Assembly: GCA_026397335.1 (NCBI GenBank)
Contig: JAPLVB010000048.1
Coordinates: 136-64,135, forward strand
Reading direction: 5' to 3'
Length of the DNA: 64,000 nt
From: Candidatus Aenigmatarchaeota archaeon
Lineage (GTDB): Archaea > Aenigmatarchaeota > Aenigmatarchaeia > QMZP01
The position numbers and the translations under genes are program-made. How positions within the stretch are numbered: the first letter of the stretch is position 1; every line of letters starts with the position of its first letter. This document shows, in pieces, positions 1-64,000 of the stretch. The notes under the pieces were generated by a model, which worked only from the letters and a program-made list of their open reading frames with translations, was not told the origin of the DNA and searched no databases.

Positions 1-802
1 CCTGCCCGCAGCATGCGGCCTGAAAAGGGCAGTTCCAGTCTATTTGTTTCGTTTTCAAGCACTGCCTGAATATCTCTCCCGTATCATCCCCACAGCATGA
101 TTCAGCAGATTCCGAGAATGGGGTATCGAAAAAACACTCAGGGCCGGAGCAGTAGACAGCACCTTTGCAGGCGTCCCCACATGCAGGTCTCTGAATGTCG
201 CACTTTCGGGAGGCGCATACAGGGCATAGGGCGTTGTCACCTCCTGTTCCCGGAGGCTGGCTGCTTATGTTCAGGTGAAAGCTGAATATCCTTTTCTTGA
301 CAGAAGAGAGAAAAGCGCTGAACGTGAAATCATATTCCCCCATTGTGTTGTATGTGTTAATCTTTACTGTATAGTTCTGGAATTTTTCGTTTTCTATATT
401 CTGGGCTTTTGAAGGTGTTATGGTAATGTTAAAATCACAGCCAGGGCATCCCTGAAGGTCACAGTCAGGATAGCATGAAAAAAGCTCAACCTTCACATCC
501 GTAAACTTGCCTGACCAGCTTTCGCACATCGGAAATCCCTGATAATTAAGATTATCGTAACAGAACTGGTCCCCGGGATTGCAGTTCGGAGGGAAAATGA
601 TATTTCTGTTCTTTACTGTTATGTTGAATTCTATGAGGCCGCGGCCGACAACGGGCTTTGAAACTGTTGCATAAAACGGATTAGGGCATCCCAGCTGGGA
701 GTCCGCCTCGGGGTTTGTGTCAGGGCAGGTCTGGGCAAGGACACTCCCGTTAAAAAAACCCCAGACAAGACAAAGAAAAAGGCAGGCAGCAACAAGGATC
801 AT
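1..802 (-). CDS. Partial (3-prime truncated by window edge) secreted cysteine-rich protein. It has an N-terminal signal peptide, more than 25 Cys and several N-x-S/T sites.
   Basis: Manual translation of the minus strand from the ATG at 802..800 runs stop-free to position 1 (MILVAACLFLCLVWGFFNGSVLAQTCPD...CPGCDF...CPVCASRKCD...). It is absent from the ORF track because no stop lies inside the window. The hydrophobic N-terminus followed by AQT looks like a signal peptide. Confidence 0.45.
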   Translation of the reverse strand, partial: MILVAACLFLCLVWGFFNGSVLAQTCPDTNPEADSQLGCPNPFYATVSKPVVGRGLIEFNITVKNRNIIFPPNCNPGDQFCYDNLNYQGFPMCESWSGKFTDVKVELFSCYPDCDLQGCPGCDFNITITPSKAQNIENEKFQNYTVKINTYNTMGEYDFTFSAFLSSVKKRIFSFHLNISSQPPGTGGDNALCPVCASRKCDIQRPACGDACKGAVYCSGPECFFDTPFSESAESCCGDDTGEIFRQCLKTKQIDWNCPFQAACCGQ

Positions 803-906
803 TCTCAGATGGACGGCCTTATCCCATTGCCTCAAGCCGTCAGTCAAGAAATCCATATAATATATTTACATGGGCCGCTCTTATATTATTCGAGGACACT
901 TAGAAA

Positions 907-928
907 GAAGGCGTCTCTTGACGCCTTC
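907..928. repeat. GAAG-hairpin repeat copy R1: GAAGGCGTC-TCTT-GACGCCTTC (perfect 9-bp stem)
   Basis: Seen directly. Abuts the ftsY stop codon and is preceded by agaaa. Confidence 0.8.
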
Positions 929-2042
929 ACTCCAGGAGTTCTTTCACGAACTTCCTGGGCTCGAACATCTCTATGCTTTTGTAATCCTGTCCTGTCCCGA
1001 GGAAAAGTATGGGCTTCTTTATTGCGTAAGAGACCGAGAGGATAGCTCCTCCCTTCTTGTTCACGTCTATTTTTGTAAGAACTATCGCGTCCACCCCAGC
1101 CGCTTTGTCAAAGGTTTTTGCCTGCTCCACCGCGTCATTCCCTGTGAGGGAGTCCACAACCAGAACCCTGAGGTCAGGCTTGTTAACCCTCACGACTTTT
1201 GCAAGCTCGTCCATCAGGTTCTTGTCCGTGTGCGAGCGGCCTGCTGTGTCAGCAAGGACTATGTCATATCCCTTGGTTTTTGCGAACTTAACAGCATCAA
1301 AAACCACTGCAGCGGAATCAGCCCCATACTGGTGCTTGATAACCTTCACCCCGAGCTTCTCCCCGTGCACCTCGAGCTGCTCTATGGAGGCTGCGCGGAA
1401 TGTGTCAGCTGCGGCTATAACAGGGGTGAAACCCCTGGATTTGAGGTAGTGAGCCAACTTAGCGATTGAAGTGGTTTTTCCGGAGCCGTTAAAGCCCAAA
1501 AAAATCATGCATGCAGGCCTCCCCTCCGAGCGGGACTTCTTTATTATATCTTCTATATTAACAGCGCCTTGGTTAACAACATCATAGAGGCTGTCCTCAA
1601 ACGCCTCCTTGACCAAATCCTTTACCCCTAACCTTTTCGCCTGCTTCTGGGCAAGGTTCTCCTTCAACCTCTGCTTCAGGAAGTCCACAACCTCCATCGC
1701 GACATTCGCCTCGAGCATTCCATTCTCCGTCTCGGAGAAGAACTCCTCTATATCCGAATCCGAGAGAGCACGGGCGGTGACCCTTTCCCTCACCCGCCCA
1801 AGCAGACCGGGTTTTTTGCGGGATTCTGCTTCACGGGGCTCTTGAGGAATCTCCAAAACAGGATCCCGCTTTTCAGCAGGCTTGGGTCTCTGAAATTGTT
1901 TTTTCTCTCTGACTTCAGGCCTTTCAACCTCTGGCACAGTAAGCTCTTCCTTGGAAGGCTCCTGTTCTGCTTTTTTGGTCAGCTTCTCCACGGAGTCCTT
2001 GAGCTTTTTTTTCAGAAAGTCAAACATGCACTCGCCTTCCAT
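927..2042 (-). CDS. ftsY: Signal recognition particle receptor FtsY
   Basis: SRP GTPase motifs GFNGSGKTTS, DTAGR and TKIDV, preceded by an N-terminal acidic/lysine-rich region. Confidence 0.9.
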   Translation of the reverse strand: MEGECMFDFLKKKLKDSVEKLTKKAEQEPSKEELTVPEVERPEVREKKQFQRPKPAEKRDPVLEIPQEPREAESRKKPGLLGRVRERVTARALSDSDIEEFFSETENGMLEANVAMEVVDFLKQRLKENLAQKQAKRLGVKDLVKEAFEDSLYDVVNQGAVNIEDIIKKSRSEGRPACMIFLGFNGSGKTTSIAKLAHYLKSRGFTPVIAAADTFRAASIEQLEVHGEKLGVKVIKHQYGADSAAVVFDAVKFAKTKGYDIVLADTAGRSHTDKNLMDELAKVVRVNKPDLRVLVVDSLTGNDAVEQAKTFDKAAGVDAIVLTKIDVNKKGGAILSVSYAIKKPILFLGTGQDYKSIEMFEPRKFVKELLE

Positions 2043-2088
2043 TAATTATTGTCATAATTTATATATGCCAATAAAGCCTAATGTTATT

Positions 2089-3117
2089 ATGGAGCCGCAT
2101 TCTATTGAGCTTCCCAGAAAAATCCTCATGGGCAAAGGCGTTTCCGGAAGGATGCTGGGGCTTTGCAAAGAATTAAGGATTATGGGCAGGCCGCTGGTTC
2201 TTGCTGATTCTGTAACAAAGGGGATAGCAGGCGACCGCGTGTTCCAGGACCTCAGGAATCTGGACGCGAGAATGGAGATCGTAAAGGAGGCTACAATCCA
2301 GGAGGTCGCGAGGATAAGCAGGAGGGCAGGGCCCATAGACGCTGTTATAAGCGTGGGCGGGGGTTCTGTGATAGATGTGGGGAAGGCTGTCGCATTCAGA
2401 AAACAGGTGGACTTCATATGCGTCCCTACCGCTCCCTCACATGACGGGATAATTTCAGCAACAGCCAGCCTGCTGCATGGAAGGAAAAAGGTTTCTGTCC
2501 GCGGGAAGATGCCTCTCGCCATAGTGGCTGACACAAAAATCCTGAAAAGTGCGCCAAAGCGGCTGATAGCATCCGGTTATGCTGACGCGGTCTCAAACAT
2601 AACTGCAGTGTATGACTGGAAGCTCGCAAGGAAGAAAGGCGAGTATTATTCTGAGTATGCAGCCGAGCTCGGGATGCTCGCGGCCAAAAAAGCCATGCGC
2701 TCCGCGAACCTGATAAAGCAGGGGAGCGAGCGTGGCGTTCGCAACCTCATGGAAGCCCTTATAACCTCAAGCGTGGCCATGACAATGGCAGGCTCCTCAA
2801 GGCCTGCCTCGGGAGCAGAGCATGCAATTTCTCACGTGCTTGATAGCATGGGCTCCAGGGCACTGCACGGGGAACAGTGCGGGGTGGCTTCTATAGTGAC
2901 TGCATGCCTGCAGGGTCAGGACTGGTGGAAGATAAGGAAGGCCCTTAAGGATGGGGGAGCTCCCACAACAGCAAAAGAGCTCGGGGTGGGCAGGCAGAAA
3001 TTCCTGCAGGCAATAGTGAAAGCCAGGAATTACAGGGAAAGGTACACAATACTGAACGAGAAGAATGTGGACCTGAAAAAAGCAGAAAAAGCGTGCAAGG
3101 ACACAGGAGTTTGCTGA
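2089..3117 (+). CDS. egsA: Glycerol-1-phosphate dehydrogenase [NAD(P)+] (archaeal lipid backbone synthesis, EgsA/G1PDH)
   Basis: DHQS/GlyDH-fold motifs ISVGGGSVIDVGK and PTAPSHDGI. Start moved to the ATG at 2089 (MEPHSIELP) because the longer ORF would overlap ftsY on the opposite strand. Confidence 0.8.
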   Translation: MEPHSIELPRKILMGKGVSGRMLGLCKELRIMGRPLVLADSVTKGIAGDRVFQDLRNLDARMEIVKEATIQEVARISRRAGPIDAVISVGGGSVIDVGKAVAFRKQVDFICVPTAPSHDGIISATASLLHGRKKVSVRGKMPLAIVADTKILKSAPKRLIASGYADAVSNITAVYDWKLARKKGEYYSEYAAELGMLAAKKAMRSANLIKQGSERGVRNLMEALITSSVAMTMAGSSRPASGAEHAISHVLDSMGSRALHGEQCGVASIVTACLQGQDWWKIRKALKDGGAPTTAKELGVGRQKFLQAIVKARNYRERYTILNEKNVDLKKAEKACKDTGVC

Positions 3118-3314
3118 ACTGCTGGAATGACGGCTTGTATCAATTGGGCCAAGCCGTCCATCGAACTGTGCTGGAAAGAAGGCGGCTCCGCCACCTTCAA
3201 TCGGATACCGGGCAGTAAAAAATCTTATTTATAGAACAGAATCAAAATATAAAGCTAAATAATATCTGAAATTATATAAATTGACTAAATTAATCTTTAG
3301 GTTGGGATGCAAGG

Positions 3315-4100
3315 ATGGAAGTTTTAAGGTACATAAAAAGGAAAAAGAAGCCGCGGGTTTTCAAGTACATAAAGAAGAAGAGGAAAGGCCACCCGCTTCA
3401 CTTCACCCTTATAGATCCGGACAAGCAGATGCCCGAGAAGGCCGCGGAGATAGCGGAGAGGGCAAAGAGATTCGGCTCGGACGCGATAATGGTTGGCGGC
3501 TCGCATCCCACGCAGGCAATGTATCTGGATGACTGCGTGAAGGCGATAAAGGCGAAAGTGGAACTTCCTGTGATACTTTTCCCTTCCGCGCATTCCGGGA
3601 TTTCCGCGTATGCAGACGCGATATTTTTCATGTCCCTCCTGAACTCCAAGTCTCCTCAGTATATAGTTGAGGAGCAGATGAAGGGAGCCGTCCTTGTGAA
3701 GAACTACAAGCTTGAGCCCCTTCCAATGGCATACCTTATCGTGGACTCGGGAGAGACAACAAGCGCTGCATGGATGGGTGATGTGCGGCCCATCCCGAGA
3801 GAGAAGCCTGAGTTTGCAGTGGGCTATGCCCTTGCCGCCAAATACTTCGGTATGCGCTTTGTCTACCTGGAAGCGGGCTCGGGGGCAAAGCAACCTGTCC
3901 CTGATGAGATGATAAAAACCGTGAAGCACAGCATAGAGCCCGAGATGCTGCTGGTAGTGGGCGGCGGCATAAGGGACGGGAAGACCGCAAGGGAAAAGGT
4001 GAAGGCAGGCGCGGACATAATTGTCACGGGAACTGTTGCAGAAGGCAAGGATGAGAGCAAGCTAATGGAAGTGATACAGGCGGTCAGGGGGAAGAAATGA
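3315..4100 (+). CDS. Geranylgeranylglyceryl phosphate synthase (PcrB/GGGPS family)
   Basis: Full-length similarity to the PcrB/GGGPS TIM-barrel family (FTLIDPDK, IMVGGS, VVGGGIR). It lies immediately downstream of G1PDH. Confidence 0.8.
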   Translation: MEVLRYIKRKKKPRVFKYIKKKRKGHPLHFTLIDPDKQMPEKAAEIAERAKRFGSDAIMVGGSHPTQAMYLDDCVKAIKAKVELPVILFPSAHSGISAYADAIFFMSLLNSKSPQYIVEEQMKGAVLVKNYKLEPLPMAYLIVDSGETTSAAWMGDVRPIPREKPEFAVGYALAAKYFGMRFVYLEAGSGAKQPVPDEMIKTVKHSIEPEMLLVVGGGIRDGKTAREKVKAGADIIVTGTVAEGKDESKLMEVIQAVRGKK

Positions 4101-5047
4101 ACAAGGACCTGTTGTCCATAAACGACCTCTCAGTAGAGGAGATGCAGATAGTCTTCCGCAGGGCGGATGAGATACGGAAGGATGCGAAAAGGTATGAAAA
4201 CCTCCTGAAAGGGAGGACCTTGGCTCTGATTTTTGAGAAACCCTCCACCCGGACGCGAGTCTCTTTTGAGGTCGGGATGTGGCAGCTCGGAGGAAAATCC
4301 ATATACATGAACTGGAACGACATGCAGCTTTCCAGGGGGGAGAGCATAAAGGACACCACAAAAGTCATGGAAAGGTACGTGGACGGGATAGTCGCAAGAG
4401 TCTACTCCCACAGAGAAGTGGAGGAGCTTTCAAGAAACGCCAAAATCCCTGTCATAAACGGGCTCTCGGACCTTGAGCATCCATGCCAGGTCCTTGCTGA
4501 CATGTACACAATAAGGGAGAAGAAAAAAGTCCTGAAGGGCCTGAAACTCGCTTATCTTGGGGACGGCGCCAGCAATGTGTGCCATTCCCTCATGCTTGCA
4601 TGCACAAAGCTCGGGATGGACATGTATGTGGCCTGTCCGGAAAAATACTCTCCAAATAAGGAGATCCTGAAACAGGCAGAGGAGAACTCGAGGAAGTTCT
4701 GGACAACCCTGAAGATAGTTCCTAAAGTCGCACAGGCCGTGACAAACGCGGATATAATTTATACAGACACATGGGTGAGCATGGGAGAGGAAGAGCAGGC
4801 GAAGAAGCGAAAGAAGGACCTCAGGCCATACCAGCTGAATTCAGAAGTCCTGAAATTAGCGAAAAAGGACTGCCTTGTCATGCACTGCCTCGCAGCGCAC
4901 AGGGGGCAGGAAATCACGGATGAGGTGATTGACGGACCGAACTCAGTGGTATTTGACCAGGCCGAGAACAGGCTCCATGTGCAGAAAGCTCTCCTGACCA
5001 TGATGCTGAGGGAGCCTCCCAAGCAGGTTTTCAGGCCTTTTTATTAG
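4097..5047 (+). CDS. argF: Ornithine carbamoyltransferase
   Basis: STRTR carbamoyl-phosphate motif plus HPCQ, DTWVSMG and MHCLAAHRG (OTC-type HCLP region with an Ala substitution). The start overlaps the GGGPS stop by 4 nt. Confidence 0.7.
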   Translation: MNKDLLSINDLSVEEMQIVFRRADEIRKDAKRYENLLKGRTLALIFEKPSTRTRVSFEVGMWQLGGKSIYMNWNDMQLSRGESIKDTTKVMERYVDGIVARVYSHREVEELSRNAKIPVINGLSDLEHPCQVLADMYTIREKKKVLKGLKLAYLGDGASNVCHSLMLACTKLGMDMYVACPEKYSPNKEILKQAEENSRKFWTTLKIVPKVAQAVTNADIIYTDTWVSMGEEEQAKKRKKDLRPYQLNSEVLKLAKKDCLVMHCLAAHRGQEITDEVIDGPNSVVFDQAENRLHVQKALLTMMLREPPKQVFRPFY

Positions 5048-5137
5048 TCTGGATGTCCCAATAAGGGATTGATAGAAGCGATTGATTTATGGAAGAAGGG
5101 TTGTAGTGCGTAATCAGAAAAAAAGATGCAGGCTGCC

Positions 5138-5278
5138 TTTAACAGCAGCAGCATCCGGAAGCTGAAGCCTTTTTCTTCATGGTCTTTGCGCTGGCTTTCT
5201 TTGCGGCCTTTTTGGCTGGCATTTCAATCACACCCCAATTTTCTAAATGCGTTAAATCTTTTACATCTATATTTGTCA
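5138..5278 (-). CDS. Hypothetical small protein of 46 aa with a lysine/alanine-rich tail ending in GCCCC
   Basis: Manual translation: MTNIDVKDLTHLENWGVIEMPAKKAAKKASAKTMKKKASASGCCCC. It is below the 60-aa ORF-track cutoff and has no homology anchor. Confidence 0.2.
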
Positions 5279-5350
5279 TGATTCACTTAATAAATGTGCG
5301 GGAATTTGTACCGTTATAAAATATAAATGCATAAACTAGATTATTAGAAG

Positions 5351-5388
5351 GAAGGTGGTTGTAATTAGTTGGTTAGGAACCACCTTCA
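5351..5388. repeat. GAAG-hairpin repeat copy R2: GAAGGTGGTT-N18-AACCACCTTC followed by aattag
   Basis: Seen directly; ends 19 nt upstream of the gatD ATG. Confidence 0.7.
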
Positions 5389-5407
5389 ATTAGACATCGT
5401 GAATGGA

Positions 5408-6769
5408 ATGTATGCAAAAAAACTCCAGTCGATTCTTCGAAAGAAAAAAATCAGCACAGGCGAACGTATCGCGGTAGAGAAGGAGAACAGGAAGTATGAA
5501 GGCCTTCTCATGCCCAGGATAGAGCTCGGGGATCAGGAGTCGCTTGTTCTGAAGCTTGACAACGGCTACAATATCGGGATAAGGTTCGGGCCGGGAGTTA
5601 AGATAGAGAAGTCCCGCACTCATGAGCCGGAGGAAGTGAAGGAGGAGGAAGAGTACGAGCTCGGGAAGACGAAAAAGAGATATCTTGAGGTCAGCTTTGA
5701 CCCCAAAAAACCGCCAGTCTGCCTGGTAACAACAGGCGGGACAATCTCAAGCAGGGTGGATTACAGGACAGGCGGGGTTTATGCAGTCAGCAACCCCAAG
5801 GAGCTTCTGCACAATGTTCCTGAGCTGGCGGAAATAGTGAACATAAGGGAGATGGTAACTCCTTTTACAAAGATGAGCGAGGATATGGATTGTTTTGACT
5901 GGAGAAAAATAGCAGAGATTGCTGCAAAAAAGCTGAACTCGGGAGACCAGGGAGTGGTAATCGGCCATGGAACAGACACGCTCCATTTCACGGCAGCCGC
6001 TCTTTCATTCTTCCTGAGAAACCTTTCCAAGCCAGTGGTTTTGGTTGGCTCGCAGCGCTCTTCTGACCGCGGCTCTTCTGACGCGGGAATGAACCTTATA
6101 TGCGCGGCCCGCGTGGCTGTGAGCGATATTGCTGAGGTTGGAATTTGTATGCACGGGGAGCCGGACGACTCGTACTGCCTTTTCCTTCGCGGGACGAAAG
6201 TCAGGAAGATGCACACCTCAAGGAGGGACGCGTTCCGCCCGGTAAATGATTTGCCTCTCGCCAAAGTCTGGCCTGACGGGAGGCTGGACAAGATAAACCC
6301 TGAGCAGAAAAGAAGGAGCGAGGGAAAGGTGGAGCTTGATATAAAATTCGAGCCGGATATAGCTATTCTAAAAGCCTACCCGGGCTCAGACCCGGGAGTG
6401 ATTGATTATTACGTGAGAAAAGGGTACAAGGGTTTTGTGATAGAAGGGACTGGACTCGGGCATGTCCCCACATTTGCAAAAAAATCCTGGATATCCGTAA
6501 TCAAAAAACATTCCGAGCAAATCCCTTTTGTGGTTGCTCCCCAGGCGCTTTACGGAAGGGTTAATACTGATGTTTACACTAATCTCAGAATCCTCTACCA
6601 CGAAGCGAAAGCGATTCCCGGGGAGGACATGCTTCCGGAGACAGCTTACGTGAAGCTCGGGTGGGTGCTTGGTCACACAAAGAACATGGAAAAAGTTCGG
6701 GAAATGATGCTAACGAATTACGCAGGGGAGATAACGCCCAGAAGCCTGCCTGAAACGTATTTGTATTGA
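5408..6769 (+). CDS. gatD: Glutamyl-tRNA(Gln) amidotransferase subunit D
   Basis: Asparaginase-like core (TTGGTISS, GHGTDTL) after a GatD-specific N-terminal domain. Start set at MYAKK (5408) because a palindromic repeat occupies 5351-5388. Confidence 0.85.
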   Translation: MYAKKLQSILRKKKISTGERIAVEKENRKYEGLLMPRIELGDQESLVLKLDNGYNIGIRFGPGVKIEKSRTHEPEEVKEEEEYELGKTKKRYLEVSFDPKKPPVCLVTTGGTISSRVDYRTGGVYAVSNPKELLHNVPELAEIVNIREMVTPFTKMSEDMDCFDWRKIAEIAAKKLNSGDQGVVIGHGTDTLHFTAAALSFFLRNLSKPVVLVGSQRSSDRGSSDAGMNLICAARVAVSDIAEVGICMHGEPDDSYCLFLRGTKVRKMHTSRRDAFRPVNDLPLAKVWPDGRLDKINPEQKRRSEGKVELDIKFEPDIAILKAYPGSDPGVIDYYVRKGYKGFVIEGTGLGHVPTFAKKSWISVIKKHSEQIPFVVAPQALYGRVNTDVYTNLRILYHEAKAIPGEDMLPETAYVKLGWVLGHTKNMEKVREMMLTNYAGEITPRSLPETYLY

Positions 6770-6792
6770 GTCATAAAGTTATAGTCTTACAC

Positions 6793-6856
6793 GAAGTTGG
6801 CGAAGCCAACTTCTCCGTTAAGTCGCGAATAGCGAATGAAGGCGTGAAACGCCTTC
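6793..6856. repeat. Two tandem repeat copies, R3 GAAGTTGGC-GAA-GCCAACTTC and R4 GAAGGCG-TGAAA-CGCCTTC
   Basis: Seen directly. R4 ends 35 nt upstream of the HD-gene ATG and is followed by tatatcaaat. Confidence 0.8.
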
Positions 6857-6891
6857 TATATCAAATCGCGCATTGTTGCAAGGCGAAAGGC

Positions 6892-7500
6892 ATGAACCGC
6901 AAGATGGAGAAAATCAAGGAGCTCCTGAGATGGGAGCTGAGGAAGAACAACCGCATGTACGAGTGGAACCTGCACCTGATTATTGTGAAGAAGTATGCTG
7001 ACAGGCTTGCAGAGATTTACAATGCTGACAAGGAGATTGTGGAGTTATCCGTATGGCTGCATGACATAGGGAAGATACGTTACGGGGAGATCAACCACCA
7101 CATATCAGGGGCGCAGGATGCTGAAGTGATTCTCAGAGATCACAACTATCCGCAGGATGTTATAGACAAGGTAAAGGAATGCATTCTCACCCACAGGTGC
7201 GAGGCTAAGGACAAGCAGCCGGAAGGCATTGAGGCAAAGATACTGGCGACAGCTAACGCGATGTCCAAGATGGATGTTATCCCTGTATTTTTCTGGGAGG
7301 CCTGCCACGAGATGGGGCTGGGCATCCGGGAATCATGCGACTGGGTAGCTGAGGAGATTGAAAGAAACTGGTCGCGCAAAATAATTCTGCCGGAGGGAAA
7401 GGATATGGTAAGGGACAAATATGATGCTTTCAAAGTCATTGTTGAAACCACGCGGGAGTCCCTGAACGGGGAGAAGAATGTGAGGCTGCAGGTTACATAA
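6892..7500 (+). CDS. HD-domain phosphohydrolase
   Basis: HDIGK motif and downstream His/Asp residues typical of the HD superfamily. Start set at 6892 because two repeat hairpins occupy 6793-6856. Confidence 0.6.
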   Translation: MNRKMEKIKELLRWELRKNNRMYEWNLHLIIVKKYADRLAEIYNADKEIVELSVWLHDIGKIRYGEINHHISGAQDAEVILRDHNYPQDVIDKVKECILTHRCEAKDKQPEGIEAKILATANAMSKMDVIPVFFWEACHEMGLGIRESCDWVAEEIERNWSRKIILPEGKDMVRDKYDAFKVIVETTRESLNGEKNVRLQVT

Positions 7501-7545
7501 CACCAGTTGGTTCATAAATGATACATATGGTTCAAATTAAGAGCA

Positions 7546-9417
7546 ATGATAAATATGCTGGACTATGACAAAATCGGGTTGAAGTGTGGGGTGGAAATCC
7601 ATCAACAATTAGATACAAAAAAGCTTTTCTGCGGTTGCGCTTCCGAATCGCAAGAAGAGCCAAAAGCGGAAATCCGGAGAAGGCTGAGGGCTGTTGCCGG
7701 AGAGCTTGGAGAGGTGGATGTGGCAGCCCTGCACGAGGTTTTCAGGGCCAAGGAATTCCACTACAAAATCTATACGGATGCTTCCTGCCTGGTGGAGATG
7801 GACTGCGAGCCCCCGCACCAGATGAACAGGGATGCCCTGGAGATAGGGCTTACTGCAGCCGCAATGCTTAACTGCGAGATTCCTGACGAGATTCACGTGA
7901 TGCGCAAGCAGGTCATAGACGGCTCGAACACGACAGGATTCCAGAGGACTGCCATAGTCGGCCTCAAAGGATTTCTCCTGACACAGAAAAGCAGGGTTGG
8001 AATTAGCAATGTTTCGATAGAGGAAGAGGCATGTCAGATTCTCGCGACCGAAGAGAAATCCGTGACTTACGGCCTGGACAGGCTTTCCATCCCGCTTGTA
8101 GAGATTGGAACCTCTCCTGACATAAGACACCCGGAACAGGCGAAGGAGGTGTGCCAGGCTATTGGAATGCTCCTGCGCTCCACGGGAAAAGTCAGGCGCG
8201 GCATCGGGACAATACGCCAGGACATAAACATATCCGTCCGCGGCGGAGCGAGAATAGAGATAAAAGGCGCACAGGAGCTCAGGCTTATCCCGAATCTGGT
8301 TGAGAAAGAGGTTGAGAGGCAGCTCTCCCTTATCCGGATAATGAATGACCTGAAGGAGAAGGGTTTTAATCATGTGAAGCATGAAGGAACTAATGTGACG
8401 CAGATTTTCGGGAATTCCACTTCAAAAATAACTTCCGGAAAAACCACATACGCGATAAAAATCCCCGGCCTGGCAGGCTTCCTGAAAAGGAAACTCACCC
8501 CCACGCGCACGATGGGGAATGAGCTCGCGAACTATGCGAGGGTTAAGGCAGGCGTGAAAGGGATAATCCACACGGATGAGGATCTGGAAAAATACCAGCT
8601 TTCTCCTGAATTCCAGAAGCTTTCAGACTCAATGAGAACAGGACCGAATGACCTGCTTATAATAGCTGCAGGAGACTCTGACTCCTGCAGGAGGGCAATG
8701 AGAACGGTTGCGGACAGGATTAACCAGCTGCTTTCAGGAGTTCCGGAAGAAACCAGGAAAGCGCTGGAGAACGGGGACAGCGAATACATGAGGCCGCTTC
8801 CGGGTTCCGCACGCATGTATCCAGAGACGGATATCCCTCCAATCCCGCTTGATCCAGGGAAGCTCCGCGAAATCCGCAAAAATCTTCCCGAGCTTATTGA
8901 AGAGAAAATCAGCCGGTTCTCAAAACAGTACAGGATTCAGGAGGAGCTTGCAAGGCAGGTTATCCAGTCAGGGATGGCGGATACTTTTGAGAAGGGAGTG
9001 AAGATACTGATAGAGCCTGTGCTTGTCGCGAGCACGCTCACATCCACATTAACATACCTGAGGCGCGAGTCAGTTCCGGTAGAAAAGCTCACGGAAGGGC
9101 ATTTCCTGGAGATTTTCAGAGCCCTTGCGCACAAGAAATTCTCAAAAGAGAAGCTTCCCGAGATTCTCAGGCTCCAAGCAGAGAATCCGGCCCTGGGAAT
9201 TGAAAAGATTCTTGAGAAAGCAGGCGCAGAAGCCCTGCAGATGGATGAGCTAAGGCATATAGTGCGGGACATAGTTTCAAATAACCAGCAGGCCCTCTCT
9301 CTTGCGAATCCTGAGAAAGCCCTCATGGGGCTTGTGATGGAGAAGGTGCGCGGCAAGATTTCAGGAAAGCTTGTGGCGGAGGTCCTGAAGGAAGAGATTG
9401 ATAAAAGCCAGAAGTGA
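7546..9417 (+). CDS. gatE: Glutamyl-tRNA(Gln) amidotransferase subunit E
   Basis: GatE-specific N-terminus (DYDKIGLKCGVEIHQQL), a GatB-like core and a C-terminal YqeY-like tail. Confidence 0.9.
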   Translation: MINMLDYDKIGLKCGVEIHQQLDTKKLFCGCASESQEEPKAEIRRRLRAVAGELGEVDVAALHEVFRAKEFHYKIYTDASCLVEMDCEPPHQMNRDALEIGLTAAAMLNCEIPDEIHVMRKQVIDGSNTTGFQRTAIVGLKGFLLTQKSRVGISNVSIEEEACQILATEEKSVTYGLDRLSIPLVEIGTSPDIRHPEQAKEVCQAIGMLLRSTGKVRRGIGTIRQDINISVRGGARIEIKGAQELRLIPNLVEKEVERQLSLIRIMNDLKEKGFNHVKHEGTNVTQIFGNSTSKITSGKTTYAIKIPGLAGFLKRKLTPTRTMGNELANYARVKAGVKGIIHTDEDLEKYQLSPEFQKLSDSMRTGPNDLLIIAAGDSDSCRRAMRTVADRINQLLSGVPEETRKALENGDSEYMRPLPGSARMYPETDIPPIPLDPGKLREIRKNLPELIEEKISRFSKQYRIQEELARQVIQSGMADTFEKGVKILIEPVLVASTLTSTLTYLRRESVPVEKLTEGHFLEIFRALAHKKFSKEKLPEILRLQAENPALGIEKILEKAGAEALQMDELRHIVRDIVSNNQQALSLANPEKALMGLVMEKVRGKISGKLVAEVLKEEIDKSQK

Positions 9418-9465
9418 TATTTTGGATAACACAATGCTTATAAGATTTAATATAAGGATAAAGAC

Positions 9466-9825
9466 ATGAAATGTAAAGAAAAAATCCAGATAACCGAGGA
9501 AGCAAAAATTGAACCGTATCAGTACAAGGAGATTTCTCAGTTCAAAAAGGAGGACAGGGTCAGACTGGAGTGCTATAACAAAGAATGTTTTGGCATTTTC
9601 GCTTACGCTGTTCTTGCTGATGATGGAGAATCCGTGCACCCGAGTTTCAAAGGCAACGGCAGATTCCACTGGACACACATAAAAAGCCCCAAGGCCAAAT
9701 CTTTCTATTTGTCTGAACCATACAGGTGCAAAGGATGCGGAACATTGTTTGATAAAGCGATTGTTGTTCAAGAACCGCTTTTCAAAGATTTTGTAAAATT
9801 TGGGTATGACCCGGAGCCTGCTTAG
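9466..9825 (+). CDS. Hypothetical Cys-containing (zinc-ribbon-like) protein
   Basis: CYNKEC and CKGCG Cys pairs; no family recognised. Confidence 0.3.
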   Translation: MKCKEKIQITEEAKIEPYQYKEISQFKKEDRVRLECYNKECFGIFAYAVLADDGESVHPSFKGNGRFHWTHIKSPKAKSFYLSEPYRCKGCGTLFDKAIVVQEPLFKDFVKFGYDPEPA

Positions 9826-9833
9826 AATTAATT

Positions 9834-10856
9834 CTAATTTTCCTTCCTGGCTGCAGCCCACTGGACCAGGGAGCGGACGAAATCCTGGTATGTTTTCCCC
9901 GTGGCGAAGAAGGAGCGCATGAATCCTGCCTTGGGGGAGATGTCCGGGTTCGCGTTCACTTCCAGGACGTGCGGCCTTCCATTTGAGTCAAGCCTGAAGT
10001 CAACCCTCGCATAGTCCCTGAAGCGGAATATTTCAGCGCACTTTATTGCAGTTCTCTTTATCTTTTCCTCGAGATTCTTTTCAATCTCCGCGGGGCATTT
10101 CACAGGGGTGTTTTTGTATTCCTCGCTATCCTCCAGCCATTTCGCATTGTAATCCGTGATTTTTGGCTTACCTTCAGGGAAGTTCTCAAAAACTATTTCG
10201 GATATAGGGAGAATCTCGATTTCGGGATAGTTGCCGAAGAGGGAAACGTGGAACTCGCGGCCTTCGAGATACTCCTCCACGAGCGCGGGCTGCTTGAATT
10301 TGTCCAGAACGAAAGCGACCCTTTTTTCAAGATCCTCTTTGCTGTTCACAACAGCTCCGGAGTCTATCCCGAAGCTCCCGTCCTCATTATTTGGCTTCAC
10401 AATCGCGGGAAATTTGAGCGGGTAGGATATTTTTTGGGAGGAGTGGTAAATCCGGTATCTTGGAGTTGGTATGCCCTCCCTGACAAGTATGTGCTTCGTC
10501 TTCTGCTTGTCATTCGTCATTATCAGGCCGAATATGTCAGAGCCTGTATAAGGAATGTTCAGAAGGTTGAGGATAGCGGGGATGTTTATCTCGTTCTGGC
10601 TGTTCCCGTTTATGTCCTCACAGACGTTGAAGACCATGTCCACGCCGGAATTCTTTACGCGGCTGAAGAATCGCCCAATCGAATATTTCTGGTCCGAGCC
10701 GTTCAGCTCAAGCGGGATTATAACAGGCTCATGACCGAGCGATCTGATGGATTTCCTGAGAGAATTAACATCGTTCTTTATTCCTTCAATTGCGAGAACA
10801 TCATGTTCTGTTCTGCACTTCTTCCCCCCCTTGTCATAAATTATTCCGACTCTCAT
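9834..10856 (-). CDS. ATP-grasp enzyme of the D-alanine--D-alanine ligase family
   Basis: Ddl-like layout: N-terminal domain, then an ATP-grasp core with an EEYLEGREF-type motif and RVDFRLDSNGRPHVLEVNANP. Confidence 0.65.
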   Translation of the reverse strand: MRVGIIYDKGGKKCRTEHDVLAIEGIKNDVNSLRKSIRSLGHEPVIIPLELNGSDQKYSIGRFFSRVKNSGVDMVFNVCEDINGNSQNEINIPAILNLLNIPYTGSDIFGLIMTNDKQKTKHILVREGIPTPRYRIYHSSQKISYPLKFPAIVKPNNEDGSFGIDSGAVVNSKEDLEKRVAFVLDKFKQPALVEEYLEGREFHVSLFGNYPEIEILPISEIVFENFPEGKPKITDYNAKWLEDSEEYKNTPVKCPAEIEKNLEEKIKRTAIKCAEIFRFRDYARVDFRLDSNGRPHVLEVNANPDISPKAGFMRSFFATGKTYQDFVRSLVQWAAARKEN

Positions 10857-11260
10857 TTCTGGTTTATGAAAATATTTTAAAGTTTTTCCAATTGTAAATG
10901 CTGAATTTCTGGTTTTGAAAGAACTAATATATTATTTATTGTATTTGGTATAAATAAGTTTTTCTTTTTTCACATTGTCCTGCACAAATTTACAACAATA
11001 TTTTATGAAAATAAGAAAATAAAGGGAAAGATTTTTAAGCATATCTGCACAATAGATAGTCATGGATGAAGCCGCAAGCAGATGGGTGCGAATTTTTGGC
11101 GGTTTTAGTTCTAGCTACAGGTATTTCTATTTTTACTGATGATCCCGCACCTTTTTCGGGATTGTCTGCAATTTCTACAAATAGAGGGATAATCCTGTTT
11201 TCTGGTCCGGGCTTCTGCGGTTAGATTTACCTGCAGCGCTAAAAAAGAAAGAGGTGGAAA

Positions 11261-11446
11261 ATGACAGAAAAAATCCAGACGGATCTGAAGGAAAACACAA
11301 ATTTGATTATACCGGGAAGGTGCGAACATATAGATTACTGTGTTAAGTTGAGGGTTGTTACAAAAGACTGTTATGACTGTAAAGAGTGCAGAGCAAAAAA
11401 TACTTTCAGTAAACATGGTTATGGGGAGATTCTCCTGGGGTTCTAG
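11261..11446 (+). CDS. Hypothetical small Cys-rich protein
   Basis: 61-aa ORF with a CxxC..C pattern; weak. Confidence 0.2.
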   Translation: MTEKIQTDLKENTNLIIPGRCEHIDYCVKLRVVTKDCYDCKECRAKNTFSKHGYGEILLGF

Positions 11447-11454
11447 CGAACCCT

Positions 11455-11670
11455 TTACTCTTCCCTGCTGCTTGGCAGGTCTGTGCTCTCTGAAAGCTCC
11501 TCAACGCGCCGCTTGATGAGCCTTTCTATCTCGCTCGAGATTTTCAGCTCCTTCAGGACGCAGAGTGCCTTGAATTTCAGAAAAAGGTCCTTTTCGATTT
11601 CTATGGTGGTAGTTATGGTTTCAGGCTTCTGTTCCGGCTTCTCTTCCTGCTCGTCCTCTTCATGGACCAT
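11455..11670 (-). CDS. Hypothetical small acidic protein (possible ribbon-helix-helix)
   Basis: 71-aa ORF with an acidic N-terminus followed by a helical K/E-rich segment. Confidence 0.25.
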   Translation of the reverse strand: MVHEEDEQEEKPEQKPETITTTIEIEKDLFLKFKALCVLKELKISSEIERLIKRRVEELSESTDLPSSREE

Positions 11671-11772
11671 GGGATTTTCTTGGATTTCGGGTTTAAAAAG
11701 TTAACTATGTAAGGAAAAAGCCTGTTTTTACATAGGGGTATATAAATAGGTTCATATATAAATATAGTTTGT

Positions 11773-11794
11773 ATTGGTGATTGAAGGCGGCGAA
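11773..11794. repeat. Degenerate repeat copy R5: GAAGGCGGC-GAA-GCCGGCTTTT
   Basis: Seen directly; right arm imperfect. Confidence 0.5.
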
Positions 11795-12002
11795 GCCGGC
11801 TTTTCTCCAAGAATCTCCCGGGCGCCTTATAAGGGCGGCTCTTAGTTCTCTCCTTAGCACATGTGAATATGGATACTTACATATCGGTAGAGCATGGCAG
11901 GGTACATACAGCCTACCAGTATCTATCGAGTACGAACGAAAGCGAGAGCAATATCCCCACCTATAGCGGAGCCCCCGCCTCCCGATTGGAACGTGCAGTC
12001 GC

Positions 12003-14279
12003 ATGCGGTCGGGTGGAGGTATGGATAATACGCAAATCAAGGTTGATGAGCCTAGGAAGAATGAATGCGAAGCTTACCGGGTAGTTTTGCTGGACGGGGA
12101 GAGGAAAAAAGGCGAGATCAAAGACGTCAGGATTGTAAGGCTGGGCGGCCCAGAAAATAGGTATGTGAAAAGGGAGCCAGGGAAGGACAAATCGGCGGAA
12201 GGCGCTGCGCAGCGCCTTCAATCGAAGGTCGCGGTTCCTGAAATTCCAAGGGCAGCGGCTGTATCCAAAAAAAAGGGCGGCGTGCGGGTAATAGATTTGA
12301 AGAAGGCTTCCGAGAAGGAGGCCGAGAAGGCGAAAGCGAAAGCGGATTCTAAGGCAGAGGAAGAGAAGCGTCTCAGGCGCGATTTGAACAATTCCATAGC
12401 AGAGGGCTCATTCACAACCGCATCAAGCAGCATAGTAAGCTCCTACTCAACCCCCTTTGCGCTGGCGCTTAATGCCTCCAACTCTGAAATCGGGATTCTG
12501 AATTCCGTCCAGAACCTTGCCGGAATTCTTTCGCAGCTTCCTGGCGCAAGGCTCACAAAAAGCATGACCAGGAAAAAAATCTGGGTAATGTGCACCATCC
12601 TTTCCAGGCTGTTCCTGATACCGCTTATATTCATAGGGCTCTTCGCACCTTCCACAGAGATATGGCTGCTGATAATTCTCCTTGGGATGGTTGGCTTCTT
12701 TAGCAGCATGAGAGGGCCCGCATGGTCAAGCATGATGGGCGACCTCGTGCCTGTGGAAAGGAGAGGAAGATACTTCGGCAAAAGGAACATGATAATAGGG
12801 TTTGCAGGCATGGTTGCCACGCTTGGGGCAGGAGCTGCCGTATTCTACTTTGGGTTTCCTGTGATTTTTGGAATAGCCGTTGTCCTCACTTTCATATCCA
12901 TAATATTCTTTTTGCGCATAAGAGAACCAGAACTTAAACAGGAGAGAGAATATCACTACAGGCTGCATTTCCACCCGAGCGATTTAATCTACCAGATAAA
13001 GACGAACAGAAATTTCGCAATCTTCACCATCTACATGACTGTGGTGAACTTTGGTGTCAATATAGCGTCACCCTTTGCTGCTGTATATATGCTCAAGAAC
13101 CTGGATATAGGTTACGCATGGTTTGCAGTGCTGGTTACAATAGGCGCTCTGGCCCAGCTGCTTTCAATGAAATACTGGGGAAACAGGTGCGACAATTACG
13201 GGAACCGCAAGATCCTTGTGATATCCGGAATCCTGATATGCTTCGTTCCCCTAGGCTACATGCTTTCCACGAATGTTTTCCATCTTATACTCCTGAAGGT
13301 ATATGACGGGTTCGTATGGGGCGCTTTCGACCTGGTGGTGTTCAACTACCTGCTTGCCGTCACGCCTTCAGAGAAGAGGCCCGGATTCGTGGCAAACCAC
13401 AATTTCATTACAGGTGCGGGAACTGTCACAGGGGCGTTATTCGGGGCATTCCTGGCCCAGCAGTTCGAAACAAGCAGCTTCATGCTGTTCTATGGCCTCC
13501 AGCTGGTATTCCTGATATCCTTCATCCTCAGGCTAAGCTCCATATCCTTCCTGTCCAGGATAGCAGAGGTGGAGAAGAAGGAGAGCGAGCGCATTCCTGT
13601 GAGATATGTGTTCTGGGACACGGTTGCAATAGGCCCTGCAAAGGGAGTGGAGCATGCCGTGAGCAGCGCCTTCCGCTACCCTTACGGGGTTAAGATTAAA
13701 AGCAAGCTCGGACTAAATAATAACAGAAAAATAAAGCTCTCAACAAAAAAATTTGAGTCAGGGAACTCGCAAAAGCAGCGAATGAAGGTGAACGAAAGAA
13801 AGAAGGTGGAACTGGAGAACGAGACACCTTCAGGCAATAAGCCACCTTCAATCACAAATCACGTTCCAGCGAAGGTGTTTGATCATATAGGTGTCCTTCC
13901 GGTTAAAAAGCAAAAGATTGCGGGCGGATTCAGTCAAGAAAATGGGGTGTTTGAAATGGTATTAGGCAATAGGCAAAAACAGAAATCTGATGATAGAAGC
14001 GAATATGTTGAGCTTGGACTTGAGAGGCAGGCTCCCAAAACAGCGAAGATAGTGGTTCACCATCTCCAGAGGTTCTCGGAGACGGACAAGATTGTGAAGA
14101 GTATCCGCGCGAAAAACATTGTTTTCGTGGGGCTCAAGACCATGAAGCAGACCAATCTGGACGAGCTCAAGCAGGCAGTCGCAAAGATAAACAGGGCATG
14201 CATAGAGAACGGCTCGAACCTTTCGCTCGTGGAGGAGGAGTGGCTGATAATCACGCCTCAGACGGCGGCGATTGTTTAA
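12003..14279 (+). CDS. Fusion ORF joining a multi-pass (about 10-12 TM) transporter-like membrane domain to a SepF-like (DUF552) cell-division domain. The N-terminal ~187 codons are doubtful and a plausible alternative start is at 12564.
   Basis: The TM-rich core carries a GDLVPVERRGRYFG segment that resembles an MFS loop 2-3 motif, but this is weak. The last ~80 aa (KIVVHHLQRFSETDKIVKSIRAKNIVFVGL...WLIITPQTAAI) match the SepF core pattern. The linker at 13784-13855 contains a degenerate repeat copy. An in-frame ATG at 13782 could start a stand-alone 166-aa SepF if an unseen frameshift or stop exists. Confidence 0.5.
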   Translation: MRSGGGMDNTQIKVDEPRKNECEAYRVVLLDGERKKGEIKDVRIVRLGGPENRYVKREPGKDKSAEGAAQRLQSKVAVPEIPRAAAVSKKKGGVRVIDLKKASEKEAEKAKAKADSKAEEEKRLRRDLNNSIAEGSFTTASSSIVSSYSTPFALALNASNSEIGILNSVQNLAGILSQLPGARLTKSMTRKKIWVMCTILSRLFLIPLIFIGLFAPSTEIWLLIILLGMVGFFSSMRGPAWSSMMGDLVPVERRGRYFGKRNMIIGFAGMVATLGAGAAVFYFGFPVIFGIAVVLTFISIIFFLRIREPELKQEREYHYRLHFHPSDLIYQIKTNRNFAIFTIYMTVVNFGVNIASPFAAVYMLKNLDIGYAWFAVLVTIGALAQLLSMKYWGNRCDNYGNRKILVISGILICFVPLGYMLSTNVFHLILLKVYDGFVWGAFDLVVFNYLLAVTPSEKRPGFVANHNFITGAGTVTGALFGAFLAQQFETSSFMLFYGLQLVFLISFILRLSSISFLSRIAEVEKKESERIPVRYVFWDTVAIGPAKGVEHAVSSAFRYPYGVKIKSKLGLNNNRKIKLSTKKFESGNSQKQRMKVNERKKVELENETPSGNKPPSITNHVPAKVFDHIGVLPVKKQKIAGGFSQENGVFEMVLGNRQKQKSDDRSEYVELGLERQAPKTAKIVVHHLQRFSETDKIVKSIRAKNIVFVGLKTMKQTNLDELKQAVAKINRACIENGSNLSLVEEEWLIITPQTAAIV
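12198..12219. repeat. Repeat copy R6: GAAGGCGCTG-CG-CAGCGCCTTC (perfect 22-nt palindrome) followed by aatcg
   Basis: Seen directly. It lies inside the annotated N-terminal extension of the ORF at 12003-14279. Confidence 0.75.
13784..13855. repeat. Degenerate repeat copy R7 inside the transporter-SepF linker: gaaggtgaacgaaagaaagaaGGTGG...CACCTTC...ccaccttcaatca
   Basis: Near-identical to 24904-24950 (gaaggcgaacgaaagaaagaaggtgcacagcaccttcaatcg). Confidence 0.6.
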
Positions 14280-14415
14280 TGGGAAATTGGCAGAATATCA
14301 TTCCTTAATCCATTTCACAGAAAACCAAAACAGTATGAGAATACTGACAGAACTGCTTCTATATGTAGGCGATTCTGTGTTTGGTTTTTTTAAAGTTATC
14401 CTCTAATTATCCTCA

Positions 14416-14595
14416 TGCATGAGAAAGAGATTATAGTTACTGGCTATTCAGGAAATACGATTCAGTTCCTCGATCCTGAGGAAGGAAATGAATTATGCTA
14501 TACATCAGAACGTTTTCTGAAATATTTGAAAGAAAACTTTGATGTCGGAAAAGACATTGTAATAAGGGGCATACCTGGGGACTTATCTTTCTGAA
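14416..14595 (+). CDS. Hypothetical small protein of 59 aa
   Basis: Manual translation: MHEKEIIVTGYSGNTIQFLDPEEGNELCYTSERFLKYLKENFDVGKDIVIRGIPGDLSF. Below the ORF-track cutoff. Confidence 0.2.
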
Positions 14596-14690
14596 GTGCT
14601 AAATCACCAGCACACCCCACGCAACCAGCGCCTTCTCTATAAGGTTTATGGCTACGGCTGGCCTGTACAGGATTTATAACCTTCTGAATA
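14591..14690 (-). pseudogene. Diverged duplicate (about 75% identity over about 90 nt) of the 3-prime end of the marC-family gene at 15386-15480
   Basis: Direct alignment: gtgctaaatcaccagcac...ccacgc.ac.ag.gc.tt.tctat.agg.ttatggc... appears at both 14598-14685 and 15388-15475. Confidence 0.5.
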
Positions 14691-14713
14691 CTATTTAATT
14701 AATGGAGGCATCC

Positions 14714-15028
14714 ATGAAAAGCAAAGACAAGCTTTATCTTGACAGGGCCTCAATTCTTTCGGTCCTGAAGCAGAACAGGGATATCCTGAGGCAGTTCGGC
14801 CTCAAAAGGATAGGCCTCTTTGGATCCTACCTGAAAGGGGAGAGCAATCCGGACAGCGACATCGACTTCATTGTGGCGTTCAACAAAACCACGTTTGACA
14901 ATTACATGGATCTGAAATTCGCTCTGGAAAGGATTTTCAAGAGAAAGGTGGATCTTGTTATTGAGGGCAGCCTAAAGCCCGCCTTAAAGCATGTGAAAAA
15001 GGAAGCGGCCTATGCCAAAGGAATATAG
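14714..15028 (+). CDS. Minimal nucleotidyltransferase (MNT) of an MNT/HEPN toxin-antitoxin pair
   Basis: GLFGSYLKGESNPDSDIDFIV (GS-x9-DxD Pol-beta NTase motif). Confidence 0.8.
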   Translation: MKSKDKLYLDRASILSVLKQNRDILRQFGLKRIGLFGSYLKGESNPDSDIDFIVAFNKTTFDNYMDLKFALERIFKRKVDLVIEGSLKPALKHVKKEAAYAKGI

Positions 15029-15350
15029 GATCTACCTGGAAGACATACTGAGCTGCATTGGCAATATAGAAGAGTATTCAAAAGGGCTCTCATTCTCACA
15101 GTTCAGCAAAGACCAGATGAGGATAGATGCCGTGATAAGAAACCTGGAGATAATAGGGGAGGCTGTAAAGAAGCTTCCGGACGAATTCAGAAAGGATTAT
15201 CGCGATGTCGAGTGGGCCAAGATATCCGGCCTTAGGGACATACTGATACACGAGTATTTCGGCGTGAACCTGGAAATCATATGGGATGTTGTCTCAAACA
15301 AGATTCCAGACCTCAAGAAGAGCGTGAAGAAGATAATGACAGAGATCTGA
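15012..15350 (+). CDS. HEPN-domain protein (DUF86), partner of the upstream MNT
   Basis: RDILIHEY (R-x4-H HEPN motif). Overlaps the MNT gene. Confidence 0.8.
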   Translation: MPKEYRIYLEDILSCIGNIEEYSKGLSFSQFSKDQMRIDAVIRNLEIIGEAVKKLPDEFRKDYRDVEWAKISGLRDILIHEYFGVNLEIIWDVVSNKIPDLKKSVKKIMTEI

Positions 15351-15397
15351 CGCCTGCCTCATCCTATACCTTTTTCTTTCCTGAAAGCGGAGCGATG

Positions 15398-15991
15398 CTA
15401 AATCACCAGCACGTGCCACGCCACAAGGGCTTTTTCTATCAGGCTTATGGCAATTGCTGCTGTCAGGATTCCCATTATCCTTGTGAAGATTTTCAGGCCG
15501 TTGTGGCCGATTATCTTGACTATGCGCGTGCTGTAGTAGAGGAAGAAAAAGCACAGGAACATCACGAAAAATATGGCTGCCAGGGTGATTTCAGCTCCGT
15601 ATGTGTGCGTGAAGTAGATGGAGGTGGTTATTGCCCCCGGACCTGCAAGCAGGGGAGTGGCAACAGGAACTATCACATCAGACGGGTCCTTTTCCACGCT
15701 TCTTGTCTTGGGAAGCTCTCCCTTGATGAATTCGAACGAGAGGTAAAGGAGCAGGATACCGCCCGCTATCATGAATGCGGGAAGCGAGACGCTCATCCTC
15801 TCGAGGATTGCCGTACCGAAAAGGGAGAAGGCCACCAGAAGGAGGAGGGCAGCTATTGTTGCCTCCAGGGCAGCTTTTTTCTGCTTGGTCCTGTCTGACT
15901 TGCCAAAAAGCACCAGGAATGTCGGTATAGCTATAAGCGGGTCTATTATAACGAACATGGAAACGAAAACGGTGAGGAAATCCAGGGGCAT
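15398..15991 (-). CDS. MarC-family (UPF0056) integral membrane protein
   Basis: About 6 TM segments with an N-terminal FVIIDPLIAIPTFL motif characteristic of MarC/NAAT proteins. Confidence 0.75.
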   Translation of the reverse strand: MPLDFLTVFVSMFVIIDPLIAIPTFLVLFGKSDRTKQKKAALEATIAALLLLVAFSLFGTAILERMSVSLPAFMIAGGILLLYLSFEFIKGELPKTRSVEKDPSDVIVPVATPLLAGPGAITTSIYFTHTYGAEITLAAIFFVMFLCFFFLYYSTRIVKIIGHNGLKIFTRIMGILTAAIAISLIEKALVAWHVLVI

Positions 15992-16039
15992 GTATAATAT
16001 TTATCCCTGGCTGTTAAAATAGATTGTGGAAAGAAGCAG

Positions 16040-16435
16040 TTGACAGTTAGCGGTGAACTTATGTCAGAATTCAAACTTGTGGAAAAGCCTGAATGGGGAA
16101 CGCTGGCGACATTCATACCAAACAAGGAGGAACCTGTTTACAACTGGATTTATTACAAGGAGGGTTTCGCGAGGGAACTTGTGTTCAGGCTTGCAGAGAT
16201 GTTCTCGCTCAGAAAGGGTATGCACGTGCTGGACCCGTTCTGCGGGGTAGGGACAACCCTTCTCGCGTGCAAGCAGCTGGGCCTGGATTCATTCGGATTT
16301 GATGTGCACCCTGTGAGTGTCTTTTCCTCAAAGGTCAAGATCAGGGATTATGAGACTAGCGTTCTAAGGAGCGAGATAAAGTCCCTTATCAAGGCAAAAT
16401 TCGTCCCAGGGATTTCCTTCTGCTTGGGCTCATGA
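16040..16435 (+). CDS. SAM-dependent amino-methyltransferase, N-terminal part carrying motif I
   Basis: DPFCGVGTT (FxGxGTT SAM-binding motif I). Confidence 0.5.
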   Translation: MTVSGELMSEFKLVEKPEWGTLATFIPNKEEPVYNWIYYKEGFARELVFRLAEMFSLRKGMHVLDPFCGVGTTLLACKQLGLDSFGFDVHPVSVFSSKVKIRDYETSVLRSEIKSLIKAKFVPGISFCLGS

Positions 16436-17109
16436 ATGTGGCTGTCAAATGCAGCTATGCATACAAGGACGGGGCCGTGATAAAGGTGAGAAAGAAGCCG
16501 GTCCCTCCTATAAGAGACATGCTAAGAAGGCAGCTTTTCCATATGGTGAAAGATATTGAGAACTTCAAGTCTGAGAAGTGCGAGACCTTTGCTGATTTCG
16601 GGGATGCGCGCTCTCTTGCGCTCGAATCCGAGAAGATAGATTGCGTGATAACCTCCCCTCCTTACCTTAACAAAATAGAATATACAAAGGTTTATGAGAT
16701 AGAGCAGGAGCTTTTCCTGAACCGCATACAGGAGAGGCCGGCCATCCGCTCTTATATAGGCCTCTCTCTCCAGAGGCTTGAGAAGAACTCCTTGGGCCTT
16801 GAGAAAGCGCTTGATTATGGAACAGTGAGAAGCCTGCCGCCGGAATCAGTACCTTACCTGATGGACATGTTCCAGGCAATAGAGGAGATGTACAGGGTGT
16901 GCAGGAAGGGAGCGAAAATTGGGATTGTCGTAGGTAATGGATGCTTCCCGACAGGAGTGGTAGACTCGGACATACTCCTGAGCAGGATGGCTGAAAGCAT
17001 TGGCTTTACAGTCCAGAAAATCCTTGTCCTGAACAAGCGCTGGTGCACAAGGAACCGGACGGAGAAGATTGGAATAACAAGAGAAAGTCTTCTTCTGTGG
17101 GAGAAATAG
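16432..17109 (+). CDS. SAM-dependent amino-methyltransferase, C-terminal part carrying motif IV
   Basis: VITSPPYLN ((S/D/N)PPY catalytic motif IV). The ATGA overlap with the upstream ORF is in a different frame. Confidence 0.5.
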   Translation: MNVAVKCSYAYKDGAVIKVRKKPVPPIRDMLRRQLFHMVKDIENFKSEKCETFADFGDARSLALESEKIDCVITSPPYLNKIEYTKVYEIEQELFLNRIQERPAIRSYIGLSLQRLEKNSLGLEKALDYGTVRSLPPESVPYLMDMFQAIEEMYRVCRKGAKIGIVVGNGCFPTGVVDSDILLSRMAESIGFTVQKILVLNKRWCTRNRTEKIGITRESLLLWEK

Positions 17110-17757
17110 CTACCTGAGATGGAAAAGCTTTTCCCACAGCCGCTTGTTATAAACCTTTCCTATCATCCACCCGAAAACAAAGCCGCCTATGTGCGCGAAG
17201 AAGGCTATTCCGCTCCCTTCCCCTCCCAAAAGGCTTATTCCCCCGAAAACCAGCTGGAGGATAAACCAGAATCCTATGATGAACAGGGCAGGCATCTCAA
17301 ATGTCTGGTAGAAGGGGCCTATGGCCTTCACCTTAACCTTCGGGAAAACCGCTATGTATGCCCCCAGCACTCCTGATATCGCGCCTGAAGCCCCGATGGC
17401 AGGAACAGCTGAGAAAGGACCTGACACATAGTGCATAAGGGCTGCGAATATCCCTGCAGACAGATAGAATATTGAGTATTTCACCCTTCCGAACTTGTCT
17501 TCCACATTATCCCCGAAAAGCCAGAGGTACCACATGTTCCCGACTATATGGTCTATACCTCCATGCAGGAACATGGAAGTGATTATGGTGAGGAAAGAGA
17601 ATTCCATTGGCGTGAAGCCATACTGGATTATTATGTTATCGAAGTTGGAAAGGCTCCAGATAAAAATTGCCACATTCAGGACAATAAGGGAAACCGTCAC
17701 GAAAGGGAACTTGCTGGACTGGTTCTCGTCTTTGTACGGGAAGAACTGGCCTTTCAT
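17110..17757 (-). CDS. Rhomboid-family intramembrane serine protease
   Basis: GASGAISGVLGAY (GxSG catalytic Ser) and AHIGGFVFG (catalytic His); about 6 TM segments. Confidence 0.85.
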   Translation of the reverse strand: MKGQFFPYKDENQSSKFPFVTVSLIVLNVAIFIWSLSNFDNIIIQYGFTPMEFSFLTIITSMFLHGGIDHIVGNMWYLWLFGDNVEDKFGRVKYSIFYLSAGIFAALMHYVSGPFSAVPAIGASGAISGVLGAYIAVFPKVKVKAIGPFYQTFEMPALFIIGFWFILQLVFGGISLLGGEGSGIAFFAHIGGFVFGWMIGKVYNKRLWEKLFHLR

Positions 17758-17804
17758 TAAGTAGAATATGCATGCTGGATTTATAAAATCAGAAGCCCAG
17801 TCCC

Positions 17805-17830
17805 AAGCGTTTCTTATTTTTTAAACGCTT
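17805..17830. terminator. Perfect 8-bp hairpin AAGCGTTT-N10-AAACGCTT with a T-rich loop, immediately downstream of the coiled-coil gene
   Basis: Inverted repeat seen directly; a terminator role is inferred from its position only. Confidence 0.25.
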
Positions 17831-17863
17831 TCCAAACGCTTCATTCAGGCTTCGGATTGATTC

Positions 17864-18478
17864 CTAGAACTTAGTTTCCATTCCCTCGCGCAGCTCCTCG
17901 TATTCATGCTCGCGGTGGACATGCTTCAGGTTAAGGAGAAGCTCCCTTTCCTTGAAAAGACGCACAAGCTCAGCCACGCGGTTCTTTATGGCAAGTGTCC
18001 TTGCATTCAGCTTGTCAAGCTGCTCCCTGTCGAAAAGGCTTGTCCCGGGCTTCTCCATTACGAGAAGCTGCTTCTCTATCTCCTCGAGCTCGGAATTCAG
18101 CCTGGGAATCTCTCTCAGGAGCTCCGAGTCGTGGATGACTATCTTCTCAAGAAACTCTTCCGGTATGGTCTCGGGCCATTTCACGTGCTTTATCTTCACC
18201 CCGTCAAGGAATATGTCTATATCGTCGCGTATCTTCTGCAGGTCGGTTGTAAGGCCTTCCTTCTGCTGCTCGTATGAATTCTCAATAATATTGAAAAGGA
18301 TTTTCTTGGATTTCCTGAGCTCATCGTGAACAAGGTCTGTCATCTTCTCGTCTGTGGAAATCATGTAGTGCTTCTCGGAATAGTCATAAGAAGGTATAAG
18401 CTTCTCTATTTCCTTTATCCGCGCCCACATCTTTGTCTTCACTTCCTTCCATCCGGATTCAGCCATAAGTGCCTCCAA
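17864..18478 (-). CDS. Hypothetical coiled-coil protein
   Basis: Charged heptad-like sequence; no motif recognised. Confidence 0.4.
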   Translation of the reverse strand: MEALMAESGWKEVKTKMWARIKEIEKLIPSYDYSEKHYMISTDEKMTDLVHDELRKSKKILFNIIENSYEQQKEGLTTDLQKIRDDIDIFLDGVKIKHVKWPETIPEEFLEKIVIHDSELLREIPRLNSELEEIEKQLLVMEKPGTSLFDREQLDKLNARTLAIKNRVAELVRLFKERELLLNLKHVHREHEYEELREGMETKF

Positions 18479-18481
18479 ACA

Positions 18482-18832
18482 TCATCTCTTACTATCCAAA
18501 TCCCTTTTCAGTTTTAGCATACTGTCTTTCAATTCCGGTATGTCCCTTTGGACAACTTTCCATGTAAGTTCCAAATCAACTCCAAAATACTCGTGTATGA
18601 GGATATCTCTCATACCCGCAATCTCTTTCCATGCAATATCTGGATATTTGTTTTTTATTTCCTTTGGTATATTTTTAACCGCTTCGCCTATAATTTCAAT
18701 TCTTCTTATGACAGCATCCTGTACCTGTTCCGATTCTAAAAAACCATCCTTTGTTATTCCCTTTGTATATTCCTCAATTTTTTCTATGCATTCCAGCATA
18801 TGCTCTATGAAAACTTTCGGATCCTTTTTCAC
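18482..18832 (-). CDS. HEPN-domain protein (DUF86), paralog of the gene at 15012-15350
   Basis: [15 protein letters not shown]; about 50% identity to HEPN copy 1. Confidence 0.8.
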
Positions 18833-19116
18833 ATAATCACTTCCTGCTCGCCAAGAATCCTGTCCCTAAGAAGCGGATGCAGAGAATTATATGTAAGCAC
18901 ATCTACCTCCCTCTTCAGAACCCCCTCAAGCGTTATCTTGAGGCCTGCGAGGTCAAGGAGGCTTTTCTCGCCCCTGAACTCCACAAGCAGGTCTATATCG
19001 CTGCCTTTTTTATTCTCCCCTCTTGCGAATGACCCGAATATCGCTGCCCTTTTGACACCATAACGCTTCAGGACTGGAAGGATCTTTTTCCTTATTTCCT
19101 TATTGTCTTTTTTCAT
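18829..19116 (-). CDS. Minimal nucleotidyltransferase, partner of the HEPN protein
   Basis: [20 protein letters not shown]; its stop overlaps the HEPN start by 4 nt. Confidence 0.8.
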
Positions 19117-19168
19117 GTTATTACCCCTGGGATTACTTCTATAAATTTGGAATTATGGTTAAAAAGCC

Positions 19169-20461
19169 TTATTCCCCGTATTTGCGCCTGGATTTGTATC
19201 TCATATCCAGCTGGTAGCTTATTTCTGTCTGGTATTCCCCGGCTTCTTTGGCGGCTTTGAATGCGTATTTTTCTTCCTCCATCATTATCTCAGGCATATC
19301 AGGAATTATCAGTTCAAAACTTGTGATACCAAGTTCCGAATCCAGATCTACATCAGAAGGATAACCCAGACTTGTTTTGAAATCCCAAAGAAGCTTCCCC
19401 GTCTCAGCGGAGACACACCGCAGTTTGCAGTCCCATGAGCCGAAATATATCTTCCCGTTCCAGGCACCTGCGCCCATGGCTTCATATTCACTTATTTTTA
19501 CTTTCCAGAGCAGCCTCCCGTCAAGCCTTAGGGCATAGAAATTCTTGTCGCAGGCGCCGAAGTATACATTTCTGCCATAAACAACAGGGCAGGCATAGAG
19601 TATGTTCCCTGTCTGGAACTTCCATAACAGCCGGCCAACCTTGGAGACAGCATAGAAGTTCTGGTCATATGAGCCGAAGTAGATGACGCCTTCATGCACA
19701 GACGGAGTAGATATCACTGCGCCTCCTGTCCTGAATTTCCAAAGAAGCTCCCCATCATGGGAAAGCGCATAAAGGTGGTGGTCCCTGCTACCGAAATAGA
19801 TGCCGTCCCTATCGATTGCTATGCCCCAGTTTATCTCATCTGAAGCGGTGAACTTCCACAGAAGTCCGCCCTGCAAGTTCAGGGCGTAGAGGTTATGGTC
19901 CCATGAACCAAAGAATATGTTGTTATTATAAACGGCCGGGGTCATTATCGAAGCTTTTGCGTAAAATCTCCATAGCTCTCTTCCAGTCATTGCATCCAAC
20001 GCATAGAATATGCCATTCTTTGAGCCAAAATAGAGCACGCCTTTATGGGCAATCTGGCAAAATAATTTGCTTCCTGTTTCAAATCTCCACATTTCTTTCC
20101 CGTCTTTGGTAGACACGGCGTACATTATGCCGTCAAATCCCCCGAAATATACAATACCATTTTCTAATGCGGCCTTGTCACCTGCCAGTGGTCCGTTTGT
20201 CTTGAACCTCCATATCTCCTCTCCGGTTTCCGAATCCACTGCATAGAATTTGTGGTCGCATGCCCCAAAATAGGCTATCCCTTCATGAATAAGCACCCTG
20301 CAATCAATGCTGCCGCCTGTGCGTGTGCCCCAGAACACATCCCTGTCAGACTTCTTCAGAGTGGACCATTGCGCAACCTCTTCAATCTCGCCGAATGTTT
20401 TCCTGTCTATCCTGAATGTCGGCGTGGTCCCAGAAAGGTTGGCTGTTTCCAGATACCTCAT
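19169..20461 (-). CDS. PQQ-like beta-propeller repeat protein
   Basis: About 8 repeats of the YFGSxDxxLYALdxxtGxxlWkF type. Confidence 0.75.
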   Translation of the reverse strand: MRYLETANLSGTTPTFRIDRKTFGEIEEVAQWSTLKKSDRDVFWGTRTGGSIDCRVLIHEGIAYFGACDHKFYAVDSETGEEIWRFKTNGPLAGDKAALENGIVYFGGFDGIMYAVSTKDGKEMWRFETGSKLFCQIAHKGVLYFGSKNGIFYALDAMTGRELWRFYAKASIMTPAVYNNNIFFGSWDHNLYALNLQGGLLWKFTASDEINWGIAIDRDGIYFGSRDHHLYALSHDGELLWKFRTGGAVISTPSVHEGVIYFGSYDQNFYAVSKVGRLLWKFQTGNILYACPVVYGRNVYFGACDKNFYALRLDGRLLWKVKISEYEAMGAGAWNGKIYFGSWDCKLRCVSAETGKLLWDFKTSLGYPSDVDLDSELGITSFELIIPDMPEIMMEEEKYAFKAAKEAGEYQTEISYQLDMRYKSRRKYGE

Positions 20462-20776
20462 ACTAATTATATGGCATCCAAAGGTAAAAAAGCCTTTTGC
20501 CGAATCCCTGTGGAAAGGCTTTTATCCCTTAGGAACACACTGTTGCCATGGACAAGAGGCATTCCTGCAGGACGCTTCTCAGGGACAGGTATCTCACGAT
20601 ATTCGAGGAGAGCCTCTATCCCGTCAAGTATTGCCCTGCGTGCGGAGTCTATGTCTATTCTGATGAGAAATCGGGCCAGAGGACAGTGGGCATGGAAACC
20701 AAGGACCCTCAAGTCGTGATGACGTATCTGGAGAGCCATATAATTGAGAATATGGAGAATCTGCCGCTTTCCTGAA

Positions 20777-22824
20777 TCAGATGAAAAGCGGCGCCAGAAC
20801 CAGTGTTATTGTGGCTAACAGCTTGATGAGAACATGAAGGCTGGGGCCTGCCGTGTCCTTCAGCGGGTCTCCAAAAGTGTCTCCGACCACAGCCGCCTTG
20901 TGCGCTTCCGAGCCTTTCCCTCCCAGGGCTCCTGTCTCTATGTATTTCTTTGCGTTGTCCCATGCGCCGCCGCCATTGTTCATGACAGTGGCGAGGAGGA
21001 CTCCTGATATTGTCCCGACCATAAGAAACGCGGCCACGGCTTCTGCCTTAAGCACAATTCCCACTATCACGGGGAATGCGATTGCAAGAATCCCGGGAAG
21101 AACCATGTTCTTTAGCGCTCCCTTTGTGGTTATGTCCACACACTTCGCGTAATCAGGCTTCTTGGTCCCTTTCATTATTCCCTTGTCCCTGAACTGCCTT
21201 CTGACTTCCTCTATTATGTAGCCTGCTGTCTTGCCTACAGCCCTGATTGCCAATGAGCTGAACAGGAAGACCAGCATTGCACCAAGCATTGCTCCCACGA
21301 AAACAGGCACTTTTGCCAGATCCACCACAGCAAAAGCCTTTCCTGTTATGGATGCTACCTCGCCCATGTAAGCTGAGAACAAAAGGAAGGCTGCTAGAGC
21401 AGCGGAACCGATTGCATATCCCTTTGTGAGGGCTTTTGTGGTATTGCCAACCGCATCAAGCCTGTCCGTGTTCTTCCGGATATCTTTCGGGGCGTTGGAC
21501 ATCTCCACAATACCTCCCGCATTATCTGTTATCGGTCCGAAGGTGTCCATGGCAAGTATGTAGGCAGCTGTGGCAAGCATTCCCATGGTCGCGATGGCTG
21601 TCCCGTAAAGCCCGCCGTTCGGAACCCCGGACATCACGCCAAAGGTGTATGAGAGTATTAAAGAGAAGGATATCACTATTATCGGAAGGGCTGTGTTCTC
21701 AAGCGCGACTGAGAAGCCTGTGATTATATTTGTGGCAGTGCCTGTCTTGGATGCCTCGGCAATGCTCCTGACCGGCCTGTACCTGTATTCTGTGTAGTAT
21801 TGTGTTATGTAAACGAACAGCAGGCTCATGACAAGGCCCACCATGCCCGCATAAAAGAACCATATTGCCTGTTCAGGCTTCCCGAGAAGGCTCATGCTGG
21901 CAAAATAGAACAATATCGCGGCAAGTATGCTCGCAACATAATATCCCCTGTTAAGCGCTTTCATCGGGTCTTCATTCTCCCTCGCCTTCGCAACCAATAT
22001 CCCTATTATCGAGGCTATAAGGCCGAATGACCTCGCAACCAGAGGAAATAGAATCCCTCCCACCCCGAAGACCGGGAACAGTGCAACGCCAAGTATCATG
22101 GCTCCTATGTTCTCTGCTGCTGTGCTTTCGAAAAGGTCCGCGCCTCTCCCTGCGCAGTCCCCGACATTGTCACCCACGAGGTCAGCCACGACAGCAGGGT
22201 TTCTCGGGTCATCTTCTGGGATTCCTGCCTCAAGCTTGCCCACAAGGTCTGCTCCCACATCCGCAGCCTTTGTGTATATTCCACCGCCAAGCTGCGCAAA
22301 CAATGCGACAAATGAAGCGCCAAACGCGTAACCCACAATCATGAACGGGGTCTTTACAGGGTCTGCGCCAAAAATGTAATAAATCCCGGCCACCCCTATG
22401 AGGGAAAGCGCGACAACAAATATACCTGAAACAGCTCCGCCAAGTATGGCCACCCTCATTGCGTGGGCGGCTGACTTCTTTGCGGCTGCAGCTGTCCTGA
22501 GATTCGCCCTTACGGATATGGACATCCCTATTATGCCCGCAAGGGCAGAGCAGAATGCTCCAAGAATGAATGCGCTTGATGTGTGGATTGCGTAATCCCA
22601 CTTGCCGACATAGGAATAAACCCCGAAAATTACCAGCGCTGTCACAACAGCCAGGATTGCTATGGTCCTGTACTGCCTCTTTATGAATGCCTCAGCACCC
22701 TCGCGGATGTGGTCAGCTATCTCCTGCATCTTGGGCGTTCCCTTGTCCTGCTTGAGCACGTACCACGCGAAAAAGAGCGCAACGAGTATAGAGAAAATTG
22801 CTATGCCAAATACAATTTCTAACA
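20777..22824 (-). CDS. hppA: Membrane-bound proton/sodium-translocating pyrophosphatase (V-PPase)
   Basis: GGGIYTKAADVGADLVGK and DNVGDCAGRGADLFES signatures. Start set at MLEIVFG (22824) because a repeat hairpin occupies 22856-22874. Confidence 0.9.
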
Positions 22825-22855
22825 TGTTTGCACCGCTCAAAATTTCTTTTTGCTC

Positions 22856-22874
22856 GAAGGCGTGAAACACCTTC
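22856..22874. repeat. Repeat copy R8: GAAGGCG-TGAAA-CACCTTC (loop as in R4; one C.A / G.U position)
   Basis: Seen directly; lies 31 nt upstream of the V-PPase ATG on the minus strand. Confidence 0.7.
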
Positions 22875-23077
22875 TTTCCAAGCTTTGGGTTAAAATTGGA
22901 GGTTAGGCTTATAAAAGTTACGGCAGGGGACGGATTCTTAAACAGATTTCTTCCTTGCGTTCCAGTAGACAAAGCTCCCCAGAATTAGAATCATGAGTAA
23001 AGAGAGCCCGTAAAATACAGGTGGGTTCGCAATGAGCATCCCCACAAGGTCTGTTTCTCCTGCCATGGGAATCACAA

Positions 23078-23275
23078 TTACAGATATTCATTTACTTTTC
23101 TTTTTATCCATTCTTGCTGCCACACATACCTACCTTTTGTGTATTTTTTGATTTCTGCAGGTTCTCCGTTGCGGATATTGTCTTTTATATTAATCGCGCA
23201 CATCAAATCCATAAAACTGTACTCTTCAGGATGTTTTCCCCTCTGCAATTCAGCTTTTGCTGCTAATAAGTTCAT
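23078..23275 (-). CDS. Hypothetical 65-aa protein
   Basis: ORF only. Confidence 0.3.
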   Translation of the reverse strand: MNLLAAKAELQRGKHPEEYSFMDLMCAINIKDNIRNGEPAEIKKYTKGRYVWQQEWIKRKVNEYL

Positions 23276-23324
23276 GATATCACAACTTTTTATTGAAAAT
23301 AAGATTTATTAAAGGTGCGGTTGC

Positions 23325-24584
23325 CTATCTCTCCAATATGAAATACTTCCTGTGCTTCTCCACTTCCGGAATCTCTGCCAGCATCATCTCGCTTGATTTG
23401 CCCACTCCCATAACCGTGAGTTCCTGCATTTTTTTCAGGGCACGCTCGAGCTTGTAATCCTTCTCAGCGAAAATCTCGAACATGGTCTCTCCCTTCTTCA
23501 CGTGGTCCCCGGATTTTTTGTGGAACAGTATGCCTGCACCCTTATCCTTCGGGGCTCCCGCTTCCCTTGCGACCTGTATAACTGCGGTGTTGTTTATCCA
23601 GAGCACATGACCGGAGACTTTGGATTTTACCTGGTCAACGATTTTTCCCAGAGGTATATCCTCGGGCTTTATTTTCGGATTACCACCCTGCGCTTCTATA
23701 ATCTGCCTGAACTTCTTCTCAGCCTTCCCTGACGTGATTATGTGCTTGGCCTTCTCATAGCCATTCCTCATTCCCGCAAACTTGAAGAGGACAGCCGCCA
23801 AGTCGCAGACCTTGTCCAGCTGGTCCTGAGGTGTCCTGTGTCCAGAAAGAATCTGCAAGGCCTCCCTTGCTTCCAGAGCAGGCCCTACCCCGTAGCCTAC
23901 AGGCTGCTCACCAAATGTGGACAAACATTCAACCTTTATCCCGAGCTTCTTTCCGAGCTCTATGAATTGGTTCCCAAGCTCTTTCGCTTCGCCTATTGTC
24001 CTTATCTTCACTCCCTTTCCTGTTGGTATGTCTATCACGAGATATTTTGAGCCCATGGCCTTCTTCTTTGACATCACGGAAGGAAGGAGCATCGGGTCTA
24101 TGGAAAGAGGGTGCTCTATCTCTATGAATATGTCATCCGCCGGGGCGAGGTCAAGCGCGCCTCCCCACACCAGGCATGCATTAGTCTTCTTCACGACCTT
24201 CTTTATTTCTTCCAGCGTCAGACTCACGGGGCAGATGCACTCCATCTTGTCAGCTGTTCCTGCGGGAGCAGTTATCGCGCGGGATGAGGTTTTTGGGATA
24301 GTCAGGCCCGCTGCGGCGACTGTTGGAACAAGAATCATGGAAGTCTTGTCTCCCGGAATTCCCCCAATGCCGCACAGTCTCTCTTCCACGCAGCCGTAAA
24401 GCCCTATCTGTCCGGGCTGGATAAACCTTTCGGTTATGTTAACGATTGCGATTTCCCTTTTCCTGTTGTATGAAAGCTCCACCCTGTCCAGCGCCTTGAC
24501 ATCCAGCTCGTCTGCATCCTCCCTGTTGAGAATGACTATGGGCTTTTTGGCTTCCACATAAAGGGGCTTTGCTTTCAGCAGCAT
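23325..24584 (-). CDS. Thymidine phosphorylase family protein (probable archaeal AMP phosphorylase)
   Basis: TSSRAITAPAGTADKME and GDKTSMILVPTVAAAGL match the TP/AMPpase core. Confidence 0.7.
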   Translation of the reverse strand: MLLKAKPLYVEAKKPIVILNREDADELDVKALDRVELSYNRKREIAIVNITERFIQPGQIGLYGCVEERLCGIGGIPGDKTSMILVPTVAAAGLTIPKTSSRAITAPAGTADKMECICPVSLTLEEIKKVVKKTNACLVWGGALDLAPADDIFIEIEHPLSIDPMLLPSVMSKKKAMGSKYLVIDIPTGKGVKIRTIGEAKELGNQFIELGKKLGIKVECLSTFGEQPVGYGVGPALEAREALQILSGHRTPQDQLDKVCDLAAVLFKFAGMRNGYEKAKHIITSGKAEKKFRQIIEAQGGNPKIKPEDIPLGKIVDQVKSKVSGHVLWINNTAVIQVAREAGAPKDKGAGILFHKKSGDHVKKGETMFEIFAEKDYKLERALKKMQELTVMGVGKSSEMMLAEIPEVEKHRKYFILER

Positions 24585-24661
24585 TTTTTCACGGCTCGCT
24601 TGTATAATTAATTTGTAATATTATATGGGTTAGGCCTAATTTAAAGGTTCGAAAATGGAAA

Positions 24662-24682
24662 GAAGTCGGCTCTGCCGGCTTC
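24662..24682. repeat. Repeat copy R9: GAAGTCGGC-TCT-GCCGGCTTC followed by aatcgaaattcg
   Basis: Seen directly; one U.G position. Confidence 0.7.
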
Positions 24683-24822
24683 AATCGAAATTCGTAACCG
24701 ATAGGAGTCAGCCATGAAAATATGTTTTTGTGTAACCGACAAGGAGTTAAATCACATCAAAAACCAGTATGGGCCAAAACATTTATATACCCTTGTGCTA
24801 TAATTATATTAAATAAATTTTT

Positions 24823-24894
24823 AGCGACTGAGCGATTGAAGTCGGCTTCGCCGACTTCGGTCTAAATTCCGGATTCAACAGTCGCTTCAATCGA
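24823..24894. repeat. Nested repeat copy R10: outer AGCGACTG/CAGTCGCT and CGATTGAAG/CTTCAATCG arms enclosing GAAGTCGGC-TTC-GCCGACTTC
   Basis: Seen directly; the outer arms are perfect reverse complements. Confidence 0.8.
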
Positions 24895-24903
24895 AAAAAG
24901 TGA

Positions 24904-24957
24904 GAAGGCGAACGAAAGAAAGAAGGTGCACAGCACCTTCAATCGAGAATCGCCTTC
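24904..24957. repeat. Nested repeat copy R11: outer GAAGGCG...CGCCTTC enclosing GAAGGTGC-ACA-GCACCTTC, with aatcg following both
   Basis: Seen directly; ends 22 nt upstream of the MC1 ATG. Confidence 0.8.
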
Positions 24958-24979
24958 AATCTAAACGCGAGGTGTAAAA

Positions 24980-25288
24980 ATGGCGAAAAAGAGAAGGGCT
25001 TCCTCAAAGAAGTACTACGTTCTCAAAAGCGGAAGGAAAGTCTCAATCTTCACAGGAAGACAGCCAAGGCAGGCTGCTTTGAAGGCAGCAACCAGGGGAT
25101 TCACAGACATAAGATTGAGGGAAAGAGGACGCAAGAACAAAGACAGGACATATACAGTCCATGTTTTCCAGGGATCAAGGAAGAAGGTCAGCCTTCCAGC
25201 ATCAAGCAAGGTTGACTGGCTGCCAGCACAGGTCTGGAAACCGACTGTGAAGAAAGTCCGAGTTGAAAGACTGAAAACAATAAGATAA
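24980..25288 (+). CDS. Chromosomal protein MC1 family
   Basis: FTGRQPRQAALKAATRG...IRLRERG...VHVF aligns closely with the Methanosarcina MC1 core (FTGKQPRQAALKAANRG...IRLRERGTKKVHVF). Confidence 0.85.
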   Translation: MAKKRRASSKKYYVLKSGRKVSIFTGRQPRQAALKAATRGFTDIRLRERGRKNKDRTYTVHVFQGSRKKVSLPASSKVDWLPAQVWKPTVKKVRVERLKTIR

Positions 25289-25359
25289 ATAATTCAGATT
25301 CAGGGAGTCACACCCATTTTAACCTCTCCCTTTTTATTTTTATTTCTACAGAATTTCTT

Positions 25360-25704
25360 ATGGACATCAAATCTTTCTATAAGCAAGAAATGACAAGGTT
25401 AAAGGAAAATCTGAAAGAAGCTCCGGGATTGGAGGATTATTTTCTTTTGGTGTACGAAAATAAAAAGGAAGGAAGATTCATAACAAGAATATGCCCTGAG
25501 CAGCCCGACCTTATTCATAATATGTTTGAAGAGGTTAACCATTTCCTTCCTATTCATGGAAGCTTAAATTATATATGCTGCTGGCGGACTATTGGAGAAG
25601 AAATTCCTGAGGAAATAGAAATCGAAACTTATACGCGGTTATCGCAATCTGAAATTCTAGAGGAATTAAATAAAATTATGAAATCAATGAAAAGATTTGT
25701 CTAA
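25360..25704 (+). CDS. Hypothetical protein
   Basis: ORF only. Confidence 0.35.
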   Translation: MDIKSFYKQEMTRLKENLKEAPGLEDYFLLVYENKKEGRFITRICPEQPDLIHNMFEEVNHFLPIHGSLNYICCWRTIGEEIPEEIEIETYTRLSQSEILEELNKIMKSMKRFV

Positions 25705-25709
25705 TCCAT

Positions 25710-26573
25710 TTATACGAAAATCCAAAGCAAACTCCCGACAAAAAGAGTCACATAAAGATTGATAATGAAAACCGGGGCGAACCTCACTCCCTCCTTTATC
25801 CACATGCTTCCTCCCTTCCTTCTGAGTTTCTCTATATCCTTCTTTGTCAAGCCTTTCCATTTGTCTCCTATCAGCACGTCGCCCACGCGCAATTCCTTTA
25901 CTGGAAGTTTCTTCCTGAAAAGGTTCTGCTCCACAAACCTTCCGTAGCGGATGAAAATTATCACAGCAGCAAAAAGCACCGGAATGGAAAGAAGGTTGTA
26001 CATGGAAGAAACAGGGATTCCAAGGGAAATGTTGAGATAGAACACCATTGCCAGACAGAGCGCAGCAAATCCTGCCACAAGAAGGATAATGTTCCTTGAA
26101 TCTTTCTTCAGCTCTTTCGTGAATTTTGCGGAGATTTTCCTGTGCATTATCCCAAGTACAATTGAGTATAGGACAAGATAACAGAATGAGATGAAAAAGA
26201 AGTTGAATAGCATGATTATCGGGAACGGGAACTGCCCGAAAAACTGGAATGGGGGCCCTGCAATCTCAAAAACCGAGTAGGTAGGAAAAAGGAACCCCAT
26301 ACTTCCAAGAAGCCACGCGTCCCCGTCTCCCCACTGCTTCATGAAATAGAGAATCAGCCCGAAGCCAAGGAACAGGAGGCCAACTATTGCACAAGAGAAA
26401 AGAATCCACCAGTCCCCAAGCAGGTAGGAGAATACTCCGCGAACAGCAATGGCAGAGATTATTATGCAGTAGGGAAGCCAGTCAGGAAACTCCGTTGTCT
26501 TGATATCCCAGTATGCACCAAGCCCAAAACCCGCAGTCCCTATGGCCAGAAGTATCCACTCGTAAACAAGCAT
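25710..26573 (-). CDS. A24-family aspartic peptidase (archaeal prepilin/preflagellin peptidase, PibD/FlaK-like) with a C-terminal extension
   Basis: Polytopic membrane protein with GAYWDIKTTEFP (first catalytic Asp region) and WGDGDAWLLG (GxGD-type second Asp motif). Confidence 0.55.
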   Translation of the reverse strand: MLVYEWILLAIGTAGFGLGAYWDIKTTEFPDWLPYCIIISAIAVRGVFSYLLGDWWILFSCAIVGLLFLGFGLILYFMKQWGDGDAWLLGSMGFLFPTYSVFEIAGPPFQFFGQFPFPIIMLFNFFFISFCYLVLYSIVLGIMHRKISAKFTKELKKDSRNIILLVAGFAALCLAMVFYLNISLGIPVSSMYNLLSIPVLFAAVIIFIRYGRFVEQNLFRKKLPVKELRVGDVLIGDKWKGLTKKDIEKLRRKGGSMWIKEGVRFAPVFIINLYVTLFVGSLLWIFV

Positions 26574-26612
26574 GATAATAATGGGTTGTGTGGTTTATAT
26601 TGGATACGCTTA

Positions 26613-26978
26613 TTATGTCTTTTTATCCACCTTCGAAATCATCCTGCTCAGCTTAAACGGCAGGTAAAACATCCCGCCGTATAAGAAAGGGAACAGGAAG
26701 ATGCTGATAATGTTTATCGTGCGAAACAGGAAGGCTTCAGCCAGCATACCCACCACAATTCCAAAAACAACAGGGTATGCGATTTTTTTGTCCTTAAAAA
26801 CAAAGTAAGCCACTGAGAATATGAGAGCATACCAACCTAGTATGAGCCAAGGCCATCCGGGTACTTCCAAAAGAAAAGGGCTCCCGAAAAGGAGCCTGGG
26901 GACATTTTCAAAAATCATTGCTGAGAGATAGGCCAGAGCGAGAAAGACAGCAAAATCTTTCAGGCCACCCCTTTTCAT
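26613..26978 (-). CDS. Hypothetical small membrane protein (about 4 TM)
   Basis: Hydrophobic profile only. Confidence 0.4.
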   Translation of the reverse strand: MKRGGLKDFAVFLALAYLSAMIFENVPRLLFGSPFLLEVPGWPWLILGWYALIFSVAYFVFKDKKIAYPVVFGIVVGMLAEAFLFRTINIISIFLFPFLYGGMFYLPFKLSRMISKVDKKT

Positions 26979-27047
26979 AATATCATTTTATGTGTTGTAT
27001 ATACTATTTATTAACCTCAAAAACACTTCACTCATAAGGCGAGGCGT

Positions 27048-27545
27048 ATGATATTATCAGTCCAGACCGAGGGCTTTTCCGCGGATGCGAAGATTTTAGC
27101 CATAGGACTGAAGAGGCAGGCGTTCCTAAGGATTTGGAAGTCCTGGGAATTCGCGGACGAGAGGGAAATGATTTTTGACTTCATGAAGTATTTCCTCAAG
27201 ACAGATGATAAGATAGTTATAGGCTTCAATAACCTCAAGCTGGACATCCCTCTGTTACTCCTCCGCTCTGCAGGCCTTCCAAGCTTTGGAGAATTCTTCA
27301 AGAAGATGAATTATGCAAACGCGGAGGATTTGTTCGTGATACTCACATTCATAAACAGGGGCGTGATAAAGGGCCTTGACTATTACTGCAAGAAGGAAGG
27401 CATAGCCTGCGACTTCTCAGACAGGGAGATTATAAGCGCATACAATTCAAAGGATTATGCGAGATTCCAGGAGCTTTTCAAAAAGAAGCTTGAGGCGATG
27501 GATGCATTGTTCCTGAAGATGTGGGAGAAGGTGACGAAGGGATAA
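27048..27545 (+). CDS. RNase-H-like (DnaQ/PolB-exonuclease-fold) protein; catalytic residues appear degenerate
   Basis: Exo-II-like VIGFNNLKLDIPLL; the Exo-I position reads QTE rather than DxE. Distant paralog of the gene at 28133-28729. Confidence 0.35.
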   Translation: MILSVQTEGFSADAKILAIGLKRQAFLRIWKSWEFADEREMIFDFMKYFLKTDDKIVIGFNNLKLDIPLLLLRSAGLPSFGEFFKKMNYANAEDLFVILTFINRGVIKGLDYYCKKEGIACDFSDREIISAYNSKDYARFQELFKKKLEAMDALFLKMWEKVTKG

Positions 27546-27553
27546 ACAGCAGC

Positions 27554-28078
27554 TTAAATAAAGTCAGATATTTTATGCTTCTTTTCTTCATGCCACAACC
27601 AGCCGAGCAATATTACCGCGTCCAAGGCTTCCGTTATATTTGGCGCGTTCAGATAGCTTATGACATGGATTTTCCAGCTTTGCATGGAGAAAGGAAAAAG
27701 CCACATAACTCCTTCATAGCTGCCTCCTCCAATAAGACAGTCAAGTGATATATGAAGAAGTATAGCAAAGGCTGCAACAAAAAAATAAGCCGATTGCCTA
27801 TGCTTCTTGCTTTTCCAGAGGATTGCCGCGGGTATTAAAAATAGGAAAGCAAAGAAAGGCGTGTGCGTTATTCCTCCATGCTGGAGCAATGCGGGAATAT
27901 TCAAATTGAATAAGCCTGCTGTCATTTCCAAGACAATGTCTATGTCCGGCAACAGCCCGAAAAACCCTGCCAAGAAAATCGTGTAGATAGTGAAGTATTT
28001 TTTATGCTTTGCTACATAGTCTCTATATAAGTCAACCAGGATGATGCTTGACAAAACATGGGTTACGGCTAATGGCAT
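27554..28078 (-). CDS. Membrane-bound metal-dependent hydrolase (YdjM/DUF457-like)
   Basis: THxLxS N-terminus with DIDI, HGGITH and HISLD His/Asp clusters across TM segments. Confidence 0.5.
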   Translation of the reverse strand: MPLAVTHVLSSIILVDLYRDYVAKHKKYFTIYTIFLAGFFGLLPDIDIVLEMTAGLFNLNIPALLQHGGITHTPFFAFLFLIPAAILWKSKKHRQSAYFFVAAFAILLHISLDCLIGGGSYEGVMWLFPFSMQSWKIHVISYLNAPNITEALDAVILLGWLWHEEKKHKISDFI

Positions 28079-28132
28079 ATATAGTATTTAATTCACTGAA
28101 GAATAATAAGAACCTTTGCCAAAGGTGCACTT

Positions 28133-28729
28133 ATGGATATGTACTTCGACATAGAGGTCGCTTACACAGACCCTAAATATTTGGAACTTATGAAGCTTGG
28201 GAGGAAGACCCCTGACCCGCACCCTAGCAACTGCAAGATAATCACGATACAATACCAGCTGCTCAAGGATGACGGGACGCCTAAAGGCCCCTTGAGAATA
28301 TTCAGGGAGTGGGATTCTTCTGAGGAGCAGATTATCAGGAAGATTGCGACCATGATACATCCCCAGAGGAAATGGGAGTTCATACCAGTGGGCCACAACA
28401 TCTATTTTGACCTTGGGATGCTTAGGGAGAGGGCCTCCCTTTACGGGATAAACTACCCTGCCTGGTTTATCTACAATGACCTGCCGAGCATAGACATCAA
28501 GCACATATGCGTGGGAATGAACGCATTCAAGCTCAAGGATTCGGGGCTGGACAAGTTCTCAGGAAAGGAGACAAGCGGATTGAACGTGCCTGTATGGTAT
28601 CAAGAGAAAGAGTATGGCAAGATAATAGATTACATAGAGAAAGAGGCGAAAGAGTTTATAGAATTCTACAGGAAACTGAAGGAGACGCTTCCTCTATTTC
28701 GCCAGCAGCATGGATTTTGTAAGGATTGA
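28133..28729 (+). CDS. Predicted 3-prime-5-prime exonuclease with the DEDD/RNase-H-like fold
   Basis: YFDIEV (Exo I DxE), IPVGHNIYFDLGML (Exo II) and YGKIIDY (Exo III Y-x3-D). Confidence 0.5.
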   Translation: MDMYFDIEVAYTDPKYLELMKLGRKTPDPHPSNCKIITIQYQLLKDDGTPKGPLRIFREWDSSEEQIIRKIATMIHPQRKWEFIPVGHNIYFDLGMLRERASLYGINYPAWFIYNDLPSIDIKHICVGMNAFKLKDSGLDKFSGKETSGLNVPVWYQEKEYGKIIDYIEKEAKEFIEFYRKLKETLPLFRQQHGFCKD

Positions 28730-29162
28730 CATGCCCCAGATATTTGTCTATTTCTTTGCTTGTTTTATCCATCTTGGCTTTTAGTATGTTCATAACATCT
28801 TTTGTTTCTTTGGGAGAAAACCCAGCTTCTGTAGCATCGGAAATATTCCTTTCTATGAATAAAATATCGCTTGCAGCTTTCCAAAAACGTCTTTTTTCTA
28901 GGTCTTCCTGTGCACACTCCAATTGTTCTTTGTAAAAGCCCTTCTTGTCGCAATATGCTTTAATAGAGTCAAGCATCCCAAGACCTAACAGCTTTCTATA
29001 AAATTCAGACGACTCGTCTTTGTCAGGATGGCATACATATTTTACAAACCTGCTTGTAAGACCAAGGGCTCCATATTCACCTGAAAGTATAGAGTTTAGA
29101 ATTTCCTTTGCAATAACCCCTTCAAAGAAGGTATTGTAAAATTGGGAATCCAATCCTTCCAT
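28656..29162 (-). CDS. Hypothetical protein (start set at MEGLDSQ to avoid overlapping the upstream gene)
   Basis: ORF only; its 3-prime end overlaps the exonuclease gene antisense by about 74 nt. Confidence 0.3.
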   Translation of the reverse strand: MEGLDSQFYNTFFEGVIAKEILNSILSGEYGALGLTSRFVKYVCHPDKDESSEFYRKLLGLGMLDSIKAYCDKKGFYKEQLECAQEDLEKRRFWKAASDILFIERNISDATEAGFSPKETKDVMNILKAKMDKTSKEIDKYLGHVNPYKIHAAGEIEEASPSVSCRIL

Positions 29163-29167
29163 AATAC

Positions 29168-29554
29168 TCACTTTCTTTCGTATATTTCCAGTTCGTGCGG
29201 TCTTGTTTGCTTGGCGCCCAAAATAGTATTCATTGCCCTCAACCCGTTCAATCTCTCTGTCAATTGCCTGCATACATAGGCGGCTCCGTCAGCTGTTTCT
29301 TCCTCATCGTTTGGGAGCGTTACAGGGCCTTGAATACTCGTTTTGCTATGAGAATCGAGTTCAAATATCATGACATAATCAGTGTCAGTGCCGTGGGGAA
29401 CCTCACTTTCAACTATCAAGGTCCCCTTGATATACAATTCTAATTTCGGTCTGTACATTCTTTCAAGATTGGTTAATTCCACTGTCTGCTCAAAGCATTC
29501 GTCCCTGAAATCCTTCTTAATTTTAGGAACCCTATTCTTTATCATATTTACCAC
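29168..29554 (-). CDS. Hypothetical protein
   Basis: ORF only. Confidence 0.35.
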   Translation of the reverse strand: MVNMIKNRVPKIKKDFRDECFEQTVELTNLERMYRPKLELYIKGTLIVESEVPHGTDTDYVMIFELDSHSKTSIQGPVTLPNDEEETADGAAYVCRQLTERLNGLRAMNTILGAKQTRPHELEIYERK

Positions 29555-29902
29555 TTATTGATGGTTACTTTATTCCTTTATAAAGCTTTCTCCAAGGGAA
29601 TCCTCACTTCCCTCTTTTGCCTTGGGTAAATCCTTATTAAAATGCTTACCATTGGGGGCAGCTTTTTGCCGTTCCTATAGACAAATCCCTCAAAATCGCT
29701 ATCTATCACCTCTATTTTGTCTCAAGAGAAGCTTCCCTTCCACTAAGGGGTCAAATTTCAGGGAACCCTCACTCTAGTGTCTAAAAGTCATTTTATAAAA
29801 TATATTATATAAAGAATATTTATAAAAATATAATATAAAATAGATATTTTTGAATAGTATATATTTTATAGATATAATTAAAAATGGTTAAAATAAAATA
29901 TA

Positions 29903-30478
29903 TTATTTAAAATCTATATTTCTGAAGGCTTTCTCTACATACATGCTGTTTTTTCTAATCTGGAAAGACTGATGAAATCCGAAAAATGAGTCCCATGATA
30001 CCGATTTAGTTACAGTGAAAAATCTATAATTCTCTCCTTCCGGTTGGATAATCCACAAAGAAGTTTTCGGGCTTTCAAGATAGTCGATGGCTTTCCTTAT
30101 AGCGCATGGACCGCATTCCAAGGTTATTGTTTCTTCTCCCTTCTTTGCAAGAACATCTGGTATGCCTCCCATAAAACCGCATTCTATTGACGCTATTCTA
30201 TATCCCAAGTCTTTAAGCAATCTGATGCCGAATGCCTTCATCTCCTTCTGAGGACCCCGGATTCCTCCTATCTTTACAGGAGTCTTTTTGAGCGTTTTCT
30301 TTCTGATGAAGATCGCTTTGTTGTCCAGAAAACCAGCAACTATAACCGCATATTCGCTACTTGTATATCTGATATTGCCTTGTGTGAAAATATCATTTAT
30401 CCTATCAATTGTTTCGAATTTTGTCTTGTAGGTCTTTATGAGGGAGACATATCTCTCCGCTTCAGTTGTCATGCACAA
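29903..30478 (-). CDS. Hypothetical protein with a weak PD-(D/E)xK-like motif
   Basis: GGIPDVLAKKGEETITLECG resembles a restriction-endonuclease-fold PD...ExK with the Lys replaced; speculative. Confidence 0.3.
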   Translation of the reverse strand: MCMTTEAERYVSLIKTYKTKFETIDRINDIFTQGNIRYTSSEYAVIVAGFLDNKAIFIRKKTLKKTPVKIGGIRGPQKEMKAFGIRLLKDLGYRIASIECGFMGGIPDVLAKKGEETITLECGPCAIRKAIDYLESPKTSLWIIQPEGENYRFFTVTKSVSWDSFFGFHQSFQIRKNSMYVEKAFRNIDFK

Positions 30479-30485
30479 ACCTCTT

Positions 30486-31064
30486 TCAGAACAAATCGCC
30501 CATTATCTTCTCATAGCTTTTCTGCACGGAATCCATGCTAGGCGTTCCATAAACGTCTATGGTTGTCTTTATGGAAGAATGTCCGAGTATCTTTTGGACC
30601 TCCTCCATCCTCATCCCTTTCTCCAGCATCATCCTGGCGAAGGAGTGCCTGAAAAGATGAGGATTGATGCATTTCTTGGCAGGGTTTGGGTGATTTACCC
30701 CAGCTCTTTGGCCGCATTTTGCCACTATTTCATTGATTTGCTTAAGGGAAATGGTGCTCTGCTTGTTGCTTATTATGAGCTTGCCGGATGACCTGTCCCC
30801 TAGATAGAACTTAATATCCTGAAGGGTATCGGAATCTACAGGCACAGTCCTGCTTTTGTCTCCTTTGCCGCTCCTTATGTATATCCTTTTCTTTCCGAAA
30901 TCGACATCCTTTATGGTGAGATCCCGGAGCTCGAACCTTCTCATTCCTGTCCTGGCAAGTATCTTTATTATAACCCTATCCCTGAGGGAAGAAGCACACA
31001 AGATAATTTTCCCTATGTCTTCCTTTGCCAAATAATAGAAAGACTCCTTTGCAGCTTCTGACAT
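30486..31064 (-). CDS. Tyrosine recombinase/integrase, short catalytic-domain-only form of about 192 aa
   Basis: ARTGMRRFEL (box I Arg), KGDKSRTVP (Lys), HLFRHSFA (H-x-x-R) and LGHSSIKTTIDVYG (His...Tyr nucleophile). No N-terminal core-binding domain. Confidence 0.8.
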   Translation of the reverse strand: MSEAAKESFYYLAKEDIGKIILCASSLRDRVIIKILARTGMRRFELRDLTIKDVDFGKKRIYIRSGKGDKSRTVPVDSDTLQDIKFYLGDRSSGKLIISNKQSTISLKQINEIVAKCGQRAGVNHPNPAKKCINPHLFRHSFARMMLEKGMRMEEVQKILGHSSIKTTIDVYGTPSMDSVQKSYEKIMGDLF

Positions 31065-31259
31065 GTATTAAATTACGTTACACTTATTTATAAAGGTTAC
31101 GTTTTAGTTACACTTTATAAATTAATGTTACATATAAAGTTACAAAATATACATTCTGTAACGTTTTCTATAGAGAACATCTTTTGGAAGGTACTCAATA
31201 ATCAGGAGGCTAGCTTCCTAAGCTAAACTACCCCAGAAAACGCGATTTGCTCTTGGAAC

Positions 31260-31631
31260 CTAAGCGGCGACTTTCTTCTCTTCCTTTCCGGGCTTTGGCT
31301 GCTTCTTCTTATCTTCCTTTGCTGCGTTCTCCTCTATCTGGGAGAACTTCTTTATCATTGCCTCCACATTATGCGCTATGTCCCAGCCGTCATCCGTGAG
31401 TATGACCTTCTTTATGCGGCCCTGCTTATCGAATTTAACTATGCCCAGGTTCCTGAAAGCGTTTAGGATCTTTATTGTGTGCGAATACGTACAATCAGAT
31501 TCCTTGGCCAGAATAGTCGCATAAACGGGCTTATCCTTGCCGGTTTTCAGGCCCATGAGAATCCTTGCCGGCTTCTCCCTAAGAAACAAATCCTCTAACA
31601 TCCGGTTTTGTGGCATAGTTCTCATCTTCAA
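31260..31631 (-). CDS. Winged-helix DNA-binding protein with a lysine-rich C-terminus
   Basis: wHTH-like segment YATILAKESDCTYSHTIKILNAFRNLGIVKF. Confidence 0.45.
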   Translation of the reverse strand: MKMRTMPQNRMLEDLFLREKPARILMGLKTGKDKPVYATILAKESDCTYSHTIKILNAFRNLGIVKFDKQGRIKKVILTDDGWDIAHNVEAMIKKFSQIEENAAKEDKKKQPKPGKEEKKVAA

Positions 31632-31945
31632 TTTTCACAATAATTTTATGTATTTGTATTATATAAATGTTTCGTTTCTTATTTCATATAATATAGTTTA
31701 TAAAGTATTCTTTATTTATAATATAATAAAATAGATATTATATAAAATAGTTATTTAATTAGAATTATTAAAATATAGTTATTTTAATATATATTATTAA
31801 GTAGTATATTTTTAATCCTCACGGCCAAAGTGAGAGTTCCTTCCAAGAATGGCCCAATAAGGTGAGAGAGATGTTTCACGAGAGAATAGGGTCAATACAT
31901 ATCGGTTTATATAATAATCTCCCTAAGGGCGTAGATTCTAGGATA

Positions 31946-32977
31946 TCAGCCCTTCCACTCCAGCAGAATGGCTGCGAGTAGCAGGACGAATCCCAGGATT
32001 ATTGAGAGGATAAAACTGATTTCAGTGGCAGCAGGGTTCAGGATCATGTCTGTGGCACTATATGCTACCAGGGTTATTGCGAATCCGAACAGAGGGATGG
32101 CAGCTATCTTCCTGGAGCGCTTCTTCTTCACGTTCACGTTTCTGCCTATCCACGGTATCGTGCCCGCGAGGAAGAACAGATATACAGAGTGGGATATGAA
32201 CTCGGCCGCGACATTGATTATGCCTAGGTTCAGGGCTTCTATGGCATGGGAATAACCCCTGTAAGCGGCAAATATAGCCATAGCAATTCCAACCACATAT
32301 CCGAAGAATGCGAATCTTCTGTGATTGAAGGAGTCCTCGAATTCCCTCATCATTCTGAGAACATATGTGTCAAGCTTGAATCCCCTTATGAAAAGATAAA
32401 CACCCACAACCCCGAGAATGAGCCTCCATCCCTCAAAACCGAATATAGCATAGATGATAAGAACGACAGCAGGAATGCCGAAGAGCAGGCGCGAGACCTT
32501 GGGATATTCCAGTGTCTCATGCACGAAGTCCTTTACCTTGAAATAGACGGACTGGAGCTGGTCAGCCTGCCTCACCACGACCCTTTTCACGGAAAGTATG
32601 GGGACCCTGGACTGGATTACAGGCATAACACGCTCATCCTCGCTGCCGTCTGTAACAAGCACAGCAAAATTGGCCTCAAACCTGGAAAGAACGCTCTTCA
32701 GCTGCTCCCCTATTATGCGGTCTGACTTTATCCCAACATCCCTGTCTCCTGTAATAATCGCGATTTCCACGTTATACTGCTTTCTCATTTCGTCATACAC
32801 CTTCACTGTCTGGAAAATCCCGTTGAAGTCAGAGGATTCAGGGTCTTTAAGACCCATATCTATGCCTGTCTTCAGGACGCTATCCCTCCCGATAATGGGG
32901 CCTTTGACTGATATTTTCTGGCCTATGTCATTGTCCCTGTCCACGTTCAAAACCAGAATCTTGTCTGTGGATTTCAT
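31946..32977 (-). CDS. DUF373-like archaeal membrane protein (soluble N-domain plus about 6 C-terminal TM)
   Basis: Architecture and N-terminal ILVLNVDRDNDIG-type segment; family assignment is from memory. Confidence 0.45.
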   Translation of the reverse strand: MKSTDKILVLNVDRDNDIGQKISVKGPIIGRDSVLKTGIDMGLKDPESSDFNGIFQTVKVYDEMRKQYNVEIAIITGDRDVGIKSDRIIGEQLKSVLSRFEANFAVLVTDGSEDERVMPVIQSRVPILSVKRVVVRQADQLQSVYFKVKDFVHETLEYPKVSRLLFGIPAVVLIIYAIFGFEGWRLILGVVGVYLFIRGFKLDTYVLRMMREFEDSFNHRRFAFFGYVVGIAMAIFAAYRGYSHAIEALNLGIINVAAEFISHSVYLFFLAGTIPWIGRNVNVKKKRSRKIAAIPLFGFAITLVAYSATDMILNPAATEISFILSIILGFVLLLAAILLEWKG

Positions 32978-33013
32978 GCTTAGAATATGGGGTTGGGGTA
33001 TAAAAAGGTGAAA

Positions 33014-33499
33014 TTACACATCATCTAAAGAATTCCGCTTTAAAATTTGCTTTACCCTTTCGCTATCAATTTCCTTGAAAGACGGATTACCTAGTGTAAT
33101 TTTTTTTAATTGCCCATTTTCCAATTTTGCATATTTACACTGGATAACTACAGGAATAAATCCTATAACATTGGGATAAGATTTCGTGTGACTAGCAATG
33201 TCCTGAAACTCTTCCAAGAAAGTTATAAAATTATCTTCTTGCCCTGCATAAATAATATTAAGTAGACAGAGGCTATCAGAACTGTCTTTACCCGGATTTG
33301 GTTTTTCAAAGCATTCTACTTGTTCTGGATTGAGAACTTTTACGCGTGGTTTAGTAGCAAAGTAATCAAGCCAAGTATCAATCATATACTCAGGAGTATA
33401 CAAATTCATTTTGTACATTAACTCTTTATGCGCATCGCTTCCAAAAAGGGTTGAATAGGGACATTTACCCTTTTTTCCAAAGTAATTATTCTTACCCAC
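33014..33499 (-). CDS. Hypothetical protein
   Basis: ORF only. Confidence 0.4.
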   Translation of the reverse strand: MGKNNYFGKKGKCPYSTLFGSDAHKELMYKMNLYTPEYMIDTWLDYFATKPRVKVLNPEQVECFEKPNPGKDSSDSLCLLNIIYAGQEDNFITFLEEFQDIASHTKSYPNVIGFIPVVIQCKYAKLENGQLKKITLGNPSFKEIDSERVKQILKRNSLDDV

Positions 33500-33600
33500 A
33501 ATTTCGCCCCTATTAATTATATATTAACAGTTAACCTTTATATTTTTCGTCAACTGCCAAAATCTGTTAAGAAATTGACGTTAAAGTATTTAAACCTTTA

Positions 33601-33616
33601 CCCACTGTTTAGTGGG
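33601..33616. terminator. Hairpin CCCACT-GTTT-AGTGGG next to an A5/T5 run just past the 3-prime end of the tRNA
   Basis: Perfect 6-bp inverted repeat. On the tRNA strand the order is tRNA, TTTTT, then hairpin. Confidence 0.3.
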
Positions 33617-33621
33617 AAAAA

Positions 33622-33770
33622 TGGGGCCATCGAGATTTGAACTCGAGTCTAGAGCTGATTTGCGAAAGAAGTCGGAATTGCGTTAGAAGGTGCTCATGCG
33701 CCTTCATTCTCACGTTCCGACTTCAAACGTCCCGAAGCTCTGATGCTAGACCAAACTACACCATGGCCCC
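33622..33770 (-). tRNA. tRNA-Pro(CGG) with a 74-nt intron at the canonical 37/38 position. Exons are 33731-33770 and 33622-33656; the intron is 33657-33730. CCA is not encoded.
   Basis: Hand-folded. Acceptor GGGGCCA/TGGCCCC (7 bp) with discriminator A. T-arm TCGAG-TTCAAAT-CTCGA. Anticodon stem AGAGC/GCTCT with loop TTCGGGA (U33, anticodon CGG, G37). The D-arm is imperfect (GUGU/GCAU with wobbles). The 5-prime half resembles archaeal tRNA-Pro (GGGGCC.TGG.GTAG..TGGTCTA). Confidence 0.65.
33669..33724. repeat. Nested repeat copy R12 forming the tRNA-Pro intron: outer GAAGTCGGA/TCCGACTTC enclosing GAAGGTGC-TCAT-GCGCCTTC
   Basis: Seen directly; flanked by cgaaa and aaacg. Confidence 0.8.
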
Positions 33771-33781
33771 GATTCACGAAA

Positions 33782-33803
33782 GAAGGTGTCTCTTGACACC
33801 TTC
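33782..33803. repeat. Repeat copy R13: GAAGGTGTC-TCTT-GACACCTTC (same loop as R1; one compensatory C-G to T-A change)
   Basis: Seen directly; 11 nt upstream of the tRNA 5-prime end and preceded by cgaaa. Confidence 0.8.
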
Positions 33804-33818
33804 ATTTTAAGGTTCGAA

Positions 33819-33836
33819 GGTATCGCTTGCGATACC
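33819..33836. promoter_or_regulatory. Perfect palindrome GGTATCGC-TT-GCGATACC in the divergent spacer between the tRNA and the aminotransferase gene
   Basis: Seen directly; function unknown (candidate operator). Confidence 0.2.
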
Positions 33837-33889
33837 CCTGACTATCCCTTAAAGGATTGTTAATATAGAGAAGGGAACAATATTAATAC

Positions 33890-35188
33890 ATGGCTAAAAA
33901 GCCCCTGAAATCCGAGTCAATTCTGAAAAGGGATTCAAGGGTTATTTCTCCTTCTTACACCCGGAGCTACCCGCTTGTGATAGAGAGGGGAAAGGGGATT
34001 TACATATGGGATGTGGACGGGAAACGTTATCTTGACTTTACATCAGGGATTGCGGTCGCGAACGTGGGCCATTCGAATCCCGAGGTCGTGAAGGCGATTC
34101 GCTCGCAGACAGAGAAAATCCTGCACAATGCAGGGACGGATTTCTATAACGAACCGGCTGTTGCACTTGCGGAAAAGCTATGCGAAATAACCCCGGGAAG
34201 CTTTTCCAAGAAGGTCTTTTTCGCGAACTCGGGGACAGAGACAGTGGAGTGCGCGTTCAAGCTCGCGCGCTGGTATACGAAAAAACCCCGCATGATATCG
34301 TTCCTGGGGGCCTTCCACGGCAGGACTTTCGGGAGCATGACCCTTTCCTCCTCAAAGCTCACACACAGGGACCATTTCAGCCCGCTTGTTCCAGGGGTGG
34401 ATTACGCTCCTTTCCCCTACTGCTACAGATGCCCGCTCGGGAAGAAAGAGAAATGTGAGAAGGAATTCTCCTGCCTGAGTTACCTTGGAACGCAAATCCT
34501 CAAGAAGGTTGTCCCGCAGGATGAGCTTGCAGGAATTATAGTGGAGCCCATACAAGGAGAAGGTGGATACATAGTTCCACCGGACGGCTTCCACAAAGAG
34601 CTCCAGAAGCTCTGCAGGGAAGAAGGTTGCCTTTACATCATGGATGAGGTGCAGACAGGATTCGCAAGGACCGGGAAGATGTTCGCCTCCCATGTTTTTG
34701 GCGTGGAACCGGACATAATCTGCGTTTCAAAAGCGATAGCAGACGGGCTTCCCTTGGGAGCATGTGTGGCTAAAAGCGAGATAATGTCCTGGCCAAGGGG
34801 AGCGCATGCCAACACTTTTGGTGGTAATCCCCTTGCGTGTGTGGCAGGCCTCACTGTTATCGACTACATCCAGAGGGAAAAACTCTATGCCAAGGCGGAG
34901 AAACTTGGGGAATTCGGAAAGAAATACCTTAAGGACCTCATGCAGGAGCACAAGATAATAGGGGACGTCCGAGGGAAAGGGCTCATGCTTGCCGCGGAGC
35001 TTGTCAAGGACAGGAAGACTAAGAAACCTGCTTTTCAGGAAGTGGAGAAGATTGTGAACACGTGCTTCAAGAACGGGCTGCTCCTGCTCACTTGCGGCTA
35101 CTCCACAGTCCGGTTCATCCCACCCCTGATTATTGAGAGAGACGAGTTCGAGCGTGGGCTGGAGATTTTCGCGGATACCCTAAAATAA
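33890..35188 (+). CDS. Class-III PLP-dependent aminotransferase (acetylornithine/4-aminobutyrate aminotransferase family)
   Basis: Full-length fit to the family: SGIAVANVGHSNPEV, GTETVECAFKLAR, DEVQTGFARTG, and a SK region around the Lys. Confidence 0.85.
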   Translation: MAKKPLKSESILKRDSRVISPSYTRSYPLVIERGKGIYIWDVDGKRYLDFTSGIAVANVGHSNPEVVKAIRSQTEKILHNAGTDFYNEPAVALAEKLCEITPGSFSKKVFFANSGTETVECAFKLARWYTKKPRMISFLGAFHGRTFGSMTLSSSKLTHRDHFSPLVPGVDYAPFPYCYRCPLGKKEKCEKEFSCLSYLGTQILKKVVPQDELAGIIVEPIQGEGGYIVPPDGFHKELQKLCREEGCLYIMDEVQTGFARTGKMFASHVFGVEPDIICVSKAIADGLPLGACVAKSEIMSWPRGAHANTFGGNPLACVAGLTVIDYIQREKLYAKAEKLGEFGKKYLKDLMQEHKIIGDVRGKGLMLAAELVKDRKTKKPAFQEVEKIVNTCFKNGLLLLTCGYSTVRFIPPLIIERDEFERGLEIFADTLK

Positions 35189-35650
35189 TCAGAGCAGAAG
35201 CTTTTTCATTCCCTCGGAAAGCTTCACCATGTTTATCTTTTTCTGCCGCTCTTTTGTGATTATGCCTTTGTTTTTCAGAGAGTGCAAAATCCGAAAGACC
35301 TTGACTTTTGGAAGGCCGGTCTGCCTGACAATCTCCGCCTGCGAGACCTCTCCCTTGTTTTCCAGAATTACTTTCATTACAATTGACTCATTCCTCTCAA
35401 AGAACGCAAGAAGCTGTTTTTTGTCCACAGGAGGCTTCTCAAATTTTGGAGAAAGGAGGTAATAAGCCAGAACCCCAATAAACAGGCCCATGGAACCTAT
35501 GAGCGGAACGAACAGATAGAGAGGAATGGCGCAGCCGCAGGCATTCCCGCTCGAGACCTGCATCTGGACGTAAAGCGAGCTCAGGGCAACCGCCAGGATA
35601 AATATTGTAAGCACAAGCATGCCTGTCAGGAATTTTTTCTGGGGGTTCAT
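35189..35650 (-). CDS. Membrane-anchored winged-helix transcriptional regulator
   Basis: Two N-terminal TM segments followed by a MarR/ArsR-like HTH (EIVRQTGLPKVKVFRILHSLKNKGII). Confidence 0.45.
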   Translation of the reverse strand: MNPQKKFLTGMLVLTIFILAVALSSLYVQMQVSSGNACGCAIPLYLFVPLIGSMGLFIGVLAYYLLSPKFEKPPVDKKQLLAFFERNESIVMKVILENKGEVSQAEIVRQTGLPKVKVFRILHSLKNKGIITKERQKKINMVKLSEGMKKLLL

Positions 35651-35686
35651 ACGAAGAATTTGCTTTTAGGATTTATAAAATCCAAA

Positions 35687-37009
35687 TCAGTGAACATACC
35701 CCTTCTTCCCCTTTATATAGTCCTTTGAGATTCCAGAGCCATACTCATTCCCTGTTTCCCCATAGTTTTTGAATTCTGTCTCAGGCTTTCTTTCTTCTAC
35801 CCTTTCTTCGCCTCCCGAGGGCCACGTTACCTCGAAAATATTTTTTGACATTTCGGGTTCTATGTTCAGCCGGGACTGGTAGCTCAGGCCTGTGGGGAAT
35901 TTCCACAGGAGCTTTCCTTCTGTTGTTACAGCATAAAAATTGCAGTCCCATGAGCCGAAATAGATAATATTGCCTGAAATGACCGGTATGGACACAACAA
36001 TCCCGTTTGTTGCGAACTTCCAGAGCATTTTCCCCGTTGCAATATCAACAGCATAAATGTTGTTTTCCTCGCTTCCAAAATAGGCCGCATTGTTGAAAAC
36101 GATGGGTGTGGACGCTATATATTTTGTTGAAAATTTCCACAAGATTTCTCCTGTCGGTATTTTAACTGCATAAAGATTGTTATCTCTCGAAGGGACAAAA
36201 AGTACGTTTTTGTGCAATACAATGGAATTGCTGATGCAGTCTTCTGTCCTGAATCTGAACACAAGCTGCCCGGATGTGTTTACGCCGTACACATTGTTGT
36301 CCATGCTCCCGAAGTATATGACATTGTCAAGAGGAATGGAATTATACCGTATGCTATTTTTTGTTGGGAATTTCCATAAAAACCTGCCTTCCAAGGTCAA
36401 TGCATAGAAATTGAAGTCCTCGGAACCTATATACAGGACATCCTTGTAAACCATCGGATAGGCGCATACAGGGCCGGCTGTCTTGAACTTCCACTTCAGC
36501 CTTCCGTTAAGTCTAAGACAGTATACATTTCCATCTTTTGCACCGAAATATATGGAATCCCTATATACGCATGGCTTTGACAATATTTTATCACCCACGC
36601 TGAATTTCCACAGGAGATTCCCTGTGTTTATATCCAATGCGTATAAGTTCCCGTCAAATGAGCCAAAATAAACCACGTTTTCTGCCAGCATGGGATGGGA
36701 GCATACGCCGAATGTATTGAATTTCCATACAAGGCTACCATCTTTTGATATTGCGTAGAAATTATTGTCGCACGCGTTGAAATAAATCGTGTTGTTATGT
36801 ATGATGGCTTCGCTCCAAATGCTTCCTCCTGTTTCTATATCCCACTCCGCGTTAATCCTGCGTCTTTTCATTTCCATTACGGCGTATTCTATCTGGATAT
36901 TCTCGAATTCTGGACTAAGAGTAAAGCTGGAGCTGGCCCGCATAGAATACTCTCTACCAGAAAGGTACTTTTCCATATGTAGTATTTTTATTGAAAGCTT
37001 TATTAACAA
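35687..37009 (-). CDS. PQQ-like beta-propeller repeat protein, paralog of the gene at 19169-20461
   Basis: Same repeat signature (YFGS.D.NLYA...G.LLWKF). Confidence 0.75.
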   Translation of the reverse strand: MLIKLSIKILHMEKYLSGREYSMRASSSFTLSPEFENIQIEYAVMEMKRRRINAEWDIETGGSIWSEAIIHNNTIYFNACDNNFYAISKDGSLVWKFNTFGVCSHPMLAENVVYFGSFDGNLYALDINTGNLLWKFSVGDKILSKPCVYRDSIYFGAKDGNVYCLRLNGRLKWKFKTAGPVCAYPMVYKDVLYIGSEDFNFYALTLEGRFLWKFPTKNSIRYNSIPLDNVIYFGSMDNNVYGVNTSGQLVFRFRTEDCISNSIVLHKNVLFVPSRDNNLYAVKIPTGEILWKFSTKYIASTPIVFNNAAYFGSEENNIYAVDIATGKMLWKFATNGIVVSIPVISGNIIYFGSWDCNFYAVTTEGKLLWKFPTGLSYQSRLNIEPEMSKNIFEVTWPSGGEERVEERKPETEFKNYGETGNEYGSGISKDYIKGKKGYVH

Positions 37010-37085
37010 AGGCCTTTAAGGCGATTGCTATCAGTTTCACAAACTGAAACCAACCTTTATATATAGTTTCAGCAAGTGCTTTGTT

Positions 37086-38291
37086 ATGGACGTCAAAAGA
37101 ATAAGGGAGGACTTCCCTGTCCTAGAGAATTCGAAGGGAATTGTGTACTTTGACAATGCCTGCATGAGCCTGAAACCCAGGCAGGTCATCCAGGCAATGC
37201 TGGAGTATTACGAGAGGTACACAGCTTGCGTAGGCAGGAGCAACCACAGGCTGGGGAAGATTGCTACCGAGAAGTATAATGAGGCGCGGAAAGCAATTGC
37301 CAAGTTTGTGGGGGCGAAAAAACCCGAGGAGATAGTCTTCACCCGCAACACAACAGAAGGGATAAACCTGGTTGCCAATTCCCTGGATTTGAAAAAAGGA
37401 GACATCGTCCTGGCAAGCGACAGGGAGCACAACTCCAATCTAATTCCCTGGCAGCTGCTCAAGGAACGGAAAGGGATAGAGCACAGGATTGTGCGCTCGC
37501 GGGAGGATTGCACTTTTGACATGGAGGAGTTTAAGAAATCCATGAGCAGGCAAGTCAAGCTCGTGACAATGGTTTGGACTTCCAATATAGACGGCTACAA
37601 GCTTCCTGTCTGGGAGATAATAAAAACTGCGCATGATTTTGGCGCGCTCGTTTTGCTGGACGGGGCGCAGGCTGTCCCGCACTCAAAAACAGATGTGAGG
37701 AGAATGGATGCGGATTTCCTGGCTTTCTCAGGCCACAAGATGCTAGGGCCCACAGGGACAGGAATCCTTTATGGCAAGTATGAGCTTCTTGAGAGACTGG
37801 AGCCTTTCATGGTCGGAGGGGATACTGTGGAAAGGACAACGTACGAGACGCACAAGTTCCTGAACCCGCCTGAGAAGTTTGAGGCAGGGCTGCAGGATTA
37901 TGCAGGGATGATAGGACTAGGGGAGGCTGCAAGGTATCTTGAGAGGATAGGTATGGAGAACATAGAAAAACACGAGGTTATGCTTAACAAGCTCATTTCA
38001 GAAAGGATTTCCCAGATACCAAACCTCCAGATGGTTGGAATCCAGAACCCGGAACTAAGAGGAGGGATAATATCCTTTAATATAAGGGGAATGAAATACC
38101 ATGACATATCGCTCATGCTTGACCACAACCATGGGATTCTCATTCGTTCAGGCCAGCACTGCTGCCACTCATGGTTTAACGCACGCGGAATAGAGGGCTC
38201 AGCAAGGGCTTCCCTCTACTTATATAATACACAGGAGGAAGCGGAGCTGTTCGCGGAGGCCGTGCAGAAAATAGCAAAATTGGGAAAGTGA
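37086..38291 (+). CDS. Cysteine desulfurase (class-V aminotransferase, SufS/CsdA-like)
   Basis: SGHKMLGPTGTGILYGK (PLP Lys) and a C-terminal RSGQHCC active-site Cys region. Confidence 0.85.
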   Translation: MDVKRIREDFPVLENSKGIVYFDNACMSLKPRQVIQAMLEYYERYTACVGRSNHRLGKIATEKYNEARKAIAKFVGAKKPEEIVFTRNTTEGINLVANSLDLKKGDIVLASDREHNSNLIPWQLLKERKGIEHRIVRSREDCTFDMEEFKKSMSRQVKLVTMVWTSNIDGYKLPVWEIIKTAHDFGALVLLDGAQAVPHSKTDVRRMDADFLAFSGHKMLGPTGTGILYGKYELLERLEPFMVGGDTVERTTYETHKFLNPPEKFEAGLQDYAGMIGLGEAARYLERIGMENIEKHEVMLNKLISERISQIPNLQMVGIQNPELRGGIISFNIRGMKYHDISLMLDHNHGILIRSGQHCCHSWFNARGIEGSARASLYLYNTQEEAELFAEAVQKIAKLGK

Positions 38292-38295
38292 TTTT

Positions 38296-39099
38296 ATGGT
38301 TATTTGTATAGTTGCGCTTGTTGTTTTTGGAATCATGGGAATCTTTTCAGCCAGCCACAGGAAGATTGCTAAAGAAGCGTTCTCCTGCGTGAAAAGGATG
38401 CTCACGTTCCGGCCGTGCGAGACAGGGTTTGATGACAAGGTGCGCTCGAAGGTCACAGCAAAGCTGATGAAAAGGAGCGAAAGAGCGGCTGGGGTTTTTT
38501 ACAGGAATTTCAAGGTGATTTCACTAGCATTCACGGTAGTGTTTTTTGTGAGCATGGCTTATTCAGCCTACGGGCTTTACAATCTTGCTGTTTTGGGGAC
38601 ATGCGACCCCGCAAATCCCCAGAACTGCGTGTTCAATCCAGGAAGCGACCCCAACAGGGTGATATGTCCCTACCAGGGGCTGAGCCCGAATGCGAGCGTC
38701 GCGACCATAGGCAATTTCAGGAATATAGAGTCCGCGAGCATAGAAGCCAAGCCCGCTGCTTATTTTTTCGGCACCACTTGGTGTCCCCACTGCTTATGGG
38801 AAAGGCCGATTTTCATGAATGTCACAGCCAAGTTCTCCGGTTTCATAGACACGAAGGCGATAGAGATTGATATAGAGCAGCCGCCTCTTGAGATGGAGAT
38901 ATTCAAGCACTATTCCCAGGAGGAAGGGAAGATACCTGTGATTGTGATAGGGGGAAAGTACTTCAGGGTGGGGAGTGGGGAGAGCCTAGGAGAGGAGACG
39001 GAAGCGAATGTCCTCACGGCAATCCTGTGCAAGGTCACGAATGACCCGATTTCTGACTGTTCCAGGACAGAGGTCAAGCAGCTTGAGGCCGGATTGTGA
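38296..39099 (+). CDS. Membrane-anchored thioredoxin-fold thiol-disulfide oxidoreductase
   Basis: FGTTWCPHCL (CxxC) in a Trx-like domain after N-terminal TM segments; immediately downstream of sufS. Confidence 0.5.
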   Translation: MVICIVALVVFGIMGIFSASHRKIAKEAFSCVKRMLTFRPCETGFDDKVRSKVTAKLMKRSERAAGVFYRNFKVISLAFTVVFFVSMAYSAYGLYNLAVLGTCDPANPQNCVFNPGSDPNRVICPYQGLSPNASVATIGNFRNIESASIEAKPAAYFFGTTWCPHCLWERPIFMNVTAKFSGFIDTKAIEIDIEQPPLEMEIFKHYSQEEGKIPVIVIGGKYFRVGSGESLGEETEANVLTAILCKVTNDPISDCSRTEVKQLEAGL

Positions 39100-39141
39100 A
39101 GAATTGCATGATGGCCAGAATGTATGCGGAATAACAGCACT

Positions 39142-40557
39142 TTAGGATTTCTTCTTGTCAGGCTTTTTTGCAGGCTTGGATTTTTCCTTATCAGGCTCCT
39201 TGATAGATGGAAGTTGTGAAGCAGCTTCTTTCGAAGGTCGTTCCTCTTCGTGCTCTATCTCATCCTCCAGCTCCTCTTCCTTCTCTTCCACCGTTTCCCT
39301 GTTCGCGTAGTTTTTCACGGAGAGCTGGCCACCCGCGAACCTGCTGCTGGCCGCGAACTTTGCCATGAACGTGCTGAAAATAACAGTGAGTATTATCACA
39401 ACCACGACCATGTTCATTATGCTGGCCGCGGCAGCGCCGAGGTTTGCTGCTATAAGGGCGGCAGCCACTATGGGAGCCATTGCAGCCGCGTCTATTCCCC
39501 TTGGGGCCACGAAGCTCATGACGAATCTCTCCTGTTTTGTGTAGTTCTTCCTTTCCTTGCCAAGAATGATGTTTACAAACAGCGGCCTTGCAAGCACGAT
39601 GGCTATGAAGAAAAGCAATATCGGGATGATGTCGGATAGGCCGAAAGTGAGAGTCACCTGCGCCCCAAGGAATGTGAAGACTGCAATCCTCAGCATCTCG
39701 GAGAAGTGGTCGTCAAACCTCTTCACATCATCCTTCTCCTGGAATCCCATGTCTCCTACTATAAGCCCACAGATAGCCACGGCCAGGATTCCGGAGCCGC
39801 CCACGTATTCGGACGCGGCATACGTGAGGAGGGCTATGGAGAGCATGAGCAGGACCGTGTAGTCTTGGGCCATCCTTTTTACAAGCTTGGAAAAACCCAA
39901 CCCGAGAATTATTCCCGCGCCAACTCCAGCCACCATCATCAGCACGAATTTGGAGAAGTAAGCCATAGGCTCGATTATGGCTCCGGGCTGGATTGACACG
40001 AAGTCAAGGAAGACAAGGGGTATCAGAATGCACATGGGGGAGTTGAAAACCGCCTCTGTTTTTAGCATGGTCATAACGCGCCTGTAATCCTTGTCCAGAA
40101 TGGAGTCGAAAGTGAATATTATCGCGTCCGCGGTTCCGCTCAGGACGCCTCCGAGAAGGAGCGCGAACACCCAGTCGATGCCGAATATGAAATGTGCCGC
40201 AACTCCGAGAATTATTGTATTAAAAGCAACCCCCAATACCGCGAACTTGACCGAAATTCCGGAGGTCTTCCTGAAGGAGCGGAGTCCCACGTTGAACATT
40301 CCCGCGAACACTATCATTATCAGGGCAAGTATCCTGAGGAAGTCGGGGACGGCTCCCATCGCGCTTATGCTGACAGGCTCTATCTTCATGTATTGGGCTA
40401 TAAATGGGTTTCCCAGAATAGTTGGGCCCAGCAGGAGCCCCAGAAGTATCAGGAATATGCTGTCGGGTATATTCCTCTTCTTGAAGAAGTTTGCCAGCAG
40501 CACGCCAAGCCCGAGCAGTATGGCGAAATATGTTATAGCTATTAAGGCATCGCTCAT
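39142..40557 (-). CDS. Na+/H+ antiporter (CPA1/NhaP type) with an acidic, lysine-rich C-terminal tail
   Basis: 12-13 TM layout with CPA1 motifs (FFLPPIIF-like, ILFGGV..SGTADA). Confidence 0.85.
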   Translation of the reverse strand: MSDALIAITYFAILLGLGVLLANFFKKRNIPDSIFLILLGLLLGPTILGNPFIAQYMKIEPVSISAMGAVPDFLRILALIMIVFAGMFNVGLRSFRKTSGISVKFAVLGVAFNTIILGVAAHFIFGIDWVFALLLGGVLSGTADAIIFTFDSILDKDYRRVMTMLKTEAVFNSPMCILIPLVFLDFVSIQPGAIIEPMAYFSKFVLMMVAGVGAGIILGLGFSKLVKRMAQDYTVLLMLSIALLTYAASEYVGGSGILAVAICGLIVGDMGFQEKDDVKRFDDHFSEMLRIAVFTFLGAQVTLTFGLSDIIPILLFFIAIVLARPLFVNIILGKERKNYTKQERFVMSFVAPRGIDAAAMAPIVAAALIAANLGAAAASIMNMVVVVIILTVIFSTFMAKFAASSRFAGGQLSVKNYANRETVEEKEEELEDEIEHEEERPSKEAASQLPSIKEPDKEKSKPAKKPDKKKS

Positions 40558-40696
40558 GAACTATATTTGTCCGAAGGGGCTTTTATAGGTTAAAAATTTG
40601 CTGATTTAACCTCCCGCAACAACAATAATTATTATACAATCATCTCGACAAAACCCGAATGCAAAGACATATATACCTCTAAGGTCCAATCTTGAC

Positions 40697-41596
40697 ATGA
40701 AAAACAACAATGTGGAACGAACGCTGAAGATAGCCATAATCCTGACTTCTGTGATATTCGTTGTGGAGCTTGCGGGAAGCTTTGCCTCGGGCTCCCTCTC
40801 GCTCCTGGGGGATGCAGGGCACATGCTCAGGGATGTGTTTGCATTAGCCGTATCTCTAAGCGCGGTAATGATAGCCAAGAAGCTCCCGACAAAGGAGAAG
40901 ACGTTCGGCTACCACAGGGTTGAGATACTTGCGGCCCTGCTGAACGGGATTCTGCTGATAGTGATAAGCGGGTGGATTTTCGCGGCGGCATATATCCGTT
41001 TCTTCACCCCGGCTCCCATCCAGAGCTTTACCATGCTAGTGGTAGCTTCCATAGGGCTTGTGGTTAACGTTATTGTGGCGTTCAGCCTGCGAGGTCACCA
41101 TGACCTGAACGTGAGGAGCGCGTTCTTCCACGTGCTGACGGATTTGCTCTCCTCTGTGGCTGTTGTGTTTGCTGCAATCTGGATATTCTTCACCGGACAG
41201 ACCATAGTGGACCCGATACTCGGGACGCTAATCGCGATTCTCGTTTTAATATCAGCTTTCAACATCATCCGCGATTCCATTCACATCCTGCTGGGATTCG
41301 CCCCCAAGGACGTGAATTTCGAGGGGATGATAAAGGACATGGAGAGCGTGAGTGGCGTGGACGGTGTGAACAACGTCCACCTGTGGACATTGTGCTCGAA
41401 TGTGAACATACTGGACGCGCACGTGCTCACGAAAGAACCCAGCATGACAAAAATCGAGAAGATGAAGGATGAGATAAAGCAGAGGCTTGGGAAGTACAAC
41501 ATAAGGCACGCGACCCTGGAATTCGAGTGCGAGGAATGCAGGGAGTGCAAGGAGTGCAGCATAAATAATAGCAAGGTCAGGGAGATGAAGCACTAG
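40697..41596 (+). CDS. Cation diffusion facilitator (CzcD/ZitB family) with a Cys-rich C-terminal tail
   Basis: 6 TM segments with HxxxD motifs (HMLRDV, HVLTDLLSS) and a cytoplasmic C-terminal domain; tail reads CEECRECKECS. Confidence 0.85.
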   Translation: MKNNNVERTLKIAIILTSVIFVVELAGSFASGSLSLLGDAGHMLRDVFALAVSLSAVMIAKKLPTKEKTFGYHRVEILAALLNGILLIVISGWIFAAAYIRFFTPAPIQSFTMLVVASIGLVVNVIVAFSLRGHHDLNVRSAFFHVLTDLLSSVAVVFAAIWIFFTGQTIVDPILGTLIAILVLISAFNIIRDSIHILLGFAPKDVNFEGMIKDMESVSGVDGVNNVHLWTLCSNVNILDAHVLTKEPSMTKIEKMKDEIKQRLGKYNIRHATLEFECEECRECKECSINNSKVREMKH

Positions 41597-41652
41597 ATTC
41601 AGCTCAAGCGGTGTTATTTGCTAGATTTAAATAAAAGAATATAACTAAAAAT

Positions 41653-42123
41653 ATGGCATTTGTTTTTGAACAAGAGAGCCGGTTAATTGTAACGCTCAAA
41701 AAACAGCACTCCAATATCTTGCTGTATTTGAACAATTTCAACCCGCTTTTATCCGGTAAGCCATTTTCAGAGGCGACTTGCATAGTTACGCTAAGAGAAC
41801 TTAGAAAAATCCTGGTTGAGCATTTGTCATTGGAGGATAAAGAGCTTTATCCGGCTCTTGAACAATCCAAAGTTAAAGAAATCAGGGAAACAGGAAGGAA
41901 ATTGTCAGAAAAAATGCAAGCAATCTCCCAGAAGGCCTTTGATTTCTTTAACAAATACAGCTCAATGAAAACATCTGACATGACCAGCGCACGCTTCAGG
42001 AAAGAGCTCAGTGACTTGAAGGAGCTTATTGTAAAAAGGGTAAAACTGGAAGAAGAGATACTCTATCCTCTATACAGGAAAAACCCCCTAATGACCGAAA
42101 AAGAAAAAAGGAAGTTCTCTTGA
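41653..42123 (+). CDS. Hypothetical protein, possibly a hemerythrin-like HHE domain
   Basis: Two H/E...E(L)YP-type segments (VEHLSLEDKELYPAL, EEEILYPLY); weak. Confidence 0.3.
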   Translation: MAFVFEQESRLIVTLKKQHSNILLYLNNFNPLLSGKPFSEATCIVTLRELRKILVEHLSLEDKELYPALEQSKVKEIRETGRKLSEKMQAISQKAFDFFNKYSSMKTSDMTSARFRKELSDLKELIVKRVKLEEEILYPLYRKNPLMTEKEKRKFS

Positions 42124-42138
42124 ATCACGAACACTTTT

Positions 42139-43722
42139 TTATGGTTTTCCTCTCCTGTAGAAATCGTCCCTGAGCTTCCTTCCAGTCTTCTCCTCCCATT
42201 TGGGGATGGGAAGGGAGAACTTCTTCTGTGTGGGTTCCCTGTACATATCTGGCATCACATTGAACGCGCAGAAAGGAATAATCGGCATCTTGGGGTCAGG
42301 AGTGGCATAGTGTATGCAGCAGCGCTTCACACGCTCCACGTCATAATTGTACTGGTCCATGAAGTGCATCATTCCCACGAACAGGCTCTTGTGGTGGAAT
42401 TCTCCAAGCGCGCTGTAGTCATGCTTCATGAGGGCATTGTATATGACTTTGGAAAGGCTGAAACCCTTGGGCTGTTTCTGCTTGTCTATGAAGCTGTTGA
42501 GCTTGAACATGAGGTTCAGGCCTGCCTTGTAGCGGTTCTTTCCTCTCCTGATGTCATCTGCCAGCGTGTCCAGGTAGCGGAAAAGCCCCTCCACATCCAC
42601 GAATCGCGTTATGGGGAGCATCTTCCCGTTGTCATTGAAAACATAGGTTGCCATCCCACAGCTAAAGTGCGTGGAAAGGGAGTACTTCTGCTTCTTGGTA
42701 ATGGCCTCCACAAAATTTGTTATGGGCATTACGCTGGGAACTGGGTAGAAATCCTCCCTGGAGACTTCCCCTTTTGTCTGTTCCTCTATACTTTTTATGG
42801 CGTCAGGGATGGTTATCCTGAAATTGTCCCTCTCCTTCTTGGGCATCCTGCCCACCAAAGAGACAGGCTGGTAGTTCACACCTCGTATAACATCATTGTT
42901 CTTGAACCCGAAGCGGAGGATGTCCCCGAGCTCGTGGTCATTCACACCCTTTATAACTGTGGGTACAAGGACTATCCCTATCCCGGCTTTCCTGCAGTTT
43001 TCCATGGCTTTGGGAACCTCCCAGTGGTTCTTGGGGTTTGTCTTCTCGGTAACGCCGTCAAAGCTCATGTAAAGGATATTCACTCCTGCCTCCCTGACAC
43101 GCATGGCTAGAGCAGGCGACTGTGAAAGGCGGATCCCATTAGTGTTCAGCTGGACGTGGTCTATTCCCCCTTCCTTGCAGATTTTTATTATCTCAATAAG
43201 ATCTTCCCTCATGGTAGGTTCCCCGCCTGTAAGCTGAACTGCATTGCACGGGACAGGCTTCTCGTTCACAAGATTCTTCACCATGAAGCGAATTTGCTCA
43301 AGTGTGGGCTCGTACACGTAACCCATCTTCTGTGCATAGTAGAAGCAATACCAGCATGCCAAATCACACCTGTTAGTAACCACTATATTTGCAAGGGCCG
43401 TATGGCTCTTGTGCATCTTGCACAGGCCGCAATCATTCGGGCAAATAGGATTCTCCTTCTCCACGTTAGGGTTTGACACACCCTTTCCGTCCCTGGCAAA
43501 GCTCCTGGCTTTCTCGTACATCTGGTAGTCTCCCCAGTACAGTTCCTCAAAATCCCCATGTGTGGAACAGGTCTTCTTAATCCAGACCTTCCCGTCCCTC
43601 TCGAATATCTCTGCGGGAAGAACCTTCTGGCATTCAGGGCAGACTGACTGGGTCTTCACAAGAGCATGGTTGTACGGGTGCCTTATCACCCTGTGAATTT
43701 TTGGGGATTTTTTCGCTGGCAT
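42139..43722 (-). CDS. Large radical-SAM enzyme with extra Cys clusters; candidate tetraether-lipid-synthase (Tes/GDGT-MAS)-like protein
   Basis: Canonical CDLACWYC (Cx3Cx2C), plus an N-terminal CPEC...C.TH rubredoxin-like motif, CPNDCGLC, and C-terminal CC/C motifs; 527 aa. The Tes assignment is inference from architecture. Confidence 0.7.
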   Translation of the reverse strand: MPAKKSPKIHRVIRHPYNHALVKTQSVCPECQKVLPAEIFERDGKVWIKKTCSTHGDFEELYWGDYQMYEKARSFARDGKGVSNPNVEKENPICPNDCGLCKMHKSHTALANIVVTNRCDLACWYCFYYAQKMGYVYEPTLEQIRFMVKNLVNEKPVPCNAVQLTGGEPTMREDLIEIIKICKEGGIDHVQLNTNGIRLSQSPALAMRVREAGVNILYMSFDGVTEKTNPKNHWEVPKAMENCRKAGIGIVLVPTVIKGVNDHELGDILRFGFKNNDVIRGVNYQPVSLVGRMPKKERDNFRITIPDAIKSIEEQTKGEVSREDFYPVPSVMPITNFVEAITKKQKYSLSTHFSCGMATYVFNDNGKMLPITRFVDVEGLFRYLDTLADDIRRGKNRYKAGLNLMFKLNSFIDKQKQPKGFSLSKVIYNALMKHDYSALGEFHHKSLFVGMMHFMDQYNYDVERVKRCCIHYATPDPKMPIIPFCAFNVMPDMYREPTQKKFSLPIPKWEEKTGRKLRDDFYRRGKP

Positions 43723-43834
43723 AAAATCAATTGTCTTTGATGGTTTTTAAAGTTTTCAATCCAACGTTTCCAATTCGTTAATCAACAGTTAATGGGAGAC
43801 AAATGGTTAAAAATGCCCGGAAGCAATCTTTATC

Positions 43835-45079
43835 ATGGACTTCTCTTCTGATACAGGCTCCCTGTGCGCAAGGTGCAAGGGAAGGATGTGGTGCGGAAAG
43901 GACAGGTGCCCCCTTCTTGTCAAGTTCTATGCGCAGACAAAGGCCAAGCCTCTTATAGATTCCTTACATCTTGAGGGTTCTTCTCCCCCATCCGTTTTTG
44001 TTGGCAGGTTCAGCTACCCGAAGGTTTACATAGGTCCAATGCTCCCCCCGCAGCATGGGGATACGAGCTTAATGGACACGCCCGAATTGTGGACAGGAAT
44101 GAGCATAGATGAAATAGTGGACTTTCGCTTCCAGCTCGTGCGCGGGAAGTTCCTTAACCCGGTAAAGAATTTTGACGGAAAGATTATAGAGCAGACAAGG
44201 GAGATAGCGCTGGCTGAAAAGTCTCCTGACGCGGAACTGGAGTTCAAGAAGAAGCCGGCAGGCAAGCTTGTCATGAATGATGAGATTCAGCCTTTCGGGC
44301 CTTCCGCGCTGCTTGCGAAACTGGATGTGGGGAATGTGAAGTTTGACAAGTATATAGAGAAGGCCTTTTATGACACAGACCTGAAGGCGAGGGAGGCTGT
44401 GATAAGCCTGCATGAGAGAGGGGTTCTGGTCTCGAAAATCCAGAAGGCTTTCTCAGTGGGGGCTTTCGGTGTGGGGAAGAACCGCAAATTTGTGCCCACA
44501 AGATGGAGCATAACTGCAGTTGATGACACGCTTGGGAAGAACCTCATGACTTATACGCGGGATTATCCCCTGATAAACGAGTTCAGGGTTTATGAGCACG
44601 TGCAGCTGGACAACCGCTGGCTCATTCTCATGCTTCCAAGGGAATGGTGCTATGAGCTGATAGAAGCATGGTATCCGAACACGATATGGAACCCTGCCGG
44701 AAGGAACATAGAGATTTTCTCTGACCATGAATTCTATGACGGGAGGACTACATATGCGGACATAGGAGGCTGTTACTATGCGGCAAGGCTTGCCACGAAC
44801 GAGCTGCTCAACCGAGAAAAGCGCCAGGCAGGAGTGGTGATAATGAGGGAGACCCATCCCGGATACATAATGCCGGTGGGGGTGTGGAATGTTCGGGAGG
44901 CTGTGCGCGCAGCTGTGAAAAATCCCCCGTACAGGTTCGCAACACTCCAGGAAGCCTTGGACTTCGTGGGCAGGAGAATGGACATTCCTGTAAGCAGGTG
45001 GATTGAGAAAAGCTCTATTCTGAAGGATACCATGAGGCAGAGGAAGCTGGTGGATTTTTTCATGGCTAAGACAACTTAG
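43835..45079 (+). CDS. Hypothetical protein with an N-terminal Cys4 zinc motif; possibly Nre-family (DUF650/651) DNA-repair-associated
   Basis: CARCKGRMWCGKDRCP N-terminus on a ~414-aa archaeal-style protein; family assignment from memory. Confidence 0.35.
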   Translation: MDFSSDTGSLCARCKGRMWCGKDRCPLLVKFYAQTKAKPLIDSLHLEGSSPPSVFVGRFSYPKVYIGPMLPPQHGDTSLMDTPELWTGMSIDEIVDFRFQLVRGKFLNPVKNFDGKIIEQTREIALAEKSPDAELEFKKKPAGKLVMNDEIQPFGPSALLAKLDVGNVKFDKYIEKAFYDTDLKAREAVISLHERGVLVSKIQKAFSVGAFGVGKNRKFVPTRWSITAVDDTLGKNLMTYTRDYPLINEFRVYEHVQLDNRWLILMLPREWCYELIEAWYPNTIWNPAGRNIEIFSDHEFYDGRTTYADIGGCYYAARLATNELLNREKRQAGVVIMRETHPGYIMPVGVWNVREAVRAAVKNPPYRFATLQEALDFVGRRMDIPVSRWIEKSSILKDTMRQRKLVDFFMAKTT

Positions 45080-45494
45080 CAGCCGAACCATCATCCTTGG
45101 TGACCTTCTCCTTCACGGCCTCATATAGCGGCCGGAATATGGCCTTAGCAATAGAAATTATGTCCTCTATATCCGCCGTATTCGGCCTGTAGCCATAATA
45201 ATTTATGTTGTGCCTCAGCCGTTTCAGGTTCCATAAAAGACTTATTGGTTTTTGTGTGTTCACGCTCAGTTCTGTAAGCTCCTTTATCGGAGCTGAATGA
45301 TCTTCTGATTCGATGCCTTTGGAGACCAATAAGGCATCCCCTAACATCCTAAAGCATTCATATATGTTCCTTACAATAGTCGGCCCAGAAGATTCAGTGA
45401 CTTTCATTGCTAATGTAAATTCCATATCTCTTTTTGCGGCTTCGGTGAGGCTTAATGCGTTCTTTTTATCCGGTCTTTTGTACCTCGTTTTCAT
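45066..45494 (-). CDS. HEPN-domain protein, partner of the upstream wHTH-nucleotidyltransferase
   Basis: RLRHNINYYG (R-x-x-H-N HEPN motif); 4-nt overlap with the NT gene. Confidence 0.55.
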   Translation of the reverse strand: MKTRYKRPDKKNALSLTEAAKRDMEFTLAMKVTESSGPTIVRNIYECFRMLGDALLVSKGIESEDHSAPIKELTELSVNTQKPISLLWNLKRLRHNINYYGYRPNTADIEDIISIAKAIFRPLYEAVKEKVTKDDGSAAKLS

Positions 45495-46081
45495 GGCCTC
45501 GCTTCCAGAAAGCCTTCCAGCACGATACCGTTGGCTATATTTGCGAACAGGTTCAAATCAACTTTGTTTCTTGAGAAAATATACAGATTCACCGTAACAT
45601 TCTCTCTGTAACCAAACTGGGGAATAGCTCCCAACTTGACAAGCTTCACGTCTTCATTACCCACGACTTCCACGGCAATGTCAATGTCGCTTTTTTCCAT
45701 ATCGTCACCTTTCCTGTAACTCCCGAACAGGGTTATCGATCTAGGATTCGGTATGATATGATGGATTTCCTGGAGTATCGAGGATTCATAGATTAGCATT
45801 AGATGGTAAGGAATCTTTCTTGTGTGATTAAAAGGATGGTTCTGGTTGCAGGAAATCCTCCAGAGCCTGCCTAGGACTTCCCTGTTGAGGAATCCATCAT
45901 CCACGAAGTCTAAGACAATCCTTTTTGCTGTGGTTTTGGATATTCCCAACTCTTCGGAGAGGTCATTCAGCCCCATTTCTCTGGAGGGATAGGCAAAAAA
46001 CCAATGCTGAACATGATTGTAGGCTTCAGTCAGTTCAATCATTTCTACCTTCAATTTCTTGTTCATGTTATATGGTAACAT
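45491..46081 (-). CDS. Nucleotidyltransferase with an N-terminal winged-helix domain
   Basis: LFGSYRKGDDMEKSDIDIAV (GS...DxD), preceded by an HTH (LSEELGISKTTAKRIV). Confidence 0.75.
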   Translation of the reverse strand: MLPYNMNKKLKVEMIELTEAYNHVQHWFFAYPSREMGLNDLSEELGISKTTAKRIVLDFVDDGFLNREVLGRLWRISCNQNHPFNHTRKIPYHLMLIYESSILQEIHHIIPNPRSITLFGSYRKGDDMEKSDIDIAVEVVGNEDVKLVKLGAIPQFGYRENVTVNLYIFSRNKVDLNLFANIANGIVLEGFLEARP

Positions 46082-46189
46082 TCGCTACCTTATAAGCTTT
46101 TTGGTTACCAAGTGGTAACCTATATTACCACATGAACTTTTTGGGAACCATCAAATCAGCAATTTATTCCCACAAACAAATTCTTTTTC

Positions 46190-46762
46190 ATGCAGAATAC
46201 ACTCTACCTTAAAGACCGCCATGAATGGCGGGCCTGGCTCGAGAAGAACCACTCCACAGCGAAGGAGGCATGGGTGGTATTCTACAAGAAGCACACGGGA
46301 AAGAAAGGCGCGCCCTACCTGGATGTTCTGGAGGAGGCTCTGTGCTTCGGTTGGATTGACGGCCCGCTGAAGAGGATTGATGATGAGAAGCATGCCATAA
46401 AGTTCACCCCGAGGCGGAAGCACAGCGTGTGGGCCGAGAGCAACATAGAGCGAGCCAAGCGAATGATAAGGCTGGGGAAGATGACCCCTGCAGGGCTGGA
46501 GAAGTTCAAGGGGCACGAGAGCAGGAAGGTCCCGAAGGTCATTCCCATGCCCGAAGACCTGGAGAACGCGCTAAAGAAAAACAGGAAAGCATGGGAGAAC
46601 TTCCAGAAGTTCGCTCCAAGCCATCGCAAGCACTATTTCTGGTGGATAATCAGCTCCAAAAAGCCCGAGACTAGAGAGAGGAGGATAAAAGAAGTGGTGA
46701 ATAGGGCTGCGATAAACAGGAAGCTTGTGTGGGAGAGGGTGGCTGAGAAGTATAGGAAATAA
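46190..46762 (+). CDS. YdeI/OmdA-family protein
   Basis: FGWIDG, WFYKKH...PYL-type N-terminus and HRKHYFWWI C-terminal segment. Confidence 0.5.
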   Translation: MQNTLYLKDRHEWRAWLEKNHSTAKEAWVVFYKKHTGKKGAPYLDVLEEALCFGWIDGPLKRIDDEKHAIKFTPRRKHSVWAESNIERAKRMIRLGKMTPAGLEKFKGHESRKVPKVIPMPEDLENALKKNRKAWENFQKFAPSHRKHYFWWIISSKKPETRERRIKEVVNRAAINRKLVWERVAEKYRK

Positions 46763-46857
46763 AGAGGCTGGACTGGCACATGAAGCTATTGGGAAAAATG
46801 AGGCTGCCCTAGGCTATGACATGAGAGTTTGTTGGAAAAGGCCTAGCTTTTATTGCT

Positions 46858-47238
46858 TTGCCCGATTATCTCTATATGGACAAGAAGTTCGATGATTTGC
46901 TCTGGAAAGAGCCCACGATATGGATGCCTCCCAGCGGGAGAAACTGGAATTATGAAAAAATCTTAGCCATTTCCGACCCTGAATTCTCAGAATTCTATCT
47001 TGCGTTAATGACAGAGTACAGGGACAACGAAGGATGGTGGAGCGGAGAAAAGATACCGAAATGCTTCAAGTGTCACAATGTCATTCCCGGCCCTGAAACG
47101 CTGAGGCGCTTAACAGGCCGCACGCTCGATCCGGAATGCTTCCGTGTTGTTTACGCAAGTGAAAGAAACGATTATGGCCCGATAGTGCAGAAATACTGGG
47201 ATAGGGTTGCAAAACTCGATTTGACGGGGAAACCATGA
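46858..47238 (+). CDS. Hypothetical protein
   Basis: ORF only. Confidence 0.35.
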   Translation: MPDYLYMDKKFDDLLWKEPTIWMPPSGRNWNYEKILAISDPEFSEFYLALMTEYRDNEGWWSGEKIPKCFKCHNVIPGPETLRRLTGRTLDPECFRVVYASERNDYGPIVQKYWDRVAKLDLTGKP

Positions 47239-47268
47239 AAACGTCGGTTTCTGGCCGGAAAAGTAAAG

Positions 47269-48009
47269 CTAGAACTTCTCCAACCACTTCACAGTCAGCC
47301 CAATAACCTCATCTACCTTCCCCGTGAAGAAGTGGTTCCCGCCTTCTATGATTTCCAGCTTGGAGCCCTTAGGAAGGAGCTTGATGGCCTCCCTGGAATC
47401 CTGGACCGGGACAATGTCATCCGCGTCCCCATGGATTATCATGACAGGCTTCTTGACCGCGGAAAGGATTTTCTCCCTGTCAACGCCTTTCCTCTCGTTA
47501 ACGTACAGCCTTTCTATCTTATGCTCCACGCCCCTGGCGTTCTTTATCATGGCAAATCCCTTTTTATCCAGCTGTTCCTTCACCTCTTTCGTGGAGTATA
47601 TGGAAGGGACCTTTGCAGTGGTCACGGGAGCCCACAGTACGAGCGTGTAGATGTCCTTGTCATACGAGAGGATGGATATAAGGCCTCCGAGACTCGAGCC
47701 CACCAGTGCGATTTCTGTATATCCTTTCCCGCGCATGAACAATATTGCGCTCCTGAGATCATCCACTTCCTTGGCGACAGTTATGGTGTCCGGGTCGCTC
47801 TCCCCGCATCCCGAGAAATCGAACCTCAGGACGGCTATCCCTATGGCCTCAAGTCGTTGTGCCAGCTTGGGGATTTTCTCGTGAGAGCCTGTCTTGTCGC
47901 TCGTGAAGCCGTGTGCTATAATCACCGCTTTCTTTGTAGGCCTTTCGGGTGTGTGCAGAATACCTACGAGGTTCAATCCCCTCGAGTTCCGGAAAGTCAC
48001 TCTTTCCAT
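47269..48009 (-). CDS. Alpha/beta-fold hydrolase
   Basis: GSSLGG nucleophile elbow (GxSxG) with downstream Asp/His candidates. Confidence 0.75.
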   Translation of the reverse strand: MERVTFRNSRGLNLVGILHTPERPTKKAVIIAHGFTSDKTGSHEKIPKLAQRLEAIGIAVLRFDFSGCGESDPDTITVAKEVDDLRSAILFMRGKGYTEIALVGSSLGGLISILSYDKDIYTLVLWAPVTTAKVPSIYSTKEVKEQLDKKGFAMIKNARGVEHKIERLYVNERKGVDREKILSAVKKPVMIIHGDADDIVPVQDSREAIKLLPKGSKLEIIEGGNHFFTGKVDEVIGLTVKWLEKF

Positions 48010-48012
48010 GCT

Positions 48013-48288
48013 TCACTTCCTAGCCAGCAAAATCTCAACCTCCTGGAGAGAAGCTCCGTCCACGAAAATCTCCTTGTGACTGCTCTGCAAGCCGCGGACT
48101 ATCCGGACATCCCTTCTCAGGATTTTTATGAGATTCTTTACAATCTCCTGGTTGGCCTTCCCGCCTTCCGGGGGGCTTTTTGTGGTGACTGTTATCTCGT
48201 CTTTCCCGAGCTTTACTGAAAATCTGCCGGAGCCAGGCCTAGCTTTGATTTCCAGGATTACCCCGTTCTGTACCTGCCTTATTGTCAT
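48013..48288 (-). CDS. DUF167/YggU-family protein
   Basis: Family pattern (...KARPGS...V.APP.GKAN..I...I...). Confidence 0.65.
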   Translation of the reverse strand: MTIRQVQNGVILEIKARPGSGRFSVKLGKDEITVTTKSPPEGGKANQEIVKNLIKILRRDVRIVRGLQSSHKEIFVDGASLQEVEILLARK

Positions 48289-48821
48289 TTCAACCTCTTG
48301 AGAACTTCCCTGTCCAGCTGGATGTGGTCACACTCTATATCCACCAGCGCTTTGAAAATCTCCCTCAGTCTGGGTTCTTTTGCCTCTCCAAGAAACTTCC
48401 CGTAATGTTTGACGGCGCTGGTCTCCCTTTCCAGAGACTCGTTTACAGAGTTCTTGTCAATAGCTGTGCAGAGCTTTGGGTCAAAATCTATGTCAGGCTT
48501 GGGAGCTTTTAGTATCCTCGCGTGCAGGCTGGCATGCTCCTTCTCTATGTTGGAGAGGGTCTTGAACATCCCCTGTATGAAAGGGTCTTTTGACACTTTG
48601 GAAACGCACAGGTAAAAGGAGGCGTTGCTTATTTCCAGTTTAAGCGCTTCTTCCATGTTCTTCCTTGACTTTGGAGAAAGCTGTACATCATCCTCATACT
48701 TCCAGTCCTCTGCCGGGATTATATACTCCTGGTGCGCTCCGCAGAACGGGCAGTTGCTGGGCCTTTCATATCCTATGTAAGGCTCCGCGCATATCTTACA
48801 TCTCCACACTTTGGTTTGCAT
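48285..48821 (-). CDS. Rubrerythrin-family ferritin-like protein with an N-terminal rubredoxin-like Cys4 (reverse rubrerythrin arrangement)
   Basis: CKIC...CPFC followed by ExxH di-iron motifs (EKEHASLH, ETSAVKHY, ECDHIQL). Start set at MQTKVW (48821). Confidence 0.6.
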   Translation of the reverse strand: MQTKVWRCKICAEPYIGYERPSNCPFCGAHQEYIIPAEDWKYEDDVQLSPKSRKNMEEALKLEISNASFYLCVSKVSKDPFIQGMFKTLSNIEKEHASLHARILKAPKPDIDFDPKLCTAIDKNSVNESLERETSAVKHYGKFLGEAKEPRLREIFKALVDIECDHIQLDREVLKRLK

Positions 48822-48901
48822 AACATCACCTGATTTTAGAGTGCTCATAATACAGAGCAGCAAAACAATATTATGATACAAACTCATAATATAAATGTGA
48901 T

Positions 48902-49150
48902 TTGATGGCCATAGAGGAAGAGTTATCAAAGAGGATGAAGTCCCTGCCGGACATTGTAGTGGCCCTGGTATGGGCAGGGATATTCACAGGAGCAGGCTTC
49001 CTTTTCGTGTTTTTCGCGAAAGCTCTCTACACACTACCAGGCTCGTTTGACCTTCCCTGGCTCATGATTTTTGCGGTCGTGTTTTTCGCGATTATAGTCA
49101 GAAAGAGGATAAAGATAATACGGCAGGACACAAAGCCTGCACTGTCGTGA
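48902..49150 (+). CDS. Hypothetical small membrane protein (2 TM)
   Basis: Hydrophobic profile only. Confidence 0.3.
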   Translation: MMAIEEELSKRMKSLPDIVVALVWAGIFTGAGFLFVFFAKALYTLPGSFDLPWLMIFAVVFFAIIVRKRIKIIRQDTKPALS

Positions 49151-49189
49151 TTTCTGGAAAGGATTCGCATTTCAATTATTTTTGGCTGT

Positions 49190-49750
49190 TTAGCCAGAAG
49201 CATGCTTTGCCGGCTTCGCTCTCTTTTTCTTCCTGGATTTTGGCTTGCTTTGTGTTGCCGGCTTTGGAATCGCCTTAAGCCTTTTGCCGCAGTTGGAGCA
49301 GAACATGTTGGCTGGCGGGTTTTCCGTGTTGCAGCCTGGGCATATTAATATCTTTACAACACCCCTGGCTTCAGAAGGCTCAGAAGGCAGTACAGGTTCC
49401 TGGGCTTTTGGCTGTATTGGTATTGCTGGCTTGGGTTCAGGCTTGGGTTGTTCCACAGGGATTTTTGGAGGGTCAGCAAGGGTTTCGGGAGGCCTGAGCT
49501 GGCTGACAACATTCTGCTTGAGCTGATCTATCTGCCTGGATTCGATTGGAGGAAGCTTCTCGGGAGTTCCCTCAAGAAGCTTCTTCTTCCCGTAAAATCC
49601 GCCTATAGTTGAGAAAAGAAGCCCTGCAACCATAAGCCCGAATCCTGTCGGACCATATGACATAAAGGCAATCATATAAAGCCCTACGAAAATAAGAACA
49701 AGACCGATTGCATACATCCCTATTACTTTCATGAATCTTCCTGCGGCCAT
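49190..49750 (-). CDS. Hypothetical membrane protein with a Pro-rich linker and a C-terminal zinc ribbon
   Basis: 2 TM segments, PEPKP repeats, and CPGC...CSNC. Confidence 0.4.
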   Translation of the reverse strand: MAAGRFMKVIGMYAIGLVLIFVGLYMIAFMSYGPTGFGLMVAGLLFSTIGGFYGKKKLLEGTPEKLPPIESRQIDQLKQNVVSQLRPPETLADPPKIPVEQPKPEPKPAIPIQPKAQEPVLPSEPSEARGVVKILICPGCNTENPPANMFCSNCGKRLKAIPKPATQSKPKSRKKKRAKPAKHASG

Positions 49751-49885
49751 AATATATTTATCATAAAGCCCGAATATAAATCAGATGGTTAAAACGGGGG
49801 AAATGGCAGGGAAACATTCGGCAAAACCCGAAACAAAGCGAAAGCGTTAAATATAAAGGATACATTCAAATTTTAATGGAGAGCC

Positions 49886-50431
49886 ATGCCAGAGGAAAAA
49901 ATCACGCTGGACAGGAAGACCTTCAGGAGCCTGGCTTCTGACACGAGAATCTCGATACTCAAGAGCCTGGACGTGAGGAGGAAGATGCTCACGGAGCTCG
50001 CCAAGGAGATGGGCATGTCCCCTTCCACAGTGAAGGAGCACATGGAAAGCCTGAGGAAGGCTGGTCTCGTGCAGCTCAAGGATGACGGGCACAAATGGAA
50101 GTATTATGAGCTCACCAGGGACGGGAAGAACATTCTCCATCCTGGGGATACGAAAATCTGGGTTATACTCTCACTGTCCGGAATGGCATTACTTGTAACA
50201 GCGTATGACATGCTCACGGGCTCGCTCATGTCTGCGGCTTCACAGCTCAAATCAGGCGCGCCTGATGCTTTGAGGGAAGTAGGCGGCGCAGCAGCTCCTA
50301 TGGCCTCTAGCGCGCCTGTCCAGCAGATCCCATACTTTAATATAGTAGGTATGGTGCTATTTGCCGGAATATTCGCACTGACACTCGGTTATTACCTTGG
50401 CACAAGAAAATCCTGGAGTCTGGATTTCTAG
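49886..50431 (+). CDS. ArsR-family winged-helix regulator with a C-terminal membrane segment
   Basis: ISILKSL...LTELAKEMGMSPSTVKEHMESLRKAGLV, then a TM helix. Confidence 0.6.
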   Translation: MPEEKITLDRKTFRSLASDTRISILKSLDVRRKMLTELAKEMGMSPSTVKEHMESLRKAGLVQLKDDGHKWKYYELTRDGKNILHPGDTKIWVILSLSGMALLVTAYDMLTGSLMSAASQLKSGAPDALREVGGAAAPMASSAPVQQIPYFNIVGMVLFAGIFALTLGYYLGTRKSWSLDF

Positions 50432-50593
50432 AAGAAAGATGGAAGCTGAAACACGCTGGCTAAGTATTTCCACCCTCACCCGGTTTTCGGGATTTTTATG
50501 GTATGGGGGTACTATTACTTCCGGAAAGCGTGCTTATTTGCTTACGAACGGGGTTCCATAACCCCTTAAAAAATTAACTATCATCTATCCTGT

Positions 50594-51454
50594 ATGGACA
50601 AATGCGAGATGAAAAGTCCTCCAGTTCTTTACAGGATACCAGGTGTGGTAAGCCAGGCAGCCGATGCGATTTATCAGCATTATGGACAGGGTTTGGAAGG
50701 AATAGAGCAGGCAACCATTCCCGAATTGAAGGAGCTGAAAGGGGTCGGAGACCAAAGTGCAAGGTGCATACATGCATTTTTTCATGAGCCTTCCTATGAG
50801 CTGTGGTATAATGACAATTTAAGACCCGTGTATAACAGGAAATCAGAGTATGAGGTTCTGGGTACAGTTCTTGGCAGGAGGGTAAGGACAATACTTTCAC
50901 TCAAGCGACTGCCCGTGGGCACAATAAAGGATTTGAGCCTCAGCGAGCTGGAAAAAATCCATGTAGAATACATTAAACGCAGGAAAGTGAAGAAGGAAAA
51001 AATAAGCCCCAAAGAGGCGAGAAAAATCCACGATTATTTTCACTTGACGGGATTCGAGTTCCACACAAGGCCCAGAGGGGCTGGAAGGCAAAAGGTCAAG
51101 GACAGCCTGCCGGAATTCAGGCCGAAGTTCCCGGAGGAAATTCTGAGGAAGGTGGTAAGCGTCATTTCAGGGAAAGAGGTGGATGACTGGAGAAATTCCC
51201 TTGAAGAAAAGTACGGGGATTTTGTTCATTTTGAGAGGTTTGTGCTTTACCTTAACCAGAAAGCAAGACCTGATGAAACGACTTCGGCGCTTCCTAGGAT
51301 TTTTTCAGACCTCCGGCATTATGCATACCGGACATTTGACAGGGAAAATGAAATTGAAAACAAGTTCTATAAGGATTTATCAGAAAAGGAAATATTGGAT
51401 GATAGCAGATACAAAAGTATGCTGGAAGAACTGAGACTCAAATGGCCGATTTAA
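50594..51454 (+). CDS. Hypothetical protein with a helix-hairpin-helix motif
   Basis: LKELKGVGDQSARCI. Confidence 0.4.
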   Translation: MDKCEMKSPPVLYRIPGVVSQAADAIYQHYGQGLEGIEQATIPELKELKGVGDQSARCIHAFFHEPSYELWYNDNLRPVYNRKSEYEVLGTVLGRRVRTILSLKRLPVGTIKDLSLSELEKIHVEYIKRRKVKKEKISPKEARKIHDYFHLTGFEFHTRPRGAGRQKVKDSLPEFRPKFPEEILRKVVSVISGKEVDDWRNSLEEKYGDFVHFERFVLYLNQKARPDETTSALPRIFSDLRHYAYRTFDRENEIENKFYKDLSEKEILDDSRYKSMLEELRLKWPI

Positions 51455-51476
51455 GTGGCGGCTTCCAAAGATAATT

Positions 51477-51905
51477 ATGGACCGCACAGACACTGTCCTT
51501 CTCGCAATAGCATCCGGCCTTGTTATAGTGGTGATAGCGGTTTCCTTCTCACCTCCTGCTTTCTCGCGGGAGATTACCAAAGAGCTGTGCGAGGACTCGG
51601 ACGGGGTTTGGAACGAGTGCGGGTCCCTATGCACAGGAGAGCCCCCGGGAACAATGTGCGCTGATGTGTGCGTGCCTCTATGCGAGTGCAAGTCCAACCT
51701 TCAGTGTCCGCCAGGTTTCTACTGCAAGACTTCCGGAGCTGTTCCTGGAGAGACCGGAACATGCGAGCCATTCCTGGCAAAGAGATGCGAGTTTAATGAG
51801 GACTGCCCCCAGCCAAGGTGCCTGGGGATGCATGCTGTCTGCCAGGGCGGGGAGTGCAGGATTGTGAGCGAGCAGGGCGCGCTTTCTAGGTGTGGGAACC
51901 CTTAA
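51477..51905 (+). CDS. Membrane-anchored or secreted cysteine-rich small protein with more than 16 Cys in the ectodomain
   Basis: N-terminal TM/signal segment followed by CEDSDGVWNECGSLCTGEPPGTMCADVCVPLCEC... Confidence 0.45.
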   Translation: MDRTDTVLLAIASGLVIVVIAVSFSPPAFSREITKELCEDSDGVWNECGSLCTGEPPGTMCADVCVPLCECKSNLQCPPGFYCKTSGAVPGETGTCEPFLAKRCEFNEDCPQPRCLGMHAVCQGGECRIVSEQGALSRCGNP

Positions 51906-52213
51906 AACCCTTTGTATCAACTTTAATTCTAGGTGTGGTCATGGGAGAATGGGTAAAATATCCTATTTTCATAAAATTCGAGCATAAATATGGAAGCCGA
52001 AAGGCACAGCAAATATTTGACAGCCTGGAAAGATGGTATTCCCCCAGAGGAGGGTTTAATAGATTTTCATATGACTGGTTTAAAATACAATTAGAAGATA
52101 TAAGAGATGACGGGATTAAAGCAAAAATAATAACGGAATTCATGAGCGAGGATGAAATAATGGAGGCTTTTAGGGAAAAGGCAGAGCTTTTGGAAAAGCA
52201 CAAAATCAGGTGA
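51890..52213 (+). CDS. Hypothetical protein
   Basis: ORF only. Confidence 0.3.
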   Translation: MWEPLKPFVSTLILGVVMGEWVKYPIFIKFEHKYGSRKAQQIFDSLERWYSPRGGFNRFSYDWFKIQLEDIRDDGIKAKIITEFMSEDEIMEAFREKAELLEKHKIR

Positions 52214-52875
52214 TTGGTATGCGCTTCAAGAAATGGATTGCTGCGGGATCTATTGCGTTGGCGGCAGCGGGGATTGGCCAAGAGATAATCAGCAAGAAGA
52301 GCGCTCATGAACTGGATGAGGCAAGGCTGGAGAGGGAAAAGGCCGAGCAGGATTATGATTACATAAAGAGCAAAATGGAAGAGTCAGAAGTAATGGCTGG
52401 CATTCTCAGGGATATCTATGAAGACATCAAAAAAAGCAGCCTGGGCAAGTCGGATTCGGACCCTTTCGAGCGCAACCCTGCTGAGTGGAAAACACTGCCC
52501 ATACCTGAAGGTTCATACAGGGAGGGGTCGGGAAAGAGCTACAAGGTAATTGTTGAAAAACCATTTTTTGTCAGGGAAGACGGGGAGATTTGCATATGCT
52601 TGAAGCAGGACGGATATTTTGATGCGATAGCAGTAAGCACCAAGGCAGGAGTTTCTTTTGGCCTCCCGGGAAAAGAGATTGGTGTGATAATCTCCCCGGA
52701 GGAGCTATTTGATTTGCTTGAAGGACGGCGCGTGCCTTTTAGTGTGATGGGAATAGAACAAGGAGTTTATGGTCTCAAGGTAAAAGGTTCTTACAGGGGA
52801 GAATTTTCAAATCCGTTTATTTCTGATGACAAGCCTCTGAAAGAATACAGGGATGACAGCCTCAACATAGGGTAA
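52210..52875 (+). CDS. Hypothetical N-terminally anchored protein
   Basis: N-terminal TM segment; ORF only. Confidence 0.35.
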   Translation: MIGMRFKKWIAAGSIALAAAGIGQEIISKKSAHELDEARLEREKAEQDYDYIKSKMEESEVMAGILRDIYEDIKKSSLGKSDSDPFERNPAEWKTLPIPEGSYREGSGKSYKVIVEKPFFVREDGEICICLKQDGYFDAIAVSTKAGVSFGLPGKEIGVIISPEELFDLLEGRRVPFSVMGIEQGVYGLKVKGSYRGEFSNPFISDDKPLKEYRDDSLNIG

Positions 52876-52887
52876 ATAAAGATATAA

Positions 52888-53541
52888 TTATTTCCTTCTC
52901 CTGGAATATGTGCACGGCCCGTTAAGGGGGCACCTACTGCAAAGGGGCTTGTTTTTGCAAATCTCTTTCCCCAGCCTGACAATAAGGGCGTGATACTCCT
53001 TGTACACGTCCACATCCTTGGGAAGGTTCTTCTCGAAGAAAAGCCGGGTTTTATCGTATTCCCATTTCTCCTTTATCATGCCAAACCTTGTGAATATCCT
53101 GCGGGTGTAGGCGTCCACAACGAAAAACTTCTTGTTGGCTGCGTAAAGGAGGATTGAGTCAGCGGTTTCAGGTCCAATACCATGGATGAGAAGCAGGTCC
53201 TTCCTGTCCACTCCGCGCAGGAAGCTTTTCTCACTGTCAAACTGTGAAACAAACCCAGCAAGGGCCTTGAGCCTGTGGGCTTTCTGGGTGTAGTAGCCAG
53301 AGGAGCGGATGAAGTTCTTGAGGACATGGTTCTTGACCTTCAGGGTTTGTTGGGGGGATATTACTCCAGCGGATTTGAGGCTGGAGAGAGCTTTCTCCAC
53401 ATTAGACCAGTTGGTGTTCTGGGTTAGCACAGCTCCTGCACACACCTCCCACTCAGGAGGGGAGAATCCGTTCTGCATGGGCCACCATCCCTGGGGCCCG
53501 AATTCTTTCAGAAGCCGGCGGTAGACCTGAACGGGTTTCAT
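52888..53541 (-). CDS. HhH-GPD DNA glycosylase (endonuclease III-like) with a C-terminal 4Fe-4S cluster loop
   Basis: LLLIHGIGPETADSILLYA (HhH-GPD) and C-x6-C-x2-C-x5-C (CKNKPLCSRCPLNGPC). Confidence 0.75.
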   Translation of the reverse strand: MKPVQVYRRLLKEFGPQGWWPMQNGFSPPEWEVCAGAVLTQNTNWSNVEKALSSLKSAGVISPQQTLKVKNHVLKNFIRSSGYYTQKAHRLKALAGFVSQFDSEKSFLRGVDRKDLLLIHGIGPETADSILLYAANKKFFVVDAYTRRIFTRFGMIKEKWEYDKTRLFFEKNLPKDVDVYKEYHALIVRLGKEICKNKPLCSRCPLNGPCTYSRRRK

Positions 53542-53593
53542 AAATATTGTTTGGTCTAGGAAGTTAAAAAGAATTAAACCCAATTATCTTTGA

Positions 53594-54328
53594 TTGAATA
53601 TGCTTTACCTTGTAGGCCTCGGGATATGGGATGAGAAGGACATCTCCCTGAAGGGGATAGAAGCCTGCCGTCGCTCCAGTCAGGTTTACGCTGAACTTTA
53701 CACAGCCCGCTGGGGAGGCTCGCTCAAGAACCTGGAGAAGATTATAGGAAAGAATATACACCTTCTTGAAAGGACAGATTTGGAAGACGACTCCTCGAAG
53801 CTTGTCAGGAAATCCAAATTCTCGGATATAGCTATCCTTTTCCCAGGAGACCCGCTTTCCGCAACCACCCATCTCGCGCTTGTTTCCGAGGCGAAGGAAT
53901 CCAAAATTCCTGTTAAGGTTATCCACTCCTCCTCAATCTTCACCGCAGTGGCTGAATGCGGTCTCTCCCTCTATAACTTCGGGAGAACCGTGAGCATACC
54001 AACTCCACAGAAGAATTTCCAGCCCAGCTCTTTTGCGGATTCCATCCTGGAGAACAGAAGGCTTGGAATGCACACTCTTGTCCTTCTTGACATAAGCATG
54101 CCCGTGGCACAGGGAATAGACATCCTTCTGGGGATAGAGAAATCCTCTAGGAAGAAACTAATCTCGGACCAGAAGATAGTTGCGGCCTCTGGTCTGGGCT
54201 CTGACAACCAGAAAATCCTTTACAAAAGTGCGGGAGAGCTTCTTGTTTCCGGGTTGAGTCCTCCAGCGGTCCTGATAATACCGGGCAAGATGCACTTCAC
54301 GGAGAAGGAGTTCTTGGATAAGCTCTAA
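53594..54328 (+). CDS. dph5: Diphthine synthase (diphthamide biosynthesis methyltransferase)
   Basis: Tetrapyrrole-methylase-fold N-terminus MLYLVGLGIWDEKDISLKGIEA..VYAELYT and overall Dph5 length. Confidence 0.8.
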   Translation: MNMLYLVGLGIWDEKDISLKGIEACRRSSQVYAELYTARWGGSLKNLEKIIGKNIHLLERTDLEDDSSKLVRKSKFSDIAILFPGDPLSATTHLALVSEAKESKIPVKVIHSSSIFTAVAECGLSLYNFGRTVSIPTPQKNFQPSSFADSILENRRLGMHTLVLLDISMPVAQGIDILLGIEKSSRKKLISDQKIVAASGLGSDNQKILYKSAGELLVSGLSPPAVLIIPGKMHFTEKEFLDKL

Positions 54329-55998
54329 AATTTCGGGATTTTGAGCATCCAGCCTGCTTCGATATGGTCAGGATTGTTCTCAAGTGTAGGATATTTTCCT
54401 TTGTTCTCTTCAACAATTTTCTTTACAGCGTTTCCAATATTAGTGTCCAGCTTGAGATTTTTCGCTATATTCCATAAACAGTCGCCTTTGTTCACATTAT
54501 AAATATTTTCTTTATTGGCAGCAGGCCTTATTTCTGCAACTATGTTCGGCAAACTTTCATTTTTGGCTTCAAGCTGCATTTCTTTATTGGCCGGTAAATT
54601 CAAAGCATCAAAAGGATTTTGCGGGCTGTATACTGCAGTATATGCTGGTTTTTTCAATCCCACGATTTTCATGGCTTTATCGCTTAATTTGTGGTTAAGA
54701 TAGGTATCCGCTGCAACTATCATTAATGCCGCCGGTATCAAGAGTGGCGCCAATTGCTTGTAATACTGCCATTTAGATTTCCGTTTTCTGACCCAATAGC
54801 CTTTTCTTTCAGTTACAATCCCTGCCGTTCCATGAAGATTAACGGCATACCCGGCCCAATCATCCAGATTTTTGAATTGATGGTGGCTGCCATTCTCTTT
54901 CATCACTTCTTCATACCATGTCTTTAATTGGGATTCGTCAAAATCAACTTTTGTTTCAATCTTTTCATAATACTTGGTAAGAAGCCTGCCGGCCTTTTTA
55001 GGTTTAATACCTTTGACAGACATGATACTCTTTGCCAGGATTTCTGTTGGGTTATATCTATCGTCCCCGCCGTTTTCAAACATCAATGCCTCGTCCTGCA
55101 GGGCTATTTCATTACCTTCCGTATTCATGGTTCCCGAAGGATATGCCGCTCCGCCGCAACCCTCCATTTCACTTTCATAAAGCTCATCAAGCATCAAACT
55201 ATACTTGTAGGAAAATTCTTCCACCGTCTCATACTCTTTATTCTTCACAGCCTTGTACCATTTCCTGAGCTGCTTTTCATCGACATGTTTGCCAACTTCT
55301 CCAAGAAGCTTGGCAGCAGTCTTGTATCCTACACCTTTTATATTCATGAAATATTTGGCCGCGGTCTCCGTGTCCTCCCCTTTCAGGGAATTTTTCATGT
55401 CCTCACTTAGGATGTATTTGTCAGTGTGATGTTTGCGTCTGGTTTTTTCAGGCACCAGCTCCAGAATCTCCTCATCCAATTTTTCAGGAGCAAGCTCAAG
55501 CAGCTCTTCTTCAAAAGGCACCTTATCTTCGAAAGCATACTCGGGAGCAAGCTCAAGCAGCTCTTCCTCAAAAGGCACCCTGTCTTCGAAAGGAAAGTCC
55601 AGAATTTTTTCTTTGGCTGAGCCTTTATGTTCAAGAAGCAGAGGCTTTGACAATGAATAATCTGTCACCACAAGCGGTTTCTCCATTTTTTTGCCGTTAT
55701 TCCCGAATAAATAGTTGGCAATGGCTGAATTGTAAAAAGTCTTTCCGTTAGAAGGGATTGGGATTTCTGTTTTTTTAACCAAGCATCCTTTAGTCCGATC
55801 TGTCATTTTTTGTATGTCGTAATCAAGCCCGTCCATAATCCTTTGTATTTCATCGCGAGGAGCATCACTGAAGTTAGCATACTTGCCCTTTCTTGGAAAC
55901 CAATTGCGATAAATACCCATTCCCCATTCTGCAGCGCTGCTAAATACTCCTCTATCTGCACGATTATCGCGATATCCTAATTCTTCCATATTTGTCAC
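54325..55998 (-). CDS. LysM-domain protein containing internal tandem acidic repeats
   Basis: C-terminal LysM (GDCLWNIAKNLKLDTNIG...AGWMLKIP), one TM helix, and a repeated FEDxVPFEEELLELAPE unit. Confidence 0.55.
   Translation of the reverse strand: MTNMEELGYRDNRADRGVFSSAAEWGMGIYRNWFPRKGKYANFSDAPRDEIQRIMDGLDYDIQKMTDRTKGCLVKKTEIPIPSNGKTFYNSAIANYLFGNNGKKMEKPLVVTDYSLSKPLLLEHKGSAKEKILDFPFEDRVPFEEELLELAPEYAFEDKVPFEEELLELAPEKLDEEILELVPEKTRRKHHTDKYILSEDMKNSLKGEDTETAAKYFMNIKGVGYKTAAKLLGEVGKHVDEKQLRKWYKAVKNKEYETVEEFSYKYSLMLDELYESEMEGCGGAAYPSGTMNTEGNEIALQDEALMFENGGDDRYNPTEILAKSIMSVKGIKPKKAGRLLTKYYEKIETKVDFDESQLKTWYEEVMKENGSHHQFKNLDDWAGYAVNLHGTAGIVTERKGYWVRKRKSKWQYYKQLAPLLIPAALMIVAADTYLNHKLSDKAMKIVGLKKPAYTAVYSPQNPFDALNLPANKEMQLEAKNESLPNIVAEIRPAANKENIYNVNKGDCLWNIAKNLKLDTNIGNAVKKIVEENKGKYPTLENNPDHIEAGWMLKIPKF
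55488..55601. repeat. Two tandem copies of a 57-nt unit inside the LysM gene
   Basis: ggagcaagctcaagcagctcttc.tcaaaaggcacc.t.tcttcgaaag occurs twice in direct succession. Confidence 0.8.
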
Positions 55999-56188
55999 TC
56001 TTTAGTCATAAATATAATATATTTGCAGTTAAGTATTTAAGCTTTTGCCCTGTACTTTAAAAAATTCTGGTCATATAAGGGCAACATTCCGGCCGGAAAA
56101 CAGGAACCTTTAAATAAGTTCGCCACCATTACTTAAACGGAAATTCAGGTCCGGGTTTTTTGTTTAAACCTAGCTACATGGAGGAATC

Positions 56189-56497
56189 ATGCCAGAAAAT
56201 TTTTGGAAAAGACTAAAGGAGTATACAAAAAAAACAAAGGAAATAAGCATTGCCCCAGAAGAAAGGTCAGATTATCTTGCATTAGAGAAAAAATATGGAG
56301 ATTTTGTAAACCAATTAAATGAAGCTGCAAGAATAGTGAGAAACAACGGGAGTCATCCGGATAATTTAAAGAAATTGTATGAAGCAAAAAATGAATATAT
56401 GAGTTTTGTGACAATATTAGAACAAACAATGGGCAAAAAAGAAGCCACAAAAATCCGCATAAACCCAAAATATATAATAAATGATTCTATGGATTGA
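56189..56497 (+). CDS. Hypothetical helical protein
   Basis: ORF only. Confidence 0.3.
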   Translation: MPENFWKRLKEYTKKTKEISIAPEERSDYLALEKKYGDFVNQLNEAARIVRNNGSHPDNLKKLYEAKNEYMSFVTILEQTMGKKEATKIRINPKYIINDSMD

Positions 56498-56506
56498 AAA
56501 AAAGAT

Positions 56507-56707
56507 TTATTCAGCCTTCTTCGCGGCAGGCTTCTTTGATTCCTTCTGGAAGGTATGTGTCCACTTAACGCTCTTGCCTTCCCTGCCGAGCTTCCAGTTA
56601 CCCTGGCACTTTGAGTTGCAGAAGTAGAATATCTTCCCGTCATTCCTGACAAACATCTTACCCCTGGCTTCAGGTGTCTTTCCCCCGCAAAACGAACACT
56701 TTGCCAT
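56507..56707 (-). CDS. rpl24e: Ribosomal protein L24e
   Basis: CSFCGGK...FCNSKC zinc-binding N-terminus with the L24e length. Confidence 0.85.
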   Translation of the reverse strand: MAKCSFCGGKTPEARGKMFVRNDGKIFYFCNSKCQGNWKLGREGKSVKWTHTFQKESKKPAAKKAE

Positions 56708-56717
56708 AACTTCCCTC

Positions 56718-56918
56718 TCACCTTCGGCTCATGGCAGCCACGCTGTCCATTGTAGTGTCCTTTAGGAGTATCACATCTCCCCTCTTTATTGGGCCTACAA
56801 CATTCCTTGTAAGAATCTTCCCCTTGTCCCTTCCGTCAAGGACCTTGCACCTGACCCTGCACACTCCCTTGACTCCTAACCTTTCCATAACCTGGATAAT
56901 TTCTGCTGCATCAGGCAT
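56718..56918 (-). CDS. rps28e: Ribosomal protein S28e
   Basis: AEIIQV..R.G..G....RCK.L.GRDKG.ILTRNV.GP...GD.L pattern. Confidence 0.85.
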   Translation of the reverse strand: MPDAAEIIQVMERLGVKGVCRVRCKVLDGRDKGKILTRNVVGPIKRGDVILLKDTTMDSVAAMSRR

Positions 56919-56959
56919 GCTTTCACCTTTTGACTTGCAATATATATGACAATACCAAT

Positions 56960-56980
56960 GAAGTAGGCTACGCCTACTTC
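56960..56980. repeat. Repeat copy R16: GAAGTAGGC-TAC-GCCTACTTC
   Basis: Seen directly; 41 nt upstream of the S28e ATG on the minus strand. Confidence 0.75.
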
Positions 56981-57046
56981 GCGTAAGGCTTTCGCCTCAC
57001 AACACTTAATTATTTGAAATTTTAACTTTTCGACTTAACGGAGAAG

Positions 57047-57104
57047 GATTCTGGAGTGAAGGCGAATTTGAGTTGGAAGTCGGCTATGCCGACTTCGTTC
57101 TTTC
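57047..57104. repeat. Nested repeat copy R14: outer GAAGGCG/CGCCTTC enclosing GAAGTCGGC-TAT-GCCGACTTC
   Basis: Seen directly; lies between the S28e and L7Ae genes. Confidence 0.8.
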
Positions 57105-57164
57105 GAACGCCTTCTTTCTAAGTTCCTGCGCCTACTTTAAATAAGATTTGTGTTTTGCAAATCC

Positions 57165-57527
57165 TTATTTCATGAGCGACTTGACTTTCTCCGCAATCTC
57201 GTTCACCAGCTTCTTCGCGTCACCTTCCTGCGCAATTGCGATTGATGAGGTGGGAACGTCTATCCCGCATGCCTTGCCTAGCTCAACCTTTGAAGGCACA
57301 AAAACATACGGCACTTTCTTCTCATCGCATAGAACCGGAAGATGCATAAGGATCTCCGGAGGCGTGACGTCCTCGGCCATTACAACAAGCTTTGCAATTC
57401 CCCTGTCTATCGCCTTGGTGGTCTCGTTTACGCCTTTCTTGATCTTTCCGCTGGATTTCGCGACTGTAACGGCTTCGTAAACCTTTTCCACAAGATCCTT
57501 CGAAACCTTGAATTTCACGAATGTCAT
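57165..57527 (-). CDS. rpl7ae: Ribosomal protein L7Ae (K-turn binding)
   Basis: Full-length match ([28 protein letters not shown]...LP.LC.EK..PY..V.SK..LG.A.GI). GGAGG lies 7 nt upstream of the ATG. Confidence 0.9.
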
Positions 57528-57560
57528 ATCATCCCCTCCTAAAAGGTACGATTTTGGAAA

Positions 57561-57581
57561 GAAGGCGACTTCGTCACCTTC
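57561..57581. repeat. Repeat copy R15: GAAGGCGAC-TTC-GTCACCTTC followed by aaac
   Basis: Seen directly; 33 nt upstream of the L7Ae ATG on the minus strand. Confidence 0.75.
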
Positions 57582-57650
57582 AAACTTTGGACGCCTTTTC
57601 AGGTCTAAGTTTACGATTATATAACTATATTAATATATAAACGTTTGGAT

Positions 57651-57962
57651 TTATAACTTCCCCGTTCTGAGCGCCTTCACCCTGCTTTTGTAGAAATTGA
57701 TGGCCTCCCTCAGGGCCTTCCTGCCTGCTGGGGTGAGGGCGTAAACCTTTTGCCGGCCTGAGACAGTCTTCTTCACGTACCCGGACTTTGAAAGCAGATA
57801 AAGGACCTTGTATGCGGTGACAGTGCCCGGCTCGAACCCGAACCTCTCTCTTATATCCTTCCTTATCACGTAAGCATGCATGGGGCCATCCTGCAGAATC
57901 CTGAGTATGTAAACCCACAGGCACTCCTTCGTGTTCAGCTGGACCAGACGAGAGAGAGGCAT
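57651..57962 (-). CDS. PadR-family transcriptional regulator
   Basis: LWVYILRILQDGPMHAYVIRKDIRERFGFEPGTVTAYKVLYLLSKSGYVK. Confidence 0.8.
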   Translation of the reverse strand: MPLSRLVQLNTKECLWVYILRILQDGPMHAYVIRKDIRERFGFEPGTVTAYKVLYLLSKSGYVKKTVSGRQKVYALTPAGRKALREAINFYKSRVKALRTGKL

Positions 57963-57996
57963 ACTATCTTATTCTTTGTTTTACATAAATAATGTT

Positions 57997-58659
57997 ATGA
58001 AAATCGACCTGCACGTCCACACCAAGTGGTCTGAGGATTCCATAAACTTGCCCTGGCTCATAATGAAAATGATAAAGAAGCGAAAGCTTGACGGCCTTGC
58101 TGTAACAGACCACAATTCCATCCGCGGCTGGAAAAGCATGCAGGAAGCCGCTCGGAGATACGGCCTCCAGCTCATCCTTGGTGAAGAGATAAAGGTCTAT
58201 CATAATGGAAAGCTCTCGGGAGAGGTTCTAGGGCTGTTCCTCAACGAGGAGATAAGGAAAGGCGAGCCGGAAGAGGTTATAGACCATATCAGGCAGCAGG
58301 ACGGGGCTGCAGTGATAGCCCACCCCTTTGACAGGATAAAGGGCTTCAGGAACCTTGATTCTTTCGCTGGGAAGATAGACGCGGTGGAGGCATTCAACGC
58401 GCGGGTCTTCTCCATGGCTACAAACAATATGGCATTTGATTTTGCCGAGAAAACCAGACTGGGATGCACAGGAGGAAGCGACGCGCATATACCGATAGAA
58501 GTGGGCCTGGCTTACACTGTGGCAGACTGTTCGGACCTTGAGGGCTTCAGGAAAGCGCTCAAAAGAAGGGAAACGCGATTCTTCGGGAGGATGGTTTTCC
58601 CGCTAACACATTTCTGCGGGATAACTATACTTTCTTTAAAGAAGGCTGGGTATTTTTGA
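57997..58659 (+). CDS. PHP-domain phosphoesterase
   Basis: MKIDLHVHTKWS, VTDHN, IAHPF and GGSDAH metal-binding motifs. Confidence 0.75.
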   Translation: MKIDLHVHTKWSEDSINLPWLIMKMIKKRKLDGLAVTDHNSIRGWKSMQEAARRYGLQLILGEEIKVYHNGKLSGEVLGLFLNEEIRKGEPEEVIDHIRQQDGAAVIAHPFDRIKGFRNLDSFAGKIDAVEAFNARVFSMATNNMAFDFAEKTRLGCTGGSDAHIPIEVGLAYTVADCSDLEGFRKALKRRETRFFGRMVFPLTHFCGITILSLKKAGYF

Positions 58660-58672
58660 TTAGCGATTTCTT

Positions 58673-59236
58673 TCAGTAGCCTCTTCTTTGTTTTGGGGAA
58701 TAAGGAGGATTGTCTATCATTATTTTTATCTTAGGTACATATCCAGGGTCAGACATTGACCTCAAGCCATCTTTATAGTGCTCCAGGTGGAATTTTTCTT
58801 CCAAGTATATCCGATTAGAAAGTTTGGATTTTGCTTTTGCAGCGTTTTCTTTAATTTTGGCATTAATTTCTTTAATTTCCGATTTTGTCAGTCTCATTTC
58901 CTCCCTTAACTTCACATTCTTGGTTTCAGTCTCATAAACCACATTTATCAGCTTGCGACCCTTTATTGCAAACATAAATGCTATTTCAAGAGGAGGAATC
59001 TCGCTTTCGTAAAGTATTTTTTCAAACTCTTCTGGGTTATAGATATGGGAATCCGGCTTAGGTTTTCCGACCTTTTTGGCCTGCTCAGGAGCGGGGATAT
59101 TAGCAGGGTGTTCCTTGAACCCGCAGAAATAAGGCTCATTGTCTTTAACGGTTTCGTCAAATGGGTCGGCGCCCTTGAATTTTCTCTCAGCCTTGAGAAT
59201 CTTTTCAAGGGGTTTGGGCTCCATATCTTTTTTCAT
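58673..59236 (-). CDS. Hypothetical protein that shares a C-terminal tail motif with the next gene
   Basis: C-terminus KIKIMIDNPPYSPKQRRGY. Confidence 0.4.
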   Translation of the reverse strand: MKKDMEPKPLEKILKAERKFKGADPFDETVKDNEPYFCGFKEHPANIPAPEQAKKVGKPKPDSHIYNPEEFEKILYESEIPPLEIAFMFAIKGRKLINVVYETETKNVKLREEMRLTKSEIKEINAKIKENAAKAKSKLSNRIYLEEKFHLEHYKDGLRSMSDPGYVPKIKIMIDNPPYSPKQRRGY

Positions 59237-59278
59237 GCTTAATCTCTCTTGGAAAGAAATAAAAGCCTTTCAGGCGAT

Positions 59279-59908
59279 TCAGTAATTCCTTTTCCATTTT
59301 TTGGGGCTATAAGTCTCCGGCTGCCCAAAGACAACTTTTACTTTTGGAGAGTAGTTGGCCTGTGATGCATTCGCAAAATCATAATGCTTCTGAGATTCAA
59401 AGAGAGACAGAAGCACCATGTAGTCAGAAAATCCTGACTTCCCGTTGAGGTCTTTCAGGAGTTCCTCAAAAACCTTTTTGCCCAGCTTCATTTCACGCTT
59501 GAAGATGCATGAATAGGTCTCCGCATCGTAGACGTAGTTCGTGATATTCTTGCAATCAAGGCTATAGACTTCCTTCTTGGAACTTCCCATGGCGCTGATG
59601 GCCCCTCCTTCCCAGATTACTTGCCCGGACCCCATATCATTTGGGTGCCTTTTATATTCTCTTCTCAATCCGTCTAAGAATAACCGAAGGGTTTCAGCTG
59701 GCACGGACTGGGAGCAGAACTGATGGCCTTTCTTGTAGAGTCCTCTTGGATTTGCCTTTGGAACTCCTGTTCGGTTATATGGATATGTTACCCCAAATCC
59801 CAAAGGCCCCAGTACCTCATCGTTGTTAATAGAAATTGAATCCGGGTTGACCGGATAACCTTTGGTTCCCTCACGCTCCAGAATCTCTCCATGCTTCTTT
59901 GCCTTCAT
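59279..59908 (-). CDS. Hypothetical protein that shares a C-terminal tail motif with the previous gene
   Basis: C-terminus KVKVVFGQPETYSPKKWKRNY. Confidence 0.4.
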   Translation of the reverse strand: MKAKKHGEILEREGTKGYPVNPDSISINNDEVLGPLGFGVTYPYNRTGVPKANPRGLYKKGHQFCSQSVPAETLRLFLDGLRREYKRHPNDMGSGQVIWEGGAISAMGSSKKEVYSLDCKNITNYVYDAETYSCIFKREMKLGKKVFEELLKDLNGKSGFSDYMVLLSLFESQKHYDFANASQANYSPKVKVVFGQPETYSPKKWKRNY

Positions 59909-60043
59909 ATGCTTTCTATTGTCAGGAAAAAATAAAAACCCATGCTATCCCAGGATGCTATTTTACACCCATAAAATATATAAGCCCCCGGAACCAACTA
60001 TTTTACAGGTGTATAATACTAAGGGTTTCGGGGTGAATTATTT

Positions 60044-61144
60044 ATGGGTGAAATAAAGCTTGCTATCGCGGGCGTGGGCAACTGCGCCTCTTCCCTTGTG
60101 CAGGGATTCTTCTATTACAAGGACGTTGATTCCAACAATAGGCTCATACCGGGGCTCATGCACAACGTCCTGGGAGGGTATAAAATCTCGGACGTGAAGC
60201 CAGTCGCCGCGTTTGACGTGGACGCGCGCAAGGTCGGGAAGGACCTTTCCGAGGCAATATTCGCGCTTCCCAACTGCACAAAGGTCTTCTGCAAGGATGT
60301 CCCGGACATGGGCGTGTCCGTGATGAAGGCGCCCGTCTTGGATGGCATCGCGGAGCACATGAAAGACTATCCTGAAGATAGGAGTTTCTTAGTCTCCAAA
60401 GACAAGCCTGTGGACGTGGCGAAAGTTCTCAAACAAACTGGAGCAGAAGTGTTTGTTAATTATGTTCCAGTAGGTTCTGAACAAGCTGCACAATACTATG
60501 CACAGTGTGCGCTGGACGCAGGCTGCGCATTCGTGAACTGCATGCCTGTTTTCATAGCCTCTGACCACAAGTGGTCCGAAAAATTCCACCAGGCCGGCCT
60601 TCCAATAGCAGGGGATGACATGAAGAGCCAGCTAGGTGCAACCATTCTGCACAGGACGCTTGTGAAGCTATTCGCAGACAGGGGAGTGAAGATAGACAGG
60701 ACATACCAACTCAACACGGGCGGGAACACGGATTTCCTGAACATGCTGGAACGCTCCCGCCTGAAGAGCAAGAAGCTGAGCAAGACCCGCTCAGTCCAGT
60801 CGCAGCTTCCTGTCCCGCTGGAAGAGGAAAATATACATATCGGACCGAGCGATTATGTGCCCTGGCAGAAGGACAACAAGATATGCTTCATTCGCATAGA
60901 AGGCCGCAAATTCGGGGACGTCCCTCTTGACCTTGAGCTCCGCCTCTCGGTTGAGGATTCTCCGAACAGCGCGGGAGTGGTCATAGATGCAGTAAGGTGC
61001 GCGAAGCTTGCCCTGGACAGGAGCATCTCCGGACCCCTGACAAGCATATCCGCCTACACCATGAAGCATCCGCCCCAGCAGTATCCTGACCCGGTGGCCA
61101 GGCAGATGGTGGAAGAATTCATTAAAGGGGAGAGGGAGCGCTAG
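60044..61144 (+). CDS. myo-Inositol-1-phosphate synthase family protein (archaeal/bacterial short form)
   Basis: N-terminal Rossmann [16 protein letters not shown], a GGNTDF segment and a length of about 366 aa; assigned from memory. Confidence 0.55.
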
Positions 61145-61288
61145 CTTCTTTTCCACCTGCAAAACCCCTAAATAAGCCCTATTTCTGCTCCTTTTCCGCT
61201 ATGCTGCACCTCACAGAAACCTTTATAAACCCTCTTTTTAAGAGTAAATAAGTGTTACTATTAAGTGGTTACAATATCTAGGTGGGTT

Positions 61289-62305
61289 ATGGACCTTCAG
61301 AAAGAGATGGGGGAGCATGCTAGGATACTGGAATCTCTCCAGACGGCCAAAGGGCTCTTTCTGGCTGCACCCAGCCAGGGAACAGGCTACAACAAGGCCT
61401 GGATAAGGGACAACATTTACGAGTCTCTGGGACTGGAGATTGTCAGGCCTGAGAAGGTGGGTCTGGTAATCCACAGGCTGTTTGACATCCTCAGAAAGTA
61501 TGGGTACAAGATAGACTGGGCTATAAAGGAGAAGCCTGTTTACGCATACCAGTATATTCACGCAAGATATAACCCCGAGACTCTTGAGGAATTATGGGAT
61601 GAATGGGGAAACAAGCAGAATGATGCTGTAGGGGCGTTTCTTTTCAAGGTCGCTGACCTTCTGAGGAAAAGCCACAGATTGATCAGGAATTCCGGGGATA
61701 TGAGAATTCTGAAAAAGCTGGTTCTTTATTTGCAGTCCATCAGGTACTGGGAGGATAAGGACAATGGAATGTGGGAGGAGAACGAAGAGGTACATGCCTC
61801 CTCTGTGGGAGCATGCCTCGCAGGGCTGAAAGCAATTTCCAAGTTTATTGATGTTCCAAAGGAACTGATAGGAAAAGGGCAGGAAGCACTGGAAAAACTG
61901 CTTCCTAGGGAATCAGAAACCAAGGAAGTGGATCTGGCTTTGCTTTCGCTTATTTATCCTTACAATATTGTAACTCCAGCCCAAAGAAAAGCAATCCTGA
62001 GGAATGTGGAAAAGAAACTTGTCAGGAAAAGGGGCTTGATAAGATACTCTGGAGACAAGTACTACAAAAGGGACGGGGAAGCCGAGTGGACCATGGGATT
62101 CCCCTGGCTTGCTATAATCTACAAAATACTTGGGGACAGAAAGAAGTTTGATTTTTACATGAGAAAGACAAGGTTCGTTATGAACGGTTCAGGCCATCTT
62201 CCTGAGCTTTATTTTGCAGGCTCAAAAGAGCACAATGACAATACACCCCTTGGCTGGGCGCAATCCCTCTATCTGGTGGCGCTGGCTGAGGGGATGGGTT
62301 CTTAG
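61289..62305 (+). CDS. Glycoside hydrolase family 15-like (glucoamylase/glucodextranase-related) protein
   Basis: (alpha/alpha)6-barrel-like pattern (GYNKAWIRDN, DNGMWEE, YSGDKYY, GWAQSLY). Confidence 0.5.
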   Translation: MDLQKEMGEHARILESLQTAKGLFLAAPSQGTGYNKAWIRDNIYESLGLEIVRPEKVGLVIHRLFDILRKYGYKIDWAIKEKPVYAYQYIHARYNPETLEELWDEWGNKQNDAVGAFLFKVADLLRKSHRLIRNSGDMRILKKLVLYLQSIRYWEDKDNGMWEENEEVHASSVGACLAGLKAISKFIDVPKELIGKGQEALEKLLPRESETKEVDLALLSLIYPYNIVTPAQRKAILRNVEKKLVRKRGLIRYSGDKYYKRDGEAEWTMGFPWLAIIYKILGDRKKFDFYMRKTRFVMNGSGHLPELYFAGSKEHNDNTPLGWAQSLYLVALAEGMGS

Positions 62306-62334
62306 GATTTTAATCCATTCCGCTTATTTTCTTT

Positions 62335-62715
62335 ATGGACGGCATTTCAGTCGTGATAAAGAAGGACGGCAAATACATGATGATACAGCAGGCCAAGGGA
62401 AGACCTTTCCAGCTTAAATGGATGGCTGTTTCCGGTGCTATCAACGAGGACGAAACAAAAGAGGAATCAGTCATAAGAGAAACCAAAGAAGAGGTGGGAT
62501 TGGATATAGAAATATTAAGGGAAATTGCAACTCTTAAGTCCGACTGGAAATCAGAAAACACGCATTTCTTTATTGCCAACTGGAAAAGCGGGAAGATAAA
62601 AGCTGACCCACGGGAAATAAACAAATATGGCTGGTTCACCTATGAGGAAATCCTGGAGCTGGATTTGATGCCAGCGACCAAGGTTTTCTTTGAGAAGCAC
62701 TTCAGGCCGTTCTGA
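62335..62715 (+). CDS. NUDIX hydrolase
   Basis: Nudix box GAINEDETKEESVIRETKEEVGL. Confidence 0.8.
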   Translation: MDGISVVIKKDGKYMMIQQAKGRPFQLKWMAVSGAINEDETKEESVIRETKEEVGLDIEILREIATLKSDWKSENTHFFIANWKSGKIKADPREINKYGWFTYEEILELDLMPATKVFFEKHFRPF

Positions 62716-62722
62716 TAGAGTT

Positions 62723-63412
62723 CTACCCCTTGTACCTGTACTTGAATCCCCTGGGGAATCCACCCCTGAGGAAGCGAAGGCCAAAGTAAATCCCGCCTGC
62801 CACGAGAAGAATAACCACTACATACTGGGTAACTGGGTTGGCTGTCACAAGCCCTGTGGTAGGGATTGCTTCAGGTTGTTTTTGGGCTGGCTCAGTCGCA
62901 TTTTCCTGCTGCTCTGGCTTTGATGCCGGGACTGTTGCATTGATGATTGGCGTGGCTGTTTTGTTGATAAGTGGAGCTTGCGTCTGGTTCTGCTCGGCAG
63001 GATTCGCGGCGTCCTCCGGGACTACGCCACCTATAACTATTTTCGTTGGGGAGATGTTTGCGCCATCAGCGGCGAACCATATTATGGCGCTCTTCTCACC
63101 GTCAGGAATGATTATCTTTATGGATGAGTTTTCACTTTGTCCCGCTTTCAGGCTGCTTGTGGTAAAGTTAGCCCCGCTGTACCAGCCCTCTGGAATCAAT
63201 GGGTAAACCGTTGTCGAGGCTTCGCATGAGCCTGTGTTAGTCACAGTTATGTCTATCCACACAAAAGTTTTGCTAATATTCACAGAATCTGGAGAAGTGA
63301 TGGCAAACTGGGGCGCGCACCCGGAGCTGTCCTGAGCAAAGGTTGCCTGAGCTATGAAAACAAATGCCAGAATGGCAAAAACTGGCAAGCAGGCGAACCT
63401 GGGTTTTTGCAT
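62723..63412 (-). CDS. Secreted/surface protein with an N-terminal signal peptide, a Thr/Pro/Gln-rich region and a C-terminal TM anchor
   Basis: MQKPRFACLPVFAILAFVFIAQATFA signal peptide; C-terminal VVILLVAGGIYFGL TM followed by a basic tail. Confidence 0.45.
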   Translation of the reverse strand: MQKPRFACLPVFAILAFVFIAQATFAQDSSGCAPQFAITSPDSVNISKTFVWIDITVTNTGSCEASTTVYPLIPEGWYSGANFTTSSLKAGQSENSSIKIIIPDGEKSAIIWFAADGANISPTKIVIGGVVPEDAANPAEQNQTQAPLINKTATPIINATVPASKPEQQENATEPAQKQPEAIPTTGLVTANPVTQYVVVILLVAGGIYFGLRFLRGGFPRGFKYRYKG

Positions 63413-63474
63413 AATCAGCCCCGGATTTATATATAATAAATTATTGATTATGCAAGCTTAAATCATAATTCTGC

Positions 63475-64000
63475 TTACCATCTGCGAGAAGGTCCGCGCC
63501 TGTGCGGAGCTCCGCGTCCAAAGCTTTCCTTCCGTTCCCTCCCCGCATACGGGTTGAAAGGCACTTTCGCGAAATTCTCCTTCTCACCCTTCTGGACAGA
63601 GAGTCCAGGATTCAGCTGTAAAATGCGACGGAAATTCTGGTGGTCTGCAGGAGCCAGAAGGGTTATTGCTTTCCCGGATTTTCCGGCCCGTGCGGTCCTT
63701 CCTATCCTGTGCGTGTAGTCATCGCTCTTGTCCGGGACGTCATAATTGAAGATGTGGGTGACTCCCTTTATGTCAAGCCCCCGCGAGGCCACATCTGTCG
63801 CGACAAGGACATTGATATTTCCCGCGTGCATTTCACTCATGATTCTCTCGCGCTTCTCCTGTTCAAGCCCGCCATGTATGACCTTTGCGTTCACGCCGTT
63901 TGAAACAAGGTTCCTGTAGACCGCGTCACATGTTGTCCTGCGACCGCAAAAAATCATTGCCAGCTTTGGATTCTCCTTCTTTATCAGATGGACAAGCAGG
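63475..64000 (-). CDS. DEAD-box RNA helicase, partial (the N-terminal part lies beyond the window edge)
   Basis: Helicase C-domain motifs VLVATDVASRGLDI (motif V) and HRIGRTARAG (motif VI). The ORF continues past 64000. Confidence 0.85.
   Translation of the reverse strand, partial: LLVHLIKKENPKLAMIFCGRRTTCDAVYRNLVSNGVNAKVIHGGLEQEKRERIMSEMHAGNINVLVATDVASRGLDIKGVTHIFNYDVPDKSDDYTHRIGRTARAGKSGKAITLLAPADHQNFRRILQLNPGLSVQKGEKENFAKVPFNPYAGRERKESFGRGAPHRRGPSRRW

Follow-up and report, generated by a model that had tools for sequence, protein, structure and literature searches.

The 64-kb stretch of DNA analysed here (hereafter the window) comes from a metagenome-assembled genome of the Aenigmatarchaeota, a DPANN lineage, and every relative compared with it is likewise a metagenome assembly. 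DPANN archaea are generally held to be symbionts. Within the window, a 395-bp spacer (24585-24979) is flanked by a nucleoside/AMP-phosphorylase-like ORF on the minus strand and by the MC1 gene on the plus strand, and the strands of these ORFs bear out the divergent arrangement described in an earlier note on this DNA. The spacer holds five GC-rich stems, namely R9, the two-level R10, and the two-level R11, together with a candidate promoter and ribosome-binding site for MC1:

23325-24584, minus strand: nucleoside/AMP-phosphorylase-like ORF (PF00591 and PF07831)
24649-24688, plus strand: R9, a single family unit, TCGAAAATGGAAA-GAAGTCGGC-TCT-GCCGGCTTC-AATCGA, with stem arms GAAGTCGGC (24662-24670) and GCCGGCTTC (24674-24682) and one T.G pair
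24782-24826, plus strand: putative MC1 promoter, BRE/TATA TTTATATA (24782-24789), with a conserved initially transcribed block behind it
24823-24893, plus strand: outer R10 stem-loop, with arms AGCGACTG (24823-24830) and CAGTCGCT (24879-24886), then the tail TCAATCG
24834-24867, plus strand: inner R10 unit, GAAGTCGGC-TTC-GCCGACTTC-GGTCT, in the loop of the outer R10 stem, with arms GAAGTCGGC (24838-24846) and GCCGACTTC (24850-24858)
24897-24961, plus strand: R11 composite unit, with outer arms GAAGGCGA (24904-24911) and TCGCCTTC (24950-24957) around the inner unit GAAGGTGC-ACA-GCACCTTC-AATCG, whose arms lie at 24922-24929 (GAAGGTGC) and 24933-24940 (GCACCTTC)
24969-24982, plus strand: Shine-Dalgarno-like GAGGTG (24969-24974) and MC1 ATG (24980-24982), conserved in all relatives
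24980-25288, plus strand: MC1 gene (706 homologues; PF05854 in all 120 matches listed)

The two-level nesting that the earlier note had reported for R10 and R11 is real in both cases, as the coordinates of the outer and inner arms attest. That note had also counted one motif four times: three occurrences of CTTCAATCG are exact, at 24679, 24885, and 24937 (each one position away from where it had been placed), while the fourth, at 24954, is CTTCAATCT, with one mismatch, and the reverse complement CGATTGAAG actually begins at 24833 and not at 24831. By count, this is indeed the richest local concentration in the window, with five stems in 296 bp, and two further clusters, at 33668-33811 and 56952-57589, are of comparable density. 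A CRISPR array was considered and rejected, as start-to-start distances between occurrences of CTTCAATCG are irregular (206, 52, and 17 nt), and copies vary both in stem sequence and in orientation. A 28-codon spacer ORF starting at ATG 24715 was also rejected: among related loci (designated L001, L002, and so on), L014 keeps the frame open, L020 has a frameshift, and L003, L017, and L021 lack the ORF; this stretch is treated here as conserved non-coding sequence.

A conserved stem-loop in the predicted MC1 leader

From the archaeal BRE/TATA consensus, we infer an MC1 promoter with a transcription start near 24811; the BRE/TATA element and the block downstream of it are near-invariant in ten relatives. 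R9 is located upstream of both putative promoters of the spacer. The predicted leader RNA has a folding energy of -61.4 kcal/mol (z = -5.1), and the GAGGTG and MC1 ATG are mostly unpaired in the predicted minimum-energy fold. In this fold, the units of the leader would contribute about 45 kcal/mol of extra RNA structure with the ribosome-binding site still free, and since that site is left free, their effect would presumably be tolerated and amount at most to a stabilization of the mRNA. Folded as DNA, R11 reaches -15.8 kcal/mol (z = -5.7), and the three spacer blocks have z-scores of -3.0 to -5.7 on either strand.

About 13 nt into the predicted MC1 leader, a stem-loop begins in every close relative. 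The arms of this first stem are AGCGACTG/CAGTCGCT in the window (outer R10), AGCGGCTG/CAGCCGCT in L020, GGCGGCTG/CAGCCGTC in L021, AGCGACC/GGTCGTT in L001, and GCGGCC/GGCCGC in both L003 and L017. They include compensatory changes at position 5 (A:T to G:C or G.T) and position 7 (T:A to C:G), and the loop is 48 nt long in the window versus 3-32 nt in relatives. We read the outer R10 stem as the ancestral, conserved stem-loop that would open the MC1 leader, and not as a recent family insertion; its retention probably serves to stabilize the mRNA, by analogy with protective 5' stem-loops on bacterial transcripts. A family-type tail, CTTCAAT(C/A)GAAAA, lies behind this stem in both the window and L020, so the stem, too, may derive from a family unit, though a very old one.

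A dispersed family of short palindromes

Four of the five spacer stems are units of a dispersed repeat family, the fifth (outer R10) being the ancestral leader stem-loop. Units are about 37-45 nt long and follow the pattern (TCGA..GGAAA)-GAAG-N4-6-loop-N4-6-CTTC-(AATCGA), with (G)GAAA-GAAG-K-Y-G-N-C-loop-G-N-C-R-M-CTTC-AATCG as the consensus of 24 aligned units. The GAAG/CTTC stem base is conserved and the GC-rich core of 4-6 bp varies among copies with complementarity kept; the loop is of 3-4 nt, sometimes longer, and the flanks (5' TCGA..GGAAA, 3' AATCGA) are weakly conserved. Across the 24 units, the three basal stem pairs are invariant, the fourth (G:C) is altered in two units, and seven inner pairs, five of them within the stem core, have changed on both sides. 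Paired cells amount to 91.6% overall, a biased figure because units were chosen as hairpins.

These hairpins are strongly over-represented in the window. The 9-mer CTTCAATCG occurs 7 times against 0.85 expected, a count reached in none of 100 shuffles, and six of these occurrences are family units. The window has 11 perfect hairpins whose stems reach 8 bp or more, and 9 of them are of the GAAG...CTTC type, when 0.03 would be expected and the maximum across 300 dinucleotide shuffles was 2. A covariance model of the unit (R1) detected 17 sites in the window, 15 of which lie outside ORFs, although ORFs make up 87% of the window. R9 is the top match (43.7 bits, E = 4e-9), and inner R10 is matched once per strand (36.9 and 35.9 bits), its stem being lengthened on the plus strand by two G.U pairs (GAUUGAAG/CUUCGGUC). 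Outside the MC1 spacer, the following copies were identified in the window:

899-936, plus strand: unit overlapping the ftsY stop codon (38.3 bits)
3170-3206, plus strand: unit between G1P-dehydrogenase-like and GGGP-synthase-like genes (41.1 bits)
6785-6864, minus strand: two units between gatD and an HD-domain gene (31.6 and 31.3 bits)
12190-12227, plus strand: unit upstream of an MFS transporter gene (31.8 bits), with an L014 unit at the corresponding place
13784-13847, plus strand: nested composite in an ORF linking MFS and SepF domains (covariance model)
22848-22882, minus strand: unit in the putative H+-pyrophosphatase leader (32.9 bits), downstream of a conserved TATA block
33668-33725, minus strand: nested composite forming most of the 74-nt intron of tRNA-Pro(CGG) (tRNA gene 33622-33770)
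33774-33811, plus strand: unit directly adjoining tRNA-Pro (38.2 bits), absent from L003
56952-56988 and 57051-57123, minus strand: single unit and nested composite, downstream of the L7Ae gene (Pfam assignment)
57553-57589, plus strand: unit between PadR-like and L7Ae genes (37.9 bits)

L047 lacks an 89-nt segment that includes the unit at 3170-3206. The L047 spacer between gatD and the HD-domain gene gave no model match, and the window and L047 versions of this spacer do not align. In the ORF joining MFS and SepF domains, the linker of the window exceeds that of L014 by 75 nt (25 codons), and the frame is open.

In this genome and in a few close relatives, units occur at about 0.3-0.65 per kb. 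On L045 and L047, R1 found 21 sites (8 and 13), 17 of which were unused in model building; the remaining four, on L047, are L014 sites (three of them R1 training sequences), such that 9 of the 13 L047 sites are independent. L014 and L047, which belong to one contig, together hold 16 sites in 24.6 kb, and L045 holds 8 in 13.6 kb, while two sites were found in L017 and one each in L003, L007, and L020. Most of the more distant Aenigmatarchaeota sampled have no unit: R1 gave none across about 250 kb covering L001, L002, L004-L006, L008-L012, L026, and L029-L031; L001 has no unit in 21.5 kb, yet its phosphorylase is 87% identical. Such a patchy spread is what a repeat family expanding in bursts would be expected to produce.

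Rfam gave no match anywhere in the window at gathering thresholds, and searching the spacer with permissive filters yielded only sub-threshold chance matches (E ≥ 0.3). The literature on REPs, MITEs, and palindromic repeats in Aenigmatarchaeota or DPANN archaea provided general surveys, in which we found no description of this family. A viral link was rejected, since the family pattern occurs in 13 viral contigs as single matches, mostly stemless, with a second copy in none. As units flank the L7Ae gene, a K-turn or L7Ae site was considered and also set aside: units lack a 3-nt bulge with tandem sheared G.A pairs, and by eye the internal loop in the consensus and in R11 is either a symmetric 2x2 A.A or 9-10 nt long. 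Transcription terminators were rejected for the MC1 spacer, as the genes around it diverge and none ends there; units elsewhere occur in both orientations.

A family composite within a tRNA intron

The tRNA-Pro(CGG) gene carries its intron at position 37/38 and was overlooked by default runs of two tools; it was recovered by Rfam with permissive filters (RF00005, 41.7 bits) and by ARAGORN with the intron option. A bulge-helix-bulge could be drawn by hand for this intron with one C.A mismatch. In L003, the intron of the orthologous tRNA-Pro is likewise built on two levels, from different stems. For R9-R11, there is no tRNA context and no bulge-helix-bulge could be drawn. More generally, the possibility that units are bulge-helix-bulge mini-introns was rejected, as the motif is absent from both the spacer units and the coding insertions described below.

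Variation of the MC1 spacer across relatives

Orthologous spacers were gathered via phosphorylase homologues, MC1 homologues, and the conserved promoter block. Conserved blocks in these spacers include the MC1 BRE/TATA and downstream sequence (24775-24826), the Shine-Dalgarno/start block, two GTAACCG-containing blocks, and two AT-rich blocks adjoining the phosphorylase gene. The interval between promoter and Shine-Dalgarno sequence varies in whole-hairpin steps, and across nine loci, the window included, the predicted MC1 leader is 59-170 nt long and contains between one and five stems:

L013, 59 nt
L003, 61 nt
L014, 69 nt
L020, 74 nt
L021, 84 nt
L001, 89 nt
L019, 106 nt
L017, 145 nt
Window, 170 nt

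The nearest relative in non-coding sequence, L020, has the same MC1 leader minus two blocks that the window carries in addition, the inner R10 hairpin (of about 31 nt) and the entire R11 (65 nt). The boundaries of the 65-nt R11 insertion in this alignment are CTTCAATCGAAAA and AAACGCGAGG. Inner R10 is also absent from L014, L019, L021, and L001, and the R11 position is occupied by one family unit in L019 and by two in L017. By these comparisons, inner R10 and both levels of R11 are insertions that occurred solely in the lineage of the window. R9 is an older copy, shared with L014, in the presumably untranscribed space between the two putative promoters: at its position, L014 has a hairpin with different yet paired stems (GAAATTGGC/GCCAATTTC), and L020 lacks the 17-nt 5' arm. 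The earlier note had suggested that the repeats may be mobile, and that a spacer conserved in relatives without gain or loss of whole units would argue against this; the blocks missing from L020 and the range of leader lengths instead show a spacer that grows and shrinks by whole units.

Insertion, copying, and nesting of units

Mobility is independently supported by the DNA-methylase gene of L014 (436 aa), which contains three units. Their lengths of 45, 66, and 39 nt are each divisible by three, and none has a stop codon. In a three-way alignment, L045 (with an intact methylase of 386 aa) and the window both lack these three units at identical boundaries, and the methylase of the outgroup L006 lacks them too. 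This alignment is direct evidence, at the level of sequence, that the L014 units are insertions of known direction. Units 1 and 3 open with the same starting sequence, TCGATGG..GAAGGCGTC. Because all three are multiples of three without stop codons, these coding insertions fit translation better than splicing.

Several copies share sequence beyond their stems. The two ends of 57051-57123 match positions 898-914 and 922-935 exactly, and the flanks ACTTAGAAAGAAGGCGT and CGCCTTCACTCCAG of the unit at 899-936 recur unchanged at 57123-57107 and 57064-57051, respectively. The 5' half of R11 (24904-24928) is 96% identical to 13784-13808. Composite units can be copied whole as well, as R11 and 13784-13847 show. 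The 899-936 unit has a loop of 4 nt; in the paralogous copy at 57051-57123, a full unit occupies the loop between the same arms and flanks. The same nested layout is found in R11, 13784-13847, 33668-33725, and R10, where the host stem is not a family member. As loops represent a tiny share of intergenic DNA, these five in-loop cases indicate a preference for hairpin tips.

When filled sites were aligned with empty ones, neither a consistent target-site duplication nor a terminal inverted repeat could be defined. R11 (TCGCTTCAATCGAAAA / TCGCCTTCAATCTAAA) and one L014 insertion, located beside the phosphorylase start (16 nt, CCTTCGCCTTGCGACA), are flanked by direct repeats of 14-16 nt, and the other insertions lack such repeats. 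Pfam annotation of the ~80 window ORFs revealed no transposase or HUH-type enzyme, and no insertion sequence was found in the window or in the relatives' loci compared. The sole recombinase of the window is a short tyrosine recombinase (30486-31064) with no adjoining units.

Old copies at matching positions, i.e., R9 compared with L014 and the tRNA intron compared with L003, differ in stem sequence and have kept their pairing. Since decay of selfish DNA does not predict such kept pairing, this points to selection on structure or to copy correction. Relative to transcription, units lean towards the sense orientation, by about 12 to 4 on our own gene map, which is not significant. In imperfect stems, the mismatch is a G.U on the putatively transcribed strand in 7 of 8 cases; counted by element orientation, wobble pairs are equal on the two strands (3 to 3). 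The sense lean and G.U bias hint at some RNA-level function, with which they would fit, but we consider the strand counts too few and too dependent on predicted transcription to settle between RNA and DNA.

Discussion

Taken together, these observations are best explained by colonization of the MC1 spacer by a lineage-specific family of mobile mini-palindromes resembling REPs, RPEs, or MITEs, a reading to which we assign a probability of roughly 0.7. One unit would have entered the loop of the old outer R10 stem-loop, giving rise to inner R10, and a ready-made two-unit composite (R11) would have landed just behind R10. By analogy with REP/RAYT and IS200/IS605 systems, units would spread as DNA, probably as hairpins on single-stranded DNA, by means of an enzyme encoded elsewhere in the genome, and they may be essentially selfish. 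A stronger and more speculative version, which we regard as possible though on balance doubtful, is that DPANN archaea harbor still-active mini-palindromes that target hairpin loops with no transposase partner of a known type, that copy correction or selection keeps their stems paired, and that they supply new sequence to tRNA introns, to protein linkers, and, in highly expressed genes like that for MC1, to the leader. On this version, they would represent an undescribed route by which tiny archaeal genomes gain insertions.

It is unlikely that the entire array is instead a selected cis-regulatory RNA of the MC1 leader, controlling mRNA stability or translation, for instance as a protein-binding or temperature-sensitive element. 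Conservation of the first leader stem-loop in all close relatives with compensatory changes, the unusual stability of the predicted leader (z = -5.1), the G.U extension of inner R10 on the sense strand only, and the presence of units in the putative H+-PPase leader and upstream of the L7Ae gene would all agree with an RNA function. However, the nearest relatives do without inner R10 and R11 and have MC1 genes and promoters that are otherwise alike, the same units occur in untranscribed spacers, in antisense, in coding sequence, and in a tRNA intron, and no Rfam family is matched.

We give still less credence to an enzyme-free origin, in which template switching, fold-back synthesis, and ectopic gene conversion would make, correct, and copy quasi-palindromes. 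Such processes could account for stems that are perfectly paired despite sequence drift, for the long direct repeats around R11 and around the L014 insertion at the phosphorylase start, and for the absence of transposases among the genes found in the window. Yet copies more than 30 kb apart share flanks that extend past the stems, and independent insertions open with the same TCGATGG..GAAGGCGTC; because of these shared flanks and this common start, copying from a master element fits better than creation on the spot. The patchy presence of units among close relatives also resembles the bursts of mobile families. Finally, MC1 prefers bent and four-way-junction DNA, and cruciforms in front of its gene might be bound by MC1 itself (as feedback) or by another chromatin or replication factor, a proposal in line with the position of the cluster directly in front of this gene, the stability of the stems as DNA on both strands (z of -3.0 to -5.7), and the location of R9 in untranscribed DNA and its retention in L014, but made highly improbable by close relatives that have one short stem and by the occurrence of the same units across unrelated genes with no particular tie to MC1.

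The mobile-family reading invites comparison with several known systems. Like REPs and REPINs, the units are short (20-40 nt), GC-rich, imperfect palindromes found in many, mostly intergenic copies, with a conserved stem base, frequent clustering, and transcription into stable stem-loops; here, stems are 8-10 bp long with loops of 3-4 nt, and 15 of the 17 sites in 64 kb are extragenic. One end of a REP palindrome carries a conserved tetranucleotide, GTAG or CGTC (PMC3733652). This tag is absent from the Aenigmatarchaeota units, whose invariant part is instead the GAA(G)/(C)TTC base, plus the AATCG tail. RAYTs, which are Y1 HUH transposases, are typically encoded by a single-copy gene that is usually flanked by REPs. 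No RAYT-like gene is found among the ~80 ORFs of the 64-kb window, which covers part of the genome. Unlike REPs, the units described here have an archaeal host, nest in each other's loops, and also occur inside genes.

With RPEs, the family shares the behavior of palindromic repeats in small genomes that occur in-frame in protein genes and are tolerated as peptide segments, as seen in the L014 methylase (45, 66, and 39 nt) and in the MFS-SepF linker of the window (+75 nt). RPEs are bacterial and measure ~100-150 bp, whereas the Aenigmatarchaeota units are 37-66 nt long and their coding insertions 39-66 nt. The resemblance is only behavioral, with no sequence similarity to RPE families and no annotated match. 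To our knowledge, no mechanism for the mobilization of RPEs has been described. MITEs are likewise small non-autonomous repeats with inverted-repeat symmetry and a patchy, lineage-specific copy number, and surveys have reported high MITE densities in some DPANN genomes (PMC11602168). The Aenigmatarchaeota unit differs in being one hairpin: it lacks separate terminal inverted repeats as well as a consistent target-site duplication, and no parent insertion sequence is recognizable in the window or in the relatives' loci compared. In addition, most described MITEs are longer than 37-45 nt.

Preference for palindrome loops is known from IS1397 and ISKpn1, full insertion sequences encoding a transposase that insert preferentially in the loops of REP palindromes. 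ISPpu9 is also reported to insert into REP sequences (PMC8450116). The loop preference is thus common to these elements and to the present family, but IS1397, ISKpn1, and ISPpu9 encode a transposase, whereas the DNA inserted here is a mini-palindrome. Short GC-rich hairpin-forming repeats have been described in sponge mitochondria (PMC2800124). Mitochondrial GC clusters and double-hairpin elements are similarly GC-rich hairpin repeats that invade intergenic regions of compact genomes, but they are organellar and unrelated in sequence. We know of no mechanism established for the spread of these mitochondrial elements. Overall, our verdict is that the family behaves like REPs, RPEs, or MITEs without carrying the sequence features that define them.

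DPANN genomes are very small and known nearly exclusively through metagenomes, and as a result little is known about what reshapes them. If the mobile-family reading is correct, palindromes of 40 nt would remodel the leader of the gene for the main chromatin protein, add peptides to enzymes, and fill a tRNA intron, and these archaea would possess an active repeat system akin to REPs in bacteria or to Rickettsia palindromic elements. The strong loop preference of the units would offer a handle on the enzyme or process that moves them. In practical terms, such units could lengthen ORF calls and conceal tRNA genes in genome annotation.

Family hairpins within a tRNA intron

The bulk of the intron in a tRNA-Pro(CGG) gene consists of a nested pair of hairpins of the dispersed mini-palindrome family. 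The gene was called neither by ARAGORN at default settings nor by Rfam at gathering thresholds, and is placed in the window as follows:

33622-33770, minus strand: tRNA-Pro(CGG), interrupted at position 37/38 by an intron of 74 nt

The intron is also present in the orthologous tRNA-Pro of L003, a locus from a relative (about 1844-1985 of L003). Past the T-loop (TTCAAA/AACCC...), the L003 sequence departs from that of its window orthologue, and the 3' end of the L003 gene is therefore non-contiguous. This break could mark a second intron, or the L003 gene could be split or be a pseudogene.

Family units in and around protein-coding genes

In the phosphorylase leader, L014 (9611-9727) carries a family hairpin, GAAGTTCC-TTCG-GGAACTTC, as does L015, and the extra segment that holds this hairpin lies between the two copies of a perfect direct repeat of 16 nt, CCTTCGCCTTGCGACA. 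At the same site, L020 has a different unit and the window none. The window gene for an N6/N4 DNA-methylase is represented by two overlapping ORFs (16040-16435 and 16432-17109) and lacks a 178-nt stretch that is present in L014 and largely present in L045; its break coincides exactly with the site of one in-frame unit of the L014 gene. In L047, which lies on the same contig as L014, family units at 10163-10217 and 10295-10332 overlap two genes: gatE, at its 3' end, and an IF-2B-family gene, across its first 35 codons. The latter gene is missing from the corresponding position in both L045 and the window. The window itself contains, just upstream of gatD, a family-like hairpin (5348-5390) whose 10-bp stem, GAAGGTGGTT/AACCACCTTC, is perfectly paired. 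This hairpin has a loop of 17 nt, is followed by a CAAT tail, and scores only weakly (15.8 bits) against the covariance model built on family units.

Gene content of the window

The window phosphorylase ORF (23325-24584) displays a clean in-frame gap of ~283 nt (~94 codons) at 24370/24371, as defined against L001, L003, L020, and L021. Its product lacks the Glycos_trans_3N domain and is 419 aa long, compared to 513 aa in relatives, likewise including the gene called in L014. The sequence may truly have been deleted, or the gap may be an artefact of assembly. An MFS transporter and a SepF domain share a single open reading frame (12003-14279), and the joined arrangement is also seen in L014, L045, and L047. 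The SepF part is preceded by a Shine-Dalgarno-like sequence of its own and has an ATG at about 13957; the frame may encode either one protein or two. Two toxin-antitoxin gene pairs were identified:

14702-15350, plus strand: nucleotidyltransferase/HepT (MNT-HEPN type) toxin-antitoxin gene pair
18482-19116, minus strand: second nucleotidyltransferase/HepT (MNT-HEPN type) toxin-antitoxin gene pair

The stretch at about 28100-31900 may be an integrated element. It includes several ORFs with no Pfam match, a short tyrosine recombinase (192 aa, 30486-31064), and an AT-rich 10-bp hairpin (31766-31789), and parts of it can be aligned to L001 and L003.

Upstream of the chromatin-protein gene MC1, two blocks 38 nt apart (24694-24752), each containing GTAACCG, are overlapped by a 28-codon ORF starting at 24715, which is not conserved as an ORF. 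The blocks themselves, which precede the MC1 TATA box by 30-90 nt, are kept in relatives and could be transcription-factor sites.

Follow-up and report, generated by a model that had tools for sequence, protein, structure and literature searches.

Stand-alone proteins of about 180–210 aa with the DEDD exonuclease fold of family B DNA polymerases (PolB) are collected in the Pfam families PF10108 (DNA_pol_B_exo2) and PF13482. In a survey of the RNase H-like superfamily both were listed as uncharacterised predicted exonucleases (PMC3985635). Within the family B DNA polymerases the same exonuclease domain (PF03104, DNA_pol_B_exo1) is joined to N-terminal, palm, fingers and thumb domains. The small exonucleases of the DnaQ/Pol III epsilon, RNase T, oligoribonuclease and TREX types have a histidine in the Exo III motif and are therefore referred to as DEDDh enzymes, as opposed to the DEDDy enzymes with a tyrosine.

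Pairs in which an inactive paralog retains the fold and is kept by selection next to an active enzyme are known as well. In the archaeal exosome, Rrp41 is the active and Rrp42 the inactive member of such a pair. A further case is Pol epsilon, which contains an inactivated exonuclease-polymerase module (PMC2669801). To the gene pair described here these cases are related by analogy only, with no specific homology.

Here we analysed a locus within a 64-kb stretch of DNA of a Candidatus Aenigmatarchaeota archaeon (from here: the window). Related loci are given by L numbers and individual proteins by P numbers. A preliminary description of the window had combined five genes, here called A to E, into a defence or anti-defence cargo module beside an integrase. 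All five open reading frames were recovered at the same positions and on the same strands. Together with their neighbours, the features of the locus are:

Gene A, 27048..27545, plus strand, 165 aa: catalytically dead PolB-type exonuclease-fold protein, upstream member of the A-C pair
Gene B, 27554..28078, minus strand, 174 aa: YdjM-family membrane protein, lineage-specific insertion between A and C
Gene C, 28133..28729, plus strand, 198 aa: stand-alone PolB-type DEDDy 3'-5' exonuclease, predicted active
Gene D, 28656..29162, minus strand, about 161–168 aa: fast-evolving helical protein, convergent with C
Gene E, 29168..29554, minus strand, 128 aa: immediate upstream neighbour of D, equally oriented
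Conserved non-coding region between E and F, 29539..29938, no strand: promoter/TATA block for E and, at 29785–29905, a conserved AT-rich stretch
Gene F, 29903..30478, minus strand, 191 aa: downstream of the recombinase, member of the islet, outside the A-C pair
Short tyrosine recombinase, 30486..31064, minus strand, 192 aa: catalytic domain only (PF00589, E 6e-35)
Winged-helix protein, 31260..31631, minus strand, 123 aa: conserved core gene bounding the variable recombinase slot

In DPANN archaea, A and C form a pair that is conserved on the chromosome and is not cargo of the integrase; we consider it fairly probable that they work together as an active exonuclease and its dead partner. The finding removes a false lead, as the nucleases beside the integrase are core genes and do not belong to a defence island. 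Its relevance is for specialists and it opens no long-standing question.

Gene C and its relation to described exonucleases

The N-terminus of gene C, MDMYFDIEV, bears the Exo I motif, whose residues D6 and E8 are invariant among the aligned family sequences (48/48 each) and align with the FDIE of a PolB. Exo II reads GHNIYFDLGML; here N89 is invariant (56/56) and position 93 is occupied by D in 48 and by E in 8 sequences. Hence, the Exo I (YFDIEV) and Exo II motifs pointed out in the preliminary description are present and their catalytic residues conserved. The heptapeptide YGKIIDY (residues 161–167), which it had taken for Exo III, was correct in its final Y167, with Y161 and D166 not being conserved. 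The conserved motif, a probable Exo III, is Y167-x3-E171, ending on a glutamate downstream of this peptide. Y167 is found in 56/56 and E171 in 54/56 sequences, the latter being a Glu in place of the canonical Asp, a conservative substitution. Both residues are located inside the last helix of the AF2 model (residues 161–192). These counts and those for gene A below were obtained from distinct sequences, 57 of them C-like and 30 A-like, with 48–57 C sequences per catalytic column.

The model of gene C (pLDDT 87.8) has the RNase H-like exonuclease fold, and for genes C and A alike the nearest structures found by Foldseek are PolB exonuclease domains. In the Pfam searches, gene C remained below the gathering threshold of PF10108 (15.4 vs 24 bits) and also scored beneath that of PF13482. 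Within its family, 6 of 17 members matched PF10108 at E <= 0.01, with a best value of 3.5e-5, and 2 of 17 matched PF13482 at the same cut-off; matches to PF13482 also come from distant relatives of gene C. Judged by its sequence, gene C is a related outlier to PF10108 and a non-member by the curated cut-off. Like the proteins of both Pfam families it is stand-alone, of similar length and of the same fold; unlike them, the DPANN proteins add about 20–25 aa after Exo I and have Glu as the Exo III acid. In contrast to the family B DNA polymerases, A and C are small, separate proteins without the N-terminal, palm, fingers and thumb domains. The tyrosine in Exo III sets gene C apart from the small DEDDh exonucleases, to which it is only marginally similar in sequence (E 0.5 in a profile search of the PDB). 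The C profile matches 522 clusters at 50% identity. The stand-alone polymerase-type exonucleases of archaea thus make up an uncharacterised family of about 500 such clusters.

Gene C is thus predicted to be a stand-alone DEDDy 3'-5' exonuclease of the proofreading type found in family B polymerases. By analogy with the proofreading sites of PolB and Klenow, D6, E8, D93 and E171 would serve as ligands of two metal ions, with Y167 placing the water for its attack, and the enzyme would degrade a free 3' end nucleotide by nucleotide.

Gene A, a paralog with an incomplete set of catalytic residues

A direct BLASTP comparison of gene A with gene C yielded no significant similarity (E 0.094). Profile-profile comparison of the two families by hhalign gave a probability of 97.3% and an E-value of 1.7e-11 over 139 columns. 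On these profiles, genes A and C are distant paralogs, in line with their initial recognition as divergent copies. Gene A passes the gathering score of PF03104 (24.7 bits, gathering score 23) with a match confined to the Exo II region, i.e. model positions 138–190 or about 53 of 242, and all 17 A-family members examined match this model at E <= 0.01. It is not a PolB, as the polymerase domain is absent. In PDB sequence searches the A family matched best to catalytic subunits of Pol delta (E 1e-4). Its AF2 model (pLDDT 90.7) matches archaeal PolB in Foldseek with TMq values of 0.60–0.67. A Ca. Aenigmarchaeota MAG encodes a protein, P0036, that is 100% identical to gene A.

Gene A does not have the complete set of DEDD catalytic residues. 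At the Exo I position it reads Q6-T-E8, the QTE from which inactivity had been suspected, and the position of the Exo I Asp is acidic in only 5/29 members of the family. The loss extends to Exo III throughout the A family: the equivalent of the tyrosine (L143) is never Tyr, and 30/30 sequences have K, N or R at the equivalent of the acid (K147). The Exo II residues are kept, N61 in 29/29 and D66 in 25/29 sequences. Because the Exo I Asp as well as the Exo III Tyr and acid are lost, gene A cannot catalyse hydrolysis.

The dN/dS values of 0.07–0.12 for gene A and 0.04–0.06 for gene C indicate strong purifying selection. Given this selection on the dead copy and the minimal genomes of DPANN archaea, gene A probably has a necessary role. 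Two other views of gene A were discarded. A decaying pseudogene was rejected on the basis of a dN/dS of about 0.1 and a frame that is intact in 30 sequences. That A and C might be the halves of one split exonuclease domain was rejected because each model is a complete fold. Gene A arose by duplication of a C-like gene and has retained the fold as well as the Exo II region.

The A-C pair and its chromosomal surroundings

In 14 non-redundant DPANN loci, gene A immediately precedes C on the same strand; among them are loci of Aenigmatarchaeota, Woesearchaeota, Undinarchaeota and unclassified archaeal MAGs. Hence, in several DPANN lineages the exonuclease comes paired with a conserved dead paralog. 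The adjacency persists across several DPANN phyla at amino acid identities of 42–49% for A and 46–70% for C. The distance from the stop codon of A to the start codon of C was measured for 13 junctions: eight overlap by 4–20 nt and two are separated by 1–3 nt. The genes around these pairs differ from locus to locus and are of housekeeping character, for example EF-2/S3Ae/RecJ-Cdc45, PolB, FtsZ, eIF-1A and the CCA-adding enzyme. In the flanking sequence retrieved for the 14 loci, up to 8 kb per side, there was no integrase. In the window, the G+C contents of gene A (0.450) and gene C (0.464) are close to the mean of 0.466. A scan of GTDB placed the family in six DPANN groups and found more distant single-copy forms in Asgard archaea and Thermoplasmata. 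No description of the A-C pair was found in the literature searched, and a dead paralog encoded upstream is not described in the Pfam entries or in the literature examined on PF10108 and PF13482.

The pairing is not universal. C without an adjacent A occurs in loci of Altiarchaeales, Micrarchaeia and Burarchaeum, in one Aenigmatarchaeota MAG the two genes are on separate contigs (P0039, P0005), and other genes separate them in the window, L012 and L016. These separations and the loci lacking A suggest that C is probably able to work alone and that tight coupling is not obligatory.

In the window the intervening gene is gene B, on the opposite strand. It had been identified as YdjM-like, an assignment borne out by a clear match to PF04307 (E 1.4e-18, 67.5 bits vs a gathering threshold of 29, model positions 3–147 of 176). 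Besides the window, an ortholog between A and C is present in L016 only; the same slot holds a methyltransferase-like gene in L012 and is empty in L013, L014 and most relatives. The G+C content of gene B is 0.411. Hence, gene B is a clear member of the YdjM family, yet it is an insertion in one sub-lineage that does not accompany the A-C pair elsewhere and is not part of the A-C module. The ydjM gene of E. coli belongs to the LexA (SOS) regulon.

Gene A probably acts as a non-catalytic subunit that heterodimerises with C and either takes part in substrate binding or links C to further factors; we infer this because gene A is under purifying selection and usually translationally coupled to C. 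The wider proposal is a two-subunit DPANN nuclease, with C as the catalytic and A as an obligate dead subunit for substrate binding or docking, serving RadA-dependent recombination or repair, or 3'-end editing for the unusual replicases of these reduced genomes. We offer it tentatively. If true, pseudo-exonuclease subunits that descend from the proofreading domains of polymerases would have a prokaryotic precedent. The A-C pair is small and readily expressed.

It is likewise possible, if doubtful, that A and C form no complex at all, with C acting as a single-subunit enzyme and A as an independent nucleic-acid-binding or scaffolding protein that is adjacent through tandem duplication. Tandem duplicates are neighbours from the outset by default, and the split and interrupted pairs as well as the many lineages with C alone are consistent with independent proteins. 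However, such an origin does not account for an adjacency that outlasts sequence divergence across several DPANN phyla, nor for 10/13 junctions that overlap or are at most 3 nt apart, which is typical of co-translated subunits. The purifying selection on gene A, which matches that on many enzymes, also counts against it.

With respect to the process in which the conserved pair acts, the gene neighbourhoods hint weakly at DNA repair or recombination as the likeliest setting. In L024, L028 and L030, radA is the next gene after C and shares its strand, in L029 it follows 1.9 kb downstream, and in Micrarchaeia C and radA apparently share one operon. This recurrent link provides a concrete DNA-repair hypothesis for organisms that are not yet genetically tractable. 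In addition, the pair has a PolB as well as a Cas4-like nuclease beside it in L006 and a Cas4/RNase_H_2 fusion in L007, and it is three genes away from RecJ/Cdc45 in L004. Such links to DNA metabolism are few, and the contexts in L004, L007 and L009 point to translation or nucleotide salvage. Among DEDD enzymes, RNA substrates are as frequent as DNA.

The similarity to polymerase domains raises the question of a replicative function, in which A and C would be accessories of the Delta-like B6 PolB of Aenigmarchaeota and provide proofreading or 3'-end editing in trans. The catalytic subunit DP2 of PolD is missing in most sequenced Aenigmarchaeota (PMC7544198), and this unusual PolB/PolD content (PMC7544198) would suit such an accessory, as would the proximity of the fold to PolB exonuclease domains, the Pol delta matches of the A family and the position of the L006 pair one gene from an 821-aa PolB. 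That PolB, however, has an exonuclease domain of its own with an FDIE Exo I, and adjacency to PolB was seen in this one lineage only. Moreover, the C family reaches Micrarchaeia, Asgard archaea and Thermoplasmata, all of which have ordinary replicases. We regard a role as polymerase accessory as improbable.

The recombinase islet and the variable genes D to F

The short tyrosine recombinase is located 1.8 kb downstream of C. It does not qualify as archaeal XerA (NCBIfam NF040815, 161.8 vs 220 bits): it covers positions 91–263 of the 263 model positions and lacks the N-terminal core-binding domain. The integrase was found only in the closest sub-clade, comprising the window, L001, L002/L015, L013 and L016, and three recombinase types with 26–32% mutual identity hold the same locus in relatives. 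The slot is bounded by the winged-helix gene, which is 92% identical in L001 and 82% identical in L002 and has only weak HTH matches. Relative to L013, the dS is 0.30 for the integrase, 0.63 for gene F and a core-like 1.3–1.5 for A and C. Recent exchange thus involved the integrase only, and less clearly gene F. The orthologs of gene F in L013 and L016 are 83% and 70% identical, respectively, and no family match was obtained for it in Pfam, NCBIfam, PHROGs or PADLOC. A repeat search between 28400 and 31700 detected, upstream of the integrase, a single inverted repeat at 31074–31134.

Genes D and E are located between C and the conserved non-coding region. The antisense overlap of gene D with C noted initially is real and spans 74 nt (28656–28729). 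The longest ORF of gene D reaches 29273; the most likely start is the ATG at 29162 (168 aa), just past the stop of gene E, and a 94%-identical database protein has 161 aa. L001, L002, L013, L014, L016 and L017 have weakly conserved homologs of gene D in the corresponding place, and only four database relatives were found. For gene E, the homolog in L002 is 50% identical and that in L013 is distant, while in L001 and L016 an unrelated gene family takes its place. Neither D nor E matched a family in Pfam, NCBIfam, PHROGs or PADLOC, and PDB sequence searches with D, E and F returned only noise. Hence, D and E are a hypervariable, lineage-restricted two-gene slot. With a G+C content of 0.377 for gene D, 0.387 for gene F and a range of 0.377–0.421 over D, E and F, the D/E slot beside the recently exchanged recombinase looks island-like.

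These features bear on the defence or anti-defence reading of the locus, in which an integrase-borne island carries all five genes as cargo and the nucleases degrade invader or host nucleic acid. A recently exchanged recombinase next to C fits such an island, as do the hypervariable, G+C-poor genes D, E and F without assigned families. Moreover, DEDDh nucleases can be accessories of CRISPR and CBASS systems, and the PDB entries 8fyc and 7t2s are among the fold matches. Against it stands the A-C synteny in 14 integrase-free loci with housekeeping surroundings: the expected co-occurrence of the module with the integrase across genomes fails, and A and C are syntenic in relatives without an integrase. 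Both genes also have a host-like G+C content and low dN/dS.

None of the five genes matched a PADLOC model with a relevant score. In PADLOC-DB 2.0 there was nothing for A, B, D, E, F or the integrase; the matches were one of gene C to a DEDDh model below threshold (E 0.04) and one of the winged-helix protein to the CARF3 model (E 2.9e-4). PHROGs returned for A and C weak matches to polymerase exonuclease families only, and NCBIfam gave no name for A, C, D, E or F. On viral contigs, no relative of gene A was found, and for gene C there was a single remote match of 22% identity, in a giant-virus MAG. An att site was not evident either, since between 28400 and 31700 only short AT-rich matches at chance level were found as repeats, and ARAGORN detected no tRNA as a potential integration target in the 64-kb window. 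Finally, the integrases of the window and L013 are 98% identical, and the D/E genes of the two loci are unrelated or very divergent, showing that D/E did not travel with the integrase. The cargo reading is refuted for A and C, and the YdjM insertion is no member of the module; island-like character is left for D and E only. As an account of all five genes it is highly improbable.

The non-coding region between E and F has a G+C content of 0.293. Searches of Rfam, over the whole window at gathering thresholds and over 29400–30050 at permissive E-values, returned nothing credible. A small RNA was considered for this region and dropped, as RNAalifold on five orthologous copies gave −4.5 kcal/mol and a covariation of about 0. 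The region shares 81% identity with L001 over 405 nt, it includes the block AAGGGGTCAAATTTCAGGGAACCCTCAC at positions 29745–29772, and its conserved blocks are common to five loci.

Gene map and chromosomal setting

Genes A and C represent a conserved PolB-type exonuclease gene pair of DPANN archaea, one member predicted to be active and the other dead. The pair constitutes a new variant inside a recognised but uncharacterised family of stand-alone polymerase-like exonucleases. All five ORFs of the preliminary description (A to E) were present at the positions it had assigned.

Genes of the region (window positions)
27048–27545, forward strand: gene A, PolB-type exonuclease fold, 165 aa
27554–28078, reverse strand: gene B, YdjM family, 174 aa
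28133–28729, forward strand: gene C, PolB-type exonuclease fold, 198 aa
28656–29273, reverse strand: gene D as longest ORF, 205 aa; start most likely at 29162 (168 aa)
29168–29554, reverse strand: gene E, 128 aa
348 nt: gap between E and F
29903–30478, reverse strand: gene F, 191 aa
30486–31064, reverse strand: tyrosine recombinase, 192 aa
31260–31631, reverse strand: winged-helix (wHTH) gene
31946–32977, reverse strand: DUF373 membrane protein

The gene A product has a 100%-identical counterpart in a Candidatus Aenigmarchaeota MAG (locus tag NTY20_05125), which makes the window DPANN archaeal chromosome. The gene content is in keeping with such a chromosome, including an MC1 chromatin protein, a prepilin-peptidase-like membrane protein, a membrane pyrophosphatase and a thymidine/AMP-phosphorylase-like gene. 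The MC1-type gene (24980–25288), whose ortholog in the homologous locus L002 belongs to Pfam PF05854, shares 94% nucleotide identity with locus L014, while its neighbours share only 73–82%.

Fold, catalytic residues and family breadth of A and C

In Pfam searches, A matched the PolB exonuclease domain family PF03104 barely over the gathering score, C gave only sub-threshold PF10108 and Rv2179c-like matches, and B was firmly assigned to YdjM (E 1.4e-18). BLASTP detected no similarity between A and C, yet their homolog profiles aligned over 139 columns (hhalign probability 97.3%, E 1.7e-11). The two genes are thus true, though old, paralogs, and their description as divergent paralogs is borne out at the profile level. 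From the family alignments, AlphaFold2 gave confident models, with a pLDDT of 87.8 for the C model and 90.7 for the A model. Archaeal PolBs ranked top in a Foldseek search with the A model (TMq 0.60–0.67), and in the PDB the A family profile hit catalytic subunits of Pol delta (E 1e-4), with the match lying at Exo II.

Catalytic columns were counted after aligning all distinct retrieved family members to the family HMMs. In the C family, Exo I retains D6 and E8 in 48/48 sequences, Exo II the Asn in 56/56 and an acid in 56/56 (48 D, 8 E), and Exo III the Tyr Y167 in 56/56 with an acid four residues on, E171, in 54/56. The string YGKIIDY that had been proposed as Exo III thus ends on the right Tyr (Y167), but its Y161 and D166 are variable. 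Of 29 A-family sequences, 17 have Q and just five an acid where Exo I should have its Asp; the Exo III Tyr equivalent is never Tyr, and the acid equivalent is always K, N or R. The sole surviving catalytic positions are those of Exo II (Asn 29/29, Asp 25/29). The earlier suggestion that A is inactive was right and, judged by these columns, can be extended from this genome to the whole A family, which consists of pseudo-exonucleases. Between the window and four relatives, dN/dS was 0.07–0.12 for A, which excludes a decaying gene, and 0.04–0.06 for C.

The two-metal mechanism of DEDDy exonucleases, the Tyr form of the DEDD 3′-5′ exonucleases, is the established chemistry of the PolB and Klenow proofreading sites. 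By this mechanism, C as the catalytic subunit is predicted to strip 3′-terminal nucleotides. A would be its non-catalytic partner in a heterodimer, adding substrate binding or docking, as suggested by the retained fold, the co-translation with C in most lineages and the strong constraint. In several lineages, however, C has no A next to it, and one MAG carries C and A on separate contigs (proteins P0005 and P0039, respectively; shared locus-tag prefix QXN71).

Among 1.84 billion cluster representatives, the C profile matched 522 with a cut-off of E ≤ 1e-3, and 101 of these also at E ≤ 1e-30. Most of the distant relatives have 175–195 aa and lack a segment of ~20–25 residues found after Exo I in the DPANN proteins, and a sample of distant relatives matches Pfam PF13482. 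More distant single-copy members occur in named genomes of Thor-, Prometh- and Heimdallarchaeota and Thermoplasmata. These single-copy proteins are matched strongly by the C profile and weakly by the A profile, consistent with an origin of A inside DPANN, from an ancestor that resembled C. PF10108 and PF13482 were listed as uncharacterised predicted exonucleases near the PolB exonuclease cluster in a survey of the RNase H-like superfamily (PMC3985635). We found no account of such an active/dead exonuclease pair in the literature searched.

Conservation and genomic contexts of the A-C pair

Close database relatives, all metagenomic, numbered 35 for C and 17 for A; the named ones belong to Aenigmatarchaeota or Altiarchaeales, except for one contig labelled Deltaproteobacteria. 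For synteny, contigs were taken from seven relatives of C and two of A, 26 loci were added (one genome per GTDB species), and all were scanned with the A and C family HMMs, with copies of the same contig merged. A lies directly upstream of C on the same strand at 14 loci (L004, L006, L007, L011, L013, L014, L017, L020, L022, L023, L025, L026, L027 from Woesearchaeota and L033 from Undinarchaeota). Among 13 measured junctions, eight overlap by 4–20 nt, two have gaps of 1–3 nt and three have gaps of 34–57 nt. The surroundings are ordinary and unlike between loci.

Neighbours of the A-C pair
L004: EF-2, ribosomal protein S3Ae, RecJ/Cdc45, TruD
L006: PolB, trypsin-like protease, Cas4-like nuclease
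L007: eIF-1A, KH protein, CCA-adding enzyme
L011: FtsZ, FeoB, L39e

At the loci with ordinary surroundings, no tyrosine recombinase was present in the Pfam-annotated gene calls, and an HMM of the five recombinases from the window's sub-clade gave no match. The genes had been read as a cargo-like defence or anti-defence module beside the integrase. Conservation of the A-C pair in varied ordinary surroundings without a recombinase is the very outcome named beforehand as refuting this reading, which is not supported for A, B and C. The G+C content is 0.450 for A, 0.464 for C and 0.466 for the window; PADLOC yielded no meaningful match, and IMG/VR contained no relatives save one giant-virus match of 22% identity.

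B had likewise been counted as a module member. At three loci only do other genes separate A from C. The window has YdjM there; L016 has an orthologous YdjM, a 183-aa ORF and ~0.8 kb in which no ORF is convincing; and L012 has a methyltransferase-like gene of 134 aa. In L013 and L014, which are as near to the window as L016 and L012, A and C overlap by 4 nt. YdjM was thus inserted secondarily into what was ancestrally a bicistron and is no component of a module. Direct reading of the window shows a separate AT-rich, TATA-like sequence for C in the 54-nt spacer that C shares with B. In L016, the ~0.8 kb between YdjM and C (4193–5000), with no convincing ORF and no family match, may be what is left, in degraded form, of another insert between A and C.

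Clustering of the neighbours at all loci revealed one recurrent functional association outside the sub-clade of the window, namely radA. In Micrarchaeia and Burarchaeum loci without an adjacent A, C is followed directly by a same-strand radA (Rad51 family, E about 1e-91) in L024 (5001–6566), L028 (5001–6759) and L030 (5001–6791), an arrangement that looks like an operon; in L029 (506–4133), radA is 1.9 kb downstream. Together with PolB and the Cas4-like nuclease in L006, a Cas4/RNase_H_2 fusion near the pair in L007 and RecJ/Cdc45 three genes from it in L004, this leans weakly towards a role in DNA repair or recombination. Contexts in L007 and L009 point elsewhere, to translation or nucleotide salvage.

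The contig deposited as part of a Deltaproteobacteria MAG (L017, QMLL01000387.1, 3140 bp; its C is 76% identical to the window C) carries an archaeal A-C pair, a D-like gene and a NAD kinase, and is therefore probably a mis-binned DPANN contig. Two Asgard loci (L035, L036) likewise have a NAD kinase, 1.6 kb downstream of their single-copy C homolog.

The variable locus adjoining the pair

The region downstream of C is a mosaic across the sub-clade (window, L001, L002, L013, L014, L016, L017). D belongs to a helical, very fast-evolving family with just four database relatives. It is convergent to C in 7/7 sub-clade loci, and its homologs share 19–34% identity and the motif CA(R/K)ND..G....A.SDI...E. 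Upstream of D is a slot that an E-type gene occupies in the window, L002 and L013 and an unrelated family in L001 and L016, with promoter and start region conserved in 5/5 loci. D and E are real genes in a hypervariable slot. Neither could be tied to any named defence system, and their reading as cargo or part of a defence island is unproven. They did not arrive with the recombinase, because the window and L013 have it in common yet differ almost completely in D and E. F occurs in the window, L013 and L016 but is missing from L001 and L002, and it had no match in Pfam, NCBIfam, PHROGs, PADLOC and PDB sequences; it accompanies two recombinase types, that of the window and L013 and that of L016.

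This small variable locus is built around idiomorphic short tyrosine recombinases, of which three forms with 26–32% identity to each other occupy the same position.

Recombinases at the locus
Window 30486–31064 and L013 2876–3454: 98% identical
L002 8247–8867 and L016 7294–7914: 85.5% identical
L001 1664–2227: third form

The flanking wHTH and DUF373 genes share 66–92% identity across loci. Compared with dS values of 1.53 (A) and 1.33 (C) between the window and L013, those of the recombinase (0.30) and of F (0.63) are low; hence the recombinase was swapped far more recently than the core, and F was perhaps also recently exchanged. All recombinases are short (187–206 aa) and consist of the catalytic domain only; for that of the window, the match to the archaeal XerA model is confined to the catalytic two-thirds and scores under the cut-off. 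Neither att repeats nor a tRNA target were found. Considering the match to the NCBIfam tyrosine-type DNA invertase (E 1e-13) and a size similar to FimB/FimE-type invertases, a role in local inversion or switching is conceivable.

A non-coding region (29539–29938; core block 29745–29772, AT-rich stretch 29785–29905) is conserved in five loci despite variable genes on either side, with 81% identity to L001 over 405 nt, an invariant core GGGGTCAAATT..A..AACCCTCAC and a conserved AT-rich stretch. It showed no Rfam match and no convincing consensus RNA fold, and may serve as a promoter, as a binding region for a protein or as the site on which the recombinase acts. Between the wHTH gene and the start of the recombinase, a 22-nt inverted repeat (31074–31134, 82% complementary, 17-nt spacer) is centred on TTTATAAA-type sequences.

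Follow-up and report, generated by a model that had tools for sequence, protein, structure and literature searches.

Does the short tyrosine recombinase gene near the DUF373 gene of a Candidatus Aenigmatarchaeota archaeon mark a mobile element that has integrated into the chromosome, or does it belong to a module that serves the chromosome itself? We addressed this question in a 64-kb window, that is, the whole stretch of DNA analysed (64,000 nt), and in related loci from other genomes. An initial annotation had read the locus as a small element inserted at the DUF373 3′ end, with a 10-nt direct repeat and two AT-rich blocks as its boundaries.

A conserved backbone with a variable slot

The DUF373 gene (31946–32977, minus strand; PF04123, E 4e-89) ends in LLEWKG, as annotated. 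Downstream of it lie an AT-rich block (31632–31815, ~91% AT) and, directly 3′ of this block, a gene for a 123-aa wHTH protein with a long C-terminal helix and the lysine-rich tail already recognised in the initial annotation (31260–31631, minus strand; start codon likely M6 or M11). A second block (29780–29902, ~92% AT) closes a variable slot that here holds a 192-aa recombinase (Int192) and a 191-aa neighbour (u191). The composition of both blocks, previously put at over 80% AT, was 91.7% at 29780–29900 and 91.3% at 31640–31800 in a scan of the window, where only three blocks reach at least 80% AT over 120 nt, these two among them. They also share the short motifs that had been reported, namely AATAGATATT (29839 and 31730) and the related AGTATATATTTT (29856) and AGTAGTATATTTT (31800).

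Across Aenigmatarchaeota, the arrangement DUF373, AT block, wHTH, variable slot, AT block is found repeatedly, whether or not a recombinase is present; with the recombinase slot, it is kept even where DUF373 is only 50–78% identical. Since DUF373, the AT block and wHTH are still present in relatives that lack a recombinase (e.g., L068), wHTH and the AT blocks constitute backbone and not cargo. The wHTH gene is more conserved than DUF373, and its divergence goes along with that of the flanks. In every locus inspected, recombinase-less ones included, an AT block precedes wHTH by 100–150 nt, consistent with a role of the upstream block as promoter. At the other end, the last slot gene, whatever its identity, is followed in relatives by an AT block of 130–170 nt; identity of the downstream block to the window is 78–84% in L020, L022 and L001 and 90% in L009. 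The conserved left flank ends in a near-palindrome, AGGAGGCTAGCTTCCT (31204–31219), right after the wHTH stop codon. This putative terminator is kept whichever recombinase type comes next, and homology of L001 to the window stops at 31204.

The non-coding right flank (29545–29790, minus strand) is conserved as well, with 75–82% nucleotide identity in L001, L020 and L022; it begins with AGTGAGGGTTCCCTGAAATTTGACCCC and runs up to the TATA box and start of the following gene. The motif AAGTGAGRRTTCC has three copies in the window, every one of them at the recombinase locus. A structured ncRNA in 29545–29790 is not supported, as RNAalifold gave no covariation support and an unfavourable covariation term. 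Rfam matches were absent from the 64 kb and from a permissive scan of 29300–32100. Inverted AAGTGAG motifs flank the locus and are constant across recombinase types; elsewhere, in other genomes, it resembles a promoter-proximal or leader element. A replication origin at the AT blocks, suggested by the inverted AAGTGAG motifs and an AGTGGAA core, was dropped, given this leader-like behaviour and the lack of an Orc1/Cdc6 gene among the 20 large ORFs scanned in the window. GC skew tracked gene orientation in the window and was uninformative on the terminus. An antisense ORF of 36 aa opposite the DUF373 3′ end (start 31871) was discarded for lack of conservation. PHROG and PADLOC scans of the neighbouring genes returned nothing virus- or defence-specific, the only PHROG matches besides the recombinase being two weak generic ones, and exact-sequence look-ups of the window recombinase and DUF373 proteins gave no match.

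The recombinase, its site and its relatives

Int192 (30486–31064, minus strand) is a tyrosine recombinase, as annotated: it matches PF00589 (E 6e-35, residues 18–172) and has the complete catalytic set R42, K67, H136, R139, H162 and Y172. Its ORF cannot be extended upstream, and the N-terminal core-binding domain is absent, leaving a XerA-like catalytic domain only. The top NCBIfam match was NF040815 (recomb_XerA_Arch; E 2e-47), covering profile positions 91–263 of 263; the lack of the first ~90 profile positions keeps the score, 162 bits, under the cut-off of 220, so that Int192 does not classify as a full-length XerA. The top PDB matches were XerA of Pyrococcus abyssi (4a8e, E 1e-25) and Thermoplasma acidophilum (5hxy). 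XerA models scored far above the invertase models NF007370 and NF007371 (E 1e-13; 50–51 bits vs cut-offs of 221–222). The integron model TIGR02249 (IntI) aligned in two separate stretches only (85 bits vs a cut-off of 265), and precomputed matches to PF22823 (MrpR_C_cat) were weak. The literature covered, which was incomplete, contained no account of short Xer-like recombinases from DPANN or Aenigmatarchaeota.

Upstream of the gene lies a 28-bp dif-like palindrome (31137–31164, minus strand), ACGTTACAGAA-TGTATA-TTTTGTAACTT. It has the 11-6-11 geometry of dif (PMC2958812, PMC8371274), with the two ~11-bp inverted arms and the 6–8-bp centre of a Xer/dif site, and agrees with the Thermococcus kodakarensis dif at 15 of 28 positions (dif sequence from PMC11840125). 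This core site is the single match in the 64-kb window, which holds no second copy in either orientation. In relatives, each gene of the Int192 type has this site conserved upstream, and where the arms differ the palindrome is kept (e.g., GTTACAAAAT..ATTTTGTAAC in L009). In the adjoining promoter region (31065–31136, minus strand), GTAAC half-sites lie on both sides of a TATA-like box, CTTTATAAATAA, which precedes the ATG by ~30 nt. Five such half-sites occur in direct orientation, with minus-strand starts at 31143, 31131, 31111, 31100 and 31081, the one at 31143 being the right arm of the core site. Six GTWAC occurrences fall within 100 nt, compared with 0.08 expected (Poisson P ~3e-10), and a cluster of at least four is found nowhere else in the window. 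The half-site positions are conserved in seven loci, and in L098 the half-site has become GCAACA in the core and promoter-proximal copies alike. These patterns suggest that the recombinase may bind the half-sites and regulate its own expression.

Relatives carry four recombinase types, ~30% identical to one another, and the sites of these types fall into three kinds of palindrome. Each type is best matched by archaeal XerA (NF040815, E 1e-33 to 1e-49; PDB 4a8e, 5hxy), and R-K-H-R-H-Y is invariant in eight sequences spanning all four. Int192 genes are preceded by GTTACAGAA-N6-TTCTGTAAC, Int187 and Int195 genes by ATGTCCGAAAA-N6-TTTTCGGACAT, and Int206 genes by GGTTGACAA-N9-TTGTAAACC, with conserved arms and a variable spacer. 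The type of the site equalled that of the first recombinase in 32 of 32 loci. Among the 36 loci with a site, 35 have one and a single locus has two; the module is thus not bracketed by att sites.

In the set of 48 non-redundant loci with a wHTH identity of at least 60%, a site or recombinase follows just downstream of wHTH in 40, always on the same strand. No module stands beside wHTH in six to eight loci at or above 60% identity and in all 15 below it, and the layout of core site and promoter half-sites also occurs in other DPANN lineages that lack the wHTH. Three loci (L010, L037 and L045) carry recombinase genes in tandem pairs, and L047 has two sites side by side. In L094, two inverted Int192-like genes surround a methyltransferase segment of 4.5 kb; a perfect inverted repeat of 58 bp delimits this segment and terminates within a core-like site. 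Because of the tandem pairs and this inverted pair, we consider that the recombinase family is not restricted to one role.

The neighbouring u191 gene (29903–30478, minus strand; start codon likely the ATG at 30472) encodes a protein with three helices at the N-terminus, a PD-(D/E)xK core and, at the C-terminus, a long helix. The core is predicted to adopt a Holliday-junction-resolvase (Hjc)-like fold, in line with the weak nuclease-like motif noted at the outset, and u191 may be an optional passenger or helper of the module.

Exchange of the module and rival explanations

Comparison with L009 shows a recent exchange of the module with another lineage. The module is 98–100% identical at the nucleotide level and the flanks 77–92%, and identity jumps from ~55% to 98–100% at the left arm of the core site, which looks like the footprint of an exchange at or beside the site. 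Homology with L009, L010 and L013 begins at 31165–31167, again at this arm, supporting a horizontally exchanged unit made up of site and recombinase and starting at ~31165. The initial annotation was thus right that something had been exchanged at the locus, but this unit and its ends are not the ones it proposed. The identity with L009 shows movement between lineages, which would be expected of a selfish element too.

An element of ~2.2 kb, comprising wHTH, recombinase, u191 and both AT blocks, that integrated into the DUF373 3′ end and left a 10-nt direct repeat can hardly account for the locus. The repeat, CCCTTCCACT, is indeed found exactly twice in the window, once at each proposed end (plus strand, 29735–29744 and, in the last DUF373 codons, 31950–31959; 2–3 nt from the positions first assigned), and AT-rich blocks do flank the three genes. 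However, two ~330-nt zones set 2.08 kb apart shared a direct 10-mer in 14% of placements along the window (10% if at least four G/C were required), and in six syntenic relatives with the same gene order the repeat is absent, the two places sharing only 5–8 nt. We judged both copies to be chance matches and not an integration scar. Moreover, wHTH and the AT block stay beside DUF373 in relatives that lack the recombinase, wHTH is the better conserved gene and diverges along with the flanks, and the sharp identity break lies at ~31165, not 31950. With the repeat at chance level and the gene order conserved in relatives with and without a recombinase, essentially the outcomes that the initial annotation had named as refuting it, the element as annotated does not stand. 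A FimB/FimE-like DNA invertase, which would flip a segment between two inverted sites to switch expression, is improbable: size and architecture fit the tyrosine-type invertases matched by NF007370 and NF007371, L094 has its inverted gene pair and repeat, and inverted AAGTGAG motifs flank the locus, but no second core site lies within 64 kb, XerA models score far better, and the motifs are constant across recombinase types and promoter-proximal or leader-like in other genomes.

It is very improbable that the protein is a DNA-binding regulator only, like MrpR of prophage SPbeta, with palindrome and half-sites as its operator. The weak PF22823 matches and half-sites straddling the TATA box would fit such a role, but identity breaks coincide with the site, and six catalytic residues that are invariant across four ~30%-identical types argue for selection for catalysis. 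Possible, though doubtful, is a selfish mini-element, in which site and recombinase, with or without u191, form a minimal integrative cassette that sits in a hotspot, renders the host no service and uses its own site or a resident one, as IMEX elements exploit dif. Four non-orthologous types sharing one slot, the accretion suggested by gene fragments together with the tandem genes and paired sites, the contrast between module and flanks in L009 and a lower GC content across 27–33.5 kb are all compatible with it. Against this, the single full site per locus leaves no attL/attR pair, and a shared integration target is hard to picture for three differing site sequences. The module is near-universal within a clade, with catalytic residues strictly kept in all types, and would be a cassette without replication or transfer genes. 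Close relatives of the four types were absent from 2.9 million viral contigs (IMG/VR), where the matches were confined to distant generic integrases with no more than 36% identity.

A candidate xer/dif-type module among known systems

We favour, with a probability of roughly 55%, reading the locus as a self-contained xer/dif-type dimer-resolution module that has been swapped between lineages, a function suggested by its anatomy. The module consists of the 28-bp palindrome, the promoter half-site array and the downstream gene for the catalytic-domain-only recombinase. Monomers of the recombinase would occupy the two arms of the site; after homologous recombination has fused sister chromosomes, the two site copies would be synapsed, and strand cutting and exchange at the edges of the TGTATA spacer, via a Holliday-junction intermediate, would restore monomers. 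Binding of the GTAAC half-sites around the TATA box would keep recombinase expression low and may aid assembly of a resolution-selective complex. Over evolution, the fixed slot between the highly conserved wHTH and the AT-rich block has been refilled with non-orthologous site-plus-recombinase modules.

Several features run counter to dimer resolution: known Xer proteins have the N-terminal core-binding domain that Int192 lacks; the core site is without TAA-N6-TTA, reported as the most conserved feature of archaeal dif (PMC11840125); some loci hold tandem or, in L094, inverted recombinase genes; and wHTH stands without a module in the loci noted above. A wider proposal, which we regard as speculative, is that DPANN dimers are resolved by an undescribed Xer class devoid of the core-binding domain, each member tied to its own dif-like site and self-regulating half-sites, with cassettes swapped at the site; in Aenigmatarchaeota, wHTH, acting on the AT blocks, and sometimes u191 might supply the missing functions in trans. 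In this proposal, the C-terminal helix of u191 copies that of the recombinase, which in XerA has been reported as a control switch (PMC3646895).

Among known systems, archaeal XerA/dif of P. abyssi, T. acidophilum, T. kodakarensis and Sulfolobales is the closest match for the catalytic domain and its R-K-H-R-H-Y set, and likewise pairs a single recombinase with an 11-6-11 palindrome. In Sulfolobales and haloarchaea, dif is also close to or upstream of xerA (PMC2958812, PMC11840125). In T. kodakarensis, the intergenic region that contains dif is AT-rich and is bound by TrmBL2, a wHTH nucleoid protein (PMC11840125), a loose parallel to the AT blocks and neighbouring wHTH gene described here. Unlike archaeal XerA, Int192 misses ~90–100 N-terminal residues, the core-binding domain; the site has GAA/TTC or AAA/TTT in place of TAA/TTA; additional recombinase-type half-sites cover the promoter; and related genomes carry non-orthologous modules, with dimer resolution as the putative function. 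A site adjoining the recombinase gene as one module is known from xerS/difSL, xerH/difH, some archaeal xerA/dif and the haloarchaeal xerA operon (PMC5357621, PMC2958812, PMC11840125). XerS of streptococci and lactococci and XerH of Helicobacter and Campylobacter resemble Int192 in being dedicated single recombinases beside their sites (PMC5357621), but they are bacterial, FtsK-dependent proteins of ~355 aa with N-terminal domains, and their sites differ in length (31 bp for difSL).

FimB and FimE of E. coli are similar in size (~200 aa) and are essentially a catalytic domain alone, but their targets are two inverted repeats on either side of an invertible promoter, in contrast to the one site here, and their similarity to Int192 is much below that of XerA. 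They depend on the accessory DNA-bending proteins IHF and Lrp. Tn4430 has an internal resolution site in which extra binding motifs for TnpI, directly repeated, come after a palindromic core, directly upstream of the recombinase gene, and these motifs confer resolution selectivity. The palindromic core and repeated motifs upstream of a gene recur at our locus, which lacks a transposase and terminal repeats; TnpI is a full-length recombinase and part of a Tn3-family transposon. SSV-type, pNOB8-type and integron integrases belong to the same superfamily. An integrated element of the SSV/pNOB8 or prophage-like kind was rejected: the 64-kb window contains no tRNA, and the locus shows no gene target, att duplication or split int gene, no second site, a chance-level 10-nt repeat and a conserved backbone. 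Integron integrases are defined by an IntI-specific extra domain, located near patch III (PMC9668308). Int192 is too short for this domain and has no insertion, the window repeat scan revealed no attC-like repeated hairpins, and with TIGR02249 below its cut-off we rejected an integron. NCBIfam itself gives its XerA model the name "recombinase/integron integrase".

If the xer/dif-type reading is correct, the locus would reveal how chromosome dimers are handled in a major group of tiny-genome archaea, and a tyrosine recombinase of ~190 residues without a core-binding domain could act as a Xer enzyme. This bears on the minimal needs of Xer recombination and on archaeal Xer control without FtsK. 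Although the organisms are uncultured, a defined substrate of 28 bp and a small protein are now at hand for work in vitro. For annotation, short "integrases" beside this wHTH in DPANN genomes are not to be taken as markers of integrated elements. More broadly, a housekeeping-type recombination module would here be acting as an exchangeable cassette in a fixed chromosomal slot.

A conserved backbone with a variable slot

The locus lies in chromosomal DNA of an Aenigmatarchaeote (DPANN), surrounded by housekeeping ORFs (FtsY, GatD/GatE, an H+-pyrophosphatase, aminotransferases and others). Its DUF373 protein is 77% identical to a counterpart from an Aenigmatarchaeota MAG, and its wHTH protein has an identical match annotated in a Candidatus Aenigmarchaeota MAG. 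Four genes follow one another on the minus strand: DUF373 (31946-32977), the lysine-tailed winged-helix protein wHTH (31260-31631), the 192-aa recombinase Int192 (30486-31064) and the 191-aa protein u191 (29903-30478). These ORFs are real, and the recombinase does lack an N-terminal domain and carry every catalytic residue, as described in the initial annotation. Elsewhere in the window, a 758-aa ORF (12003-14279, plus strand) encodes an MFS transporter that bears a SepF (cell-division) domain at its C-terminus.

We gathered relatives via DUF373, recombinase homologs and wHTH alignment (74 metagenome loci) and mapped them by tblastn. The map shows DUF373, an AT block and wHTH, then a short tyrosine recombinase on the same strand, usually 150–650 bp from wHTH; in two relatives, L010 and L029, inserted genes put it 1.2–4.3 kb away. 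On the 3′ side of the recombinase, relatives carry an AT block of 130–170 nt and then a conserved non-coding stretch. Four recombinase types, named after their representatives (Int192, Int187, Int206 and Int195), occupy the slot, with only about 30% identity between types. wHTH is 88–95% identical in genomes with 66–77% identical DUF373, and is unchanged by recombinase type. In DNA comparisons the variable part begins on its left side at 31204 against relative L001 and at 31165-31167 against L009, L010 and L013; on the right side homology returns with the last codons of the final slot gene or with the AT block. These alignments indicate that the backbone is conserved and that only a slot varies.

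The locus had been proposed to be a small integrated element at the 3′ end of DUF373, bounded by a 10-nt repeat and two AT blocks. Both AT-rich segments are genuine (91–92% AT), contain the short common motifs described for them, and are two of just three such blocks in the 64 kb. The third, with at least 80% AT over 120 nt, lies at 10851-11046 between divergent genes. The repeat CCCTTCCACT also exists, at 29735-29744 and 31950-31959, 2–3 nt from where it had been placed. As an integration footprint it did not hold up: two zones of the same size and spacing have a direct 10-mer in common in 10–14% of placements along the window, and just 5–8 nt are common to the two places in six syntenic relatives, so we treat it as chance. 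Relatives without the recombinase (e.g., L068) keep DUF373, the AT block and wHTH, which contradicts an element carrying wHTH and both AT blocks. Most of the initial observation stands, but not the proposed islet or its boundaries.

The non-coding stretch 3′ of the downstream AT block (29545-29790, minus strand, about 245 nt) has 75–82% nucleotide identity in relatives, and its equivalent in L001 contains a 23-nt tandem duplication. RNAalifold found no covariation support in this stretch. The motif AAGTGAGRRTTCC has three copies in the 64 kb, all at the locus (29597-29609 and 29762-29774, minus strand; 31828-31840, plus strand). Its outer two copies are inverted relative to each other, each just beyond an AT block, and in other Aenigmatarchaeota loci it stands 3′ of AT blocks, immediately before start codons. 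Judged by this placement, the motif may be a leader or promoter-proximal element, or else bind a regulator.

Beyond the right flank, genes for 128-aa and 205-aa proteins (28656-29554, minus strand) gave no family matches and have no DNA counterpart in relatives L020, L022 and L002, where both sides are conserved. The interval is a second variable slot beside the first. Two small proteins that weakly resemble the family-B DNA polymerase exonuclease domain (27048-27545 and 28133-28729, both plus strand) enclose a YdjM-like membrane protein; all three keep this order in L002, and both exonuclease-like genes are likewise conserved in L020.

A short XerA-like recombinase and its dif-like site

All four recombinase types matched the NCBIfam archaeal XerA model best, with scores under its cut-off because only the C-terminal two-thirds of the model was matched. 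The closest solved relatives of the recombinase are XerA of P. abyssi and XerA of T. acidophilum. Among 1.8 billion cluster representatives searched, the nearest relatives were mostly 190–250 aa long with a match beginning near the N-terminus, indicating that the short form constitutes a sizeable family and not a truncation artefact. Also among the nearest relatives were many proteins of 530–870 aa with two separate tyrosine-recombinase domains (P0282, P0290, P0296 and others).

A type-specific palindrome lies about 70–100 bp upstream of each recombinase gene: GTTACAGAA-TGTATA-TTCTGTAAC for Int192, AATGTCCGAAAA-N6-TTTTCGGACATT for Int187 and Int195, and GGTTGACAA-N9-TTGTAAACC for Int206. A pattern scan of all loci found one site per locus almost throughout (35 loci with one, 1 with two), with conserved arms and variable central bases. 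The site type was that of the first recombinase in 32/32 loci, and sites were also found at the ends of contigs broken off before the recombinase gene. The Int192-type site at 31137-31164 is the sole copy in the window, where allowing up to three mismatches over the 64 kb revealed no second one. It agrees with what we take to be the E. coli dif sequence at 17 of 28 positions, the TGTATA spacer among them. Its 11-6-11 layout matches that of dif (PMC2958812, PMC8371274), and it is identical to T. kodakarensis dif at 15 of 28 positions (sequence in PMC11840125). The arrangement of a site adjoining its single recombinase gene is likewise that of xerS/difSL, xerH/difH, some archaeal xerA/dif pairs and the haloarchaeal xerA operon (PMC5357621, PMC2958812, PMC11840125).

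Five GTAAC half-sites, including the core's right arm, are present in direct orientation at a spacing of 11–12 or 19–20 nt, on either side of a TATA-like box about 30 nt upstream of the recombinase ATG. Six GTWAC within 100 nt is far above expectation (P ~3e-10). In L098, a Woesearchaeota-like locus with no wHTH neighbour, core and promoter-proximal copies alike have GCAACA as the half-site, a concerted change expected if the recombinase itself reads both. From this we infer that the recombinase would bind the core and the promoter half-sites.

Module exchange and the neighbouring genes

Relative L009 is 77% identical to the window at the nucleotide level in DUF373, 82% in the upstream AT block and 92% in wHTH, with about 55% identity in the ~95 nt preceding the site. 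Identity is 98–100% from the site's left arm across the whole recombinase gene and stays at 90–100% on entering the downstream AT block, against 78–84% for that block in comparable relatives; L009 also has a 440-bp deletion within u191. This profile shows a recent exchange of the module, meaning the dif-like site and recombinase gene, between lineages, with one end of the tract coinciding with the site. Successive refilling of the slot seems to have left its marks in tandem recombinase genes at some loci, in a recombinase gene fragment in L010 and in two adjacent sites of different types in L047. In L047 (3763-3817), Int206-type and Int187-type palindromes are adjacent upstream of an Int187-type gene, a pairing that seems to be a relic of module replacement.

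With 19 homologs, u191 is rare, and it is optional at the locus. Its Hjc-like core retains the acidic residues, whereas at residues 121–125 the E-x-K of Hjc is replaced by an invariant E-C-G-P-C, in which CGPC is a thioredoxin-type motif. At the DNA level, the last ~25–33 nt of u191/u185 genes share homology with the 3′ terminus of Int187-type genes (window 29903-29937; L001 4222-4244; L002 ~11108-11140). This common end encodes ...(V/I)EKAF.., as ...RDLIEKAFKI or a close variant in both groups. Either a module replacement left it behind as a scar, or it represents a shared C-terminal helix for recombinase-subunit contacts; the C-terminal helix of XerA has been described as a control switch (PMC3646895).

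wHTH is an AF_1382-like protein with a MarR-type winged helix, a long C-terminal helix and a disordered lysine-rich tail. Its constant place beside the module, between extreme AT blocks, is loosely reminiscent of the dif region in Thermococcus, which is AT-rich and bound by TrmBL2 (PMC11840125). One may speculate that wHTH is functionally linked to the module.

Dimer resolution as the probable role, and competing explanations

Homology, site architecture, single copy and conservation point to an xer/dif-type dimer-resolution module with a minimal XerA-like enzyme at its centre as the most economical reading. Its chief competitor is a selfish cassette of site plus integrase that accumulates at this hotspot. 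Recent module transfer would fit either reading, but a selfish cassette is at odds with the lack of an att pair, the three different site sequences in one slot and the strict conservation of catalytic residues, and we found no close viral relatives among 2.9 million viral contigs and no mobility genes.

A role as an invertase is unlikely for the window's recombinase, since a second site is absent from the window. Elsewhere in the family such a role is conceivable: in L094 (JANQNF010000046.1, 4636-10582), two Int192-like genes, 71–73% identical to the window's recombinase, lie inverted and point outward around a 4.5-kb segment with genes for proteins of 77 and 895 aa and for an N6/N4 DNA methyltransferase. 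A perfect 58-bp inverted repeat, which ends inside a core-like site, encloses this segment, and the segment may be invertible or mobile.

Under the preferred dimer-resolution reading, the module would stay at a fixed chromosomal position, and the resident module would occasionally be replaced by non-orthologous ones.
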